This document shows, in pieces, positions 1 through 64,000 of a stretch of 64,000 nt of DNA (the stretch's first letter is position 1; every line of letters starts with the position of its first letter). Position numbers and translations under genes: made by a program. The DNA is taken from assembly GCA_004022145.1 (NCBI GenBank), contig RCNU01000002.1, one strand, 5' to 3'. This DNA comes from Paecilomyces variotii. Taxonomy: Eukaryota. The notes beneath the pieces are model-generated. The model did not search any database. It saw only the letters and a program-made list of their open reading frames with translations, and was not told the origin of the DNA.

Positions 1-12
1 TGGTCTACCGTC

Positions 13-1517
13 ATGTCTTCAGTGAAAGCTTTCGCAACCAAGTTACAGGACAGAAAAGTGATGCAAACCGCCATGGAGAAACGCAGAGTGTTTCCAATAA
101 GTGGATTTAAGACCGTTGAGCCGGACCACCTAGTGGAAGAAGAGGAGTTGCCTGATTACCGAGCTGATCGATTCTATCCCGTACAACTAGGTGAAGTGTT
201 CAAGGACCGCTATCAGGTGCTTACGAAGCTTGGATTTGGCACTTCATCAACCGCTTGGCTAGCCCGGGATTTGAAGTAAGTAGGCGTGGGGTCCAGTGTT
301 GGGAATTTCTAACTAATCCTTTCAGAGCTCGCCAGTATGTCGCGCTCAAGGTGTATGTGCGCACGTCGTTGGTTCATCGCGAGCTGCCATTCTATCATCA
401 TATCGCTAGACATATCACCGAGAGCTCACATGTAGGGCGAGGTAACATCCGTAGGCTACTGGACTTCTTCGAAGCCGCAGGTCCAGACGGCCGCCATGTT
501 GTCCTCGTTTTTGAAGCTGCGCAAATGAGTCTGCGTGATATGAAGACAGTCTTTTGGCCGGATGGGTTTGAAGAAAATTTCGTCAAGGGTGCCATTATCG
601 AGCTTCTAAAGGCTTTAGATTTTCTCCACACCCAAGGAGAAACTGTCCATACTGGTATCTACCCTCCCACTGCCCTTCTTCGACTCAAATATCTCATTTA
701 GTTTGTCACTGATAAATTGTAGATGTGCACCCTGGCAACATGCTCCTTGGCGTTTATAACAATGATCTTCTACGAACCCTTGAAGAATGGGAGTTCACTC
801 ATCCCGTTCTGCGTAAGATAGTGTCGTCCACTCGAACTATCTTCCACTCTCGGTTAATGAAGCCCAAGGAGGGCCCAATGCTCCTTTCTGATTTTGGTGA
901 AGCCAGAATTGGTCCTGGACCGCACGGAGGTGATATAATGCCCTTGGAGTACCGGGCTCCCGAAATATTGCTTTATGTAGGATGGAGCTATCCCGTTGAT
1001 GTGTGGAGTGTCGGCCTAACGGTGTGTTGATTCAAATCCCCATCCTTGACATAGGCATATACGCTGACCCCGTTCTGAGGAAAGGCCTGGCAACTCCTTG
1101 AACCAAAGATATTGTTCACCGCACGTGATGAGGACGGAGATCTTTACGATGCTGCTCATCTTGCCCAACTTATTGCCGCTTTGGGTCCACCTCCACCTGG
1201 ATTTCTGGCCAAGAATCCAGAGCGGAGATCTATATTTTGGGACGATCAAGGTATGTTGGCTACCTGAGAATAGTAGACACCTAGAAAGACAAACCGCAAT
1301 GTGTCGCTTTTCCGTATCATGACTTCTGACCCCTCCCATTATAGGTCAATGGCTAGGCCTTGCGCCCATACCGCGTGGCCGTACCTTGGAGGCCCTTGAA
1401 ACTCGACTAGAGGATAAATGTGGCTTCCTCAGGTTCATACGAAGAGCATTGACCTGGATGCCTGAAGAGAGACCCACGGCTAAAGAGCTTCTACAGGATC
1501 CTTGGCTGGTAGGCTAG
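13..1517 (+). CDS. SRPK-like (CMGC group) Ser/Thr protein kinase, 5 exons (13-275, 326-654, 723-1021, 1085-1250, 1345-1517)
   Basis: Spliced translation gives LGFGTSSTAWL (Gly loop), VALK, HTDVHPGN, DFGEA, YRAPE, DVWSVG and RPTAKELLQDPW. Four GT-AG introns keep the frame. Confidence 0.88.
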
Positions 1518-4500
1518 AAAATGTGACACCACGCCCGGTTTTACCAGTTTGTTCTATTCGCAAGAGTCAATTGTAAATCTAGCACGCTAGGTATAGTTGT
1601 GTCACCATTACAGTCCCTTCTGGCTGGTACCCAAGCAATTATAAACCAAGTTACTCCAATTGATGCTTGTAGTTCAATAGTGGCGGGAACGATCTTCTGC
1701 TATGACAGACGATGATGACACTTTCAGAGTCTTTGAAAAGTCGAGAGCAAGAAAGTCTATTACAGTTTATGCAACACATAACAAAGAAAATAGAAAAGTC
1801 AATGTTGTATTGTAACCCGCAGCCTAGTTGTCGAGATCGGATGGGAAACTCCGCGACGGTAACGTGCAGAGGGACAGATAGCGCGAAGTGGGTTATATAT
1901 ATGCAGAGATAGTTATCCCTCATATTGGCGCTGTCCGGTGTAATAAAAGAGCAACGACTTTCTCTTAGCGCGAAAATGTCAGCTAAGTATATTTTCCGTC
2001 AGAGAAATAGATCAAAATAGTATTTCTAGTCAAGGCGGAAAATGATGTGAGATTGTTGGGTTAAGTAAATATGGCGCTCAGGAGTGACAGCGTTGGATTT
2101 CTCTTCTGAGCTCTTCTTACATGTGACATGCAAGCAGAACAACAGAAATTCTTAGCCGGTGTAACTTAGCAATGTAAGACCCAGGTATTCTGAAGTTCCT
2201 TCCAGTCTACTCGTCTTCAGGATAACATAGTTCCCACCGCCTTATTGCTTTCTTTCTTTTCGAATCAATGTCTTGATCCAACATTGGGATTTTGGCAATA
2301 TGTATCCGATGATGCTCCGACCAACTCTTGGGATGCTAGACATCGGTGTTCAGCTGGATTCTACATTCTCTAATATTTAGAGCGTAAGAACTGGAACAAA
2401 CAAGGCTGGAATTGTCCTCTATGACGCAACACAACACTCTAAGGAAGTTGTTATGAGCAAATGGCAGTGCTTATTAGTAGATCTGCAATCTAAGGGACTA
2501 CATATCTACTACTGCAGGGGCCTCGCGCGTTGACTCGCCTTTGACTCTTGCGTTGCGCTCCTGGTAACTGAGAATTATCAACTATTCCGTAAGAGTACGG
2601 TGTTAGTAATTTACCTAGCGGGCTTTCGGCTCGGCAAGGTTGGACCGTTCCGTCTCCACAGCCAATATCTACTAATAATAATGGATTCGAGAGTTTTCTG
2701 TATGGTAATCAAGGGTCCAGCTAGAGACCAGGGTTCCCCGTCGAGAGGCTCTCAACTTTCAAGGGTCTCGAAACAAGCAGTGATTGTTCTAGAAGAGTGA
2801 ATCCATATCGGAACTGTTCTCTGTTGGTATGCGTTCCTGCGACAAGTTGGTTAGTTGGCGAGTATCTAGGTAGTATAACCACTACTGCCGCCAATACAAC
2901 ATCTAACATCTCAGCTAGGCATATGATGTCGCCCTGATGACGTGCGCGTCTCACGCACTACTAGAGTATGGTACGGTCAAGCTCCGCATCATAGCCCTGA
3001 GTGGCGACTTGATGAACGAGCCTAGAGGAGAACTGTTCAGAGCCGAATGAGCAATAAACAACATGGCAGACCATTGTTGTACCATACTCTAGAGTCTAGA
3101 GTAATGAGACCGAAGCTGTCAGTGGATATGGGCTATCCATGGTTGGAAGTGATCGGATGGAGATGCGAGTTCGACTTTCTCGTGGCGGTCAACGATCCTT
3201 CGCAAGGGACAGCAGGTTGCACCAGCTCGTCGGAGGTTTCTCCATCGCGTGGTTTCACTACTTGCGTTCATCTGGTCTCTCCATGAATCATGGTGGGTTC
3301 GCATCTTCTCACCAGGGTCACTATCAGCCTCAATACTGCTAACTAGTCTATCTAGCTCGCATCTGCCTTGGTTTCCTGCGACAAAAACAAAGTCGCGGTC
3401 AATCCGGTGGGGATGTACAGGTGGCAGAGGTCCCAAAAGGAGGTCTCTTGGAGGATCTCATGAAGAAATCCAAGACATACGAGCACTTTCTCCGGGCTCC
3501 GTGTATCCCACGTCTCGCCAATTGCAAGACCTCTTTTGCAAGCGCGATCGAGCTGGCGTGTCGAAGATCTGCGCCGAGGTTAACAACTGGAGCAAGACGT
3601 CGCGATTCGGAGCGGGGTAAAATCAATAATCCCCTGGCTAGAGCCTCGTGCTTTTACCATCTTCAGACTTCGTTTGGCGCCACCACGGGTGGATCTTGTA
3701 GATCGCCGACCACGAGGGTTTTGAATCGTTGTCTCTTACCAAGCCAACCGCGGTGCCTGGGACCGTTCGAACGCTAGGGCATATGAATCTGATCTCGTAG
3801 TTGGTCGAGCTTTCTGCAAGAAATTTTCGGGCTTCAGATTTGTCAGTCATGGATTCACCGCGGGCTTTAACCTCCTCATGGCTCGTGCGTTTCGTCACCA
3901 AGCAACAGTCATGGATGCGGAATATCGGAGGCTTACACAGTAATCTAATACTTGTACTCCGTACACAAATAATTATTATCCCTGATCTATGCGTTCCTCA
4001 GCGATGGCGCCACGATCGTCCTACAGCAGATCTCCTATCGGCATACAGGGCCAGATGATAATTGCCGGCGCACGACTCACGTAGTATCAACCGTTTGTCC
4101 GTTTGTCACACCTTCTGTAACCGTTTCGTTGTTTTCTTGAGTCCGTCCGTTCCCTATTTGGCAGAGTCAGTGGGTATTATTGCGTCTCCTCGGCCTCGAG
4201 CGTGTCTTCTCAATGGCTTTGAAAATTGCTCAGAACGCGGTACCTTTCGGCTCTTGCGGGATGTCGACTGTCATCTTTGCATGACAGACAAGAGTATCGA
4301 TCCACTTCAGCCCGGGAGATGAGGAGATCCATGGTTCGTCCTCAATCTTTTTACCTTATTATTATTGACTAAGTTAACTACCGGTGATAGTCAACAGTCA
4401 GCAGCCTCGAAGTGATCTTGACGCCCCCCTCTATACCTCGTCGTTAGGGCTTGCTTTGAGATCGACGCGGGTGGAGACAAGCGTAATTGACAAATTATGA

Positions 4501-4914
4501 TGCTCCATAGGTACAGTAGTACTTACACGAGGGTACCATCGTCCGGCCACATGGTACTAAGGTACACGCCTCGTAGGGGTTCTTATGGCGTCCCCAAGAT
4601 GTGGACGGGCTTCCCGTACTGGGGTACACTATTGACTACTATCAAAACCTTCGTCCCGTCATAACTAATACCCCCGCAGGAGTCTCCTCTCATGGGAAAA
4701 TTTCGCGCTTAAATTTAAGAGATAATGATAACTTTAACAGCATCTGTGCGCCTCTTCTGCCTGATGTACTGGCCTTGAAGTACCAGGACGTCCGCACTTC
4801 CATCTTGACGAACCTGCAGAGTGCAGCCTTTCGTGCCTGTGCCCAAGACAACAACGATCACTGAACACCGAGTGGATCGTCAATTTTCTACACTGGTTCA
4901 GCCAAGGGAGCACG

Positions 4915-6320
4915 ATGGACGTCCTTGCCAGCAGCATATTCCCCCGGGGAGATGAAACAGGAGCGTCTCGAGGGAGAGCCGCCGTGATCATTACAGGCGT
5001 GCTCACGGCATTCGCCGCCTTGACTGTTGCGGTGCGCCTCTACACGAGAGCCGGTCTTCTGAAGTCGACAGGACGTGAAGACTGGTTAATCTTAGGGGCT
5101 ATGGTCAGTCGACTCTCAAGTGTTATCATTGTACCTGGCTAATAATGTGTCCTGCAGGCGTTCTCTTTTGTGTATCTTGGTCTAGTTGTTGGTCGTAAGT
5201 TACCCAAGACAGTCCCTACTGCCATACGGATGAGATGCTAATATCATGCTATAGAACAACAATATGGGCTTGGAAAGCATGAGTGGGCCATCTCCCCAGA
5301 ATCCATGAAGATTCAACTTCGAGTGGGTCGCAACAGAAGCACAGATGATGATTGCAAAATGACTGATTGAATGCTAGTGTCTCTGGATCGCCATTCCCAT
5401 GTACAACAGCAGTCTGGTCTGCACCAAGTTCTCCATTCTTTTCAACTACCTACGGGTTTTTCCTAATCGTCGCCTCCGTCTCTCATGCTATATCATGATG
5501 TGTGTTGTCACTTCCTATTCGACATGGGCCATCGTCAGCGGCTATTTCACCTGCGTGCCGGTGGCCAAGTTCTGGGACCCTACGATCAAGGGACACTGCC
5601 TCAACTTCCAAGCCCTCTGGTTCTTCAACGCTGCCATGAATATCATTACGGACACCACACTCCTTATTATCCCAATGCCGGTCCTTTCTCATCTGCAGCT
5701 TCCTAAGAAGCAAAAGTTTGCCCTGATGGGAGTCTTTGCTGTCGGTGCCATGTGAGTGCCTGCCCGCCCTTTCTCCCTCACACCTCGATTACTCCTGCTA
5801 ACATACCTCATCCAGTGTCTGTATCACGTCCATCCTACGTCTAAGTGGCCTTCACAAGGTTGCCGTCAGCAAAGACACCTCTTGTAAGTTCTAGGCTTCC
5901 ATCTTATCAAAACGAAAATCTCGAACCTAGCAAGACTAACATGTCTGTACAGGGGACAACGTCAGCGCCGCCTTCTGGACCGCTGCTGAATGCAACGTCG
6001 CCATCATCTGCGCCTGTCTTCCCTACCTGCGGCCTCTGATTGCCCGCATGTTCCCTCACTTCATCAACGCCAGCAGCTACAACGAACGCACTGCGGGTCG
6101 GCGAACCACCGGAACCTTCTCCAAACATCAGGCCACGATGCTCAGCCAGGGCGCAGACTTCGATCTGTACACCATTAACATCGAGAAAGGCGACGACAAC
6201 ACGAGTCGCAGCACGATGAGCGGTATCGAAGTCACCACCGAGATGACGACAGTTCAAGAGCCCAATAAAGAATTCGAATCGATCAGTGAGCGCAGACTCG
6301 TTATGCAACCTGAACCCTAG
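4915..6320 (+). CDS. PTH11-like (fungal rhodopsin-domain) integral membrane protein without CFEM domain, multi-exon
   Basis: Family motifs VAVRLYTR, GREDWL, YGLGKHEW, TKFSILFNYLRVF, CVPVAKFWD, NIITD..LLIIPMP, QLPKKQK, SILRL, WTAAECNVAIICACLP are spread over exons separated by GT-AG introns. Confidence 0.88.
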
Positions 6321-6903
6321 ATATTCTCGTTCGTTTCTCTGGGTTTCGAATTTCAACTTCCACACCGCTTACGCCATGACATGTTTTCATATTTCTCAAC
6401 AACTACATATCATCACTTCTCGTCTTTTGGGAGACATTCTTTTTTTTTCCGGATTCTTTATACCCATGCCCCATGACATAACATAACCAATACAGTTACG
6501 GCATTCTCTGTACATATATACCCTTTTTCTTCTTCTTCTTTTGATACCATCATGACGGCCAATCTGTGCCATTTTACTTTCTATTCTTGTATATACATTA
6601 TCCCCATTATCTTCATTTGATCCATCATGATCTCTGCATGCTAGCCTCTGCACTTATGCTAGCCTTTAATATGATAATTCTTTCATGACTTGAAACAAAC
6701 GATCCGTCGAGTTCTAGAACTGCGAGAGAGCAAGTAGTCATATCGAACCCCGTAGCGGGACAGCTAGTTGCCCACCCGATTCTGGACCTGGGGTGGGACC
6801 CTATAGGGGGCTAATTAGCTCTTAGGGGTCTAATAATATGTTCTGAACCTACCATCACAGAAAGCGACATAGTTCTAATCCTATCCAGCACAAGACTCAC
6901 CCT

Positions 6904-7398
6904 TCAAACCAACATCACCATCCCCATCTGTTTCGGCGCCGCCTCCACGAATCCATTCTTCACATATAACTTCCTCCCCGCCTCATCCGCGAACAAGGTC
7001 ACATACGCACTTGCTCTTCTCTCTTCTCCTTTTCCTTCTTCCCATGGTACTTCCACTTTAATCTTCCACAAAAGCCTCTTCAACACCGCATCGCCTAACC
7101 CACGTCTCTGATGTTCTGGCAATACCGCCATATCAGCGATGTGAAAGTACCAGCCACCATCGCCAATGATGCGGCCCATTGCGACGGGTGTGCTGTCGTC
7201 GTCGTTGGTAGTTATGTAGCATCCATACCAGCTCCCGGATAAGGCGGCGCGGGCTTGGGCCGTTGTCTTGGGTGTGAGGCCTGATGCGGAGCGAAGGTGG
7301 AGGTATGATGGGACGGAGGGGTATCCGTCGTGGAGGGTGTAACCGGTTGGTGCGGGTGGTGGTTGAGATATGGTATCGGCAGAGGATGGAATTGACAT
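6904..7398 (-). CDS. GNAT-family N-acetyltransferase
   Basis: Intronless 164-aa ORF with VAMGRIIGDGG, IADMAVLPEHQRRGLG (acetyl-CoA-binding motif A) and GRKLYVKNGF. Confidence 0.9.
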   Translation of the reverse strand: MSIPSSADTISQPPPAPTGYTLHDGYPSVPSYLHLRSASGLTPKTTAQARAALSGSWYGCYITTNDDDSTPVAMGRIIGDGGWYFHIADMAVLPEHQRRGLGDAVLKRLLWKIKVEVPWEEGKGEERRASAYVTLFADEAGRKLYVKNGFVEAAPKQMGMVMLV

Positions 7399-8488
7399 TT
7401 TCTAGTTTCGGAGTCAATTTTACTTCGTTTTTTATCGATTGATGTAGATGCTGATTAATTGAAAGGTTTGATATGGTACCTAAGTCTGATTGTTGCTTTG
7501 GAAAGTGATATAGTCGTCCGGCAGCTGAGAACAAGGATGTTAATAGTGGTGGGATCAACATTCAACAAATTATCTAGTATCTAGAGTCTTTATCCCGTCG
7601 ATATAGAGTTAAGCTTTGAAGGAGGCATCCACAGTACGTGGCTATATCCTGATCTAGTTCTTGGAAGCCGGAGTTCCCCGAATGCAGGGTTGTTTGAAGA
7701 ACCACAGAAATCGAAATGAACAATATAACTGAATCCGATGTATACTTATGTCCTTAGGAACCCAAACCCTTTATTTAAAGAATACGGTTTCTTCCAGATT
7801 CTACATCGAATTCCGAGCTTTAGTCTAAGTGCTGATAAGATGCGCTTCCCCGCATGTCGTTCGTTCTAGACGGTCGTGGTGTTTGACGTGCAATGTATGT
7901 ATGTACATAAATACATACTTTTCAGCAATATATCAGCTTTCCCAGTACGCAATACAGAATGAAATATACTACAACCTTCATGGACAGATACCTCGTCAGT
8001 GATAAAACCACGCTCTCTACTACTGGTGGCAGCCCTAGCCCTAACGCCCATAAGCAACGACGGGACGAAAAAAGCGCCTAAGAGAAAACACGACCCGCCT
8101 TCCCCGCCTGGGCTTTTGGAGATCCAGACATGCTTCTTCGGAGCTCGCCTCTTCCTGCTAGACAGCCCAATCCCTTTATGGGATGCAACATCGCGCTGGC
8201 GGCGGGGGCTCCAGCTATTAAGTCTAGGTTCTCTTGGTGTGTCGCTTCTTCTGGTTCTCGGGACGAAGCTGTCCTCCTCATCCTACCCTAGAGTAGATGT
8301 ATTGTATGTCTATGCTTGTTGGAGTAGCTTCCAATTGATGTCTATGAGAAGCATTAGCCAAAGGAATCGTGTATTTGATTGAGCTTCATTCTGTACGGCA
8401 CAGGACGGTAAGATTCCAGCTCCTCTTGGCAGTGACTCATGTGTAGAATGGTACGAGATACTAACCGGATAATAGTGCAGGCTTTTCG

Positions 8489-10495
8489 ATGCAGGAAGGT
8501 ACTTCGTCAGTCAACGACGCTCTTTCGCGGGTTGGCAAGGATGTCTCGTCCAGTCGAGATTCGCAGATGAACATTGAACTAGAAAGTACAGGTTTCGGAC
8601 GAGATGCGTATGACAAGGGCAGCTCAGGAAGTTCGGGCATGCCGGGAGCGATGCCAGAGGACCATGAACTCCAACCAACTTCTTCAGACCTTGGGCCGCC
8701 TTGGTCGCAGCAAGATGATGAGCCTCATCGCAGTAAAGTCCGAGTGGTCGCTATCATGGTTGCTCTTTCTGTAAGTCTTGGACTTCTTAACAGTTCCTAA
8801 AGATGCGTGATATCGAGTATGTTTTTAATGATTGTAGTTGTCGCTCTTTGTTGCCGCTCTTGACCAAACTATCATGGCAACCGCCATTCCAACAATATCA
8901 GCGGAACTCCATTCTGCGTCTGGCTACACCTGGATTGGCGGTGCTTATCTTCTTGCAAATGCTGCCGCAGCCACGATCTGGGCCAAGCTGTCGGATATCT
9001 GGGGACGGAAGCCAATCTTGCTATCTGCAGTTGCCTTGTTCTTTGGCAGTTCTATAATATGTGCGACCGCTGTTGATATGACTATGCTTATCGTCGGTAG
9101 AGCTCTGCAAGGGACAGCCGGAGGTGGCCTCATCCAGCTGGTGACGATCACTATTTCCGATCTGTTTAGCGTCAGGTAATGATCTTGACTGGATGAGATC
9201 CATGGACTACGGGCTAACTTTTGGTAGACACCGCAGTCTTTATCTCGGACTCCTCGAGTTCATGTGGGCTATCGCTGGTGGTGTCGGACCGCTGATGGGT
9301 GGTGCTTTCTCCCAGTACGTTTCATGGAGATGGAACTATTGGATCAATCTGCCCGTCTCGGGGACTACGTTCGTCCTGTTGCTGCTCTTCCTAGACGTAC
9401 ATAACCCAAGGACGAAGATGCTTGAGGGCGTAATGGCCATTGATTGGTTTGGAAGTATCTCAATCCTGGGCCTTACTTTGATGTTGCTCCTTGGTCTGAA
9501 CTTTGGAGGGGAGACGTTCCCATGGGACTCACCTAAGGTTATCTGTCTTATCGTTTTCGGATGTGCTATGTCTCTGCTGTTCATCTACAGCGAAAAAAGG
9601 CTTGCGAAATATCCACTGATGCCCATGCATATTTTCAACCATGTGTCCAACATTGCTAGTCTCACGGTCTGCTTTACACAAGGATTTGTAAGTTTCCTTA
9701 CTCGTTTTAGGAGCTTGCAGACAAGACTAATGTGCGCAGGTCTTTATTGCTGGTGAATATTACCTGCCTCTCTACTTCCAGTCGGTCCAGGAAGCGTCAC
9801 CGATGCGCTCGGGTCTACTCATCCTCCCTATTGTGTTGATGGAAGCCTTGATGGGTGTTACAGCTGGAGTCGTCATCCACCGCACCGGCAGATATCTCGA
9901 ACTCATCTATATCGGAGTCGTCCTGCTTACAGTCGGAAACGGGCTGTATATTCTGTACAACGCTACTTCATCTCTAGGTGAAATCATTGGGTTCCAGATC
10001 ATTAGTGGCATCGGCGCCGGGCTCCTGTTCGAAGCGCCACTTATCAGCTTACAGGCTGGCGTCTCGCAAGAGGACACCGCAACTGCTACGGCAACGCTGG
10101 GCTTTATCCGAAATCTTGCTACCTCCTCATCAATAGTCATCGGTGGAGTGGTATTCCAGAATTGCATGAAGATGCAAGCACCTGGGCTTCGCGCAGCAGG
10201 GCTGTCAGCGATCCTAACGGCAGAACTGACGGGAGGGGATGCGGCGGCAAACGTCATGACGGTCAGGAAGATAAAAGATCCCGCCCAGAAGCTAGCTGTC
10301 AAGGAGGCTTTCGCGTCCAGCCTCCGGAATATGTGGATCTTATACACGTGTGTCGCTGCTGTGGGAGTGGTTGCGAGCGCGTTCGTGATGAAGATAAAGC
10401 TGAGCAAAGAGCATAAGGAGACGAAGACTGGCCTTAGGAAAAAGTCCGATCCAGATACCCCCGGTTCAAGTACACCCCCTGTTGTCACGGCATGA
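8489..10495 (+). CDS. MFS drug:H+ antiporter, DHA2 (14-TMS) family, 4 coding exons
   Basis: ALDQTIMATAIPTI, WAKLSDIWGRK, GRALQGTAGGG, GGVGPLMGG, WRWNYWINLP, YYLPLYFQ. Introns at about 8771-8837, 9176-9227 and 9688-9739. The start may lie upstream because of a possible intron at about 8408-8480. Confidence 0.9.
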
Positions 10496-11324
10496 ACTAT
10501 GAATCGATGGGCCCGAGTAACCCGGATATATTGAAAGATTGTCGAAATGAGATTCCAGATTATGGCAATTTTTCTTTGCCATGTGTCTGTGAAAAGTCCA
10601 GCGAAGTCATGTTTACTCAAGCAGGCCCATTTCTCTGCATGGCATGTATAGCATAGAGCTTGATGTGGATCATGGACTCGAGCATGTATACAAAAAGTTA
10701 TCTTCAAAGCAAGCATGTATATACGGAGGAGTGCATTCAAACATCGCTTTGATGAATCCTCCACTGCTCTTTGACAATTCTATTATTATTCTTTGGAGCA
10801 TAGGAAAAAACATCCAAGTATCCGCGGTGCACGTGCCAAGAGCACGGGCCACCTCTCCAGCCTCCCCCGGTTATTGTTACCTGCTCTACCGGTTATGTCC
10901 AGCTTACCATCTTCCATTGCGATCCGTCTCCTGTCCTGGTCATATTTGTTCCCAAGCTTACCCTCTTTGCGCAACCTGAACAGTGTTTGGGCAGCTCGCA
11001 AGGGAATCTGGTCCTTGCATCAGACCTCCATTCGAATCATCGACCCGCTTTACCAATCGTGGTGTATCCGCGCACGCGCCACTCCGATTAGGCCACGACG
11101 TTTTTTCCCCGACAGCTCTGCGCTCCACACTATTTCTCTGTCTTCCTGATACCTACCGTCTTTGCAACGGCTATATCAGCTATATCATCTCAATCCGATT
11201 TAAATAGTCTCGTCGTTGCGTCTTAGGGAGGAATCAGTCCCGTCTGCGCAAGTCCCGATATTTAGAAGGGGGAAAGCTCGAATCTGCAAACCATTTCAGA
11301 TTGATTAGACAACATCGCGACAAG

Positions 11325-12050
11325 ATGGATTTCTCCAACGTTTTGTATGCCTTTCCTTGCGGCTCTTTTGCAATGCGTGATCATGACCTTGCTGCGCTAT
11401 CGTGACCGGTACAATGCGCTTGACCTGTTGTTGATACGCGGTCTTGCGGCCAACACCGGGTCTAGCCCTAGCAACGGATGAGATTCCTTTCTCAAGAGTT
11501 AGATTTGAAGAGTCAGACAGCTGACTTCTCTGTGCACAGCCGCCTCGCTAACATCGCCGTCGGTGCGATTATGGTCCTCGGCGGTATTGCTCAGTTCTTC
11601 CCTACATCGCTGAGCGCGGTCATCGTTGGCGTGTACGTTATCATCTTCGGTCTCAGTACGTTCGACCCCTCGCCTGCGACGATACTTGTTTTGCGGTCAT
11701 GGCAGCAGTACTGACCTGGTTCTTTTCAGTTGTTGCTGGATTGGAGTTTCTTCCCCAGGTTCCCGATTACGTGTACCGATACGCGTCCTTCCTCTTCTCG
11801 TTCCTGGGACGTGGTATCTGTAAGTAGTTATGGTGTCCAAATCCGATGCGCGATCGCATACTGACTTCGCTGGGAAGTTTACATCTTCGTCGGCTCGCTC
11901 ATGCTGCATGGTCATGTCCTGCAATATATTGCCGGTTCGATTGTCGGCTTCACCGGTGTCGGATACCTTGCTCTGGAGTTCATCCCTTCCATTGAGCCCC
12001 CAGCCAACATGCGAGAGGCCGACAACACCTGGGGCGCTGAGCAGGTCTAA
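11325..12050 (+). CDS. TVP15: Golgi/COPI-associated small membrane protein (Tvp15-like), 4 exons
   Basis: Spliced MDFSNVFRLANIAVGAIMVLGGIAQFFP...YRYASFLFSFLGRG...EFIPSIEPPANMREADNTWGAEQV*. First intron 11345-11539. Confidence 0.8.
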
Positions 12051-13380
12051 GATGTGGGCATCCAACCGCGCGTGACCCCCTAGACCGATGTTGCGCAAGA
12101 TGTGGGCTAGTCACTAGAGCGCAGCATATTATTGAGATATGTGAGAGCTTGACTATACTGTATTATAGCAACTACATGCGGATTATGTGAACACATGCAT
12201 TGAGGAATGAAATTAGGACGGAGAGCTATCATGATCAGACCTGGTACATGTGACTGCCTATGATAATAGGTCCACTGAGATTTTTTCCTGGGCACAGTCA
12301 GAGGGCAAGAAGATGTAATCATCAAGGAGGGGCCCTAAACGGATAGTTACTGACTAGCCTATATTATTAAAGGAACAACAGGCACTGCTTACTTTTCTGG
12401 AGATAAGACCATTGTCGCAATTGATCTTCGACTTTTTCGATCTTGTTGCCTTGTTGGAAATAGACTGTCTTAGTAGGAACAATTCCATTGTGCTGTAAAC
12501 TGTGTATGCCACTCTTTAGCAGCCTTGACATTAGCTTTCTGACGCGTGTCTTCATTAAGCGGCCATTTGAAGTGAAAGTCCCAGTTCCAGTCCGATTCCA
12601 ACGCGGGGTCCGTAGAGTTGGGATCGGGGCCTTTTATTCGATATCAAGGTATGAAGCTTAGACTATTGCAAAGAATTAACTATGTAACCGTTAGACTATC
12701 TATCATGCTAATCTCTCCGTCAGCAATACAGTGACTGAGCGCTAGATAGGTAGTTCTACCTTTTCCAGGTCTCCGGTACGGATAGATAGATAGATAAAAT
12801 AATAGGCTAAAAAAGAATAAAAGTAGAGGGTCACCTGCAGCTCGCTTTCCTGGATCCACCACTCGTCTTTCGTCTTCGTAACTACTCCGTACAGCGTGCA
12901 GAAGGTGAGGCCTAACGCGCAATGAGGGGGGTGGACGATTGACAAGTGAAACCACTCCAAACGACGCTTAACCACCAAACCCGAGGTTCCGGCTGTGACG
13001 TGATGTACTAACCTGCAGCAGCCGGTTGGACAAGAAAACCTCGTCTAGATAATAATGATAATCTACTAATTATGTTTTGGTAGTTAGTTATTTCTTTGAC
13101 TGGAGATTATTATGACAGCTGATCGGTCGATTGTGACTGGATCGCGGAGAATTTTCCGCTGGACGGATAACTATAGTAGATCTCAGATCTTTTTTCTTTC
13201 TTTTCTTTTTTCTTTTTTTTTCTTTTTGCTGCACAGGTGATTGATTCGTTTTAAGTCAAATTGGCGGCTATATCCGCGAGGAAGAGACCAGAAATAGAAC
13301 AATACTAATAGTTCATGACTGACAGGCCAGACAAGCTTTTGTCAGCCTTTCCGGGACGCCGGGTCGGGGTGGCGACGTGG

Positions 13381-13400
13381 CCAATCGAGTGTCACTGAAT
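13381..13400 (+). promoter_or_regulatory. Candidate CBC/HapX bipartite site (CSAAT-N12-RWT) upstream of sreA; second CCAAT box at 13432-13436
   Basis: The sequence reads CCAAT-cgagtgtcactg-AAT. sreA is an established CBC/HapX-repressed gene in Aspergillus. Confidence 0.55.
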
Positions 13401-14805
13401 GCTGCTGACTGGCGGGAACAGATGCGGATGGCCAATCAGAGGCCAGATAACACCGATTTGCTAATCGCTGATGCGCTACTGATCGATCAGGAAGGACGCA
13501 GTGGGGTCCCGTGGCAGCGCTAAGCCCGATCAGGCGGCGGTGGAGTCATGGCGGTGGATCCGATTCTCTGATTTGGATTCTGGAGAAAGAAAGAAGACAG
13601 GAAAAGATTCATGAGCGAAAATGCGTCGTCGGTGGATGGAATGTGTGTAGAGTAATTATTATGGGATGCCGTATCTGTCAGGAAGAAACAACCCCAAAAA
13701 AGGATCAGCCGGAACGAGGACGAAACAGGGGCCAGCAACGCCTTTTCCTTCTCTCCAGCACGCATCGTAGATCCCCTGAAGATAGCGCCAGCCCCGTCCG
13801 CAGTACCTGACGCGATAAGGCCAGAAAAGCAACCAACGCTGCGAACGTTCTGGGCCAGAATTAATTCCTATCTGCGTCCATCTAATCCCCGAAAAACCCC
13901 TACACGTCGGCACTACTCTCTCCGCTGGGACTCTCCGTCGTTCTGGTTCGGACTAGCTAGGACTGCTAACTCTCTCTCTCTCTCGCTCTCTCGTCCTTCG
14001 GCTTCAAACTACTACCGGTCCGCTCGCCTCCCGCCCAGCGGACTTGGTCTCACACAACTCTCCACGTCTCTTCCACTCAAAGCTGTGCTGGCTCTTTCGC
14101 TCCTCCACTCTCATCTCATCCAGCATTCCCATCTTCCATCCTACTCGCCTCCTACTGCGTCTCTCCGTCGTCGACATCCTCGACCTTTACGCATCCCTTC
14201 CTTCTCCGCCAAGACGTCCTAGAACCTCCGTCCTAAGGCCCTTCGCAGGCAAACCGCGACGTCGTTCCTATACGCGATCGAGGATCATCTCATCTCATCG
14301 GGAGAAGTCGACGAGATCTGGACTCGGACGCCACCCGCTTGGTCAGATCTCCGTGGATCCTCTGTGGCGGGTTGTTGCGGAGGTGAACATTGCTTTTTCT
14401 GCCCGAACAGGAACTCTCCCAGGATAGTAGGGCCATCGGACGACGGTGCCTGGCGTCTACTTCCAGCGGCATCGAATTTTACGACGATAGCATCGTCTCT
14501 TTCCAGCATCCTTTTCTTTTCCGGCGTTGGGGGGAGTTCATCCTTCTGTTTTCTGGGTTGGAAAATCAGGTGGGTTCAGTTGCTGTCGACGTACAGAAAC
14601 CGCTACGGTGTTTCAGGTCTGGACGTTTCCCCATCAACTAGGCCGTCCTGATCGTGTACGATACGCTTGAACCTCGACGTTCCTACAGAGGAATATAAAA
14701 AAAAAACAACAGGACCAGTCGCGGAGGATTACTGTTCTACTCTACGGTTCTCTTGCACTCCGCTAGTCGGACAAGAGGTGTTTGGACCAAGGCAAAGAAG
14801 TTGCC

Positions 14806-16677
14806 ATGCTGGCGTCTATGCCACCGATGGAAACGTTGCGGCCCAGATCGAGGACGGACAACTTGGTGCGCCGGCCTTCTGCGGAGGATCTCGATGCGGC
14901 TCGCCAGTTGGTTTCTTCCGCGCGGGGTGGGCGTGAGCACTCAGCTGATCCGCAGAGAGAAGGCAGCTATGTCAAGAGCGATGACTGGGCCGCAGTCAAC
15001 AAGCGCGATCCTCCAATCGAGATGGATCTGAGGCCGGATGGCACCAGAGATGATGCCGCCGCCCATACCGCTAATGGGTCCTCAGCGACCAGGCGATCGC
15101 CCAAATCGCAAGCCAAGGATGCGTCCTTTCTTGGCCACTCTTGCAGGTTTGTCGGCCTTTTTATTCTTGATCCCTGCCAAATCAGTACGCGTATTATTGA
15201 CTAACATCTGATCTGTAACTTAGCAACTGTGGTACAAAGAACACCCCATTATGGCGGAGGTCTCCTACCGGGGCGATGATCTGCAACGCCTGTGGTCTCT
15301 ATCTCAAAGCTAGAAATGTCCAGCGACCTACGAAACGGAATCGTCTCCAACCTGCCGCTGCATCATCGCAGGGCCCTCGATCGCGCAAGAGTCTCTCGCC
15401 TGGTCCTCAACCGGCGCCCGGTGTGCAAGAAGCTACGGCGGCCGCAGCTGACGGGGCCTGTAATGGTTCGTGTCCCGGCGGTGGAAACTGTAACGGCACA
15501 GGGGGTGCGGAGGGGTGCGAGGGATGTCCTGCGTACAATAACCGAGTCTACAAGTCCGCTCAGCGAATTGCTGCGGCTGGCCAGGCATGGCCCACGCCTA
15601 GCAACCAGGAGGCAGATAAGCCGGCTGCGTCGCCGGCCGTCGATACCTCTCTCAACGATGCGAGTCCTGGTCGAGATAGCTCGAGTCTACTGGTCGCATG
15701 CCAGAATTGTGGGACGACAGTGACGCCGCTTTGGCGAAGAGACGACCAGGGCCATCCTATCTGCAACGCGTGTGGTAAGTGCCAATGAAGATCGTTGGCT
15801 GTCTCGACGCCAACCCTCCCCATTCGAGGGAACCATGATAACTGATATGGCGACTCTGACAGGTCTCTACTATAAGCTCCATGGCTGCTATCGGCCGACG
15901 ACGATGAAGAAGACTATCATAAAGCGGCGAAAACGCGTTGTGCCTGCGCTGCGGGACCAGTCTCCGACAGCGGCGACGCAGTCATCCAACGGATCTTCTG
16001 CCTCACCCGAAGCCTCGCCGGTTGTTCCCGCCCACTTCCACGACGAGCAGCGCAGACATCTGAGCAGCGAGCATCTCAACGATTCTAGAGCGGCCCCCGT
16101 TGGCCCGCGACCGTACACTCTAGCACCTCCTCCGGTGGATTTTACAGGGTATAATTCCAATCTGGTCTCCCTTCCCCATCACCCACCACCTCCCCCAAGA
16201 CTCTTGGAGCCCGACAGAATGAGCGCGCCGAGTCAGTCTCCCAACTCTCAGTATCCTGCACGGTCCGTCTCTCCCCGACCGGGGGCGCTGCACGATCCCA
16301 CGAGCAACCCGAAAAAGCGAACGATCGCTGAAGCCGCCTCTTCTGGCGAGCCAACGTCGGTGCCGACGACCTTGGAAAGCGGTTCGAATCAATTGCCTCC
16401 CATCATGTCCTCGGGGAATACGGCACCTCCAGGTCGTCTGAGTTCGATCTCTTCTCTGCTCAATCATGCGGGTGCGGGCGACGAAGCTCGCCTGGATTCT
16501 GCGCTGCCTCCGATGAACCGCCAGCCACAGCTTCCGCAATCGTCTCCCAGTTCGCTGCGGAACGTGAGCGAGAGCTACAAAGCAGAACGCCGCGCCCAAC
16601 TCCAGCGCGAAGCAGAAGAGATGCGACAGGCACTGCGGGCTAAGGAGCGAGAACTGGCTGAACTGGATCAGCTATAG
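14806..16677 (+). CDS. sreA: GATA-type iron/siderophore transcriptional repressor SreA, exons 14806-15146, 15224-15774, 15863-16677
   Basis: Two GATA fingers ([28 protein letters not shown] and [33 protein letters not shown]) flank the Cys-rich iron-sensing segment ([25 protein letters not shown]). C-terminal coiled coil. Confidence 0.96.
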
Positions 16678-17424
16678 GTCTTTTTTCTTTGATACCAATT
16701 CGACGTCACTCTCATACGAGATATGATACCATTGCTTTTTTCTAATATCGGTGACTGTTCTGTTTTGCTGTGGTTGTTGTCGGTGATACCTCGGGAAAAG
16801 TTGTGTGATTCATTTGTGCGTGGCTAGCGGAGCGACGGGCGTATACGCCCATAATGGGTCTGATCTCGAGGAGTAAGATGCGGCTGTTCATGATCTGAGC
16901 TGGGTTTTCTACGGTTATCAGAAGTGAAATTAGTTTGTGCAATTCGACCGTGGCTGTGGGCATATGCCCACCATCACCAGATACTATTTTGTATACCAGT
17001 GTAATACACAGCTCACTCGTAGATCACGTTTGTTTCAAATCTCTGTTATGTGTCTTTCCCAGTTTCCCAGTTTCCCTACTTGTTTTGTATTTCAAGGTCC
17101 TGTCATGAGGTAGCAGCCAAGCATCTAGCGCCATCTGATAATATTGTCAAGATCAGATTGATTAGATATCCCCATGTGATCTGCATCGGGATCTGAGATC
17201 TGTTATCAATCTAAGATGCATCCCATCTTCAGATGTCATCATGAGATTATCATGAAGTTTATCCAACAATGCCACGATACTTGCTTCATCCAGCACAGCA
17301 CCTGCTTTTCTCTTCTCTTCTCCAATGTACGTGCCATCCTCTCCAGACTACGCCATGCAGTGTGGTCCAAACCCAGCTAGATCACGGATAATCAGGAAAA
17401 AGCAATTGCTACCACCACCTCACC

Positions 17425-18750
17425 ATGTCCAATCCCCGGATCTTCCACCTCAATTTTGTCGGCGACGTCATGCTCGGCCGCCTCGTCGACCAACTCTTCC
17501 CCCAACATGTCGACAACCCATCTGAATCGCGCCTCGTCGCCTCCTTCGTCGCCAGAAACCCCCACTTGCGCAACTACAACCCCGCCAGTCCCTGGGGATC
17601 AACCCTCCCGCTCTTCCACGCCGCCGATCTCAACATCATCAATCTCGAAACAGCCATCACCGTGCACAATGTGCTGTGGCCGCACAAAGCCTTCAATTAC
17701 CGCATGCACCCCGCCAACGTGGCCGCCTTGAAAGAAGCCCGTGTCGATTATGCCAGTTTAGCAAATAATCACAGCCTCGACTTCTCCCCAGAGGGCCTAA
17801 TTGAAACGGCCTGGACGCTCCGCAAAGCGCGCATCGCATTCGCTGGCGCGGGCGAAACGACAGATGAAGCGTTCCGACCGGCTGTGCTCTGTTTACCCAG
17901 GAGAGAATTCAAGCATTCGTCATCGAATCGTGAACAAGATGGAACTTCCGCGCAGGGCGCGACGAGTAGCCATGAACATCATGATGATTCGAAAGGTAGT
18001 AGTGATCATAATAATAATAATAATAAAAGGAGTAAGAACGAATGTCCCGATACCTCGCATACGATCCATATTTACTCTGCGGCGGACCATCCAAGAGATT
18101 GGGCTGCTGTGCCCACGTTTCATTTTATTGATTATACAGCTAAGACGTTTAAGAGGCTTAAGGATCGGCTGACCTCTTACTCTTCCTCTTCTTCTTCTTC
18201 TTCTTCCAATGATGCTGATGAACCATCCCTCAAAATCTTCTCCGTCCACTGGGGTCCCAACTACGCGTGGCAACCCCACGAATCCACCATCCGATCTCTA
18301 GCCCATTTCCTCATTGACGAATGCGGCGTCGATATCGTCCACGGCCATTCATCGCATCACATCCAGGGTGTGGAGAAGTATAAGAATAAACTAATCATCT
18401 ATGGATGCGGAGACTTTGTGGATGATTATGCGCTGAATAAGGAGTTTAGGAATGATTTGGGAGCTGTTTGGAGGGTTGTTGTTAGGGAACGTTCTGATTC
18501 TTCTTTTGCCTCTTCTTCTTCTTCTTTGCGGCATAATCAAGGTGGGAAGAAACGCGCAGGTCTCGAACTAGTAAGGTTGGAAATCTTCCCGACGAGATGT
18601 GACTTGTTTCAGGCCATGTTGTTAGATAAAGATGATAGGGATCATGTATGGGTGAGGGAGAAAATAAGGAAATTAAGTGCGGATTTAGGAACGATGGTAC
18701 GAGAAGACTTGGGTGAGGAGGGGCAGGTTATTGTTGATTTGGAGGGTTGA
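17425..18750 (+). CDS. CapA/PGA_cap-family metallophosphoesterase (poly-gamma-glutamate synthesis protein homologue)
   Basis: Intronless 441 aa with FVGDVMLGR, INLETAIT, FNYRMHP, SLANNHSLDF, SVHWGPNY, VHGHSSHHIQG and IIYGCGDFVDDY. Confidence 0.88.
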   Translation: MSNPRIFHLNFVGDVMLGRLVDQLFPQHVDNPSESRLVASFVARNPHLRNYNPASPWGSTLPLFHAADLNIINLETAITVHNVLWPHKAFNYRMHPANVAALKEARVDYASLANNHSLDFSPEGLIETAWTLRKARIAFAGAGETTDEAFRPAVLCLPRREFKHSSSNREQDGTSAQGATSSHEHHDDSKGSSDHNNNNNKRSKNECPDTSHTIHIYSAADHPRDWAAVPTFHFIDYTAKTFKRLKDRLTSYSSSSSSSSSNDADEPSLKIFSVHWGPNYAWQPHESTIRSLAHFLIDECGVDIVHGHSSHHIQGVEKYKNKLIIYGCGDFVDDYALNKEFRNDLGAVWRVVVRERSDSSFASSSSSLRHNQGGKKRAGLELVRLEIFPTRCDLFQAMLLDKDDRDHVWVREKIRKLSADLGTMVREDLGEEGQVIVDLEG

Positions 18751-19440
18751 AAGGTTGATTTTGCCGTGTTATTTTAAGGCATATCCCTTTTCCTATCAAT
18801 TGTCTTCTTTCTAAGACTAAGAAACATTTTTTGATATTTTGACAAATAGATATAAATGCTTTTTGTTGTATGTAAATCACGCCAATACCGCTCTACAATA
18901 ATAATCAAGCTAATGGTTTTACTCTATTCCCAAGGTCATATTAAGTGAGTAAGTCACCTCCTCAGCAGTTCACAACGGCACAAGTATAGCAGTAAGATAA
19001 GAATAATCCTTAAACATTGCTTTGACACCTCTACTGAAGCTTAAATAGACCCGTGACTCGCGAGGACGCTCAACCATTAACTATTAAATAGGTTATTCAT
19101 GAAGACTTGACGGGTCTTATGATTCTTCACGGTACTACTAGTTACGTAGTATACTGACTAGATGCTTAATTAAAGACAAGATAGTTCACAAATACCTGTT
19201 CCTGAAACGCAAATCATAACTCTCCCCTTCACGTCTGAATGGATTGTGGATATGCAATCAGAAAATCACACTGTCTGGGAACTTCTATTGAATTCACTAC
19301 CTATTAGAGAAAGACTCCCTCTCCCGTCTACTTATACTGCGATTATCCTATTGACAACTATTGACTGTATACTTAGAATTTGCATTTGAATAACGGATTC
19401 ACTACAACAAGTAGTAAGAGTTTGATTTATCTACTTGGAA

Positions 19441-19467
19441 GGGGGGGGGGGGGGGGGGGGGGGGGGG
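19441..19467 (+). repeat. Poly-G homopolymer (27 nt)
   Basis: Directly visible run of G. Confidence 0.95.
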
Positions 19468-19508
19468 TGGGTTGCCTCAGCGGTTGAACGATTGGGATCG
19501 GACTCCCG

Positions 19509-19510
<2 letters not shown>

Positions 19511-19539
<29 letters not shown>
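19511..19539 (+). repeat. (TC)n microsatellite
   Basis: About 14 TC units, 43 nt downstream of the poly-G run. Confidence 0.95.
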
Positions 19540-19540
<1 letters not shown>

Positions 19541-20013
19541 GGCCCGACCAATTCTGCATCCATCGCATTGACAGTTAATCGAATATCTTATTGACTACCG
19601 TCGAAACCTATCCTAGTTCCATCGATTCCTTTCCACTCCACTCGATCACCATCGATTTTTTTTTCCTGGGACTCCCAACGGCACGCGGACGATGCAAGGG
19701 ATTCGACTATTGTATAGTCTGTGATATGCAAGCAAGTTCACTAAACGCGTAATATATATCCCCGGCGCTACCCTATGGACGGCAGTTTATTGGGAAGAAG
19801 CTCTACGCGACCACCTTCGTCTTGGAAGACTGGGGAAGACCACGCTGCATCATTTCGGACAGTGGGATAATCCAAATGATTCCGAAAGATTCTATTTCAG
19901 TTGCCCTACTGTGCCCTATGCGTATACATTTCCTATTATCCAAACAGTATATTGAAATAGCAATACCCTTGTATTTTCAGCGGGTCATTAGGTATCATAT
20001 TGCAGCCATGAAC

Positions 20014-21053
20014 TCACTCCTCTTCCGAGACCTCTCCCTGTTTCTTCTCCAGCCTTACGGCCGAGAGCCCATTCGCCAATTTGCTCATCTGCACCGGGTC
20101 GAATTCAAGTTCTTTATAAATCGCATCTACATCCGTGCCGATGCCAATATCGTCCGCCGTTCTCAAGCTCCTGGCGTCGATGAAAGGCGCTAATGTCCGC
20201 CATATGCTCTGGGCGTTGTTGAAGAAAATGTCTGTACCGAGGTCGCCGAGGCCTTTGATTTCTTTAATCAATTCTCTCACCTTGCGGGGCTGGTGATCTG
20301 CTTTTTGGTAGAGGTTGTTCAAGTCGCCATCTGTATTTGCTACGTTAGTATACGCTCGATAGAGTAGGATACCGCAAGGATATACAGACCATATTTCCCA
20401 TTCACAAATTCAATAAGAGCCCCGAGATTCGTAGAAGCCTGTTCGCGATAGCGATTATATCCCCCCTTGGCCAAGACATCCACCCTATCATCCCACGTAG
20501 TCTGGCTAAGCTTCTTGATATCATGATACCCCGCCTCGATGACCGTATTGACCGCTTTCTGCGCCAGGGAATGCGATATCCGCGTCGATTTCAGCATCGC
20601 ATCAAGAACCATCGCAAGGATCGTCTCGGGTGTAGCTTGCAGCGGCTCCGCAACACCCGCGTCTTTCAGAGGTAGAGCACCGAATTCTTCAATGACTTTA
20701 TGGACCTTTGCGGCTGCAGATTCGTCGATGCTATTACCGGGCTCTTCGGACTCAGAAGTCTTAGGTGCCTTATTTGGTGGTTCGTCCGTATCGACCCCGT
20801 TGGGTTGTTGTTCCTTGTTGGATTTCTGCTCCTGTTCGCGCTCTTCTTCCTTTTCTGCGTTATCGCGTTTGCGTTTCTCAATCTTCGTTTCATCTGCAGG
20901 TACATCGTCTTGTTGCTCTTCATGGATATCTGGTTCCTCGACTTTCTTATTGGATATTGTCTTCGATCTGTTGGTCGTTCTCGGTTTCGTCTCGGTCTGT
21001 GAAGATTTGGAGCCCTGGCCGGCAGAACGCTCTTGAGCGCGTGTCTGCACCAT
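20014..21053 (-). CDS. Hypothetical protein: charged disordered N-terminus plus helix-hairpin-helix (HhH-GPD/endonuclease III-like) domain, exons 21053-20390 and 20330-20014
   Basis: A GT-AG intron joins NGKY|DGDLNNL. Motifs AMLKSTRISHSLA, TWDDRVDVLAKGGYNRYRE and the HhH-like IKEIKGLGDLGTDIFF. Confidence 0.75.
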
Positions 21054-21638
21054 GGTTGGTTTAAAACTGGTTGAGCGCTATGATTATATCTCTTTTTCGA
21101 TTGGATGGAAGATGGGAAAGGAAGCGTTAGGCTTAAAGGCTCGGTTGGTCGACGAAATCGGTTCGCGTAGCTGCGATTGAGATGTCGAGGAAGCTCACTA
21201 TCGGTTGCAATTGAGAGTAGGAAAGCTACAGGAAATTCTTCTAGAGTAGCTGGTTAAGCCCAGTCGGGGAATCTTGATGGTTAACGTCAGAAGGCTGATA
21301 GTTGTGTTCTGTTGAGAATTCTCGTCTCTTGTAGGTGATCCTGGGTGTGACGTCGGTATGATGGCGATCAACCGTGGTCATGCAACGGGATGTTTTATAG
21401 TACATACATATTTATATCGTATAGAAGAACTGGATTGTTTATTTAACTTTGAAGAAGTCATAAATGAAAAGCATCAATCACTAATACAATGTTCGACGGC
21501 AGAAATTCGACAAGAGAAAGAGATATGATGCTTTACAGATCGACTCCGTCTACGTAGACTGTTGATTAACTGGCGACCAGAACCTCAGCACACATGTACA
21601 TAACTCTGGTTAACATCGAGCCTATATCTGAACCTTTC

Positions 21639-22478
21639 TCACGAAACTCGTATGACCTTCCCCACATCGAATCTATCCTCTGTGCTTTTCCAAGGCAGCG
21701 CATATCCCCGTTGATTGCTAACAATCCTTATACCCCCTTCTTTAAAATCAGTGCTATAGTGAGTGTGTCCAAACACCCAGACTTTGACATCATTCACCAT
21801 TTCCGACAGAACGTCAGTCCCAAAAGCGAATCTCCAAGCATTCTGCGCGTTTTCAGGACTCGACGTTCCCCTAAGCGAAGGAGCATGATGCGTCACGACC
21901 AGAATAGTTCGTCTTGGAGTCTGCGCTCTCGCAGCTTCATTCTCTTGATGTATCGATCGTATCTCTTTCAATAGCCATGCCAGTTCCGAATCATGAGTTG
22001 CATTATGGTCATCGACCGTCCAGCCGTCGATTTTCTGGAAATCCTTGATCTTCGCTTGGACGACTTCTCTTGCCTCAATGGGCACTTTGGACCAAAGTGT
22101 GCAACCTAGTATAGTGATATAAGAGCCTGGCACATCATACCGCTCCCGATGGAGTAGTACCAGGCGTCCGTTCAGAGAAGGCTCTTGTTGAAGTTGTTTA
22201 GCTTTCTCTAGTCCTGTCGTGAAGGATCCAGCGTAGAATTCGTGATTGCCGAGAACGAGAAATACTAATTCAAATCTAGATGTTTGTTTTTGTAGGAAGT
22301 TAAGATAGTCGTTATAGTCCGCCAATCGCCCGATATCACCTGCGAGGATGAGGTATTTGGCATTAACTGGAATTTCGTAGGATGAGTACTGTTGGCCAAC
22401 CTCAAGATGAAGATCAGAGAGAATCTGAAAAGATTCAGATGGCCGCTTGAAAAAATATCGTAGTTTTTGAAACATCAT
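21639..22478 (-). CDS. Calcineurin-like metallophosphoesterase
   Basis: Intronless, with all five metal-binding motifs: SDLHLE, LAGDIG, LGNHEFY, VTHHAP, FGHTH. First ATG is at 22478; the ORF-track start at 22520 is TTG. Confidence 0.9.
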   Translation of the reverse strand: MMFQKLRYFFKRPSESFQILSDLHLEVGQQYSSYEIPVNAKYLILAGDIGRLADYNDYLNFLQKQTSRFELVFLVLGNHEFYAGSFTTGLEKAKQLQQEPSLNGRLVLLHRERYDVPGSYITILGCTLWSKVPIEAREVVQAKIKDFQKIDGWTVDDHNATHDSELAWLLKEIRSIHQENEAARAQTPRRTILVVTHHAPSLRGTSSPENAQNAWRFAFGTDVLSEMVNDVKVWVFGHTHYSTDFKEGGIRIVSNQRGYALPWKSTEDRFDVGKVIRVS

Positions 22479-22638
22479 GTAGCACTGGAATATTTCCAGT
22501 CGAAGAAATCGGGGTTCCAAAACGCGCAGGAGACTTTGCCAAGACTGCGTTGGTTGACTATATCGGAAGCCGGAGCTGTCCCCCCCTTTATCTGTCTGGC
22601 TTGAGCATCACAATTGTTACAGCACCTAGTACTAGACC

Positions 22639-23448
22639 ATGGAGCTTACTCTGATCATAAAAACAGTCTTGTCGAGCCTCCAGGATGGTAGTATACCGGC
22701 ATGCATTATTGGTGAAATAGCATTAAACTACTACAATGTCCCACGAGTTGTCCACGTAAGTGGGTTAGGTATTCTCCAGCGTTCTGCGAAACACCGTCTT
22801 ACTATTATACAGGACATTGAAATATGCGTACCAAAATCTCTGTTGCGAGAGGCTACATCTATTCTGTGTTCCACTGGAAGATTTCGACTGGTGAAGAAGA
22901 AAGAATACGACATATACGGGGAATATAAACGAGGATTTCCTACTCTCATGACGACAGACAAGGACCCTCTCGTCGTACTTTTTCCAGATACATATTTCTT
23001 TCTCTGTCCGGTTTCCCATAATATAGTGTCATATGAGGGAATACCGCATATAGTCTACAGCCATGAGATTCTGGATCTAGTACCTACGGATGAAGTACAG
23101 CAACTTCCAATGCCATATCTGGCGCCGTTTTTCGTCGGTTTGTGTCGGAGATTTCTCGAGTCAAGGGATGTTATGGCTAGGATTGCCGCAGAGCAGTTAG
23201 TGGATGGGATGCGCCTGGATGAAGAGTGGGCGCAAATTAATCTGAGTGAAGCCTCGCCTGAAGTGAGGAAGTTGGCAACTATGCTGATTAGCCAAAGATC
23301 ATCGAGGGACGATGAATACTTTGGATCTGAAGAGCTTCATGCCGCAGCAGGCTTCACAAAAGTCGTGGATCTGCGGTTGATACCTGGATCTGGGTATTCA
23401 CAATTGCAGAATCCATCAATGTCTTCTCTTGATTTCAATGCTGTTTAG
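22639..23448 (+). CDS. Fungal nucleotidyltransferase-fold protein, exons 22639-22755 and 22813-23448
   Basis: Removing a 57-nt GTAAGT...TACAG intron gives IIGEIALNYYNVPRVVH|DIEICVP, a variant of the Pol-beta-superfamily hG[GS]xAh...R..xDhD signature. Confidence 0.7.
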   Translation: MELTLIIKTVLSSLQDGSIPACIIGEIALNYYNVPRVVHVSGLGILQRSAKHRLTIIQDIEICVPKSLLREATSILCSTGRFRLVKKKEYDIYGEYKRGFPTLMTTDKDPLVVLFPDTYFFLCPVSHNIVSYEGIPHIVYSHEILDLVPTDEVQQLPMPYLAPFFVGLCRRFLESRDVMARIAAEQLVDGMRLDEEWAQINLSEASPEVRKLATMLISQRSSRDDEYFGSEELHAAAGFTKVVDLRLIPGSGYSQLQNPSMSSLDFNAV

Positions 23449-23795
23449 TACTATCTTTTATTTCTCCTCTCGACCCATGCATATGTGTCTAGAAGGCCGT
23501 ATTCTAGGATTCAACCACGGAAATAACTCTGAATCCATTGGCACACTTTGTACGTACAATATACTGCGTGATGGCTTGCTGAGGGCCCGTACTCAACCAA
23601 TGAAAGGCCGCATAAGAAGATCCCCTGCTGGTACATAAGGAGGGGGTTAGCTGACGTGGCATGATAGTGACTTCAAGGGAACTTTCAAAATCCGGTGAAT
23701 GCTTCCTTAAAGAGGAATTGATATTTAGACTCGTTTACTGTACCTGAGCGATTCCATACGGCTCTGAACGACAGTGTGTCCTTATCATCGACAGT

Positions 23796-24530
23796 ATGCT
23801 TCAAGACCGACTCAACGATGCAGCGATTTCCCTCCATCGAACTTTGAGCCGAGCTAATATCACGTTTGGCATATTTGGGGGCTACGCTATCGGTGTGTTA
23901 GGTGGATTCCGCGAGAGCAAGGATATTGATTGTATTGCTTCCATATCCAAAGAACAGATAATTGCTGTTCTAGACGGACAAGATGGATTTATTGCAGTCC
24001 CTCAAAGCCGACAGGACTACGTAGCATTCTTATGGTCTGATAAGCCTGATCGCAGCAACGCGGTCCTTGTGGAGATTTTTTGTGAGCAGTTCATGGGTTA
24101 GTTTAATCCACCTCTCTGATTGTGTTTCACTCTTCTGATCCTACTAGGTTCTCAATATACCATGAGGGATGTACAAGCCTCTCTTTATACGGTGAATGGG
24201 CAAAAACTGGGGCCTGGTCAGGCCCGTGTCCTTGATCCATTCTATCTGTTCAAAGGAAAACTCCGCGCCGCAGCAACTCGGTCAAAATTCCATGATTCAG
24301 CCGATCTGCGATGGTTGGCTGATCGATACGCCAGCATCATCCAGGCCCGAAAGGAGGAGCTGAATCTTGAGTACATTGGACTTGCAGTGAAGAGATACTT
24401 GGAGCTTGAGCTCCTGTTTGAACGGCTGGGAATCGATCTTGTTAAAGCGAGGGACGCTGCCCGTGATCTAGATCCATCGAGACTTCCAGCTCCTGCCCCT
24501 GGAGATGTCCAACGAGGATTATTGGGGTAG
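23796..24530 (+). CDS. AbiEii/MenT-like nucleotidyltransferase, exons 23796-24096 and 24148-24530
   Basis: FGIFGGYAIGVLGGFRESKDIDC (hGG...R.S.DhD), third-carboxylate candidate VLVEIF, and C-terminal KLRAAATRSKFHDSADL (K..A...R....D..D). A GT-AG intron keeps the frame. Confidence 0.78.
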
Positions 24531-24847
24531 GGTTTGTAATAACGTTAGCTGTGGGCCGATCGATTAGTCGCTCGCCTCTTAGTCACTCTCGATCTCCGAC
24601 TTGGAGCTACCTCAACAAGGATATTCTAGAAGTTCTGGCTATTGATAGGATACTCCTACAGAGCCAGGAAGTACAAGTAGATTTCATACAACTTAATCTT
24701 ATCTTACGGTTTGACTGTTACCATCTCTGAAACTACGTGATATCAATACTCCGATTAGTTTCCAGTTGAAGATTGAACTACCTTAGTATCCATATTTCAG
24801 GAAATAATCAAGTGCACCGGTTTTGCAAACAACTCCAAACTATACAT

Positions 24848-26247
24848 TCATAGCTTAGCTTGGGTCTTCTGTCCTAAAGCTGCCGCGACGAGCTTGATTG
24901 CTGCTTCTGCGGAGCCGTAAGAAGCTTGATACCCAAAACCCCCATGACCGTAGTTATGCACCACCCATACGCCGTCGATCTTCTCCTTTTCCACTCTTGG
25001 CCCGCCTTCACGGAGCGGTCGTAGTCCAACACCGTGTCTGATAATATCCAGGCCCTCGATGCCCTGGCCTTCCTTGACGAGACTCGGGCACAGTTCGATG
25101 CAACGTTTCATGATACGAATTGCCAGGTTCGGATCAAGTGAAGTATCCCAATTGTGTTTCTGGTATGAACCACCGAGGATGGTACCACCGCCTAGAAGGA
25201 TATTAGCTTTGTGCGCATAGCATCTAATTAGTTAGTCACATACCTGCGGCCCTGCCCATGATATAGACAGCTTCGTCTTCTCCGTCGTCCGTCCCGGAAG
25301 CGGAGCTCATGTATCCGGGGTCATTTCGCACTACCACAATCTGGCCTCTGGCTGGGTAGAGCTTGTCGTCCATGACCCCGCCTAATTTCTTCGACGACAA
25401 GCCGGTACAGTTGACGACCAGGTCGGCCTTCCTTCCAGAATGATGGGCATTTGCAGCATCAGCAACGTGTTTGAAGACGCCCCTCTTGAATACCACGCCG
25501 TGCTTGCGGCACTGACCGACCAGCCATGGCAGGTAGATGGCCGTGTTGATGCAGACTGATGTAAAGGACGAGGCATTGTCTATCCCGGGTGCCAACTGTT
25601 CTGAAGGCAGTGGACGAAACTGGAGAAGATGTCAGTTTAATAGTGAACGGAATTCAAGGGGAGCGATCTTGTATGTACATCGGGGACCACATCTTTATAC
25701 CATGGCTCCTTCTTCAGTAGTTCCGCGAACCATTGTCCAGTAGCAGATTGCTTATCTTTTTCGCGGTTGTAGACGATAGTCGCTATATCAACCGTCAGCA
25801 TAGTGGTCCAAGAAGCTGTGGTCATGCTGAGTCTCACGTTGGAAATGAATGCCCGCCTCAGGATGGTTCTGCGCCAATTCCTGGAGAACCGGCCAAGTCT
25901 TCTTCTCGTATTCCGCGTGAGCGCTACCTTGGACACCGACTCTTGATCCGTTTGTCAGTTCCGAGAAGAAATACCTACAAGTCATGGGAAAACCAAGACT
26001 GCAGAACCTACGGCAGGTAATTGGCTCCAGCCCATGGCGAGCAGTATTCAATGTCATAATCTCCCGGCATATGCTTTGCCACGACCGTAATATTGTTGGC
26101 CGCGTTCTGAGACAGGAGATATGCAGTCGTCAAGCCTGCCACTCCAGCACTGTAGAGAGATGATTAATTACCATGGCTCGAAAGAGATCCTTGATAAAGA
26201 GAATCGATAATCGCATACCCGAGCACCACAATATTATTTGCCTCCAT
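24848..26247 (-). CDS. D-amino-acid oxidase (FAD-dependent), peroxisomal, multi-exon
   Basis: MEANNIVVLG|AGVAGLTTA (GxGxxG), SPWAGAN, VVNCTGL, PARGQIV, HGVGLRP, VHNYGHGGFGYQ. Ends in -AKL (PTS1). Confidence 0.93.
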
Positions 26248-27407
26248 TGTGGACCTGTCCACGCGCCCCTCACGAGAATAAAGAATGCAGAAGCTGTTTA
26301 GAAGGGACAAAGACCGACCAAAAGGACTGAAAGATGCAATTATAGAACCGGCAACGGTGAATTATTCTATTGAGAGAACGTGCAACACAGTAGAGTCATT
26401 CCTATCGGGACGAGGCCCCCACCGAATAGATAGCTAGATATGTCGTGTGTTCCCCGATACGCGGAGAGTGGTTATCATCGGGGCCCCTCAATAAGTAATC
26501 TCGTGCCTGGCGGTGGGGACAACGCCGAGCTGCCGAATCGGGTCCGAAAGTCCACGAGGGGTGCAAAGATTTCTTTTTGCCAATAATGATCATTTTATTA
26601 ATTACATAGACAAAAATGCCAATTAGATATTATCTGCTGCTGCAAAGGTCCGATGTGATACTGGAGTACTTGGCATGGCGATAACTAGGTACTCTTACAC
26701 AGGCCGCACACACACTGATAAGAAAAGGTACATGTAGACTCTAGAGACATATTCTATTTTGGGAACATTCACAATATATCAGTTTCCATGTGGAAGCTGT
26801 CCACGATCAATATTTGAATATAACAATGACTAAAGAATCTCCGCCTATCTAGTTCTCCAAGTGGCCGCTGAAAGAAATTGCTATAAATGCGCACCTCCAT
26901 TGTTCAATGGAAAGTCACGGACCACAAAGTGCATTATCAATGACGGTATATGAATAGAAAGGAAGATTCACTGTCAGTCTTTGTATATGAATAGTCACGT
27001 ATTGTAGGAGTCATTGAGAGCACAGACGGCTGGGAGAAGTGTTGCCTTCAGGCGTCAGATACTTAACTAGACAGACACCCAAGGTTTAACTTCTCCCCAG
27101 CACTCTGATCCATCTGGAAGCCACAAGAGCTCGACTGTATCTGCAGAAAAGTGTCCGTGTTGATCATCAGCTTTCAACCTCTCTCATTCACACTTGCAGG
27201 CTTAACTAATTCCTTAATATTTCAATTCTTCAATTTGCGAGAACGGAGGGAATTTCGTCATAGCGCGGCAGAAAAACGGAGTCTGGCGCTTCCGCTAAGC
27301 CGTTTCCGAGAGGCAACAGCCAATAAAATACTCCAGATACTCACCGCTCCTGTTCGGTAAGCATGCTCGTTCGGTGCAAGCGCCTCCGCACCCTTGCCGT
27401 GATCCTC

Positions 27408-27447
27408 AGAGAGACAGAGAGAGAGAGAGAGACACAGAGAAACAGAG
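27408..27447 (+). repeat. Imperfect (GA)n tract upstream of the OTU gene
   Basis: agagagacagagagagagagagagacacagagaaacagag. Confidence 0.8.
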
Positions 27448-27638
27448 CGCGTGTTGTAAAGCCTCTGGTTTTTGGTCCGCAGACTGGTGGACTTCCCCTT
27501 CCGGAGGTTCTTTCAAAGAACGCTTCTTCCCTTTGTTTCTTTTCTTGTCTCTTTTTTACCTCTCTCAATCTCTGCTTGGGGACATTGCCCCCTGCTCTAT
27601 TAGACAGCAGATGAGGGCGGTTCTTCGGTTTTGCAAGC

Positions 27639-29289
27639 ATGGCTGACGTCTCTCCCAGCGGTACGCGGGTCGTGCCTGTCATGGCCGGCCAGAAGCACAA
27701 CCCCAAGGTCACCAAAGTGACCAGAGATACCCTCCACACCACTCCCAGGCAATCACAGCCGAGGGAGTCCCAGGAGCTCTGGAATGACCCGGAATGTTTG
27801 AATATGCCCTGTCTGGAGGCCTTGGGCCTCTATGCTTCCAACACCGTGGGAGATGGTATGTGTTGTACTGGTCCGGAGCAAGTCTCGAAGGAGAAACGCG
27901 ATCTGCCAGCTCCGCGTCCCTCCAATTGGGCTCAAAAAAGCATTGACTGATAGTTTCCTCTTGGATTATAGGCAATTGTCTTTATCGAGCTCTGTCGGAC
28001 CAGATGTATGGAGAATTCGACCACTTTGAAGAGATCCGGAACCGGTTGGCCAACCATATCCAGGCCCATCCGGAATACTTCATGAATTTCATGTCTGCGA
28101 TGGGTGGGGAGCGGAGGGCCCCCAGACGCGCAGCTGCGGCTGCTTCTCGATCGTCCTCCTCGTCGGTGACCCCTGCACCGGCGACCAAGGAGCAGCAGAT
28201 GCAGAAGTTTGAGACCAGGGTCGAGGAGAGCCGGAAGAATGGCTCCTGGGGAGGATCCGAAGAGATCCAGGCATTTTGCCAATCGTACAAACGAGACGTA
28301 CGCGTCTACATGGATTCTGGGATCCAAGACTTCCGTGATGTTAGTGCTCCAGCGGACGAAGAAAGAGAGGTGGTCCACATAGCCTTCCACGTAAGTGACG
28401 CTACCGTCTACACCCACCTTCCTCCCATAATCTCTCTGTTATACTAACGGAGGCTTTTGCGTAATAGAACTTCTACCATTATTCTTCGGTACGCAACATC
28501 AATGGCCCTCACACCGGTCTTCCCCATATTCCCAATACCAAAGTGAAAGCCGACTCCCAGGTCGACAGTGTGAAAACGGAAAAGAGGAACGAAGAGAGTA
28601 AAGATGCTACTGCTGGAGCAGTGGTGGATATGGCGGTGCCTTGGAAAATTTCCAAGATACAAGAAGGCCTGGGCGGAAAATATGACCGAGAGACCATCGT
28701 GGAGATGTTGCAACAATGTCGTGGTGATATTGAGAGGGCGTTTGTCAAACTGCTGGACGAGGACACTTCGACTGACTCCTCTGTTAAACGCTCCTCTTCT
28801 CCGGCTACCACGGTCACCGACGCGTCTTCCTTCCAATCGGTTGTCCCACAGCCTCAATACAAGCAACGCTTGCGTCCCTCGTCGCGCTCTTCCTCCCGTC
28901 ATAGCACGTCAAGCAAGCGGTCCGCAGACGATAGTGACGATGAAAAGCTCACTTGTCGCCCCCGGCAGACCAGAGGGCGGGAACAGAAGAGACGGATCTT
29001 GCCAAACGTCACAGTTGGAATCAATCTCCGTGATGAGAATCAGAACGACCTGGTTTCCCTACGCCTGAGGGTCAGCCCGGATGTTGTTGCTGAACAGGCT
29101 GATACCGCTGAGCCCGTAACGAAAACAGACGTCAGCGCGGAGGGCACGAAGAAAGGCGAGAACAAGAGGAACCTCCGCCCTCGCAGGCGCATCCAGACCA
29201 CTAGTGCGGATTCTAGCAGCGAGTCTCAGCAGGAGTCTCTGCGGGACAAAGCCGTCCCAAAAAGAAAGTCTTCTCAGAGAAATACCTGA
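27639..29289 (+). CDS. OTU-family cysteine protease (deubiquitinase) with CUE-like segment, exons 27639-27855, 27972-28390, 28468-29289
   Basis: Spliced NTVGD|GNCLYRALSDQ (catalytic D/C), GSWGGSEEIQAF, HIAFH|NFYHYSSVRN (catalytic H), and ETIVEMLQQCRGDIERAFVKLL. Confidence 0.87.
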
Positions 29290-30526
29290 CATACACAAAG
29301 CTGCCTGCGGTGACAATGACTACCGCCATGACCCTCCCTATATCCCCTTTCCTTTCCTTCCGTCTTTCACCTTCAATACCCAGATGCCGCAATAAGGCGC
29401 GCACTTCTCTTTGTTTCGTCATTTGACTGTCACAGCGACACAGCATTGCATGTAATGCATCATGATTGAGCCGCATTTTTGAGCGCGTTGGGCCTCTCTA
29501 TTCGAATTGCATGACCCTGGCCGGATGCATAAAGGCAGGGAGTCTAGGAGTTTTTGGTGTCTGATTTCGGTCCTATTGTTTACGGGTCGAGCAGGAGCGG
29601 AGCATAAAAAGTTACGGACGTCCCCCTTGGCTTTACTTTTACAAGCATCTTGGGCAGGATTTACGAGATGAAGATACACGATACGGAAAGCATCAACGTA
29701 GTGCCGGGCGCGCTACACTGCATTGATTTATTTCTCGGTACATCTTTTTTTTTTCTTCTTTCTTTCTTTCTTCTTTCCTGGCGTTTCCCGACCGATGCCG
29801 CGGGAGGTATCTGGAGGCCGTTTTATCTGAATCTGGGTGCGGCTGCTTGCATGTAGTGTAAGTGAAGCCATGTTTTAGACTAGGGCTTAAAAAGCAACAT
29901 TTGCTCTCTGGCATTATCCTGTTGATGTGGATTTTGTTTTCTCTTTATTTGCAAATAAATCCCGTAGATCAGATAGACCCTTTCAGGTATGAAATTTCCC
30001 CAATGATCAGATGAATTAGAGTATTACCTGCAGGAACTTGCAGGAACCCCGCACTCCTTGACGCTGAATAATACAACTCGATGCTGCGTGCATTAGAGCG
30101 TTGTTGATTCTCTGCTGAGTACGTACAGATGGTAATTATCTCTTCCAACTTTCATTGAGAGTATAACTTACGAAGCCGACGTTTTCTCTAGATTCGATGC
30201 GCATATTCACTTGTTATCTACGGTGCTGCAGGTTTGTTCCTATGATTATTTCGTCCGATATAGGTATATCAATGATATACGATTCTTTGAAAAGGGATAT
30301 GGTCTTTTGTTTCTATCTGAATGGATTTTATGGCCACGTGACAGTGATCCTGTCATGAAGCCCGGGGAATAATTAAATGAGAAAGGAATTCGTCAGGCGA
30401 ATGCTCCAATTTCCTCATGCCAAAAAAAGACCAGAGGTCTCGAGTGATTTATAGGTTGAGAGAAGAAGAAAAGGAAAACAACTAGCTAGAAAACAAATTT
30501 GATAGCTGTCATTTTTCTTCTTTCAA

Positions 30527-30958
30527 TTATGCGGAGTGCTCCTTGATGGCAGCCTCGAGAGCGGGAGGGTTGGCACCGACAACCTCAGCGACGAGTTGGC
30601 CGTTCTTGTAGACGTGGAAGGTAGGCATGGCACGGACACCAATGTCGGCAGCGACGTCGGACAGCTGGTCAACGTCGACCTTGTAGAAGGTGGCGTTGGG
30701 GTACTTCTCGCTGAACTCCTCGACCTTGGGAGCGATGGCCTTGCAAGGGCCGCACCAGGTGGCGAAGAAGTCGACAACGGCGACGCCCTGGCCGGTCTTC
30801 TCGGTGAACTCAGCCTTGCTAGAGAGATTGTTAACTGACCGATCTTCTCATCTCCGCACAATGACTTCACTCCACGCCTCATCGAGAGTGGGTAGTCGGG
30901 GTCATCTATGATGGTAGGAAAAGCAGAGAACTCACCTGGAAACGTTGTGGACACCCAT
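30527..30958 (-). CDS. trxA: Thioredoxin, AUG-initiated cytosolic form, exons 30958-30936 and 30818-30527
   Basis: MGVHNVS|SKAEF...[17 protein letters not shown]...FYKVDVD...GVRAMPTF...[23 protein letters not shown] active site. Confidence 0.95.
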
Positions 30959-31135
30959 TTTGGCGATTGTGGATCGGAATTGAGGAGAGGGAGTAGTGGA
31001 GAAAGCTCGCTGGGAAGCCGACGGAGTCTTCAGAAAACGCGCGGTAGTCGCTGGCGAAGCAGATTTCGCAGCTGTCAAGCCGGTTGAGAACCTGGCGGTT
31101 GAAGAAAGAGACGGAAGGAGGCGAAGGGAGGCCAC
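30959..31135 (-). CDS. Putative GUG-initiated 59-aa mitochondrial presequence in frame with thioredoxin
   Basis: Open frame contiguous with the Trx ATG. It starts at CACC-GTG-G, contains no D/E, is rich in S/T/A/R/K/L and has a QRAFSTT cleavage-like motif. There is an in-frame TGA further upstream and no ATG. Confidence 0.7.
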
Positions 31136-31222
31136 GGTGAATGACTTGTTGGCGGGAAGTAGAGACTGATCACGGTGAGTTCAAGATGCGGGAGATTCTA
31201 CGGCGGAGGGTGGGGGATGGGC

Positions 31223-31228
31223 TTTATA
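31223..31228 (-). promoter_or_regulatory. TATA box (TATAAA) of the thioredoxin gene
   Basis: Minus-strand TATAAA about 90 nt upstream of the GTG, within a pyrimidine-rich minus-strand tract. Confidence 0.5.
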
Positions 31229-31847
31229 AGGGGAGAGGGGCAGCAACAAAATGACGTTGGGTTGGTGGAACGGGAGGCGCTATGGTATGGCTGGCTCGGG
31301 AAGACTAGAGTAGAGGGGAGGGAGGATGAATAATGATTGATTTTCAAACAAAACACTCTTCTTCTTCTCTTTTCTCCTGTTCTCTGGTGCGACTCCAGGG
31401 CTAATGGATCATCCAGAGGGCTAGATTGCACTCTCGGGGTCTGATAGACTGCTTTGCAATACAATTGCAGACGTGCAAAGACTCGGGAGTGCTCGAAACG
31501 ACGCGAACATATGGATGGATCGGCTTACCTAAGAAGAAGTTGATATGTGAGACCTGGAGAGAATCCAAGGCAATTGGACAGAGTTAGAGTAAAGCGTGGT
31601 GGACTAGAGTAACTCGAGCAATGAAAATCGATAAGCAATACGAAGTTATTCGAAGGAAAAGAAAGACAGTCAATAATGGAAGGGCAGAACCCGACGGGAT
31701 GACGTGCTCGGCTTACCAATCGCAGGCGGTCTAGAGTCTCGGGGTTCCAATCATTAACTAATCGTTAGTTAGTCTCTCTGGACTCTGGACTCTGGATCTG
31801 CTACGAAGGATCATTAATTATTAAAAACACTATTAGATCTAATCTAA

Positions 31848-31884
31848 TCATCATCATCATCATCATCATCATCATAATCATCAT
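31848..31884 (+). repeat. (ATC)n microsatellite, preceded by about 3 copies of CTCTGGA at 31776-31796
   Basis: Directly visible tandem units. Confidence 0.9.
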
Positions 31885-33353
31885 ATATCATGATATATCT
31901 ATTATAAGGTCGGCTACTATTGCTCTTCGGACATCATCAGACGCAGATAACATGGTGTGATCATAGCAGAGGATCACCAACAAATGCAGCCTAGAGATAG
32001 ACGCAGCAGTCAACTATCAGTTCAGCTGACACCCGAGACCCGCCGGTGCCAGTATCTACAGTAGTACTAAGTAGATAAACACTGTCGATCCCAGGCTAGA
32101 TACCCATCAACAGCAAACACCAGCGAGCCATGGTTACCGCAACTGGATGATCAATGAGGGGTTGGTTGGGTGGGAGGGGAGGTTGGGAATGATGAACGTA
32201 GGAAATAAACTATACCATCTAGAACTTCCATATACTCCTGTGCACAATGCCCGTGCAATTCCGCAGGGATGCTCTTTTCCATTTTACAGAGTACTCCGAA
32301 CTATATACATCCCCTTGGTGCAATAAGACCACACATCAATCCATACATAGGTCATAAGCAAAGCATCCGCTGAGCAAAATCTGGTATCATGCCCCGCCGT
32401 GCGACAGATAGATAACATACACTCAAACCGCCGGGGTAATATCCCACCGTTTCTGACTCCACGTTCGCTCAACAGGACTGGTAGTCTCCAGCGGTCAGGC
32501 AACATGCGGAGATTCCCATCAGATTAACTTATGTTTTGCCCTTTGTGAGAGCCGCCGTGCTATGCCGAGCCTTTCACTCATCTTCTGGACTAGAAGCAAT
32601 CGCCGAGACCAAAGAACACGACAATCTTTGCACACCACAGGGGCCCTCTCTCGGTGCCAGTCTCTCCTGTCGTTATTCACGTCACCTCCATTTCTCATTC
32701 AAACAACAAAGCCACGGTAGGATAGAGTCCACCAAAGCAAGCAGCATATCAGGACCACAGGCCAAGCACAGATGGGGAAAACACTCGTCATGATCAAATT
32801 TCTCTCTTACTACAGAAACTCTTCCCTACAACCCCAGGGAATGACATCCTCGGAACTGTCCGATAACAAAACTCATGGGAGACGGCGTGGACATGATAGC
32901 GAATATGTGCATTGAATCGGAAGAGCAACAGCAATAGACATCGCGGGCAAAAATACTGAGCAGGGGGTATGTAACTCGAAAACACAAACGACAATGATAA
33001 CTAAAGGGGGCGCCAACTCCGACAACAAACGGGGTATCAAGAATATCGACATGCAAAGGGTTCATGCTGGTCTCGAGCCAAAGACATCGGCGGAAACTCG
33101 ACAATGCAAACACAAAGAAAAATCAAACGAGCGTTTGGTTCAGGATACAGGGACATTCGCGACGCGATTGGGTGTCGTGAACAAAAGAAAATCTTCAAAG
33201 AATGTGGTAGGTGCGTGCCTTCCGGGGAGCTCCAGCATGCCATTGACTCGAGCCAGTTACCATTCCTTCCTTCCATGCCTTGCAACATCGCTCGAGGTCG
33301 GGTTGGCTGACAAAGGGGGTTATTATTCACGAAGCGAAAAGATACAAAAAAGT

Positions 33354-35906
33354 TCAGAACTTGGACCCAGTAGGATCAGAGCGGGCTTCCGCCCCAGAAC
33401 TGGGTGATTTAGAATCCATCGACGCCCGGATATCCAGCAACTTTGCGCTTCCAGCGCTGACATGGCGAACGTGTCCTCTTCCGTAATCGACACTCGTCGC
33501 ACGTTGGATTTCCGCTTCTTCCTGTTCTCCTTCTTCTTCGTCCACAGGGCTGTTATCTCCCGAGACGGATAAGACCTCCGCGCTCTGGGCAGTGGGCACA
33601 TTTTGGACATGATCGAGAAGAAGTCCTGCTTTGGATTTGGGTCGATTGGATGGCCGGATTACAGTTGGCCGTCGACCGATACCGATATGCCATGTCTCCG
33701 CCGGCTCTACCTCAGGCTCGGGTTTTTGCATGGGGAGACTATCGCTCTCCCTATCACTATCGGCACCCATCGCACTGCTACTCGCCCTACGCGCACCGGC
33801 AAGAGAATCCCGGCATTCTTCGTGGCTAGGCGTCAGCCTGGCGAGATCTTCATCGCCAACGATATCGTCAGCTTCTCTGGATTCGGCATAACCTTCGAGC
33901 TTATTCCCACTGGAGGCAACACTGTGTCGAACGGGGCTGTTGGCGTGCTGCGAAATACGACGCAGGAATTTGCCGGACATCCAAGATCCTTCCGAGTCAA
34001 CGGACGCAAGAGAACGTGACAGGAGAGCGCTGTCCGGCCGCGTTTCGACGCCACTTTCCCAGGAACGGTGTCGACCGGCTGATCGCCCAGGAATGGGTCG
34101 ACCGATCGTTTGCTCGAGATCGTCGTGGAAAGAAGCCTGCTCCGGGGAGGGCATATCTGGAATGGTTTCAGGAATATCAGGTGACTGCAACCGAGACTCC
34201 GGAGGTGAAATCGGAAAGTCACCCAGGTGCTCTGTGAACTTGGATTGCGAGCGTTTGACCGTGCCGACACGCAGGAAACTTCTCTGCACCATTCCAGGTG
34301 AAGTCCCCGTGACTGACGGAGGAGCTCTCGAGAAGGACTCTCGCGATGTGTTGGAGAATTCGGAAGGCGCGCGTTGAGCACGATCCCAAGAGCCTCTCTT
34401 GAGGCGAGAGCTACCGCGGCGGAAGAAGGTCGACCATCCGTTCATACGCTTGCCGCTGTTGTCCGATGGGCGTCTTTCATGATCGATCGTCCTAGAGCGG
34501 TCTGATATCGACTCCGAAGAAAACCCAGGATGCTGCGACGTACTCGTTCCACTGGGATCCTTTGTAACGGGCGAGGGACAAGGAGAAATACTGCTCCGCG
34601 AGATCTGCATATCTTGGGACAAAGCCATGCTGTCTCTCTGGGCCATCTTTTCGGCACGGATGGAACTGTCATCCAAGGTCCCAATGACATGCACGCTTTC
34701 CAGAGAAGCACGATTGCTTTTTGGCAAGCGACCATCGTTCGAGGGACCTCGCAGCCACGAACCAGATTGCTGAGAAGACGAACCAGCCTTGGCCCCGGAA
34801 TCGTGCTCATCTTGATCACGCGAGACTGATGCTCTGTGTGTGTCGAGAACGCTGCGTCCGCGGCGGTCTTCAGTCCCCTGTTCGCGATCATCCGAAGGTC
34901 CAGATTGTTCTTCTCGCCGACGCTCTTGCTCTCGTTGACGCTCAGCCCTGCGCTGCAACCTGCGCTGCAGCCTTTCCTGGTCAGCAATACGCTTCTTTTC
35001 CTTCCGACGGCGATCCCGTTCCAGGAGTTCCCTCAGAGCTCCAGCATCCAGATCGTCGGCCAGTTCGTCGATTCTCTTTTTCGGGTTGAGACTTTCCTCC
35101 GGGATGGTCGCCTGTTTATTTGAGGCCACGGACGGTCCCTGGCTCCTGGGAGTTTCGTATCGGGGCGGCTCACTGTACCGAATCGCAGGTCGTGGGGTCC
35201 AGGCAGCAAATGTGTTGACCTTGAAGGTATACGATTCGGACCCATCTGTCATGGAGGAACCCGGCGAGTCTCGAACAGGAAGGCTCAGGTCTGAAGCATG
35301 GCGATCTGAACGGCTGATTACACTACCAACCCTCCTCGTATCGCACGAGCTGGACACGACATTCGATGCGCCAGTACGTCTCGGAATGTTCACAGGAGAT
35401 GAAGACATGGCCCGGATCTCCTGCTCCCTTGAAATCTGTTCTATCTTCCGCTTGCTGAGTCTCTTCTTCAAAACTGAGGGTCCGGTGCTGCTGGGCTTCC
35501 TTCGCAACACTGATGCGCTCCTCGAGACAGACAGTTGATCTTGACCGATGCTGGAGTGCGATGCCTGTTCAAGGCCGTAGGGACGCTGACCAATGGGTTC
35601 AGTTTTCGCTTTCATGGGAGGATGATTCGGTTCGATGAACCTCGTCTGCGGAGTGGTTTTTGCTCGACGAGGAGAAGGCGCATCTTGCCCTGGGATGGAG
35701 GATTCGTCTGGAGTTGCTGAAGCACGGTTCTTGCGACGCTTGGATTTCTTGCGAGAAGGCTTCCGTTTGGGTGAGATGGCAGCCTCTTGAGGAGGTGCAA
35801 GGATAGACTCTGGTTCCTGAGCAGCGTACATCTTCTCCACTGTTTCAGGTCCCGCCAGCGGAGTGCTGGACCGCCTACCCTTGCGACCAAAAGGCCATAT
35901 TGCCAT
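33354..35906 (-). CDS. Uncharacterised 850-aa Ser/Arg-rich protein with central coiled coil
   Basis: Long intronless ORF starting MAIWPFGRK, with a charged coiled coil (ELADDLDAGALRELLERDRRRKEKKR) and motifs SLASVDSEGSWMSGK and HVSAGSAKLLDI. Confidence 0.85.
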   Translation of the reverse strand: MAIWPFGRKGRRSSTPLAGPETVEKMYAAQEPESILAPPQEAAISPKRKPSRKKSKRRKNRASATPDESSIPGQDAPSPRRAKTTPQTRFIEPNHPPMKAKTEPIGQRPYGLEQASHSSIGQDQLSVSRSASVLRRKPSSTGPSVLKKRLSKRKIEQISREQEIRAMSSSPVNIPRRTGASNVVSSSCDTRRVGSVISRSDRHASDLSLPVRDSPGSSMTDGSESYTFKVNTFAAWTPRPAIRYSEPPRYETPRSQGPSVASNKQATIPEESLNPKKRIDELADDLDAGALRELLERDRRRKEKKRIADQERLQRRLQRRAERQREQERRREEQSGPSDDREQGTEDRRGRSVLDTHRASVSRDQDEHDSGAKAGSSSQQSGSWLRGPSNDGRLPKSNRASLESVHVIGTLDDSSIRAEKMAQRDSMALSQDMQISRSSISPCPSPVTKDPSGTSTSQHPGFSSESISDRSRTIDHERRPSDNSGKRMNGWSTFFRRGSSRLKRGSWDRAQRAPSEFSNTSRESFSRAPPSVTGTSPGMVQRSFLRVGTVKRSQSKFTEHLGDFPISPPESRLQSPDIPETIPDMPSPEQASFHDDLEQTIGRPIPGRSAGRHRSWESGVETRPDSALLSRSLASVDSEGSWMSGKFLRRISQHANSPVRHSVASSGNKLEGYAESREADDIVGDEDLARLTPSHEECRDSLAGARRASSSAMGADSDRESDSLPMQKPEPEVEPAETWHIGIGRRPTVIRPSNRPKSKAGLLLDHVQNVPTAQSAEVLSVSGDNSPVDEEEGEQEEAEIQRATSVDYGRGHVRHVSAGSAKLLDIRASMDSKSPSSGAEARSDPTGSKF

Positions 35907-36443
35907 GGCGTCTGTCGTATCTTGCTCCCGGCCAGCTGTAATTGTGTCTGCTCAGCACCGGTGGTGAGCCCGTCCCAGGGCGCTCACGCAGCCAGGTCAG
36001 ACAATGTAGCGGTGTTTTGAGGATGTGAGATCGGCTGGGGAAGTGACGGAATTCATGGGTGACGGTTGAGCACGCGATGCGATAAGACGCGAGACAGTCT
36101 TGGACAGAAGAAGAAAAAGAGAAGAAAAAGATCTGGCAATGGGCCAGATTGGTCTGTTCTCGCTGGGACACTAAGAATGAAGCGTTGTGCAGTTAGGACG
36201 TTTCAACACTGGGAGTAGTAACTAACCACGCGGCTCTTGTCAGGTCGAAGGACTGATGTGGCGGAGGAAAAGATGGTTCGGACCAGAGGGCTTTTCTGGC
36301 GCAGTCGCTTAACGGGAATAGATGCGACCGGCCCGCTCCAAACGGAGACCCAAAATAACGTCAAACGGCGGTAGTTACCAGTGGCTTTGCGGCGTTGATG
36401 GGGGCGCTAATAAATCATTATTATTGTACCCAAGGGAGATGAA

Positions 36444-36490
36444 ATAGTAGTAGTAGTAGGAGTAATAATAGTAATAATAATAACAATAAT
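36444..36490 (+). repeat. Compound (TAG)n/(TAA)n microsatellite
   Basis: tagtagtagtagtag...taatagtaataataataacaataat. Confidence 0.85.
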
Positions 36491-38954
36491 ACCCAGGTTT
36501 TCTTTATGGAGAGAGCTTAACTACCAGACAGACAGTAGTTCATCGGGGGGCCGTTGGGGCCTTGCAGAGACTTTCAGGTCGTCCAGTGCAGGTCCAAGTC
36601 TTCGGGCTCAGACCCGCTGTCGTTTCCCCTCCCTTTTTCTCTCTCTTTTCATACTAACTAACTAGTTCATTATTATTTTTTGTGTCCTTGACTCCTTGGT
36701 GGCTTACTCTACTCCGTCCGTACTCCTTTTTGTGTGTGACGATGACTCCCCCCCGTATTGGGCTGGGGAGCAGCGGGTCGACTAGAGAACGACAAGCGTG
36801 TGATCAGCGGATAGCCGGACGGCTGTTGGCGTCGACCAGCGGGCGAACCGCTAATCCCACAAGAAGTTCCATGTCTCTCAACCTTCGACAGTGGGCCCTC
36901 GCGGCTTCGAGTCGAACTGCTAAACAGAAGCAGTAGTGGACCGTTCAAGACCCTGGGAACGTGGTGGTCTCGATGGTCGACGGACAGCCGCCAAGGCCAA
37001 AAAGAAGCGTTGTGATTATTGTTCCAAGGTTCCTCCAGGAAATCGATAGTTAAGAGTGCTATCCTCGAATAATGATAGATACTGATAGTGTGGCTAACTC
37101 CAACAGCTGTTCTGCGCTCTGTCTGTATACTGGTAACGTGAATGGCAAAATGGATCGCTCTGCTTTCTTCGCTGACGGCATTATGGGACCCGTTGGGATG
37201 GCACTGATATCGCATCGCATGCAAGTTGTACTCTCTCTGTTAGATAGAGAAATCGGTAGAAGAGTGAATCTTTATCAGGCACCCCATGGCAGACGGCCAG
37301 TGCGAAACGTTCCTGCGTCCATTTGGCTCCAAGTTGGCAGATGTGAGACATCTTGCGACAGGTACAGAAGATCACTCACACCCCTGTCCGCAGTCAGCTG
37401 CCACTTGGCAGCAGTCCAAGTAAAAACACCAGAAAGAGAGAACAATAATCATCTATCTCTTTCATACTTACTTGGTCAAGCCCTGCAAAGAATCGAGGGA
37501 CACCGGCAATCACTGACGTGTCAGGACGAAAACCCGAGATAGCAAGTGGATTGTCGCGATTACCGGGGTCTCACACCTCGGTGCAAGTGCCGCATCAAAA
37601 AGATAGACAAGGATTTCAGCACGACGGCTGTCTCTTGTTTGCTTCCTATCCGAAGCATCATACCATTTGGAGCATCCACCGCTCTGCAAAACATATGCAA
37701 GATGTCGTCTATTATTGGAGAAGGGGGATTCGGATCGCATCGGTTTTATCTGCAAGTTTGTGGCTCTTCAACATTCCTTACTTACCATTCACAACGCCAC
37801 CAGCGATCCACCCGATGAAGCTTAGATAGATCCATGCTTGCGAACAAGGCGGCAACTGGATCGTTCCCGGGGAGCTGTGGCGTTTGACACGATGTAACTG
37901 GTTTCGAGAGGATATAGATCTCCATCCGCAAAATGCATGTATGACGAGAACAGGTACTCATTCGGCCAGCTCGGTATCTTGGTCGAATCATGGATGTTGT
38001 AACCATCTTCCCCGACAGCCTAGGAGGTCTTGTCGCAATTCCCATTTGTGCCTCAAGAGAGTGGCACGCAGGCTGATGCATACTGGCAGACCATTACGGC
38101 CTTCTGTCAACGGCCATGGCTCTACTGAGCTTTTTCTGAGGACTTGACCGGACAACACTGAGATTTCGTTGCACGCCTCTGACTCCTGCGCAGCGTCAAT
38201 ATATCCACGAATATAGAGATCACGTGGTCGTATATGCTATTCGACTTTTCTTTTACGTGCGAGGTTCCGCGGAGGCTTGGCCGTCGGGCTTTGAGCACTT
38301 GGTGATCTTGGGGACGGGCACAAGAGTAGTTAATACTTCGTGCATGGCCAATGAGTCTTTGCATGATCTGGGTTCCACTGAGCCAGGTGTCATTTTTCCC
38401 CCACCCTAAGAAAAGAGCGACAGTCTAACTGCTGGAGGATTCTTTCCATTGGAAATCACTTGTCACAATGTCGTCAAGGATGTTGATGGCTATCTGGAAT
38501 CACGGATGCCTGACGCGGCATCATTCAGGAACGCCACGCACGTACCCTGCCGCAAGGATATACAGCACCTTATCTCACCGCTATCTAACTGGAGTTTTTC
38601 CTCATGCTCTTTCTCCCTGGCATCTTCGAAAGAGAAGCGATGAAAACGCGATAGAGGACATGTCTGTTTATATCGGCGTGGATATTGCTCTTATATTTCG
38701 CAACAGCTGATCTGATTCTCAGAGCTGGTGGCGAGTTGCCCAATGAACAAATCATCATTGGAAAGTTTATCATCAACTCTTCTATCGGACGAACCACCAA
38801 TCACATATATACTGCTGGCAACAACTACGACAAATGGATGTGACTCATGCTCTCATGGGTAGTTTGGTATGTAGGTCGACGAAGTCTTCCCGATTGGGAA
38901 GAAATCCGCAAGAGGAACTTGAGATCTTATACGGATGTGTTATTCAACTTGGCC

Positions 38955-39028
38955 GGTCCCGTAGCTCAGTCGGTTAGAGCGTGGTGCTAATAACGCCAAG
39001 GTCGCGAGTTCGACCCTCGTCGGGACCA
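38955..39028 (+). tRNA. tRNA-Ile (anticodon AAT), intronless
   Basis: GGTCCCG/CGGGACC acceptor stem, D arm GCTC-AGTCGGTTA-GAGC, anticodon arm TGGTG-CTAATAA-CGCCA, T loop TTCGACC, followed by a T-run Pol III terminator. Confidence 0.96.
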
Positions 39029-41020
39029 TCTTTTTTTCTCTCCCGCAGCCGTACGTTACACGGAAAGGGACCTGATATTTTTGAACGAACCTGGGTTTTA
39101 TTTTTTTTATTTATTTATTTTTTTTTTTTGCTTTCTCTCTTTGTTTTACTCGCTGTTTATGCTTATTCAAGATATGTTTTGCATGAGAATGCTCTATATG
39201 GTCAGATCCGGTTGGTTCCACCGGTTAACACGTGGAGAAGAAGTCTTCCGTAAGAAGAACTACACCGATATTGGACTCTTGCGCCAAGTCCCTTTGCAGT
39301 TCTGACCCCATCAGATTTCAAGTCGGACGGCAAGTGAGACATCTAGATCCTCCTACTAACTGAAACCGACCAAACCCGAGCATATCAGCTTAGATTTGGA
39401 GGGCACGCAGTATCTTCTAGAATCGACACGCATGACAGAACTCCCTGGAGTTCTATAGAAATCTAGACGTACAGAGTAACATTGTACTTGTTGTTTACTG
39501 TTCCTAACTTCCTACTGACAAGTAAACTTGCCTTTAGTTCCTAGCAAAGTACTACGTAATAATATTAATGACCTCGGGAGTCGGCATCTCACCTAGATAC
39601 TAGCGATTTCCAAATACGGACAGCATGGCAGCTGGCCAGTACCTAGGATGAAAAGCTTTTGTAGCTTGTTCGTTCAGTTCTTATGATACTCTGCACGCCA
39701 AGGAGGTCTAGAGTTAATGTATAAGACATTCTTCGCGCCCTACGATCGAGAAGGAGTAATAATAATAGAAGACGTGGGCATTAAACTACACTCTAGCTGA
39801 ACTCAAAAATAGAAAGCCACTTCCTGGCTTAGGTTCTTGGCTTGAGCTGGAGGGCAAGCTCTAGACCTCAGACTCCAGAGTAGAAGATGTGAGAATCGAG
39901 AAGATTACCTCCTGCTACTGATACTTATTATCTATTCGAGCGGAAATTATACCCTGTCTCATAGGACGGATTTGGAATCAGGTCTTTTTTCCCTTTCTTT
40001 TTATATGCTCCATATCTAGAGTAGAGACCAATTAACTAAAGTCAAAGCTCTGAACGAGAGAGATTTGAAATCAGACGACACTTGCGTCTTAGTTATCGGG
40101 ATCTTTTTCCAAGATTGGACTTACTTAGCTAGTCGTGTGTACTATTGAAGCCAAGAGAACTAGTTTTTCCCCTGATTTGGAGATTACTACTACTTGCTCG
40201 TATAACTACTACAGATGGGGATACGATACGTTCTTCCATTATTACGATCATGTTGGATATTATTTCCTAGGTCCAATTTTCTATCTTTTCATTATTCGAA
40301 GTGTTCAAAGTCCCTATGTGCAATTCGGTGCGAGTTCTGGATCTATGAGTACTCATAGCCTGGGCATCGCCATGCTCTTGGCGCATTTAATAGCGGCTTT
40401 GTGAGCAGCGTCTGGTTTCTTCTCCTGCGGCTTCGACAGATTGCGGATAATAATGGCCCGTTACGTCCTTAGGGGCGGGGATGGCGAAGCCGCCGCGAAA
40501 GCTGGGGACGGTGAACCATCTCTTTGACGTATATTTGGCATAATAATAATAATGTCGGGTATGCGCGTAGGTCTGTCTTGATATGGGAGTTAGTTATCGG
40601 GATTGGGATCTGCTGAACGATGACATTACTATAGATGCCATCACTGGCGTTTCTGACAACGGGGTAAATATTTGCTGGGTTCCTCTCGTCTTATAATTCC
40701 AGGAAAGAGAAATGGACACTTGACTAGAGCGATTGTGGTACTGTTGAATGACTACCTAAGGTATCAATAATATTTAAATATGTCTCGAAGAGCGGTTGTA
40801 GTTAGTTGGCTGTTAACCCACCGCCCCACCAGGCACGAGGCGGGAAGCTTAACTGTAAAGTTGTCGGCTCGACACTTTTTGCTGCACTATCTAGTACCTT
40901 TCTCCGGATCGCTGGAATCGATTGCCTTGTATCTGCTCCGGAAGATAGGAGCGGATTGCCGCAATATCTACCTGCAGACCATCTGCAGCCTGAACACGGC
41001 CGGGTTTCCCGTCTCCCACG

Positions 41021-41926
41021 ATGTCGAATCTCATCGACCCCGCGACGGGCCAACAGCTCCCCACGGATGCTATCCAGCGCGTCCTCTTCGTCGCCCGTCC
41101 CGTCCATGTCTACGCCATTCCACCCCTGACTTCGATGAAAGGTTATAAGGCTGCGGAATGGACCGAACCCGATCCTCGAACTGGACAGAGCCGGCAGATC
41201 TTCACGGCCCGCCTCCGCATTCTCGAAACCGCCATCCCCGCCCCGATCACCGCTGGCGGTGATCAGCAACAGGAGCAAGTGAAGACTGATATTGTGTTGG
41301 AAGATGCAGACAGTGGAGCTCTTTTTGCTGCGGCACCATATACGGACCCAGAGGCGGTAGAGCATGTGTTGGACTCGTCGCGCTTCTTTGCTATCCGTGT
41401 TGTCGGAGAAGGACGCAAGGCAGTGCTGGGCATCGGCTTCGAGGATAGAAGTGAAGCCTTTGATTTCGGTGTCACTCTCCAGGAAGCACGGAAAGTCCTC
41501 GGTTTTTCGGACAGCACTGAAGCTACCGGGTCAGGCTTACGAGGCGCCAAACAATCGTCGTCATCAAAACCGCAGCCGGAGAAGGCCCTGTCAAAGGACT
41601 ACAGTCTGAAACCCGGCCAGACGATTACTGTGGACATTGGCAGCAAACGGCGATCAGCGGAGATTAAGAATACTTTCAGTTCTACTACCGGTCAGGAAGA
41701 TGACCAACGGGCACTGTTTTCCATTCCGCCACCTCCTGGTCCTGCGACCGGTATAGTGTTTGATAACAGCGGCGACGACAGCAACGCATTTCCTATTTTG
41801 GCACCGCCTCCCTCTGCGAGGGATACCCGTTCTGAGCGAAGGAGACCACGGCCTCAATCTGCTTTGCTGGCGGGCCAGAAGGACGAGTTCGGCTTCGACG
41901 ATGGTGAATTTGGCGAGTTCAAATGA
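41021..41926 (+). CDS. NECAP-like adaptin ear-binding coat-associated protein (PHear/DUF1681)
   Basis: VHVYAIPP, GYKAAEW, FTARLRI, LFAAAPY, VEHVLDSSRFFAIRV, LGIGFEDRSEAFDFGVTLQ, DYSLKPGQTI, and C-terminal DDGEFGEFK. Confidence 0.92.
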   Translation: MSNLIDPATGQQLPTDAIQRVLFVARPVHVYAIPPLTSMKGYKAAEWTEPDPRTGQSRQIFTARLRILETAIPAPITAGGDQQQEQVKTDIVLEDADSGALFAAAPYTDPEAVEHVLDSSRFFAIRVVGEGRKAVLGIGFEDRSEAFDFGVTLQEARKVLGFSDSTEATGSGLRGAKQSSSSKPQPEKALSKDYSLKPGQTITVDIGSKRRSAEIKNTFSSTTGQEDDQRALFSIPPPPGPATGIVFDNSGDDSNAFPILAPPPSARDTRSERRRPRPQSALLAGQKDEFGFDDGEFGEFK

Positions 41927-42579
41927 TTGCGTTGGATGGGTAATACGGCCATCAATTAAAGTACATACATACATATATGAGATGCTTTCTGTTCACAGCG
42001 ATTGTTGAATTGGACATTGTGGCTGGAAAATTTATGATACCACTTTGATATCGATCTTTCTCTCAATGATATAGAGGGCGTTTATGCAACTTGATTCTAC
42101 CATTCATTCTATGAAACCCCCCTGCGGACTGAATTGCGTGATGATTATCTAGGGCGATCATTATATACTTTGTCAAAAGCTTTGTTGGATTCTGTTTTCA
42201 GTCGATACCACAGTGATACACAAAAGATGTTTGAATTCAAATAGCCACTGGAACGCCGCAGAATGCGTGATCATTGGAAAAGAAGCAACGACCCGACGAT
42301 GCTGTGGTGTCAAGATAAAATATTGGTTTCCCATAAAATGAAAATCAAACAGACCGACCACATCTAGCTGACTCGCTAGAAAAAAAAAGATCTAGCTATA
42401 TAAAAAAATCTCAGCTATAGAAGAGTTTTCCAAACCGGATTTATGCAACATCAAAAACACACAAAGTTCGTCACCGCCAGCGGTCGCGTCCTTTGCATCG
42501 AGCGTATCGTCACCGCGCCTGTCCTAAAAGTCCTGATTCCGTACGCGTCACAGACGTGCGATATCGAGGGTAATTTCGT

Positions 42580-42795
42580 TCATTTCTTGTAGGATGGTTT
42601 CTTCCTCAGTCGATTGGGTTCTCGCCTCTCTAGCGTACGGTATCTCCGGCTCGCATGTCGGCTTAGCAGCTTCTTTATCGACCAGGTAGCCCCATTATCG
42701 TTCTCAGAGAGAGATTCTCTTCGTTCTCTTCGTTCCGGGCTGGAGTTGTCATTATAGTCCTCACTAATAGCGGTGGTCAATGGCGCTGCGTCCAT
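42580..42795 (-). CDS. Possible small 71-aa protein with basic C-terminus
   Basis: ATG in AAAAATGG context. Acidic N-half and basic C-half (NRLRKKPSYKK). No recognisable family. Confidence 0.33.
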   Translation of the reverse strand: MDAAPLTTAISEDYNDNSSPERRERRESLSENDNGATWSIKKLLSRHASRRYRTLERREPNRLRKKPSYKK

Positions 42796-42802
42796 TTTTG
42801 CC

Positions 42803-42823
42803 CCTCTCTCTCTCTCTCTCTCT
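42803..42823 (+). repeat. (CT)n microsatellite; a (TA)n tract follows at about 43091-43122
   Basis: Directly visible dinucleotide repeats. Confidence 0.9.
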
Positions 42824-43391
42824 CAACGAACTGGGCGCGCAATGTGTTAAATCGGACCACGATGCCTCGAGAGAAGAGGTCGAGATAACTTCAAGAGAGG
42901 TTCACAGAGACCAAGTATGTGTCAACAGGAGGGTTTTCAGGAAAAAAGGCCTCAGGCGCAAACAGTCCAAGTTACAGCGGGCAGTCAGCGTCTTGGTATT
43001 GCTCGGTAAACATTAATCGGATTCGCGCTTGCAGGGATGCGGGGGTGCGTGTAGGGATGGAACGCAGGCTAACATCAAGAGAAGGAGAACATATATATAT
43101 ATGTATGTATATATATATATATTTAATCTTCCACAGACTTTCAGAGAAATTAGATTAGATATCCATGACCTCATCTACTTTTCCTGATCGTAGTACAGTA
43201 GTAGAGAAAGTAGGGTACTTGGTGGGGTGCAGATGGAGAATAACATTGAGTAAGTATAAGGCTGTACCATGGTCGTCATCCGGCGCACTCCGTCTTAATT
43301 ATTTCGGTGTGTGTGATATGACAACTGCGAACTAGATAATTAAAAAAAAATTATCGAGTATCCGCCAATCATTCTGCTTTTTGATACAATT

Positions 43392-43526
43392 GCCCTTGTA
43401 GCTCAGTGGTAGAACATAGCACTGTACGAATTTACCAAAACTGATCAGAATTCTTGAAGTTTGACTAAGTAACGAGATAAACACTGTGTTGTTCCACGAG
43501 GCTCGCGTCAATCCCGCGCGGGGGCA
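43392..43526 (+). pseudogene. Aberrant tRNA-like element with ~60-nt insertion/intron, anticodon unresolved
   Basis: Acceptor stem GCCCTTG/CGGGGGC plus A, A-box TAGCTCAGTGGTAG, shortened T arm CGCG-TCAATCC-CGCG lacking GTTC, downstream T-run. Confidence 0.6.
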
Positions 43527-46500
43527 TTTGCTTTAAACTGTTCTCTTTTTTAATATTTGAAAGCACCACATTCCTTTCTTTTCTCCCTCTTTTACTGTCA
43601 GTTTTCCTTCTTTTGTACTAGAACTGAGTGTATACAGTTAAGATACTACAAGTGATCCTCACAATCAATATTTATTTTCTAAAGGACTCCGCAATCGCTG
43701 CGCGCATACGCTCTATCTAGCCTGTCCATAGTATTGTTCTTTCCTGGAGATCGTGATACGCATCAATTTTTATTATTGTTAGCAGCTAAATGCATAAACC
43801 TATATATGAATCAATCTTGCCAATTAAAATTATCGCATCCTGTTTCCATGGCAAGAGAGCGATCATTCGACATGGTCCCCTTGTCAGGAACCGGGATGGA
43901 GATGCCGGATCGTTGCGGATCTTCTCATCGAGCGTTATTTTGAGTTTGGACGATGACAGTTGGACGTCAAGTATGGTATCTGAGTGTGTATTGGAAACGA
44001 GAAGGATCGAATGATGGAAAGTATACCTCGAGAGCTTGCCACTATATTCTAGTGATTTCTTCAGAACTGTATGTTATTCCGGTTAGCAATGACGACTCTC
44101 TCGGATACTACTTGCCGATGTGTTGAACCTTAAGTATGGTCTGTTGAACTACCTAGCTTATACCGTACATCTAGGCTGCTTGATTGCTTGCTTGCTTCTG
44201 GTTCTAGAAGGGGGGTTGAAACCATATTTATCTCCTAATTATACAGAGAATCTGGATCTAAAGGGTTTCGCAGGTTCTATCTGTTATGAGAACTCTATGA
44301 AAGCGGATGATACAACAGATCACCTGGACGTACGCTTCGTGCGCCGACACCGTGGCTATTCTATTTCCTCTGAGTCTTTGATTCTCAGGTCCAATTCATA
44401 TATTGTTCTTACATATATAGTCATCCTGGTCATAACTTATATCCCTGAATCATCGCGTCTATAGCTTTGCATATAACCCAAGTTTGGAATATCTAGACCC
44501 GCGGCATTTGAAAACCGCCCTCTGGGAACACCTATACTTAATTAGGCTCATCAAAATGTATGAATAGCATTTAGCTTATCGTCGTCTACCGTCTGTTAAG
44601 TTCCCTCTTGATCCATTCCCAGGAAACAGTATCATATCATGGTTGTATATTTGACTTTCTGTATTTCTAGCCGAATCATTTCCCTGACTGCGCTCATATG
44701 ATCTCTCAAGTCTAAGGTAGATTTCCAGGAAGCCATAGTCTTGAGCATCGCGACGAAAATCGTCTACTATTTCGTTTAGTCGCGTCTGCTCGGGAAAAGG
44801 CCCCAAACTCAGCCGTAAGCAGAGTAGCTCGTCTACGAAGCAAATGAATGTATATGATTTCACACCAGTTATGCTTCAACTGGAAATCACTAAAATACAG
44901 CCTAATAGCAGTTTTCGGTACCGTAGGGCATTATTAAAGCAGTCTATGTTTCTATAAGCTATAGCGATAAAACTAGGAAGTAAATTCTATTCTGCATATT
45001 CCATGTCATGTGTAGGTCTTTATGTGCTTAGAGTAAAGAGCCCATCGAAATTAAATTGGGAATGAGAATATATCACAAGAATAACTAGTTATTATAGAGA
45101 GCTCACCTCTCGCCTCTTTATGAAAAATATTGGCCATCAGTCAACTTGAGCTGAACGCGACTCCTCCAGTGGAATTATTCCGTACTATCTTTCCCGAAAG
45201 GTCTCATTCACATTCACATATTACCTAGACTATTTCTAGCTGTCAATCTATCCAATGATACTTCTAATAGAAAGAGATCAGATGCCTCGGATAGACAGTC
45301 TACGATTCCGGTGGGCCAGTTTCTACTGCAGGTCACAAGTTTAATTGACTGGTGTGGCTGCCGGGAGAAAATCTGATATGTAGAGGATTTTCCGGGGATC
45401 TACCGTGAAACTTACACCGCTAGATTTTGATCATCATCGGAAGACTATCCGGACTCTTACCTATTTTTGCCTCTTCTCTTCTACCGTATTATTTCTTTCC
45501 ATTCTATCCTTTTCTATATGTCTTTCCCCTATTATAAATCTTCATTAGTTAGTTATTGTGTCCTCTTTGACTTTCTTCTGCCCCACCCCAAGATCCGCCG
45601 GGCGATGTGGCCAGTGAGTTTGACACCGCTGCGTAAGATAGTGCGTCAACGGTTTTAATCCGGTATATCTATACGAAGTACTAGTAGCAAGAGAGAGAGA
45701 GTAATACAACGCATGCGAATAATACTGATCGCCAATCCCTAGCTGAAAAAGAAACGCAGAGTCCCTACTTTATTTGTTCTCTTGCACACATAATCTTCCA
45801 CATAATCCCATTCCGCGCCTGTCCGAGAGTGCCGGAGAACCGATGACTCCTCTTTTTTCAGATGCATAGAACCAGTCTAGAATTCTGCATCATCTTCGGA
45901 GGCCCGAAACCCCCCGCTCTTTGGCACAAGATCAGTTTTAATAATAATAATAATAATACCCATCGGGCGGGAATTCTCGCGTGAGACAAGCCACGTAGAT
46001 ACTTGGTGCTAGGTAGTTTAGTCACCTCGCCTAAGTTAATCCTACTTCTACCATACGTAGGGCCCCGCCAGTGTGGTGGTGCCAAACGGCGGTAGTTGAT
46101 GTATAAAGTATCGGTCAAGTCGATACTGCACGCACACCGTCTCTTTTTTATTCTTCAATGAACTTAACCCCTCGTTGATGATTTGAAGAATATCCAGAGC
46201 AGTGATTCATTATACTGCTGTTTTACCCTCTGAATATTGTTGATATCATACTTATCATCTATTGATTGGTAAAAAGAAAAACAAAACACAATATGGCCGC
46301 ACTCTGGGTCTTCGTTGCTCTTGGCTATATACTTCTCTATGCATTCGCTTCTGTATCTCCTCTTATGGATTACAATACCGACATGACTTTATCGCCTATA
46401 CAGATGCAATCATGGAATCTGCCCCAGCAGGCAGACGTCAATTTAATCAGACGGTCTGACAACAAGCTACCAATCGGTGGCTCCCACCTTTGGTGAAAAG

Positions 46501-47820
46501 ATATGCGAATCATTCGACATGAAGTATGGAAGCATGAAACTCGCATACTCTCTCCGATGATACTCCCTATAAACTAGAGATCACGGCAACTTCGATGAAG
46601 GCGAAGGGAGGAGCTATATCAAAAAGGGAATCCCTCTCATATTAGAGGACGTCATTGATGGGTCGACAAATAACCCAGTACGCTCCAACCTGCGTGAGAA
46701 GAACAAGACCACATGAAGGTTGGCGATATCAGATTTGAGATCCCCCGTATCCTCTTATCGATCGATAGTGACTGTGAGGGCTATCGACTACGAAGTCTCG
46801 AAACCTCGCGCAATATCTCGGCGTCTGCGCGTCCATTCGCTGTACGTCTATCGATCTATGATGCCTAGACATGGACTGGAGGCATATGATGGGTCAGAAG
46901 TCGATCGTTTTAAAGCAGCACATACGAGTTGGGGGACCCTTGACTCCATTGGGAAAGTAAGAGGCAACCAGGGAGTGAGAGAATGACACATTGATTATGA
47001 GATTAACGACATGATGAGAAATGGATGGATGAATGATGGCAATGAATCTTTTATCTTGTGGATTTACAATCTATTTGTTTTTGGAGTTCTATAGCGGGGT
47101 CGTACTGGATGGATCGAAGACGGATCATCATAGCTTTTCCGATATTTATTGAATTTGAACTAGATATTTTCTGAAATAACTCTTGATGTGTCAACGCCTC
47201 CTTTTGCCTGTCATCGTCTTCCATACTTGGTTTGCTTTGGGGAAACGCTAAAATAAATATAAGCCAAGATCTGATATCCTGTGGCGTATCCCGCCCACAT
47301 CCCAAGATAGCTAACTATCTAGACTCATGACGTAAGATTCCGGAACACAAGACTGTTGTCGGTCATAGAATAGAGTAGATCCGGACTCAGGAGTGAAACG
47401 ACATTTTTAGAATATTTTTCTTGGTCGGCTCTTTGCCGCCGTTCACACCTTAATGATGATCACGATCCGATCCGAAGACATTACCCATACATCAGCATAC
47501 AGACGGTAGTCTCGCCTCAGGTATATGGTTATGACGAGGTAATGTTTCTAACTTGGAAAATCATGGAAACGGCACTGGCGAGCCCTAGAAGCGGGTATCA
47601 TATCTTGAAATCCAGGCGACCAGGATAGATTTCAAACCGCATAGCTGCCGGCGCCTGGCCAGCATAGGTGATAAGCTTCGCAACACTTTTCTTAAATCTT
47701 CTTTCTCTCAGACCATAGATCTGCAGACATCTCTTCGGCTCGACTTAAGATACCAAACGATTCCGGAGTGCGCCTGACCAGCACCTACCCAGACGTTATG
47801 TAGTATCGACTGCGGCAGGT

Positions 47821-48999
47821 TTAGAACCAGATCTTGATCAACTCTTCACTGACAGCGCTGGGTGTCAACACTCCGCTCTCAGTGATAAGAGCCGAGATGA
47901 GATGTGGTGGGGTAAAGTCGACAGCGTCGCGTCGGACTGTCTTGCTGTTCTCTTTGTCGGGAGGGGCACCGTTGAGAAGTGCGCTCATGTGCTCAGCTTT
48001 CTCTTCCTCGGAGTTGAAATTGTCCTCAGGGGCTTTGCTGCCGTTCTGTGCAGGTTTCTGCTTCTCCGCATCGATATCTTCTTCCGTCTTGAACTCAATG
48101 ACGCTTTGGTCAATGGGTAGGTCGTACTGTCCCAGCGGGTAGAACCGGACAAACTTGTGACTCTCAGCAACGACATAGAATGGCTTGCCCATAGCCTTGG
48201 CCAGAAGCCCGATCTGGTAGGTGCCCATGCGGGATACAATGCCTCCGTTCTCTACCACACCTTCTGCACCGACAATGACCATGTCCACTTTACCCAACGA
48301 GTATGCGACAGCAGATTCGGGGATCATAGCAACCGGGACACCCTTTGCCCTCAGAGAGCGAACCGTATCGAGACCCTCGGGCTCAACGGAATCGCCATGG
48401 ACAGACGGCAAGACATAGATGACACGGAATCGGACCGCAGAAGGGCCACTGTTCTCCTCAGCCGCTTTCTGAAGCAGAGCACTCACGACTCTGGAGCCAC
48501 CGTTCGTCAGAACTGTGCTTCCATCTCGAACGAAGCCCCTCCCGAATGCAGCGATCTTGTCTCTGCTTTCCTTCGCGCGCTTGATGAATAACCGTCCATT
48601 AGATAGTAGATGAGCTCTGATAGCGTTAAAATCGCCTGCTGGCCCTAGCTGGCCTGGTCGTTGTAGGGTCGTAATCAAATATCGCTGGAAAAGATCGGTG
48701 CCCGCGGACAGTGCAATAGGGTTTGGTATCGACTTTTTCAAGTGGTCCGTCGATTTCTCTAGAAGGTCGAGGGTCTCGGAGATAGTAGAAGAAGGTGAGT
48801 GTGTGAGAAGCAGAACTAAGGCCTCGATGGCCGCGATGGGCATTGTCAGATCGGGGTCAGAGCGGAGGAGATCATTGTAGGTCGACACGATGCTGGGACT
48901 TGAGGTTAGCATGACATCCCCCGCAGAGTATTTATTCTACGGTGGTACTTGCTCGAACGGTTTCGAAGCTCCCGACGAAGCTTCTGTGGTCGCCGCCAT
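47821..48999 (-). CDS. GCN3: Translation initiation factor eIF2B alpha subunit, exons 48999-48953 and 48892-47821 (GC-AG intron)
   Basis: MPIAAIEAL, LSAGTDLF, VGAEGVVENGGIVSRMGTYQ, VVAESHKFVR, VDFTPP, GVLTPSAVSEELIK. The spliced length of 1119 nt is a multiple of 3. Confidence 0.93.
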
Positions 49000-49309
49000 T
49001 GTGCCTGTGGAAGAGAACAAAACCCAACCCCGCGATATAAGAATTAACCACCAGCTGTATGAAATGTGCTGGGAGTGACTCTCTCTCACCCGCAGAACGT
49101 GCAATAGTTTGTGTTTGCATCCGTTGCAGCGCTGCCCCTCGGCGCTAGTCCGCTTTGGGGTCTCTCTCTTCTGCCGGCAGGCGGTCGCTCTCGTGATAGA
49201 TAAACAAAACATCATTATTATCGTCGGCGGTGCAGCCACACCGCAACAGCTGTTCCGGGTCGTTAACGAAGCGCGGGTTTTGGTTCAAGGTTCTTCGTTC
49301 TATGCAACC

Positions 49310-50861
49310 ATGGCTTACAACCGGGCGAGCCAGCAATTCCATGGTGGCCAGCATCATGGTCGCGGTCGCAAGAAGGAAGATGACAGCGACGCTCTGATGC
49401 GTCTGGTTAGTATTAGTTCCTTCAGATGGCTCAGCACTCGCTAATTCTGTTACTCCAGCCGGACAAGGAGATTGCAGGATGTATCAATGATATCGGCGTC
49501 CCTTTCACCCCGGCCGATCTAGTCAAGCCAAATCCGCAGCAGATCCAGATGGTGATGGAATGGTTCGCAGAGCTTCTTATGAATACGACTCGTGAAACAG
49601 TCGACCCTGCAATGAGAGCGGCGGCAGAGGATGTTTGCGGCGACTATGCAGACATCGTGCCTAATGACACGCGCAATTTGATGGGATTCTTCATAAATTT
49701 GCGAAAGCTGATGATAGAGGTATTTTGCCGCTTAACCTTGTCTTAGACCTCGAAGAGTATCTAACAAGGGGGAATTTAGTGCGGTGTCAACGACTTTACG
49801 TTTACGGATCTGACAAGGCCGACCCATGATCGACTCGTGAAGATCTTCTCGTATCTCATTAATTTTGTCCGGTTTCGAGAGTCACAGACGGCCGTGATCG
49901 ATGAGCATTTCAACAAAGCAGAGGGAACCAAGGCGCGAATCGAGACGCTCTATGCGGAGAACCAGGAGATGGAACAACGCCTGGAGGAGATGAAGCGGAA
50001 TCAGAAAGCGATCGAGGGCCAAGTGAAGGACAAGGTCAGACGGAACGATGAGCTGAAAGCGCGGTTGCTGGAGTTGAGGCGAGGTCAGGAAAGAGTCGCA
50101 GAGACGTTGGAGCGAGTGAAGGCAGAGAAGGCCCGACGGCAAGCCTTGCTCGAAGAAAAGATGGAGAAGGTCGTCCGCAGCCGGCAGGAGGCTGAGAAAC
50201 TGAGGCCATACGTTCTGCAGAGCCCTGCAACCCTTCAGCAAAATCTAACCGAACTTTCGGAGAATCTCATGCGTGAAAAGGCGCATATTGACTCTATGGA
50301 AAAGAGACTGCGAGCGTTGCAGACTTCAGCAGATACATTCAATGTCGTCGCAAACGATGTGCACGCCTGCGCCAAACTTCTCGAGGATATTTCGGCCGAG
50401 CTCCAAAAGGAAGAAGAAGAAGACGCTAGGGCTGTTCGGAACAGGGAAGCCATCTCTGAGAGAGGAAACAATGTTCGGGAGGTGGAGCAGACAGAGAAAT
50501 TACTGCAAAGACAGCTAGCCCGATGGAACGAGAGGATAGAGGCGCTGCGGAAGAATAGCCAGGAGAAGCAAGAGATTGCTCAGGCAAGGATGGAAGAGCT
50601 GCGGAATATCCAGAAACAGCTTCGTGAAGAACGCGCAGAGAAACAACGCGAGATGGAACGGAGGAGAATACGAATCGAGCAGACTGAAAAGAAGGTAAGC
50701 TTCACTGTCTTTTTCTTCTGTCTGAGACACAGCTGACATATATGCAGATGGCGGATCTCAAGGAAAATATCGAGCGTGAAATTCACAGCGCGCATGACGA
50801 GTATCTGAAGATGGAGTCGCACATCAAGCTCTACATTACCGAGATGGAAAAGTGTCTATGA
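49310..50861 (+). CDS. NUF2: Kinetochore Ndc80-complex subunit Nuf2, 4 exons
   Basis: [56 protein letters not shown], long coiled coil, ends YITEMEKCL*. Confidence 0.92.
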
Positions 50862-51004
50862 TTTCTTTTTGGCACGCTGGAAGGTAGTTGGAGTTTATTG
50901 GCTGGCTAGTCTAGGATACCCATTTTCTTTCGATGTGATATGATATACATAGATACCTGGGATATGGATATGGCGTTTAATGGCCTATTGTGTTGTGATA
51001 TCCA

Positions 51005-51709
51005 TCAAGTCTCTGCTGACATTTGTTTCTTTTGCTCAAAATTAAACCATCTTTGTGCGATGCTTTTCACAGGTACACTGCTTCCAGACCGGCCAGCTCC
51101 CTCACCACTGGATCTCGTGGTACCACTGAGTAATGGCACATGGACATTCCAGAGGCCATCACCCCGCTCACTGCTCTGAGGATCTAGGGCGTCCTTACAT
51201 TCACAGAGGACTATATCGAGACTTTCCCTAGCAGAAACCTCAACGGCAAGGGCCAGAGTCCTCGACAAGCCTTGGGCAGAGAACTCGGAAGATGTAGCAT
51301 GGAGAGCTACAAGATCGACAATTGCTAACAGCGGCCTGCTGCTATTGTCCGTCCTTGAGCCTTTGTTGTCTGTAATACGTAGACCGGAGAGATACGCGCG
51401 CAGATGCTCGATTGTTGGGCAGAAAGCTAGTTTGATTTTTCTTGAATTCGCCAGGAGCCCAATCGTCTTTCTGAGGAACGGATGGTCCGGCTCTCGTGCG
51501 AAACTGCGACGCTCATCGTTCTCAAGCTGCTGCTCCAGGCTCGTCGGAGATGCGGCGTGTAGTGGATGTATGCAACCCGACAGTTGCTCGAGGAAGTGAT
51601 CCCGTGTCGAGCATACAAGTAAGACTGTTGAACAAGCCTCATTATGTATGATGGATGCTAGAAAATCCGATATTAGATCTGAGAAATATATCCTTTGCTC
51701 TCTGGTCAT
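51005..51709 (-). CDS. Hypothetical protein with alpha/beta (possibly degenerate RecA-like) pattern
   Basis: Open 234-codon frame with TVLLVCSTRDHFL, IKLAFCPTIEHLRAYLSGL, LLAIVDL, SEFSAQGLSRTLALAVE and VPLLSG. Start is uncertain. Confidence 0.75.
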   Translation of the reverse strand: MTREQRIYFSDLISDFLASIIHNEACSTVLLVCSTRDHFLEQLSGCIHPLHAASPTSLEQQLENDERRSFAREPDHPFLRKTIGLLANSRKIKLAFCPTIEHLRAYLSGLRITDNKGSRTDNSSRPLLAIVDLVALHATSSEFSAQGLSRTLALAVEVSARESLDIVLCECKDALDPQSSERGDGLWNVHVPLLSGTTRSSGEGAGRSGSSVPVKSIAQRWFNFEQKKQMSAET

Positions 51710-52030
51710 TGGCACCGCTGCGTGTTCTTTAGCGGGAAAGCTGAGACTGTTAAAGGAGATCCATATAGTAGGCCCAACAGTATTTGCATCTTATCGTATG
51801 GAACTCGCTAAGATTGCAACATTCGTAAGATCTCGCAAGTAATGAGCGTTGTAGCAGATGTTGGAAGAGGGGCCGCGGGGAGAATGGTGAGCGGGACGCT
51901 TAAGTATGATGCCGCCGATGCACTCGGCAACTCATCGTGGAAAGACGCTCCAAGCTCTCGTGCTTCTTCTTGTCCACGACAACTTCAACGCCGCCAACAA
52001 AGGCGCCCTGCTGGGCATATACGGGTCAGC

Positions 52031-54660
52031 ATGGAGACTATTTCGAGGATATCTTCGATGCTGGAGACAGGTACGGTTGGTCCTGTTCTTGCGCGTCCGC
52101 GTGCAACGTCGACAGCGCTTCCCCGGTTGCTAATAATCCCTGCGTGCCTCCAGCTCGAGAGCTCACACTGGAAGCGGCTCAGTCGGCTGGCTCTGCAAAT
52201 ATAGCAAAGCCAAATTATTCCGCTCGGGGTCTTACCGTATCTCATATCAAAAAGCTCCTAGAGAGCCGCAATGACCGAGAAGTGCTGGACGGGATGCGGA
52301 GGGTCATTTCGGTATGCGTTTGCCCCGTATTGTTTGGTCTCGACATCCATTAACGGTCTGAATACTGAATCTAGTTGATGTACCGCTCGGAACCCTGTCT
52401 CCCTTTCTTCTCCGCCGTTGTCAAGAATGTCGCAAACCCGAATATTGAAGTGAAGAAGCTTGTCTACATCTACCTGCTCCACCATGCAGAAGCCGAACCC
52501 GATCTGGCGCTGCTCTCTATCAATGCGATACAGAAGTCGCTCACGGACCAGAACCCTCAGGTTCGATCCATGGCCCTGCGTACAATGTCGGGTATCAGGG
52601 TGCCCGTCGTCAGTCAGATTGTCTCGCTCGCCATCAAGCGCGGCTGCGGAGATATGAGTCCTCACGTCCGCAAGGCAGCTGCGCTGGCTATCCCAAAGTG
52701 TTATCGTCTGGATCCAAATACTCTGCCGCAGCTGGTTGGATATGTATCCACATTGCTCGGTGACGCCCAATACTTCGTTGTTGGCCCTGCGGTAGCTGCG
52801 TTTATGGACGTCTGTCCCGATAGGATTGATCTGATCCACAAACATTACCACAGTCTTGTGAGAAAGTTAGTTGACATGGATGAATGGAGCCAACTTGCAA
52901 CGCTACGGCTATTGACAGTTTATGGCCGGAAGTGCTTCCCTAGGAAGACGGAGAAAGTCCGAAAGAAGGCGACCAAAGAGTTTTATGAAGAAGAGGATCC
53001 CCAGGACCAAGGAGAAGAGACAGGTGAAGAAGTCATCTCTGTGGACCGTGACTTGGAACTGTTTCTACGAGCGTGCAAGCCACTCCTCCAGAGCCGCAAT
53101 TCTGCTGTCATTCTGAGTGTTGTCCGCTGCTTCCTTTACTTGGGAACACCTGAGTATCTGGAGTCTGCTATTGGCCCTCTTGTTGCTCTCGTCCGCAGCC
53201 CACAGGATATTCAGCATGTTGCGCTCTACAATATTGTTGCGGTAGCGCTGGAAGCTCCGAGATTATTCGCAAGATACGCCTACCATTTTCTTGTGCATGA
53301 TGCAGACCCGCCGCACATCTGGCGTTTGAAGCTCGAGGTGTTAACAATAATATTCCCCTATTGCGGCATGCACCTGAAGGGTGTCATCATTAGCGAACTG
53401 GAGCACTTTGCACGAGGGCCCGACGTGGATCTAGTGAAGGAGAGTGTCCGGGCCATCGGACGCTGCGCGCAGAGCGACAGTCGAACCGGCGACCACTGCC
53501 TCAATGTGCTTCTAAGTCTAGTGACTAGTCCAGACGAGGCTCTAGTTTCTGAATCCTTGACAGTCATCCGTCACCTAATTCAGCAAGATCCGCTGTCCCA
53601 TAAGCATACAATCATACAGCTCGCGAAGAGTCTCGACACGACTACGAGCCCCGAGGCGAGAGCCTCGATCATCTGGCTAGTCGGTGAGTTCGCCAGCAAC
53701 GAATCAGAGGAGAACAGTATTGCCCCAGACGTCCTACGAATTATCGTACGGGGTTTCGCAGACGAATCGGAGGTTGCAAAACAGCAGATTGTTCTTCTAG
53801 GAGCCAAGGTGTACCTTCAGCACCTCTTACGCAAATACCCTCAAAGCAAAGCCAAACCTCCAGAGGAGATCAAGCCTCCCGTCGAAGAGATCCGCAACGA
53901 GTGGACCGATACTCAAGACCAAGAACAGGAAGAACAGCAGAACGGCGATGAAACGGAAAAACAGCCAGAACAAGAAGACAACCTAACACTTCTTTGGCGA
54001 TATGTCCTTCTCCTCGCTCGATATGATACCTCCTATGACCTCCGTGACCGGGCTCGACTTTACAAAGCCCTGTTAGCGGATCCCTCCTCAACGCAGCTAG
54101 CCAGTCTGCTGCTCTTGGCTCCCAAGCCTGTGCCACACGCACCTAGTCCCTCAGAGACTCGCAAAGATCTACTCATCGGTTCATCAACTCTCGTCGTCGG
54201 ACCGGAAGCCGGTATTCATGGTCTGTCGGGCTACGAATCTATTCCTGACTGGGTCGAATCTGGAAACGAACCAGACCCGCGCCTACGGGAAGATGCAGCC
54301 AAACCAGAACCCACCGAACGGACCCTGACCGCCGGTGAACGCCTCGACAAAGCTCTAAAAGAGCACGGAACAAGCGTCGCAGCCCGCATGAGACAAAACG
54401 GCACATCTGCCGCCGCTGCGGCAGCAGCTCGAAAGAACAAATCACTAGACGAGTGGCTTGCCGACGAGGAAGAAGAGTCCGAGGAAGAATCAGAGGAAGA
54501 AGAGACCGAGTCAGAAGAAGAGACGGACTCCGAGGAAGAAGAAGAGGACGAGGACGAGGAGGAGACCGATTCCGATGAAGAGGAAGAAACCGACTCTGAA
54601 GACGAGAGAGAGACGCAAGGCTTGATGGCAGGACACGGTCCTTCACGGTCCGGAATCTAG
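52031..54660 (+). CDS. APL6: AP-3 adaptor complex beta subunit, exons 52031-52070, 52154-52311, 52375-54660
   Basis: FSAVVKNVA, EVKKLVYIYL, PDLALLSINAIQKSL, ALRTMSGIRV, VRKAAALAIPKCY, YDTSYDLRDRAR, and an acidic C-terminal hinge. Confidence 0.93.
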
Positions 54661-55755
54661 AAGGTCCGATCTAATATGAAAGAAAAGATGTCCATGAACA
54701 TGATGCATCGAGGCCTTTTCTAACCTTTAATCAGTGATCCATCCATCCAGCTAGCTAGCTCTGTATATATCTTCCTTTTTCTTTTCTTTCCTTTTCCGGA
54801 TCCAAGGAAAAATGGTATAGAGAATTTGGAGATGAAATATATAATAATGATGCTGATTATAGTCAACTGCTATACTAATGGGGAGAATTGATTTGAAAAC
54901 AGAACTAATACTATTCGAGATAGTATTTACGCTGCAAACATTTCAAGTTCGCTGGATAGATGATATATAGACTAATTTGCTGTTTTCTTAATCCTCTAGA
55001 ATTTAAATAAATAATGAAAAGTGGGCGCTAATAACCTAGTCTAAATGCAAGAATTCGGACTGCGGATGTGAGATACCGTCAAAACAGCCATGTTCGAGAG
55101 TGAAAGTTAGTATCGTATAGCTGAGGGGCTATTCCCCGGTCACATTCTCCAAATGCAACGTCGTCTATCACGAGAAAAGTGGCAGCTATCGCTTTAACAC
55201 CCACATGCGTCCGGGTGATGGCATAGCAACATATTCATAGTCCGTCGGATTGGATTCCTACAAGAGGGTTACAGTCCGGCAAAAGGGCTGGGCAAACGAC
55301 TCCTCATAGATAACATGGTTCTACAGCACCTACCTGCTGCGTAGCTAGATTGGCCAGAGGTGTGGAACCCGAGAAACCAGATAGGGCTTAAGGTATCAGG
55401 CTGACGCCGGCATGTCCTCTCTTCAATCGAAGGCGAGGCGGATACAGGACTAGGGGTAAAACTAATGACTGCCTGGGATAAAGTAAGTCTTGGAGGCCAC
55501 TGGAATCTCAGCAAGCAGCTGCCAAGTTAATGTGAAAAGGCAGCTGAGCACTGGAACTAAGACCGAGGCAGAAGCGGGGAAGCGACGCCTCGAAACGATA
55601 TATCGAAAGAAGCAAAAGCAAGGGCAAAACAAATGTACATAGCTCGGATAGAGAAATGACATATTAACATAGTAACTCATGAGTGTGTGATATCGACTGG
55701 AAACTGCGGAGAAACTGTGTGCTGTATTCCATAGTCGGTTGCTCAGCATGGATAA

Positions 55756-57788
55756 TCACCATCGACGACTAGTTCTGTTAGTGGAAGTATAACCATGAAT
55801 GGCATAAGCATATATTACCTGTAAGCAGACTCTATCTGGGGCCGTTTCCGCTTAGATTTGGAGGGCACATCGTCTTCTTGTCGTCTCGGCCCATCATTTC
55901 CTGATTCATGAGAATCGTTCCGCCGTGTCCTATTATTCGCTCCAGATCGTGATTGTGTGGAGGGTTGAAACTTCGGTCCGCCATCTCCAGGGTGCAGATC
56001 TGATCTCCGCGCTCTTTGCTGCGGCTTCTCTTGTGGATTATTATGACATGTGGGTAAGTGGGTGTCTCCTGGCCTTTTCTTTCCTTGTGATGGACCATTC
56101 GAATCAGTCCCTCGATCGTGGTAGCTTTGACTAGGGAAGTCATTTCCCCGTTTGGGATGTCTATGATCGGATGCATTTCTTTGGTTGGGTTGTCGGGAAA
56201 ACCTGCCTAAATGATCACCCCGTTCTGTGCCTTTGCGTGACGGTCTTGTAGACTGTCAGCAATCTTCACTCTTCAATAGTCACTGAACACTTACAAGGAG
56301 TTCCGTTCCTGACTTAAGTCCCTATCATAACCGCAATCGGGATCCAGGGACTCTATTTCATCAAAGGCCCTCTTTGGCCCTCTGTTGATCCCTGGGGAGT
56401 CTTCAGCGTATTCCCGCGAAGACTCCAAGGCACGTCTGTCTTCATTCTCTTTTCTAACCTGAATGCGTCCATCATCTGTGATATCGAAATCGTCTACAAC
56501 CGGCCCAGAATCGTGCTTCGATGCTTTCTCAGAAATCTCGCCCTCTTCGGCTTCGTTGATAACATTAACATTATGAGTTGCGTAAACTTCTTCGCGGCGG
56601 GAGATGAGTTCCTTGATAGATATTAATGGACAGTCCATTTGAATTTCGCGGAAAATAGGGTCATCCATGACAGACGGCCAGTCTTCTGTATCTCGAATAT
56701 GACGCTCAAATTCTGCTGGGAACTTGTTCAGGATGTACTTCGAAACTGATATACCCGGCTCTAGAGTCGCAAAAGGGAGAGGTTCGTCGAAGTCTAAGAA
56801 CCTTGACGAAAGGGGCCGGGCAACAGGATTGGGCGGCCTCCAGACTTTATTACATTAGCCAATCGCTTAACAATTATCCATCATAACTTACTGATCTGGC
56901 CTTCAGAAGAAGTTGATGTAAGCCAACCATCCGATGACTGCATTCCTTCAGTCCAAGGCCCTGAATGCGGCGTAGTATATGGTGTGTCATCCCAGGAAGG
57001 CTGATAGTCCCGAGGCTGTCCAGACATGGGGTGTGTTGATGAATAGTGGTTATAGCCTTGGCAGGAAGATTTCTGGTCACTGCCGAAAGAAAGCTGCGGT
57101 GGCTGTGGAGGAAAGTAACCCTGATATTGATGGCCACTATGGGCCGAAACAGGGCTCGGGAACTGAGAGTTGGCCGAAGCCATAGGCGTGGGCAACCCGT
57201 ATGGCCCACACTGCGGATAAGGCTGAGCGGGAGAAGGATACGGAGGGCACTGCTGCCATGGGCTTGATGCCTGGGAGTGTGCTGAGACTGGCGTTGGAGG
57301 GTAGCTACCATATGGCATGTAGCTAGTCTGAGCTTGTGATTGCGGAGTATACATATATGGCGCTCCATACTGCTGCTTCCTATGATCTGATATTGGATAA
57401 CGAGTAACGACCGGCTCCCCTATCTTTTGCCGTTTTGAGGGACGAGGGTTGCCATCAACAGCACTGATATCGTGTCAGCAATATATACGTGCAATATCTG
57501 ATGGCATTAGTCCTACGGCACTCACTTTGGGACTGTCTTTCGAGGCCCCGGGCAGTCCTGAGCCCAATGTCCTGGCGAGCCACAGTTGAAACATGACTGA
57601 GATCCAGGAATCCTCCGTGGCCCTTCATTGCGTCCAACTTTCCCTGAATGGAACTGAGGGTTGTATGGAGGTCGCTTGTGAAGTAGCTTAGGTCTTTGTT
57701 TTCTTTCCTTGTGCCCTAGTTCACCACGTTGTTGAGGAGACTGTTGGAACAGAGGTTTGCCCTCCCCGGGAGATGGATATGGATCCAT
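55756..57788 (-). CDS. CCHC zinc-knuckle protein, about 5 exons, ending in a 13-nt terminal coding exon
   Basis: CFNCGSPGHWAQDC knuckle, P/Q/Y-rich region, EDWPSVMDDPIFREI, and ...RQEDDVPSKSKRKRPQIESAYS|RRW*. Donors and acceptors with branch points are visible. Confidence 0.75.
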
Positions 57789-58674
57789 GCCAGGCAACAA
57801 TATCGGTATTCCAAAGATAGCTCGTGCAAAGAGTGACGGAATAGCACTTTGAGAACATTGGCCAGGACAAGAAAATAATGGATATAAGATACCTAAGCAA
57901 GTCAATGGCAAGACATCCAATACTTCAGCGGGAGATCCCCTTCGTAAACTTGACGCAAGTAGTGAATGAGCATAATTCAAGTGAGATACAAAAATGGCAG
58001 AGTATTTTAAGAAAGCAGAACAATATAGCCTGCTGATCTCTGCGGGAAAAGAGTGCTATCTAGAAGATCAGGCACAGCTTCTCCGGCGATAGGTGTCGCT
58101 TTCTTAAATTAAATGTGGAGAACTTCGAATTCAGTTCCAAAGAACGGGAGCGACGCTGGGCCAAAGGACGCCTCTGTCATTCAATTAGCATTGATGAAAA
58201 TCATATATATACGAGGTCCAAAGTATTAGTAACAGAGCAACTGGATATATAAACCCCTTGATCATTCCAGGGGAAAGACTCGATGAAATTCCCCAGCCAA
58301 AGAGCTGTTCACGTGCACTTCCGGCCGGATCCCAATAGAGCAGGCGGTTGAGCGGGGCAGAAGGGACCAAAACCAGCCTTGGCGGTCTGGAGCAGCTTCG
58401 GGGAACTCCAGAGGCGAACTCCACTGTGCGTGGGATCTCCAGATCGCGCCGCGGCATCGACTGACCTGCACGTTCTTTGCTCTGTCTGTCTGGGACCTGT
58501 TGACAGCTGCCTTTTGTCCCGGGCCATAATGAGAGCTGCATACACCGCTCAAGCACATCTATCTACTGCTCTGCTGCCCCGATAACTCTCGCTCGCTCGT
58601 CCCGTGCTTGCTTACCTTTTCGCCTCCTTGCCCTCTGAATCCACCGCCACCACGGTACACAGAACGCTGTCGTG

Positions 58675-59741
58675 ATGCCCGGATTACCATGTATGGTGCT
58701 CTTCCGCATGCTTGTCTACCGAGGCTGACAATGTTACAGCTAGTATCGACCTAGATGAGTGCATCGAACGGCTCTACAAGAAAGAACTCCTCGCAGACTC
58801 AGTCATTGAGGCAATATGCGCCAAAGCGAAGGAATTGTTGATGAAGGAGAGTAACGTTGTCCACATTGCTGCTCCGGTAACTGTCGTTGGAGATATACAC
58901 GGTCAATTTTTCGACATGATCGAGATATTCAAGATAGGCGGTTTCTGTCCCAACACAAACTACCTTTTTCTGGGTCAGTGTTTCTTGAGGGAAAGATGAC
59001 GGCCGAATTGTTCACTGACAGCATGTAGGGGATTATGTCGATCGTGGGTTGTTCAGTGTGGAGACAATTTCTCTGCTGGTCTGCTTGAAGCTACGATACC
59101 CACAACGTGTTCATTTGATCCGCGGAAATCATGAGTCTCGAGGTGTCACACAGTCATACGGTTTCTACACGGAATGCGCTCGAAAATATGGCAATGCCAA
59201 TGTCTGGCATTATTTCACCGATATGTTTGATTTCCTCACTTTGAGTGTCGTCATCAATGACCAGATCTTCTGCGTGCACGGCGGCCTTTCACCGTCTATC
59301 CACTCTATAGATCAAATCAAGATCATCGACCGGTTCCGGGAGATACCACATGAGGGACCCATGGCTGATTTGGTTTGGTCGGATCCGGATACGGAACGTG
59401 ACGAATTTTCTTTATCTCCGCGAGGTGCGGGTTATACATTTGGTGCCCAGGTCGTTCGGAAATTCCTCGAAGTTAACAGCATGTCGCACATTCTTCGGGC
59501 TCATCAGTTGTGTCAGGAAGGGTACCAGATCCTATACGACGATCGTCTCAGCACGGTGTGGAGTGCACCCAATTACTGCTATAGATGTGGAAACCTCGCC
59601 AGTGTCCTCGAAGTAAGCGATTCGGGTGAAAGGTTCTTCAACATTTTTGACGCAGCTCCGGAAAACGACATCCATCGCAGCGAGCAGCAAGCACAGCAGA
59701 ATAAGGACGGACAGAGCCCTGTGATTGACTACTTCTTATGA
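58675..59741 (+). CDS. PPG1: PP2A-like Ser/Thr phosphatase catalytic subunit, Ppg1 type, 3 exons
   Basis: [48 protein letters not shown]-terminal DYFL. Confidence 0.9.
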
Positions 59742-60023
59742 TACCCCTGGTTTAATGCAATATGTGGAGTTCGGTATAAGGGCATTTTATAGACAGCATT
59801 GACATCTTAGAGAATCATTCGGATATCTGTATCGAGCAAAGACTTGGTTTGGTTTCTTGGAAATTCGCCATTAAATGGCGATCATTTGTTCCTCGATCGA
59901 GCTGCAGAGCTGTCGAGTTGTGGTCGCTGGGTCAGGTAAATCGCTAACAAAACAAAAGAGGTTTGTTTGGGACGAAATGGTTTTTTCTTTCTTCGTTGAA
60001 AACTTGGTCGTAATCACAATCTC

Positions 60024-60977
60024 CTACCAGTCCTTTGCAATGTCGAAAGACCACTCGAACATAAGATGTGTGTGGTCGTCGTCGTCCACGAACTTGGAGA
60101 TGGCGTTGTAGTGTCCTCGGGCAATCATGCCCGAAGGGGCTTCCTCTTCGTTGACTGCAATTCGTTAATCTCGACACTTCTTTGCTCGCAAGGGAATCTC
60201 GTATCTTACATTTCTTCTCATAAGTGGGCTTGTCGGTAGTGTTTGGAGCATAGCTTCCCTGTTTCGCTTGTCAGCTCCAGTTTCCCAGAGACCAAGGCGA
60301 ATCCAGACTTACCAGCATCTCTTCATCCTTGCTCACTCTGATACCCTTACGCTTGACGACCTGAAGGTACTTCAGGCCGCTCAGGACCTCATGCTGGACC
60401 TGGAACACGGCCTTGATACGGAACTTGGCACCCTCCTTGATCGTGAAGGGCTTGTCCTTCAGCGTGTCGAGGGCACCGGGTCCCGTAAGGTCGACAACAA
60501 TATCAGGGCGTCCTTCAGTCTCGAGGGCCAGGGATTTGATGATGCATTTTCTGGGATCGTTAGGGTCTGCAATTGTGTTGCCGGTGTTCAGACCCAGAGA
60601 CGCCTTCCATCGGTTGAGCGCTTCGTCATCCGCATCTAGCAGGTCAATTGTCAGTGTCAAGGTCTTCTACAGATGACTCTGAGAATATGGACAGCCTCCG
60701 ATAGGAAAGTTGGAGACAAGTGGAGAGCTTGAAATGTCGCTAGTCACTTGGAGTAGCTGGCTGTGTAGCTCTTCCAATAGACAAGCTTACTGAGAGGGGA
60801 TACATATTCCCAAGAAGGGAATAATAATGTGAAATGACGTCTTTCTAGGCAGGGTAGCAAATAAAAGGAGGGCCATCATTTACCAAGCTTCTGATATTCC
60901 TCTAGTGTCTTCTTCTCTCCGACCTTGAAGCCTTCCGTCTTGGTGGCGGCGAGCTCGTCATCGTGATGGTCGGCCAT
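60024..60977 (-). CDS. rdiA: Rho GDP-dissociation inhibitor, 4 exons
   Basis: MADHHDDEL..GFKVGEKKTLEEYQKL|DADDEALNRWKASLGL, FTIKEG, VLSGLKY, EEAPSGMIARGHY, FEWSFDIAKDW*. Confidence 0.95.
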
Positions 60978-63350
60978 GTTGCTTATTGTTTAATGTGAAG
61001 AAGATCCTTGTCAAACTTCTGGACGTATCAATGAACCTGTGGGGGCCAAGTAAATCGAAGGGAGATTAGACCCGTGAACAGTGAGCTGTACAAAGCGGTG
61101 TCGAGAAACGACAGACAACTGGACGGTCCGATGACAATGGGTCCAGGCAGGTTAAGGATATCAGATCCCAATATGATATGTAATGTGCAGCTATAGCCAC
61201 GCAGGAAGAAGCACCGGGAGGGGCAATGAAAGAGGGAAAAGAAACGTTGGTTGAAGAAGAGGGGAGGGAAAAGGAGATGTGTTGGCGTCCCAGGGGCTCT
61301 CTTCTATCACGGTGGGGTTGCTGGAAAGGCGGTGGGAAGAGGGGTGTGTTTTAGAACAACGGGGGATGGGCCGAGAACTCCAACCATGGATCAAGCTTTC
61401 CGGGCCGGCTTCACGGTTGCTGCCGAGTAGCCTGGGCGTTAACTATTATTGTTTAAGTCGGAAAGATATTCTCAATTATCTTCCATTGTGAATCGATGGC
61501 AAATGCGACAAGATAAAGCTGAAAAAAAGTCGACAGTAGAAGCGATGCCAGTTGAAACTTGACGGTGCATCGATGAGTTGTTCTACTTAGTATGCCTGAG
61601 GCTGCACATCGCTGTATCATCAGCTGTCTAATTCCTCCGGAACTGAGCTGTTCTTATCAACACCCTCTCCCTTCAAAGCCGATCTAATCGAGATCAATAT
61701 AACTAACTATGCTGGGTATTTGAAAAGAGATCCCGCCAGCTGGTCTCGAGCCTTGTGAGAAAAGGATGCGAGGTACGGATTACTGATTCGAAGAATCCCC
61801 CCATCCTGCATATCAATCTCATCCAGAGTCTACTTTGTTGGCCATATGTTGTACGGTATCGCTTCCTCCTATTATTGCTTCCTCTTGGTGACTCAAACCG
61901 AAAGATATGAGACTCAGCCTTGCCCTGAGTGGATCATCTTGTTTCATTTCATAGACACGATGACACCACGTGGCTAATTATGTGTGTCCATACTTCAGAG
62001 TCTCATTTGGGGAAACGAAATGCGTTCTATGCCACCGCATTATTATTTGTACAGTATCTACCTGCGGCACGTCTTAGCTTGAGCTAGTACATAGTGAGAT
62101 GACTTGGTTAGTGGGAGCTAAACGAGGCTGCGCTGGAACCTTAGGTACCCAAATTCAAGGCCGCAATGCGGGTCGAAGCCTCATCCTTCTGAGATCTTCG
62201 CGGGAAGAGAGCTCTATTCAGGCGGCATTCGCTTCAGGTAATGCCAGTGAGATCTACTCTACGAAGGTGAGTGAGCTCTGGGTAGTGTGAAAATGCTCAA
62301 TGATGCCAACAAGATGTCTCCGTAAGTATTGTCGTTGAAAAGGCAATATGGTGTAGTCAAAACTAGCTAACTATAGGCCGCCAGAAGGCAACGAACAATC
62401 AGTATTAGCAACACTGGTTAGTTAGGGGGAAGAAAGTCGTTAGTCAACACCAGAAAGTCCCATAGTTATGTGTTGTGGTGCGTGTTTCGTCCCATCTTTC
62501 CCTACATGGTGGACATGAATATAGTTACGACCTACCACCTAGTCTACGCACCACGTGGCAACCAGAGTGATATGGGATGCTTCATTTTTGCATGTTTGAT
62601 TAGTTCGGTTCAGTATACTCCAAGAATTGGCAGCATGACGGGGAGTGAAGTCAGCATATTCTCTAGTAGTGATCATGGCTGGCTTCCTTCACGGTGACGG
62701 CATTCCGTTTTCGATCCATGGAATAGGGAAACCCTAGCCCTACTTTCCTCCTTGGGAAACCTGGTGGCCGCCGGATTTTCCAGGGAGCTCAGGCAGCGAT
62801 ACGGCCCGTGGTATTGCGTTCGTCACAGGATACCGGGGATTCGACGAACCGTTGGGCAATCCGCTCGTGGTGGAGTGCATGACGCTATGCCTGTCTCTGC
62901 GTTTCCCGCCAGGGAGATCGCTGTCATACGGCGCCCGGAACAGTCAGTTACGGTAAGTTACGCGCCCTGTCCCAGCAACGAACGAAGGAAGGTTGGATTC
63001 TTCCCTCCCCTATCTGCGATTAATGATCTCTCCCGCCCTTGCAAGTCACCTCCGCTTCTGCCAACGCGGCTTGCTCTCTCTCCCAACGACAACCTGCACT
63101 CGCCGTTTGCGCCCGCCTGTTCGTCGACTTGCTATCTTCCTCCCTTTTCGGGCAATCGTCCGGAATCCGTCGAGGAACGCGCCTGCAACGTGGCAGCCGT
63201 GAGTGTCGCATCTTACGTGACCGACCCGAGTAGGCGACCGCGCAACCTCAACTACGTCCCCTCATCCCCAGTCCCCTTCGAGGCGCATTTCATCGTCCTG
63301 CATCATAGCAGCTCTCGCGAGATACTCTCTCGAGATTCAATATAATCGCT

Positions 63351-64000
63351 ATGGCGCGATCGCTACCAAAGAAGCACAACCCGCTCATCCTTCCGGACGC
63401 GTCCCCTTCCTGTAAGTTTCTACCTTCCGTCGCTAGGCGCGCGCTGCGGCCGACCGCGCGACTCTCCCCAGGTACTTCCGATACTGCATCGCCAGAGCAT
63501 CGTAGCTGACACGCGCTCTCTCCTGGGATGTCGCAGATGAGGAACTTCTTGGACGTCGTCGATTGGGAAAGACAAATCTGTCGGTTAAGCCGGCACAGAT
63601 AGGCACGTCCAATGCCACGAAACCAGAAAACCTGGGTCCCTTCGAATATGCCCATCTGCGTGCGCCCTTGCCAGAGGACCTTTCAGGATCCGAGATTTTC
63701 CCATCTCACAACCCGACGCAACATCCGGTGACTTATTTCTTGATGGTATGTGCCTGCATCGTCTCACCGCCCCCTCAGAGCGTAACTCTCGAGCTTTTGA
63801 TCGACTAACAGTCTTTCTCCCACTCCACAGCGACGAAGCAAGGATGGCTACATCAGCGCGACTGGCATGTTCAAGATCGCATTCCCGTGGGCAAAGTTGG
63901 ATGAGGAAAAAGCAGAACGGGAGTATCTGAAGTCAAAGACGGAAACCAGCCAAGACGAAATTGCTGGCAACGTCTGGATCTCCCCCGAACTTGGTACGCC
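63351..64000 (+). CDS. APSES/KilA-N-domain protein, Bqt4-like; truncated by the window end
   Basis: MARSLPKKHNP..., RRRLGKTNL, FEYAHLRAPLP, YFLM|RRSKDGYISATGMFKIAFPW, EIAGNVWISPE across GT-AG introns. Confidence 0.85.

Follow-up and report, generated by a model that had tools for sequence, protein, structure and literature searches.

A leader resembling a mitochondrial presequence, with a candidate GUG start, in frame with the main thioredoxin of Paecilomyces variotii

In Saccharomyces cerevisiae a separate thioredoxin gene, TRX3, serves the mitochondrion, and ALA1 and GRS1 of the same yeast yield mitochondrial isoforms by non-AUG initiation. The locus described here raises the question of whether a single gene of Paecilomyces variotii could supply both a cytosolic and a mitochondrial thioredoxin through a GUG codon in its leader, as an earlier note on its DNA had proposed.

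The thioredoxin gene lies on the minus strand of the window (the whole stretch of P. variotii DNA analysed, 64,000 nt), with its thioredoxin ATG at 30958-30956. The features of the gene proper are the following:

30956-30958, minus strand: ATG of Met2, where the annotated 104-aa thioredoxin begins, in the context aaAATGGgt
30936-30958, minus strand: exon 1 portion of the short coding sequence (MGVHNVS plus 2 nt)
30819-30935, minus strand: intron of 117 nt, GT..AG, RNA joint 30818/30936
30527-30818, minus strand: exon 2, thioredoxin domain (Pfam PF00085) and TAA stop
30743-30757, minus strand: WCGPC, within exon 2
30304-30526, minus strand: 3' UTR to the likely poly(A) site, marked by a poly-T loose end before 30304 in one contig (X6)

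Splicing is as modelled: the intron joint is present in RNA contigs X1, X2 and X6, which come from three studies, and it is the only joint across 4 runs. Exon 2 matches PF00085 with an E-value of 2.1e-28 and 98.8 bits, above the curated cutoff of 23.5. The spliced product, 104 aa long and identical to P0121, is the main thioredoxin of P. variotii and has a single thioredoxin domain with WCGPC at residues 29-33.

Upstream of Met2 the leader contains the following elements:

30959-31135, minus strand: presequence-like extension of 59 codons in frame with the thioredoxin ATG, 0 D/E and 8 K/R
30992-31009, minus strand: R-A-F-S-T-T motif (R-x-F-S type), 17 residues before Met2
31133-31135, minus strand: GTG, candidate near-cognate start, ACC GTG G, with A at -3 and G at +4
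31181-31183, minus strand: in-frame TGA, 16 codons upstream of the GTG; RNA and DNA contigs list no variant
31175-31188, minus strand: zone in which the X2 and X6 RNA contigs stop; the transcript begins here or further up
31223-31228, minus strand: TATAAA box, 88-93 nt above the GTG and 35-50 nt upstream of where the furthest-reaching RNA contigs stop

The GTG at 31135-31133 stands in the context ttcACCGTGGcc, and the frame read from it runs VASLRLLPSLSSTARFSTGLTAAKSASPATTARFLKTPSASQRAFSTTPSPQFRSTIAK and then MGVHNVS. Direct reading of the sequence thus agrees with the earlier note on the frame open from the thioredoxin ATG up to the GTG (59 aa), on the TGA 16 codons further up with no in-frame ATG before the GTG, and on a TATAAA about 90 nt upstream. 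Between TGA 31183 and ATG 30958 the sequence and the RNA and DNA contigs agree that there is no in-frame ATG. No ATG occurs in any frame of 31188-30959 either, a depletion that is not significant, as 40% of shuffles also lack one. The +1 frame is likewise stop-free for about 70 codons across the same leader, so the openness of the extension alone is no more than expected by chance. Further in-frame near-cognate codons are TTG 31078, CTG 31033 and AAG 31147; another GTG, at 31173, would begin an out-of-frame uORF of 32 codons. Folding of the RNA of 31190-31040 gave no structure downstream of the GTG beyond that of shuffles (z -0.13).

The expectation that the extension is transcribed was borne out. 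RNA contigs of the three studies cover the whole of it; the spliced 805-nt X2 contig ends at 31175 and the X6 contig extends to 31188, and the GTG therefore lies inside the mRNA. Above about 31200 there is no RNA cover in X2 and X6, and the depth of X1 falls there from about 44,000 to 384, contig ends that cannot fix the exact transcription start. One low-depth X1 contig (384 versus about 22,000-44,000) spans 31139 to beyond 31500. Two objections that had been foreseen fall away: the contigs run past the GTG, which removes a transcription start downstream of 31135, and no variant was found at 31133-31135 in 4 runs, each of which has GTG, so the codon is not a mis-called ATG.

The composition of the extension fits a cleavable matrix presequence, its 59 residues comprising 8 K/R, 21 S/T and 10 A without a single D/E. 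Among the 127,648 59-codon windows in the six frames of the 64-kb stretch, 293 (0.23%, in 27 clusters) are stop-free and D/E-free with at least 8 K/R; the combination is rare. A processing-peptidase motif has Arg at -2 or -3, an aromatic residue and then Ser or Ala. The extension carries a putative motif of this kind, R-A-F-S-T-T at 30992-31009, which we take to be an MPP site of the R-3 type, and other long forms have R/K-x-F-S/H. As a gauge of an amphipathic N-terminal helix, the hydrophobic moment is not above that of shuffles: its maximum in an 11-residue window, 0.63 (0.57-0.77 in ATG-started homologs), is reached by 17% of them, and the value for an 18-residue window, 0.30, by 68%. Among the hallmarks of a cleavable matrix presequence that the earlier note claimed, the lack of Asp and Glu, the 8 Arg/Lys and the R-A-F-S-T-T motif are all present in the 59-residue stretch.

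What the extension may have been is suggested by Rasamsonia, in which the same thioredoxin begins at an upstream ATG (ATG1). The leader and both Rasamsonia presequences have the exact word TVASLR in common, and R-x-F-S-x-T...F-R-x-T stands at the same distance from Met2 in the window and in both species (R-N-F-S-S-T there). In significant tests, chosen after the alignment had been seen, a shared word of the length of TVASLR was reached in 41/5000 and 33/5000 shuffles for the two Rasamsonia, the ungapped identity anchored at Met2 was 7/17 (40/20,000 shuffles) and 5/17 (840/20,000 shuffles), and BLASTP of the leader against Rasamsonia gave an E-value of 3e-4. The two matching blocks lie 40 codons apart in the same frame, whereas the other two leader frames share only words of 3-4 with Rasamsonia. 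Identity starts with the codon that precedes the GTG and does not extend to the 5 residues upstream of it. The Thr-Val-Ala (ACN GTN GCN) at this place is conserved in Rasamsonia, where it lies within the presequence.

A plain local-alignment shuffle test of the extension against that of R. byssochlamydoides was not significant (443/5000); for 14 other long forms, the observed score was equalled in 11-419 out of 1000 shuffles. A word-index search of longer proteins with the leader returned 194 candidates, none at E<=0.01; HMMER found no match of the 81-aa leader among 1.84 billion representatives, and the Rasamsonia presequence, queried with its residues 1-60, matched itself alone. In a quick tree of the thioredoxin domain (101 columns, after 12 of 120 rows with fewer than 24 residues before WCxPC had been dropped), in which many forks are unresolved, support was 98 for a group of the window, P0001 and P0073 and 87 for its place on the side of Aspergillus TrxA and not with Rasamsonia, so the orthology of window and Rasamsonia is argued from the N-terminus only. 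Because TVASLR and R-x-F-S-x-T...F-R-x-T match both Rasamsonia presequences, the window leader, to judge from sequence, derives from a genuine coding presequence whose ATG1 was lost. This apparent homology to the ATG-initiated presequences that other Pezizomycotina have on this thioredoxin is the new element of our analysis.

ATG-started long forms of 139-165 aa make up 15 of the 120 best homologs and occur in Rasamsonia, Pleosporales, Cladosporium, Aureobasidium, Sclerotinia and others. In every one of the 15, an internal Met stands no more than 10 residues ahead of the G/S-V-H/Q-N motif, at the short-form start. Since the presequence of the homologs precedes this conserved second Met, a two-start, two-compartment design appears plausible for the gene family. 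The long forms (R. byssochlamydoides P0075, R. emersonii P0124 and the Pleosporales, Cladosporium, Aureobasidium and Sclerotinia models) resemble the window in the WCGPC thioredoxin domain and in an acid-free, R/S/T-rich extension with R-x-F-S/H shortly before the internal Met, followed by G-V-H-N; Rasamsonia and the window are further alike in the two blocks described above. Unlike the Rasamsonia long forms, the window has no ATG1 and an in-frame TGA above; its first usable start would be the GTG, at whose position Rasamsonia has an internal Val, and from this Val to Met2 the extension measures 59 aa as against 45-48. Neurospora crassa TRX3 (NCU06556), with a 35-aa predicted mitochondrial signal according to parts of a preprint (bioRxiv 10.1101/2025.04.24.650474), is a further counterpart, which may belong to the same clade.

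Existing gene models treat these forms unevenly. The same R. emersonii gene is annotated with 104 aa in one record and 160 aa in another, and all Paecilomyces annotations examined, including those of the 85%-identical strain No. 5 and of P. lecythidis, give the 104-aa form only, just as expected if ATG-only annotation misses the extension. A metagenome scan with exon 2 as the query kept 80 loci, among which there was no close relative (best identity 58-63%). The extension was found in three of the 80 (L006, L010 and L031), and in L006 and L010 ATG1 is present with T at -3 and no ATG follows in any frame up to ATG2. Another locus, L028, was rejected as a carrier, its single motif match being noise.

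Based on these observations, we suggest the following course of events. The ancestral gene would have had two in-frame starts, ATG1 giving presequence and thioredoxin for the mitochondrial matrix and ATG2 (Met2) the cytosolic thioredoxin. In the lineage of the window ATG1 would have been lost, with the in-frame TGA now shutting the frame above, and the remaining presequence would have been kept in frame within a leader of roughly 230 nt in an abundant mRNA. A minor share of the scanning ribosomes would then start at GUG 31135, producing M-ASLRLLPSL..., and this precursor would be imported and cleaved near R-A-F/S-T-T. Most ribosomes would pass over the GUG by leaky scanning and, meeting no AUG of any frame in the leader, initiate at Met2, which yields the cytosolic form. 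As a start site the GUG may have been pre-adapted, being part of the conserved Thr-Val-Ala (ACN GUN GCN) of the old presequence.

The CACC-GTG-G context, to which the earlier note had pointed, is indeed present in the sequence, but it is weaker evidence than had been assumed, because A at -3 and G at +4 come with the amino acids of a Thr-Val-Ala conserved in Rasamsonia. According to sections of two reports, Pezizomycotina initiate translation at near-cognate codons flanked by A-3/G+4 (PMC5487733), and weak AUG and near-cognate starts have been swapped many times in dual-localized fungal aminoacyl-tRNA synthetase (aaRS) genes (PMC7049704). We consider it an even chance that GUG 31135, with A-3 and G+4, initiates a putative mitochondrial form. 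Somewhat below even, and tentatively, we would put the wider proposal that P. variotii obtains its matrix thioredoxin solely as a minor, GUG-initiated product of the major cytosolic thioredoxin mRNA, the start having moved into the presequence, to a pre-adapted Thr-Val-Ala site (ACC GUG GCC), after the loss of AUG1, and that the whole M-G-V-H-N clade of Pezizomycotina has one gene, two starts and two compartments, with each annotation, short or long, hiding one isoform.

The rival that survives best is that ATG1 was lost together with mitochondrial targeting, leaving the former presequence as a plain, undecayed 5' UTR and the cytosolic 104-aa protein as the only product; we regard this as a serious possibility, though not one to be expected. 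It agrees with the lack of ATG1 and the TGA that closes the frame, and with a GC3 of 0.53 in the extension versus 0.81 in exon 2. The favourable context of the GTG would be inherited from T-V-A, and the second open frame points the same way, stops being rare anyway in a C/T-rich leader. An outright loss would also be tolerable, because yeast mitochondrial Trx3 is dispensable, as stated in part of PMC4851219. In canids, PRDX5 lost its mitochondrial targeting through loss of a start codon (excerpts of PMC3759418), a case that resembles the window in the two ancestral starts, the targeting sequence and the loss of the upstream start in one lineage. The canid isoform is reported there as abolished, whereas in the window a near-cognate start may have come to the rescue.

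Several observations speak against such a relic. The two blocks match Rasamsonia in frame although the two fungi belong to different Eurotiales families, and not one of the 59 codons encodes an acidic residue. In X7, a strain diverged by roughly 2%, the extension has a single change in 177 nt, which is synonymous, as against 12 changes, 3 of them indels, in the 281 nt of intron and 3' UTR (Fisher p 0.02); upstream of the GTG there is a single change, which would replace Ser by Phe. On the other hand, the extension does not differ significantly from the promoter in X7 divergence (p 0.43), and other causes can conserve 5' UTRs. As a neutral stretch of 177 nt would soon gain frameshifts, the relic reading needs a recent loss. 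The 104-aa annotation in all Paecilomyces records examined hints at an older one, although weakly, because R. emersonii is also annotated with 104 aa despite its ATG1. The proposal that one gene yields cytosolic and mitochondrial thioredoxin through non-AUG initiation thus keeps the support of mRNA, composition and homology, but a recently lost isoform would explain the same sequence.

Improbable, in our view, is translation of the extension from elsewhere, that is, from TTG 31078, CTG 31033 or AAG 31147, or from a rare longer or alternatively spliced transcript with an upstream ATG. These near-cognate codons are present in frame, but neither TTG 31078 (ggcTTGa) nor CTG 31033 (tttCTGa) has A or G at -3 together with G at +4, both would omit the conserved N-terminal TVASLR block, and AAG is a very poor start codon. 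The low-depth X1 contig that reaches beyond 31500 would suit a longer transcript; however, it runs collinearly with the genome and could stem from DNA or from read-through, the in-frame TGA blocks every unspliced upstream start, and the known intron is the only joint in the 4 runs. The notion that an ordinary 5' UTR reads by accident as a presequence is disfavoured and very improbable: two of the three frames are open, and C/T-rich DNA easily gives S/T/A/R-rich translations, as the 27 clusters in 64 kb illustrate, but chance would have to account for position-specific matches to two ATG-initiated Rasamsonia presequences, for the architecture that 15 of the 120 best homologs share and for a composition found in 0.23% of windows only.

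Returning to the proposed GUG-initiated isoform, its closest counterparts would be yeast ALA1 and GRS1 and the DualNCC aaRS genes. Relatives of the DualNCC genes carry AUG at the upstream start according to portions of Wallace et al. 2020 (PMC7049704). As far as those portions go, the likeness extends to one mRNA with an in-frame upstream near-cognate codon, a presequence-like stretch, no intervening AUG and a stop-free path to the main AUG, which is reached by leaky scanning there and, as proposed, in the window. The yeast and DualNCC cases are experimentally proven and their mitochondrial function is essential, whereas the window gene is known from sequence and RNA and its function may be dispensable. 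Yeast Glr1, as described in part in PMC4851219, has two in-frame AUGs, the longer product being equipped with a mitochondrial targeting sequence and the shorter one staying in the cytosol; it resembles the proposed gene in serving two compartments from one gene, but both of its starts are AUG, unlike the candidate GTG. In the literature searched we found no description of two-start or non-AUG initiation for a fungal thioredoxin, and the word 'thioredoxin' does not occur in the main texts of PMC5487733, PMC6582344, PMC7049704 and PMC11974929, whose supplementary gene lists may name the family.

If the GUG form is made, the window case would be an instance of a well-known mechanism. P. variotii would then have a mitochondrial thioredoxin although none is annotated, and the ATG-only models in all Paecilomyces records examined (104 aa) would miss it. 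The gene might also constitute a clean natural test of the replacement of an AUG start by a near-cognate one. As 15 of the 120 best homologs have a presequence up to the second Met, and R. emersonii is recorded with either 104 or 160 aa, the localization of fungal thioredoxins is annotated inconsistently, and their dual localization may be common.

The thioredoxin gene has the following layout.

30958, minus strand: thioredoxin ATG (Met2, the short-form start), read from the sequence
ending at 30936, minus strand: exon 1
30935-30819, minus strand: intron of 117 nt, GT..AG
down to the TAA at 30529-30527, minus strand: exon 2
30757-30743, minus strand: WCGPC, in exon 2
31228-31223, minus strand: TATAAA

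In a profile search exon 2 matched Pfam Thioredoxin (PF00085, E 2.1e-28). Splicing gives a 104-aa protein with exactly the sequence of P0121, which several assemblies of Paecilomyces variotii annotate as thioredoxin; the window therefore comes from this species or from one very closely related to it. The next gene upstream, across about 2 kb of intergenic DNA, is an uninterrupted 850-aa ORF (33354-35906, minus strand), rich in Ser, Arg and Pro and apparently of low complexity or disordered.

Reading up from the thioredoxin ATG, the first in-frame stop is a TGA at 31183-31181, which leaves 74 open codons. A GTG at 31135 (context ttcACCGTGGcc) starts 59 of these codons, VASLRLLPSLSSTARFSTGLTAAKSASPATTARFLKTPSASQRAFSTTPSPQFRSTIAK, here called the extension, which contain no Asp or Glu and 8 Arg/Lys. 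Every statement about the sequence in the earlier note, the TATAAA included, proved correct on re-reading. The openness of the frame by itself is no more than chance, and the 230-nt leader contains no ATG, as do 40% of its dinucleotide shuffles. The full combination of features is rare: in six frames of the 64-kb window, 293 of 127,648 59-codon windows (0.23%, in 27 clusters) were stop-free, acid-free and had at least 8 Lys/Arg. The +1 frame across the same leader (30959-31173, minus strand, SVSTSRQQVIHRGLPSPP...) is likewise open for about 70 codons; it includes acidic residues, has no word longer than 3 in common with the Rasamsonia presequences and looks like a by-product of C/T-rich composition. 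The leader holds two copies of the 8-mer TCACCGTG, at 31171-31178 and at 31133-31140 (minus strand). The first includes a GTG at 31173 (A at -3), out of frame with thioredoxin; a uORF of 32 codons beginning there would run to about 31075 and overlap the in-frame GTG. With 2-15 nt between it and the furthest ends of the RNA contigs, the GTG at 31173 may be too near the cap for use.

Contigs from four sequencing runs of four studies (X1, X2, X6 and X7) were compared with 30300-31500. The joint 30818/30936, which skips 117 nt (CT..AC on the plus strand), is present in X1, X2 and X6, and the intron is therefore confirmed. The spliced X2 contig (805 nt) extends to 31175 and the X6 contig to 31188; past about 31200 the depth is 0 in both, and in X1 it falls from about 44,000 to 384. 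As the contigs, which give no exact 5' end, reach 31175 and 31188, the GTG at 31135 lies 40-53 nt or more within the mRNA, so that the extension is transcribed, as the earlier note had expected. The TATAAA is situated 35-50 nt above the contig ends. None of the four runs varies at 31133-31135 or at the TGA, which excludes a sequencing error masking an ATG. A poly(A) site about 223 nt below the stop codon is suggested by one X6 contig, whose loose end before 30304 is poly-T.

In the search with exon 2, 7972 of the 7999 scored candidates reached E<=0.001. Among the best 120 of these, 15 are long forms of 139-165 aa that start at an upstream ATG (ATG1) and carry an acid-poor, R/S/T-rich extension. 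It stops at an internal Met that precedes a G/S-V-H/Q-N motif by no more than 10 residues and is the place where short annotations start. They come from Rasamsonia byssochlamydoides, Cladosporium, Aureobasidium, Sclerotinia, the Pleosporales Macroventuria, Cucurbitaria, Neocucurbitaria and Melanomma, one lichen fungus and unnamed metagenome proteins. The layout recurs, with another junction, in a protein of Myxozyma. Start-codon annotation of this family is inconsistent across databases: for R. emersonii thioredoxin there is one annotation of 104 aa (P0064) and another of 160 aa (P0124), and the metagenome short forms P0045 and P0058 are exact or near-exact C-terminal parts of the long forms P0059 and P0067. 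Exon 2 also retrieved 80 metagenome loci, 3 of which have the extension (L006, L010 and L031; the L031 contig breaks off before an ATG1 is reached). In the fungal contigs L006 and L010 a T stands at -3 of ATG1, with no ATG in any frame from there to ATG2, and ATG2 has A-3 and G+4 in L006 and L031. The two-ATG layout of L006 and L010 agrees with leaky scanning from the first start to the second, as the available text of PMC7049704 describes it for fungal dual-localized genes. For N. crassa TRX3, a mitochondrial signal of 35 aa is predicted in the text available from bioRxiv 10.1101/2025.04.24.650474.

When the 81-aa leader and exon 1 were compared by BLASTP with the R. byssochlamydoides long form (P0075), E was 3e-4, in an alignment that takes in the true coding MGV. 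In a plain local-alignment shuffle test of the extensions only, both S/T/A/R-rich, the match was not significant (observed score met by 443/5000 shuffles). The longest exact common word, TVASLR, arose in 41/5000 shuffles for R. byssochlamydoides and 33/5000 for R. emersonii; in the other two leader frames the common words were just 3-4 long. When the last 17 residues were aligned without gaps from Met2, 7/17 (40/20,000 shuffles) and 5/17 (840/20,000) were identical, both word and anchored statistics having been picked after the alignment had been seen. Taken together, these two tests make a chance match unlikely. RAFSTTPSPQFRST of the window and RNFSSTSASRFRPT of Rasamsonia stand at equal distance from Met2. 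We conclude from these comparisons that the window leader is descended from a translated presequence. Its GTG corresponds to an internal Val in Rasamsonia, where the ATG stands 8 or 11 codons before this Val; the window codons above the GTG, the TGA among them, match nothing there except the Thr directly before Val.

Several observations speak for continued translation. One frame keeps two conserved blocks that are separated by 40 codons, acidic residues are absent, and no AUG intervenes between the GTG and Met2. Past the stop, no usable in-frame near-cognate codon comes before the GTG, which has A-3, G+4 and a short leader ahead. Initiation at near-cognate codons with A-3/G+4 is documented for Pezizomycotina (PMC5487733, available text), and in fungal aaRS genes weak AUG starts and near-cognate ones are documented to have replaced each other (PMC7049704, likewise). 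X7, an unspliced contig from a food-fermentation metatranscriptome, represents a strain or sister lineage about 2% diverged. It has 1 change in the 177 nt of the extension, synonymous (CCC>CCT), and 2/252 in exon 2, both synonymous, versus 5/117 in the intron and 7/164 in the 3'UTR (extension versus intron plus 3'UTR, Fisher p 0.02). Above the GTG there is a single change, which in the extension frame would turn Ser into Phe. Changes in X7 are concentrated in intron, 3'UTR and promoter, one being a 2-nt deletion at 31233, adjoining the TATA box.

Against translation, the extension does not differ significantly from the promoter in X7 divergence (p 0.43), its GC3 is 0.53 versus 0.81 in exon 2, its amphipathicity is unremarkable, no RNA structure was found downstream of the GTG, and in the Trx-domain tree the window does not group with Rasamsonia. 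Moreover, A-3 and G+4 follow from the conserved Thr-Val-Ala (ACN GTN GCN), and yeast Trx3 is dispensable (PMC4851219, available text).

The earlier note had proposed that one gene serves two compartments through a GUG-initiated mitochondrial presequence. Part of this stands, namely that the leader is in the mRNA and descends from a presequence, whereas the start context is explained by the conserved tripeptide. In our reading, which on the sequence we hold at about even chances, the ancestor would have been a thioredoxin with two starts and two compartments, and AUG1 would have been lost in the Paecilomyces lineage of the window. GUG 31135 would now give a minor mitochondrial form, and leaky scanning to Met2 the bulk cytosolic one. 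The main rival, that the leader is the relic of a recently lost isoform, is a somewhat doubtful but serious candidate, being consistent with all sequence facts if the loss is young. That the protein is annotated at 104 aa in P. lecythidis and in strain No. 5 bears against it through the age of the loss, though weakly, since R. emersonii is also annotated at 104 aa despite its ATG1.

No report of a non-AUG or two-start fungal thioredoxin was found in the literature, in a search that covered the main texts of papers. ALA1 and GRS1 have non-AUG mitochondrial isoforms. The mechanism proposed here, GUG initiation of a minor mitochondrial form, is like theirs and like the aaRS cases in the available text of PMC7049704. 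Non-AUG mitochondrial isoforms are thus a known mechanism, of which thioredoxin would be a new case.
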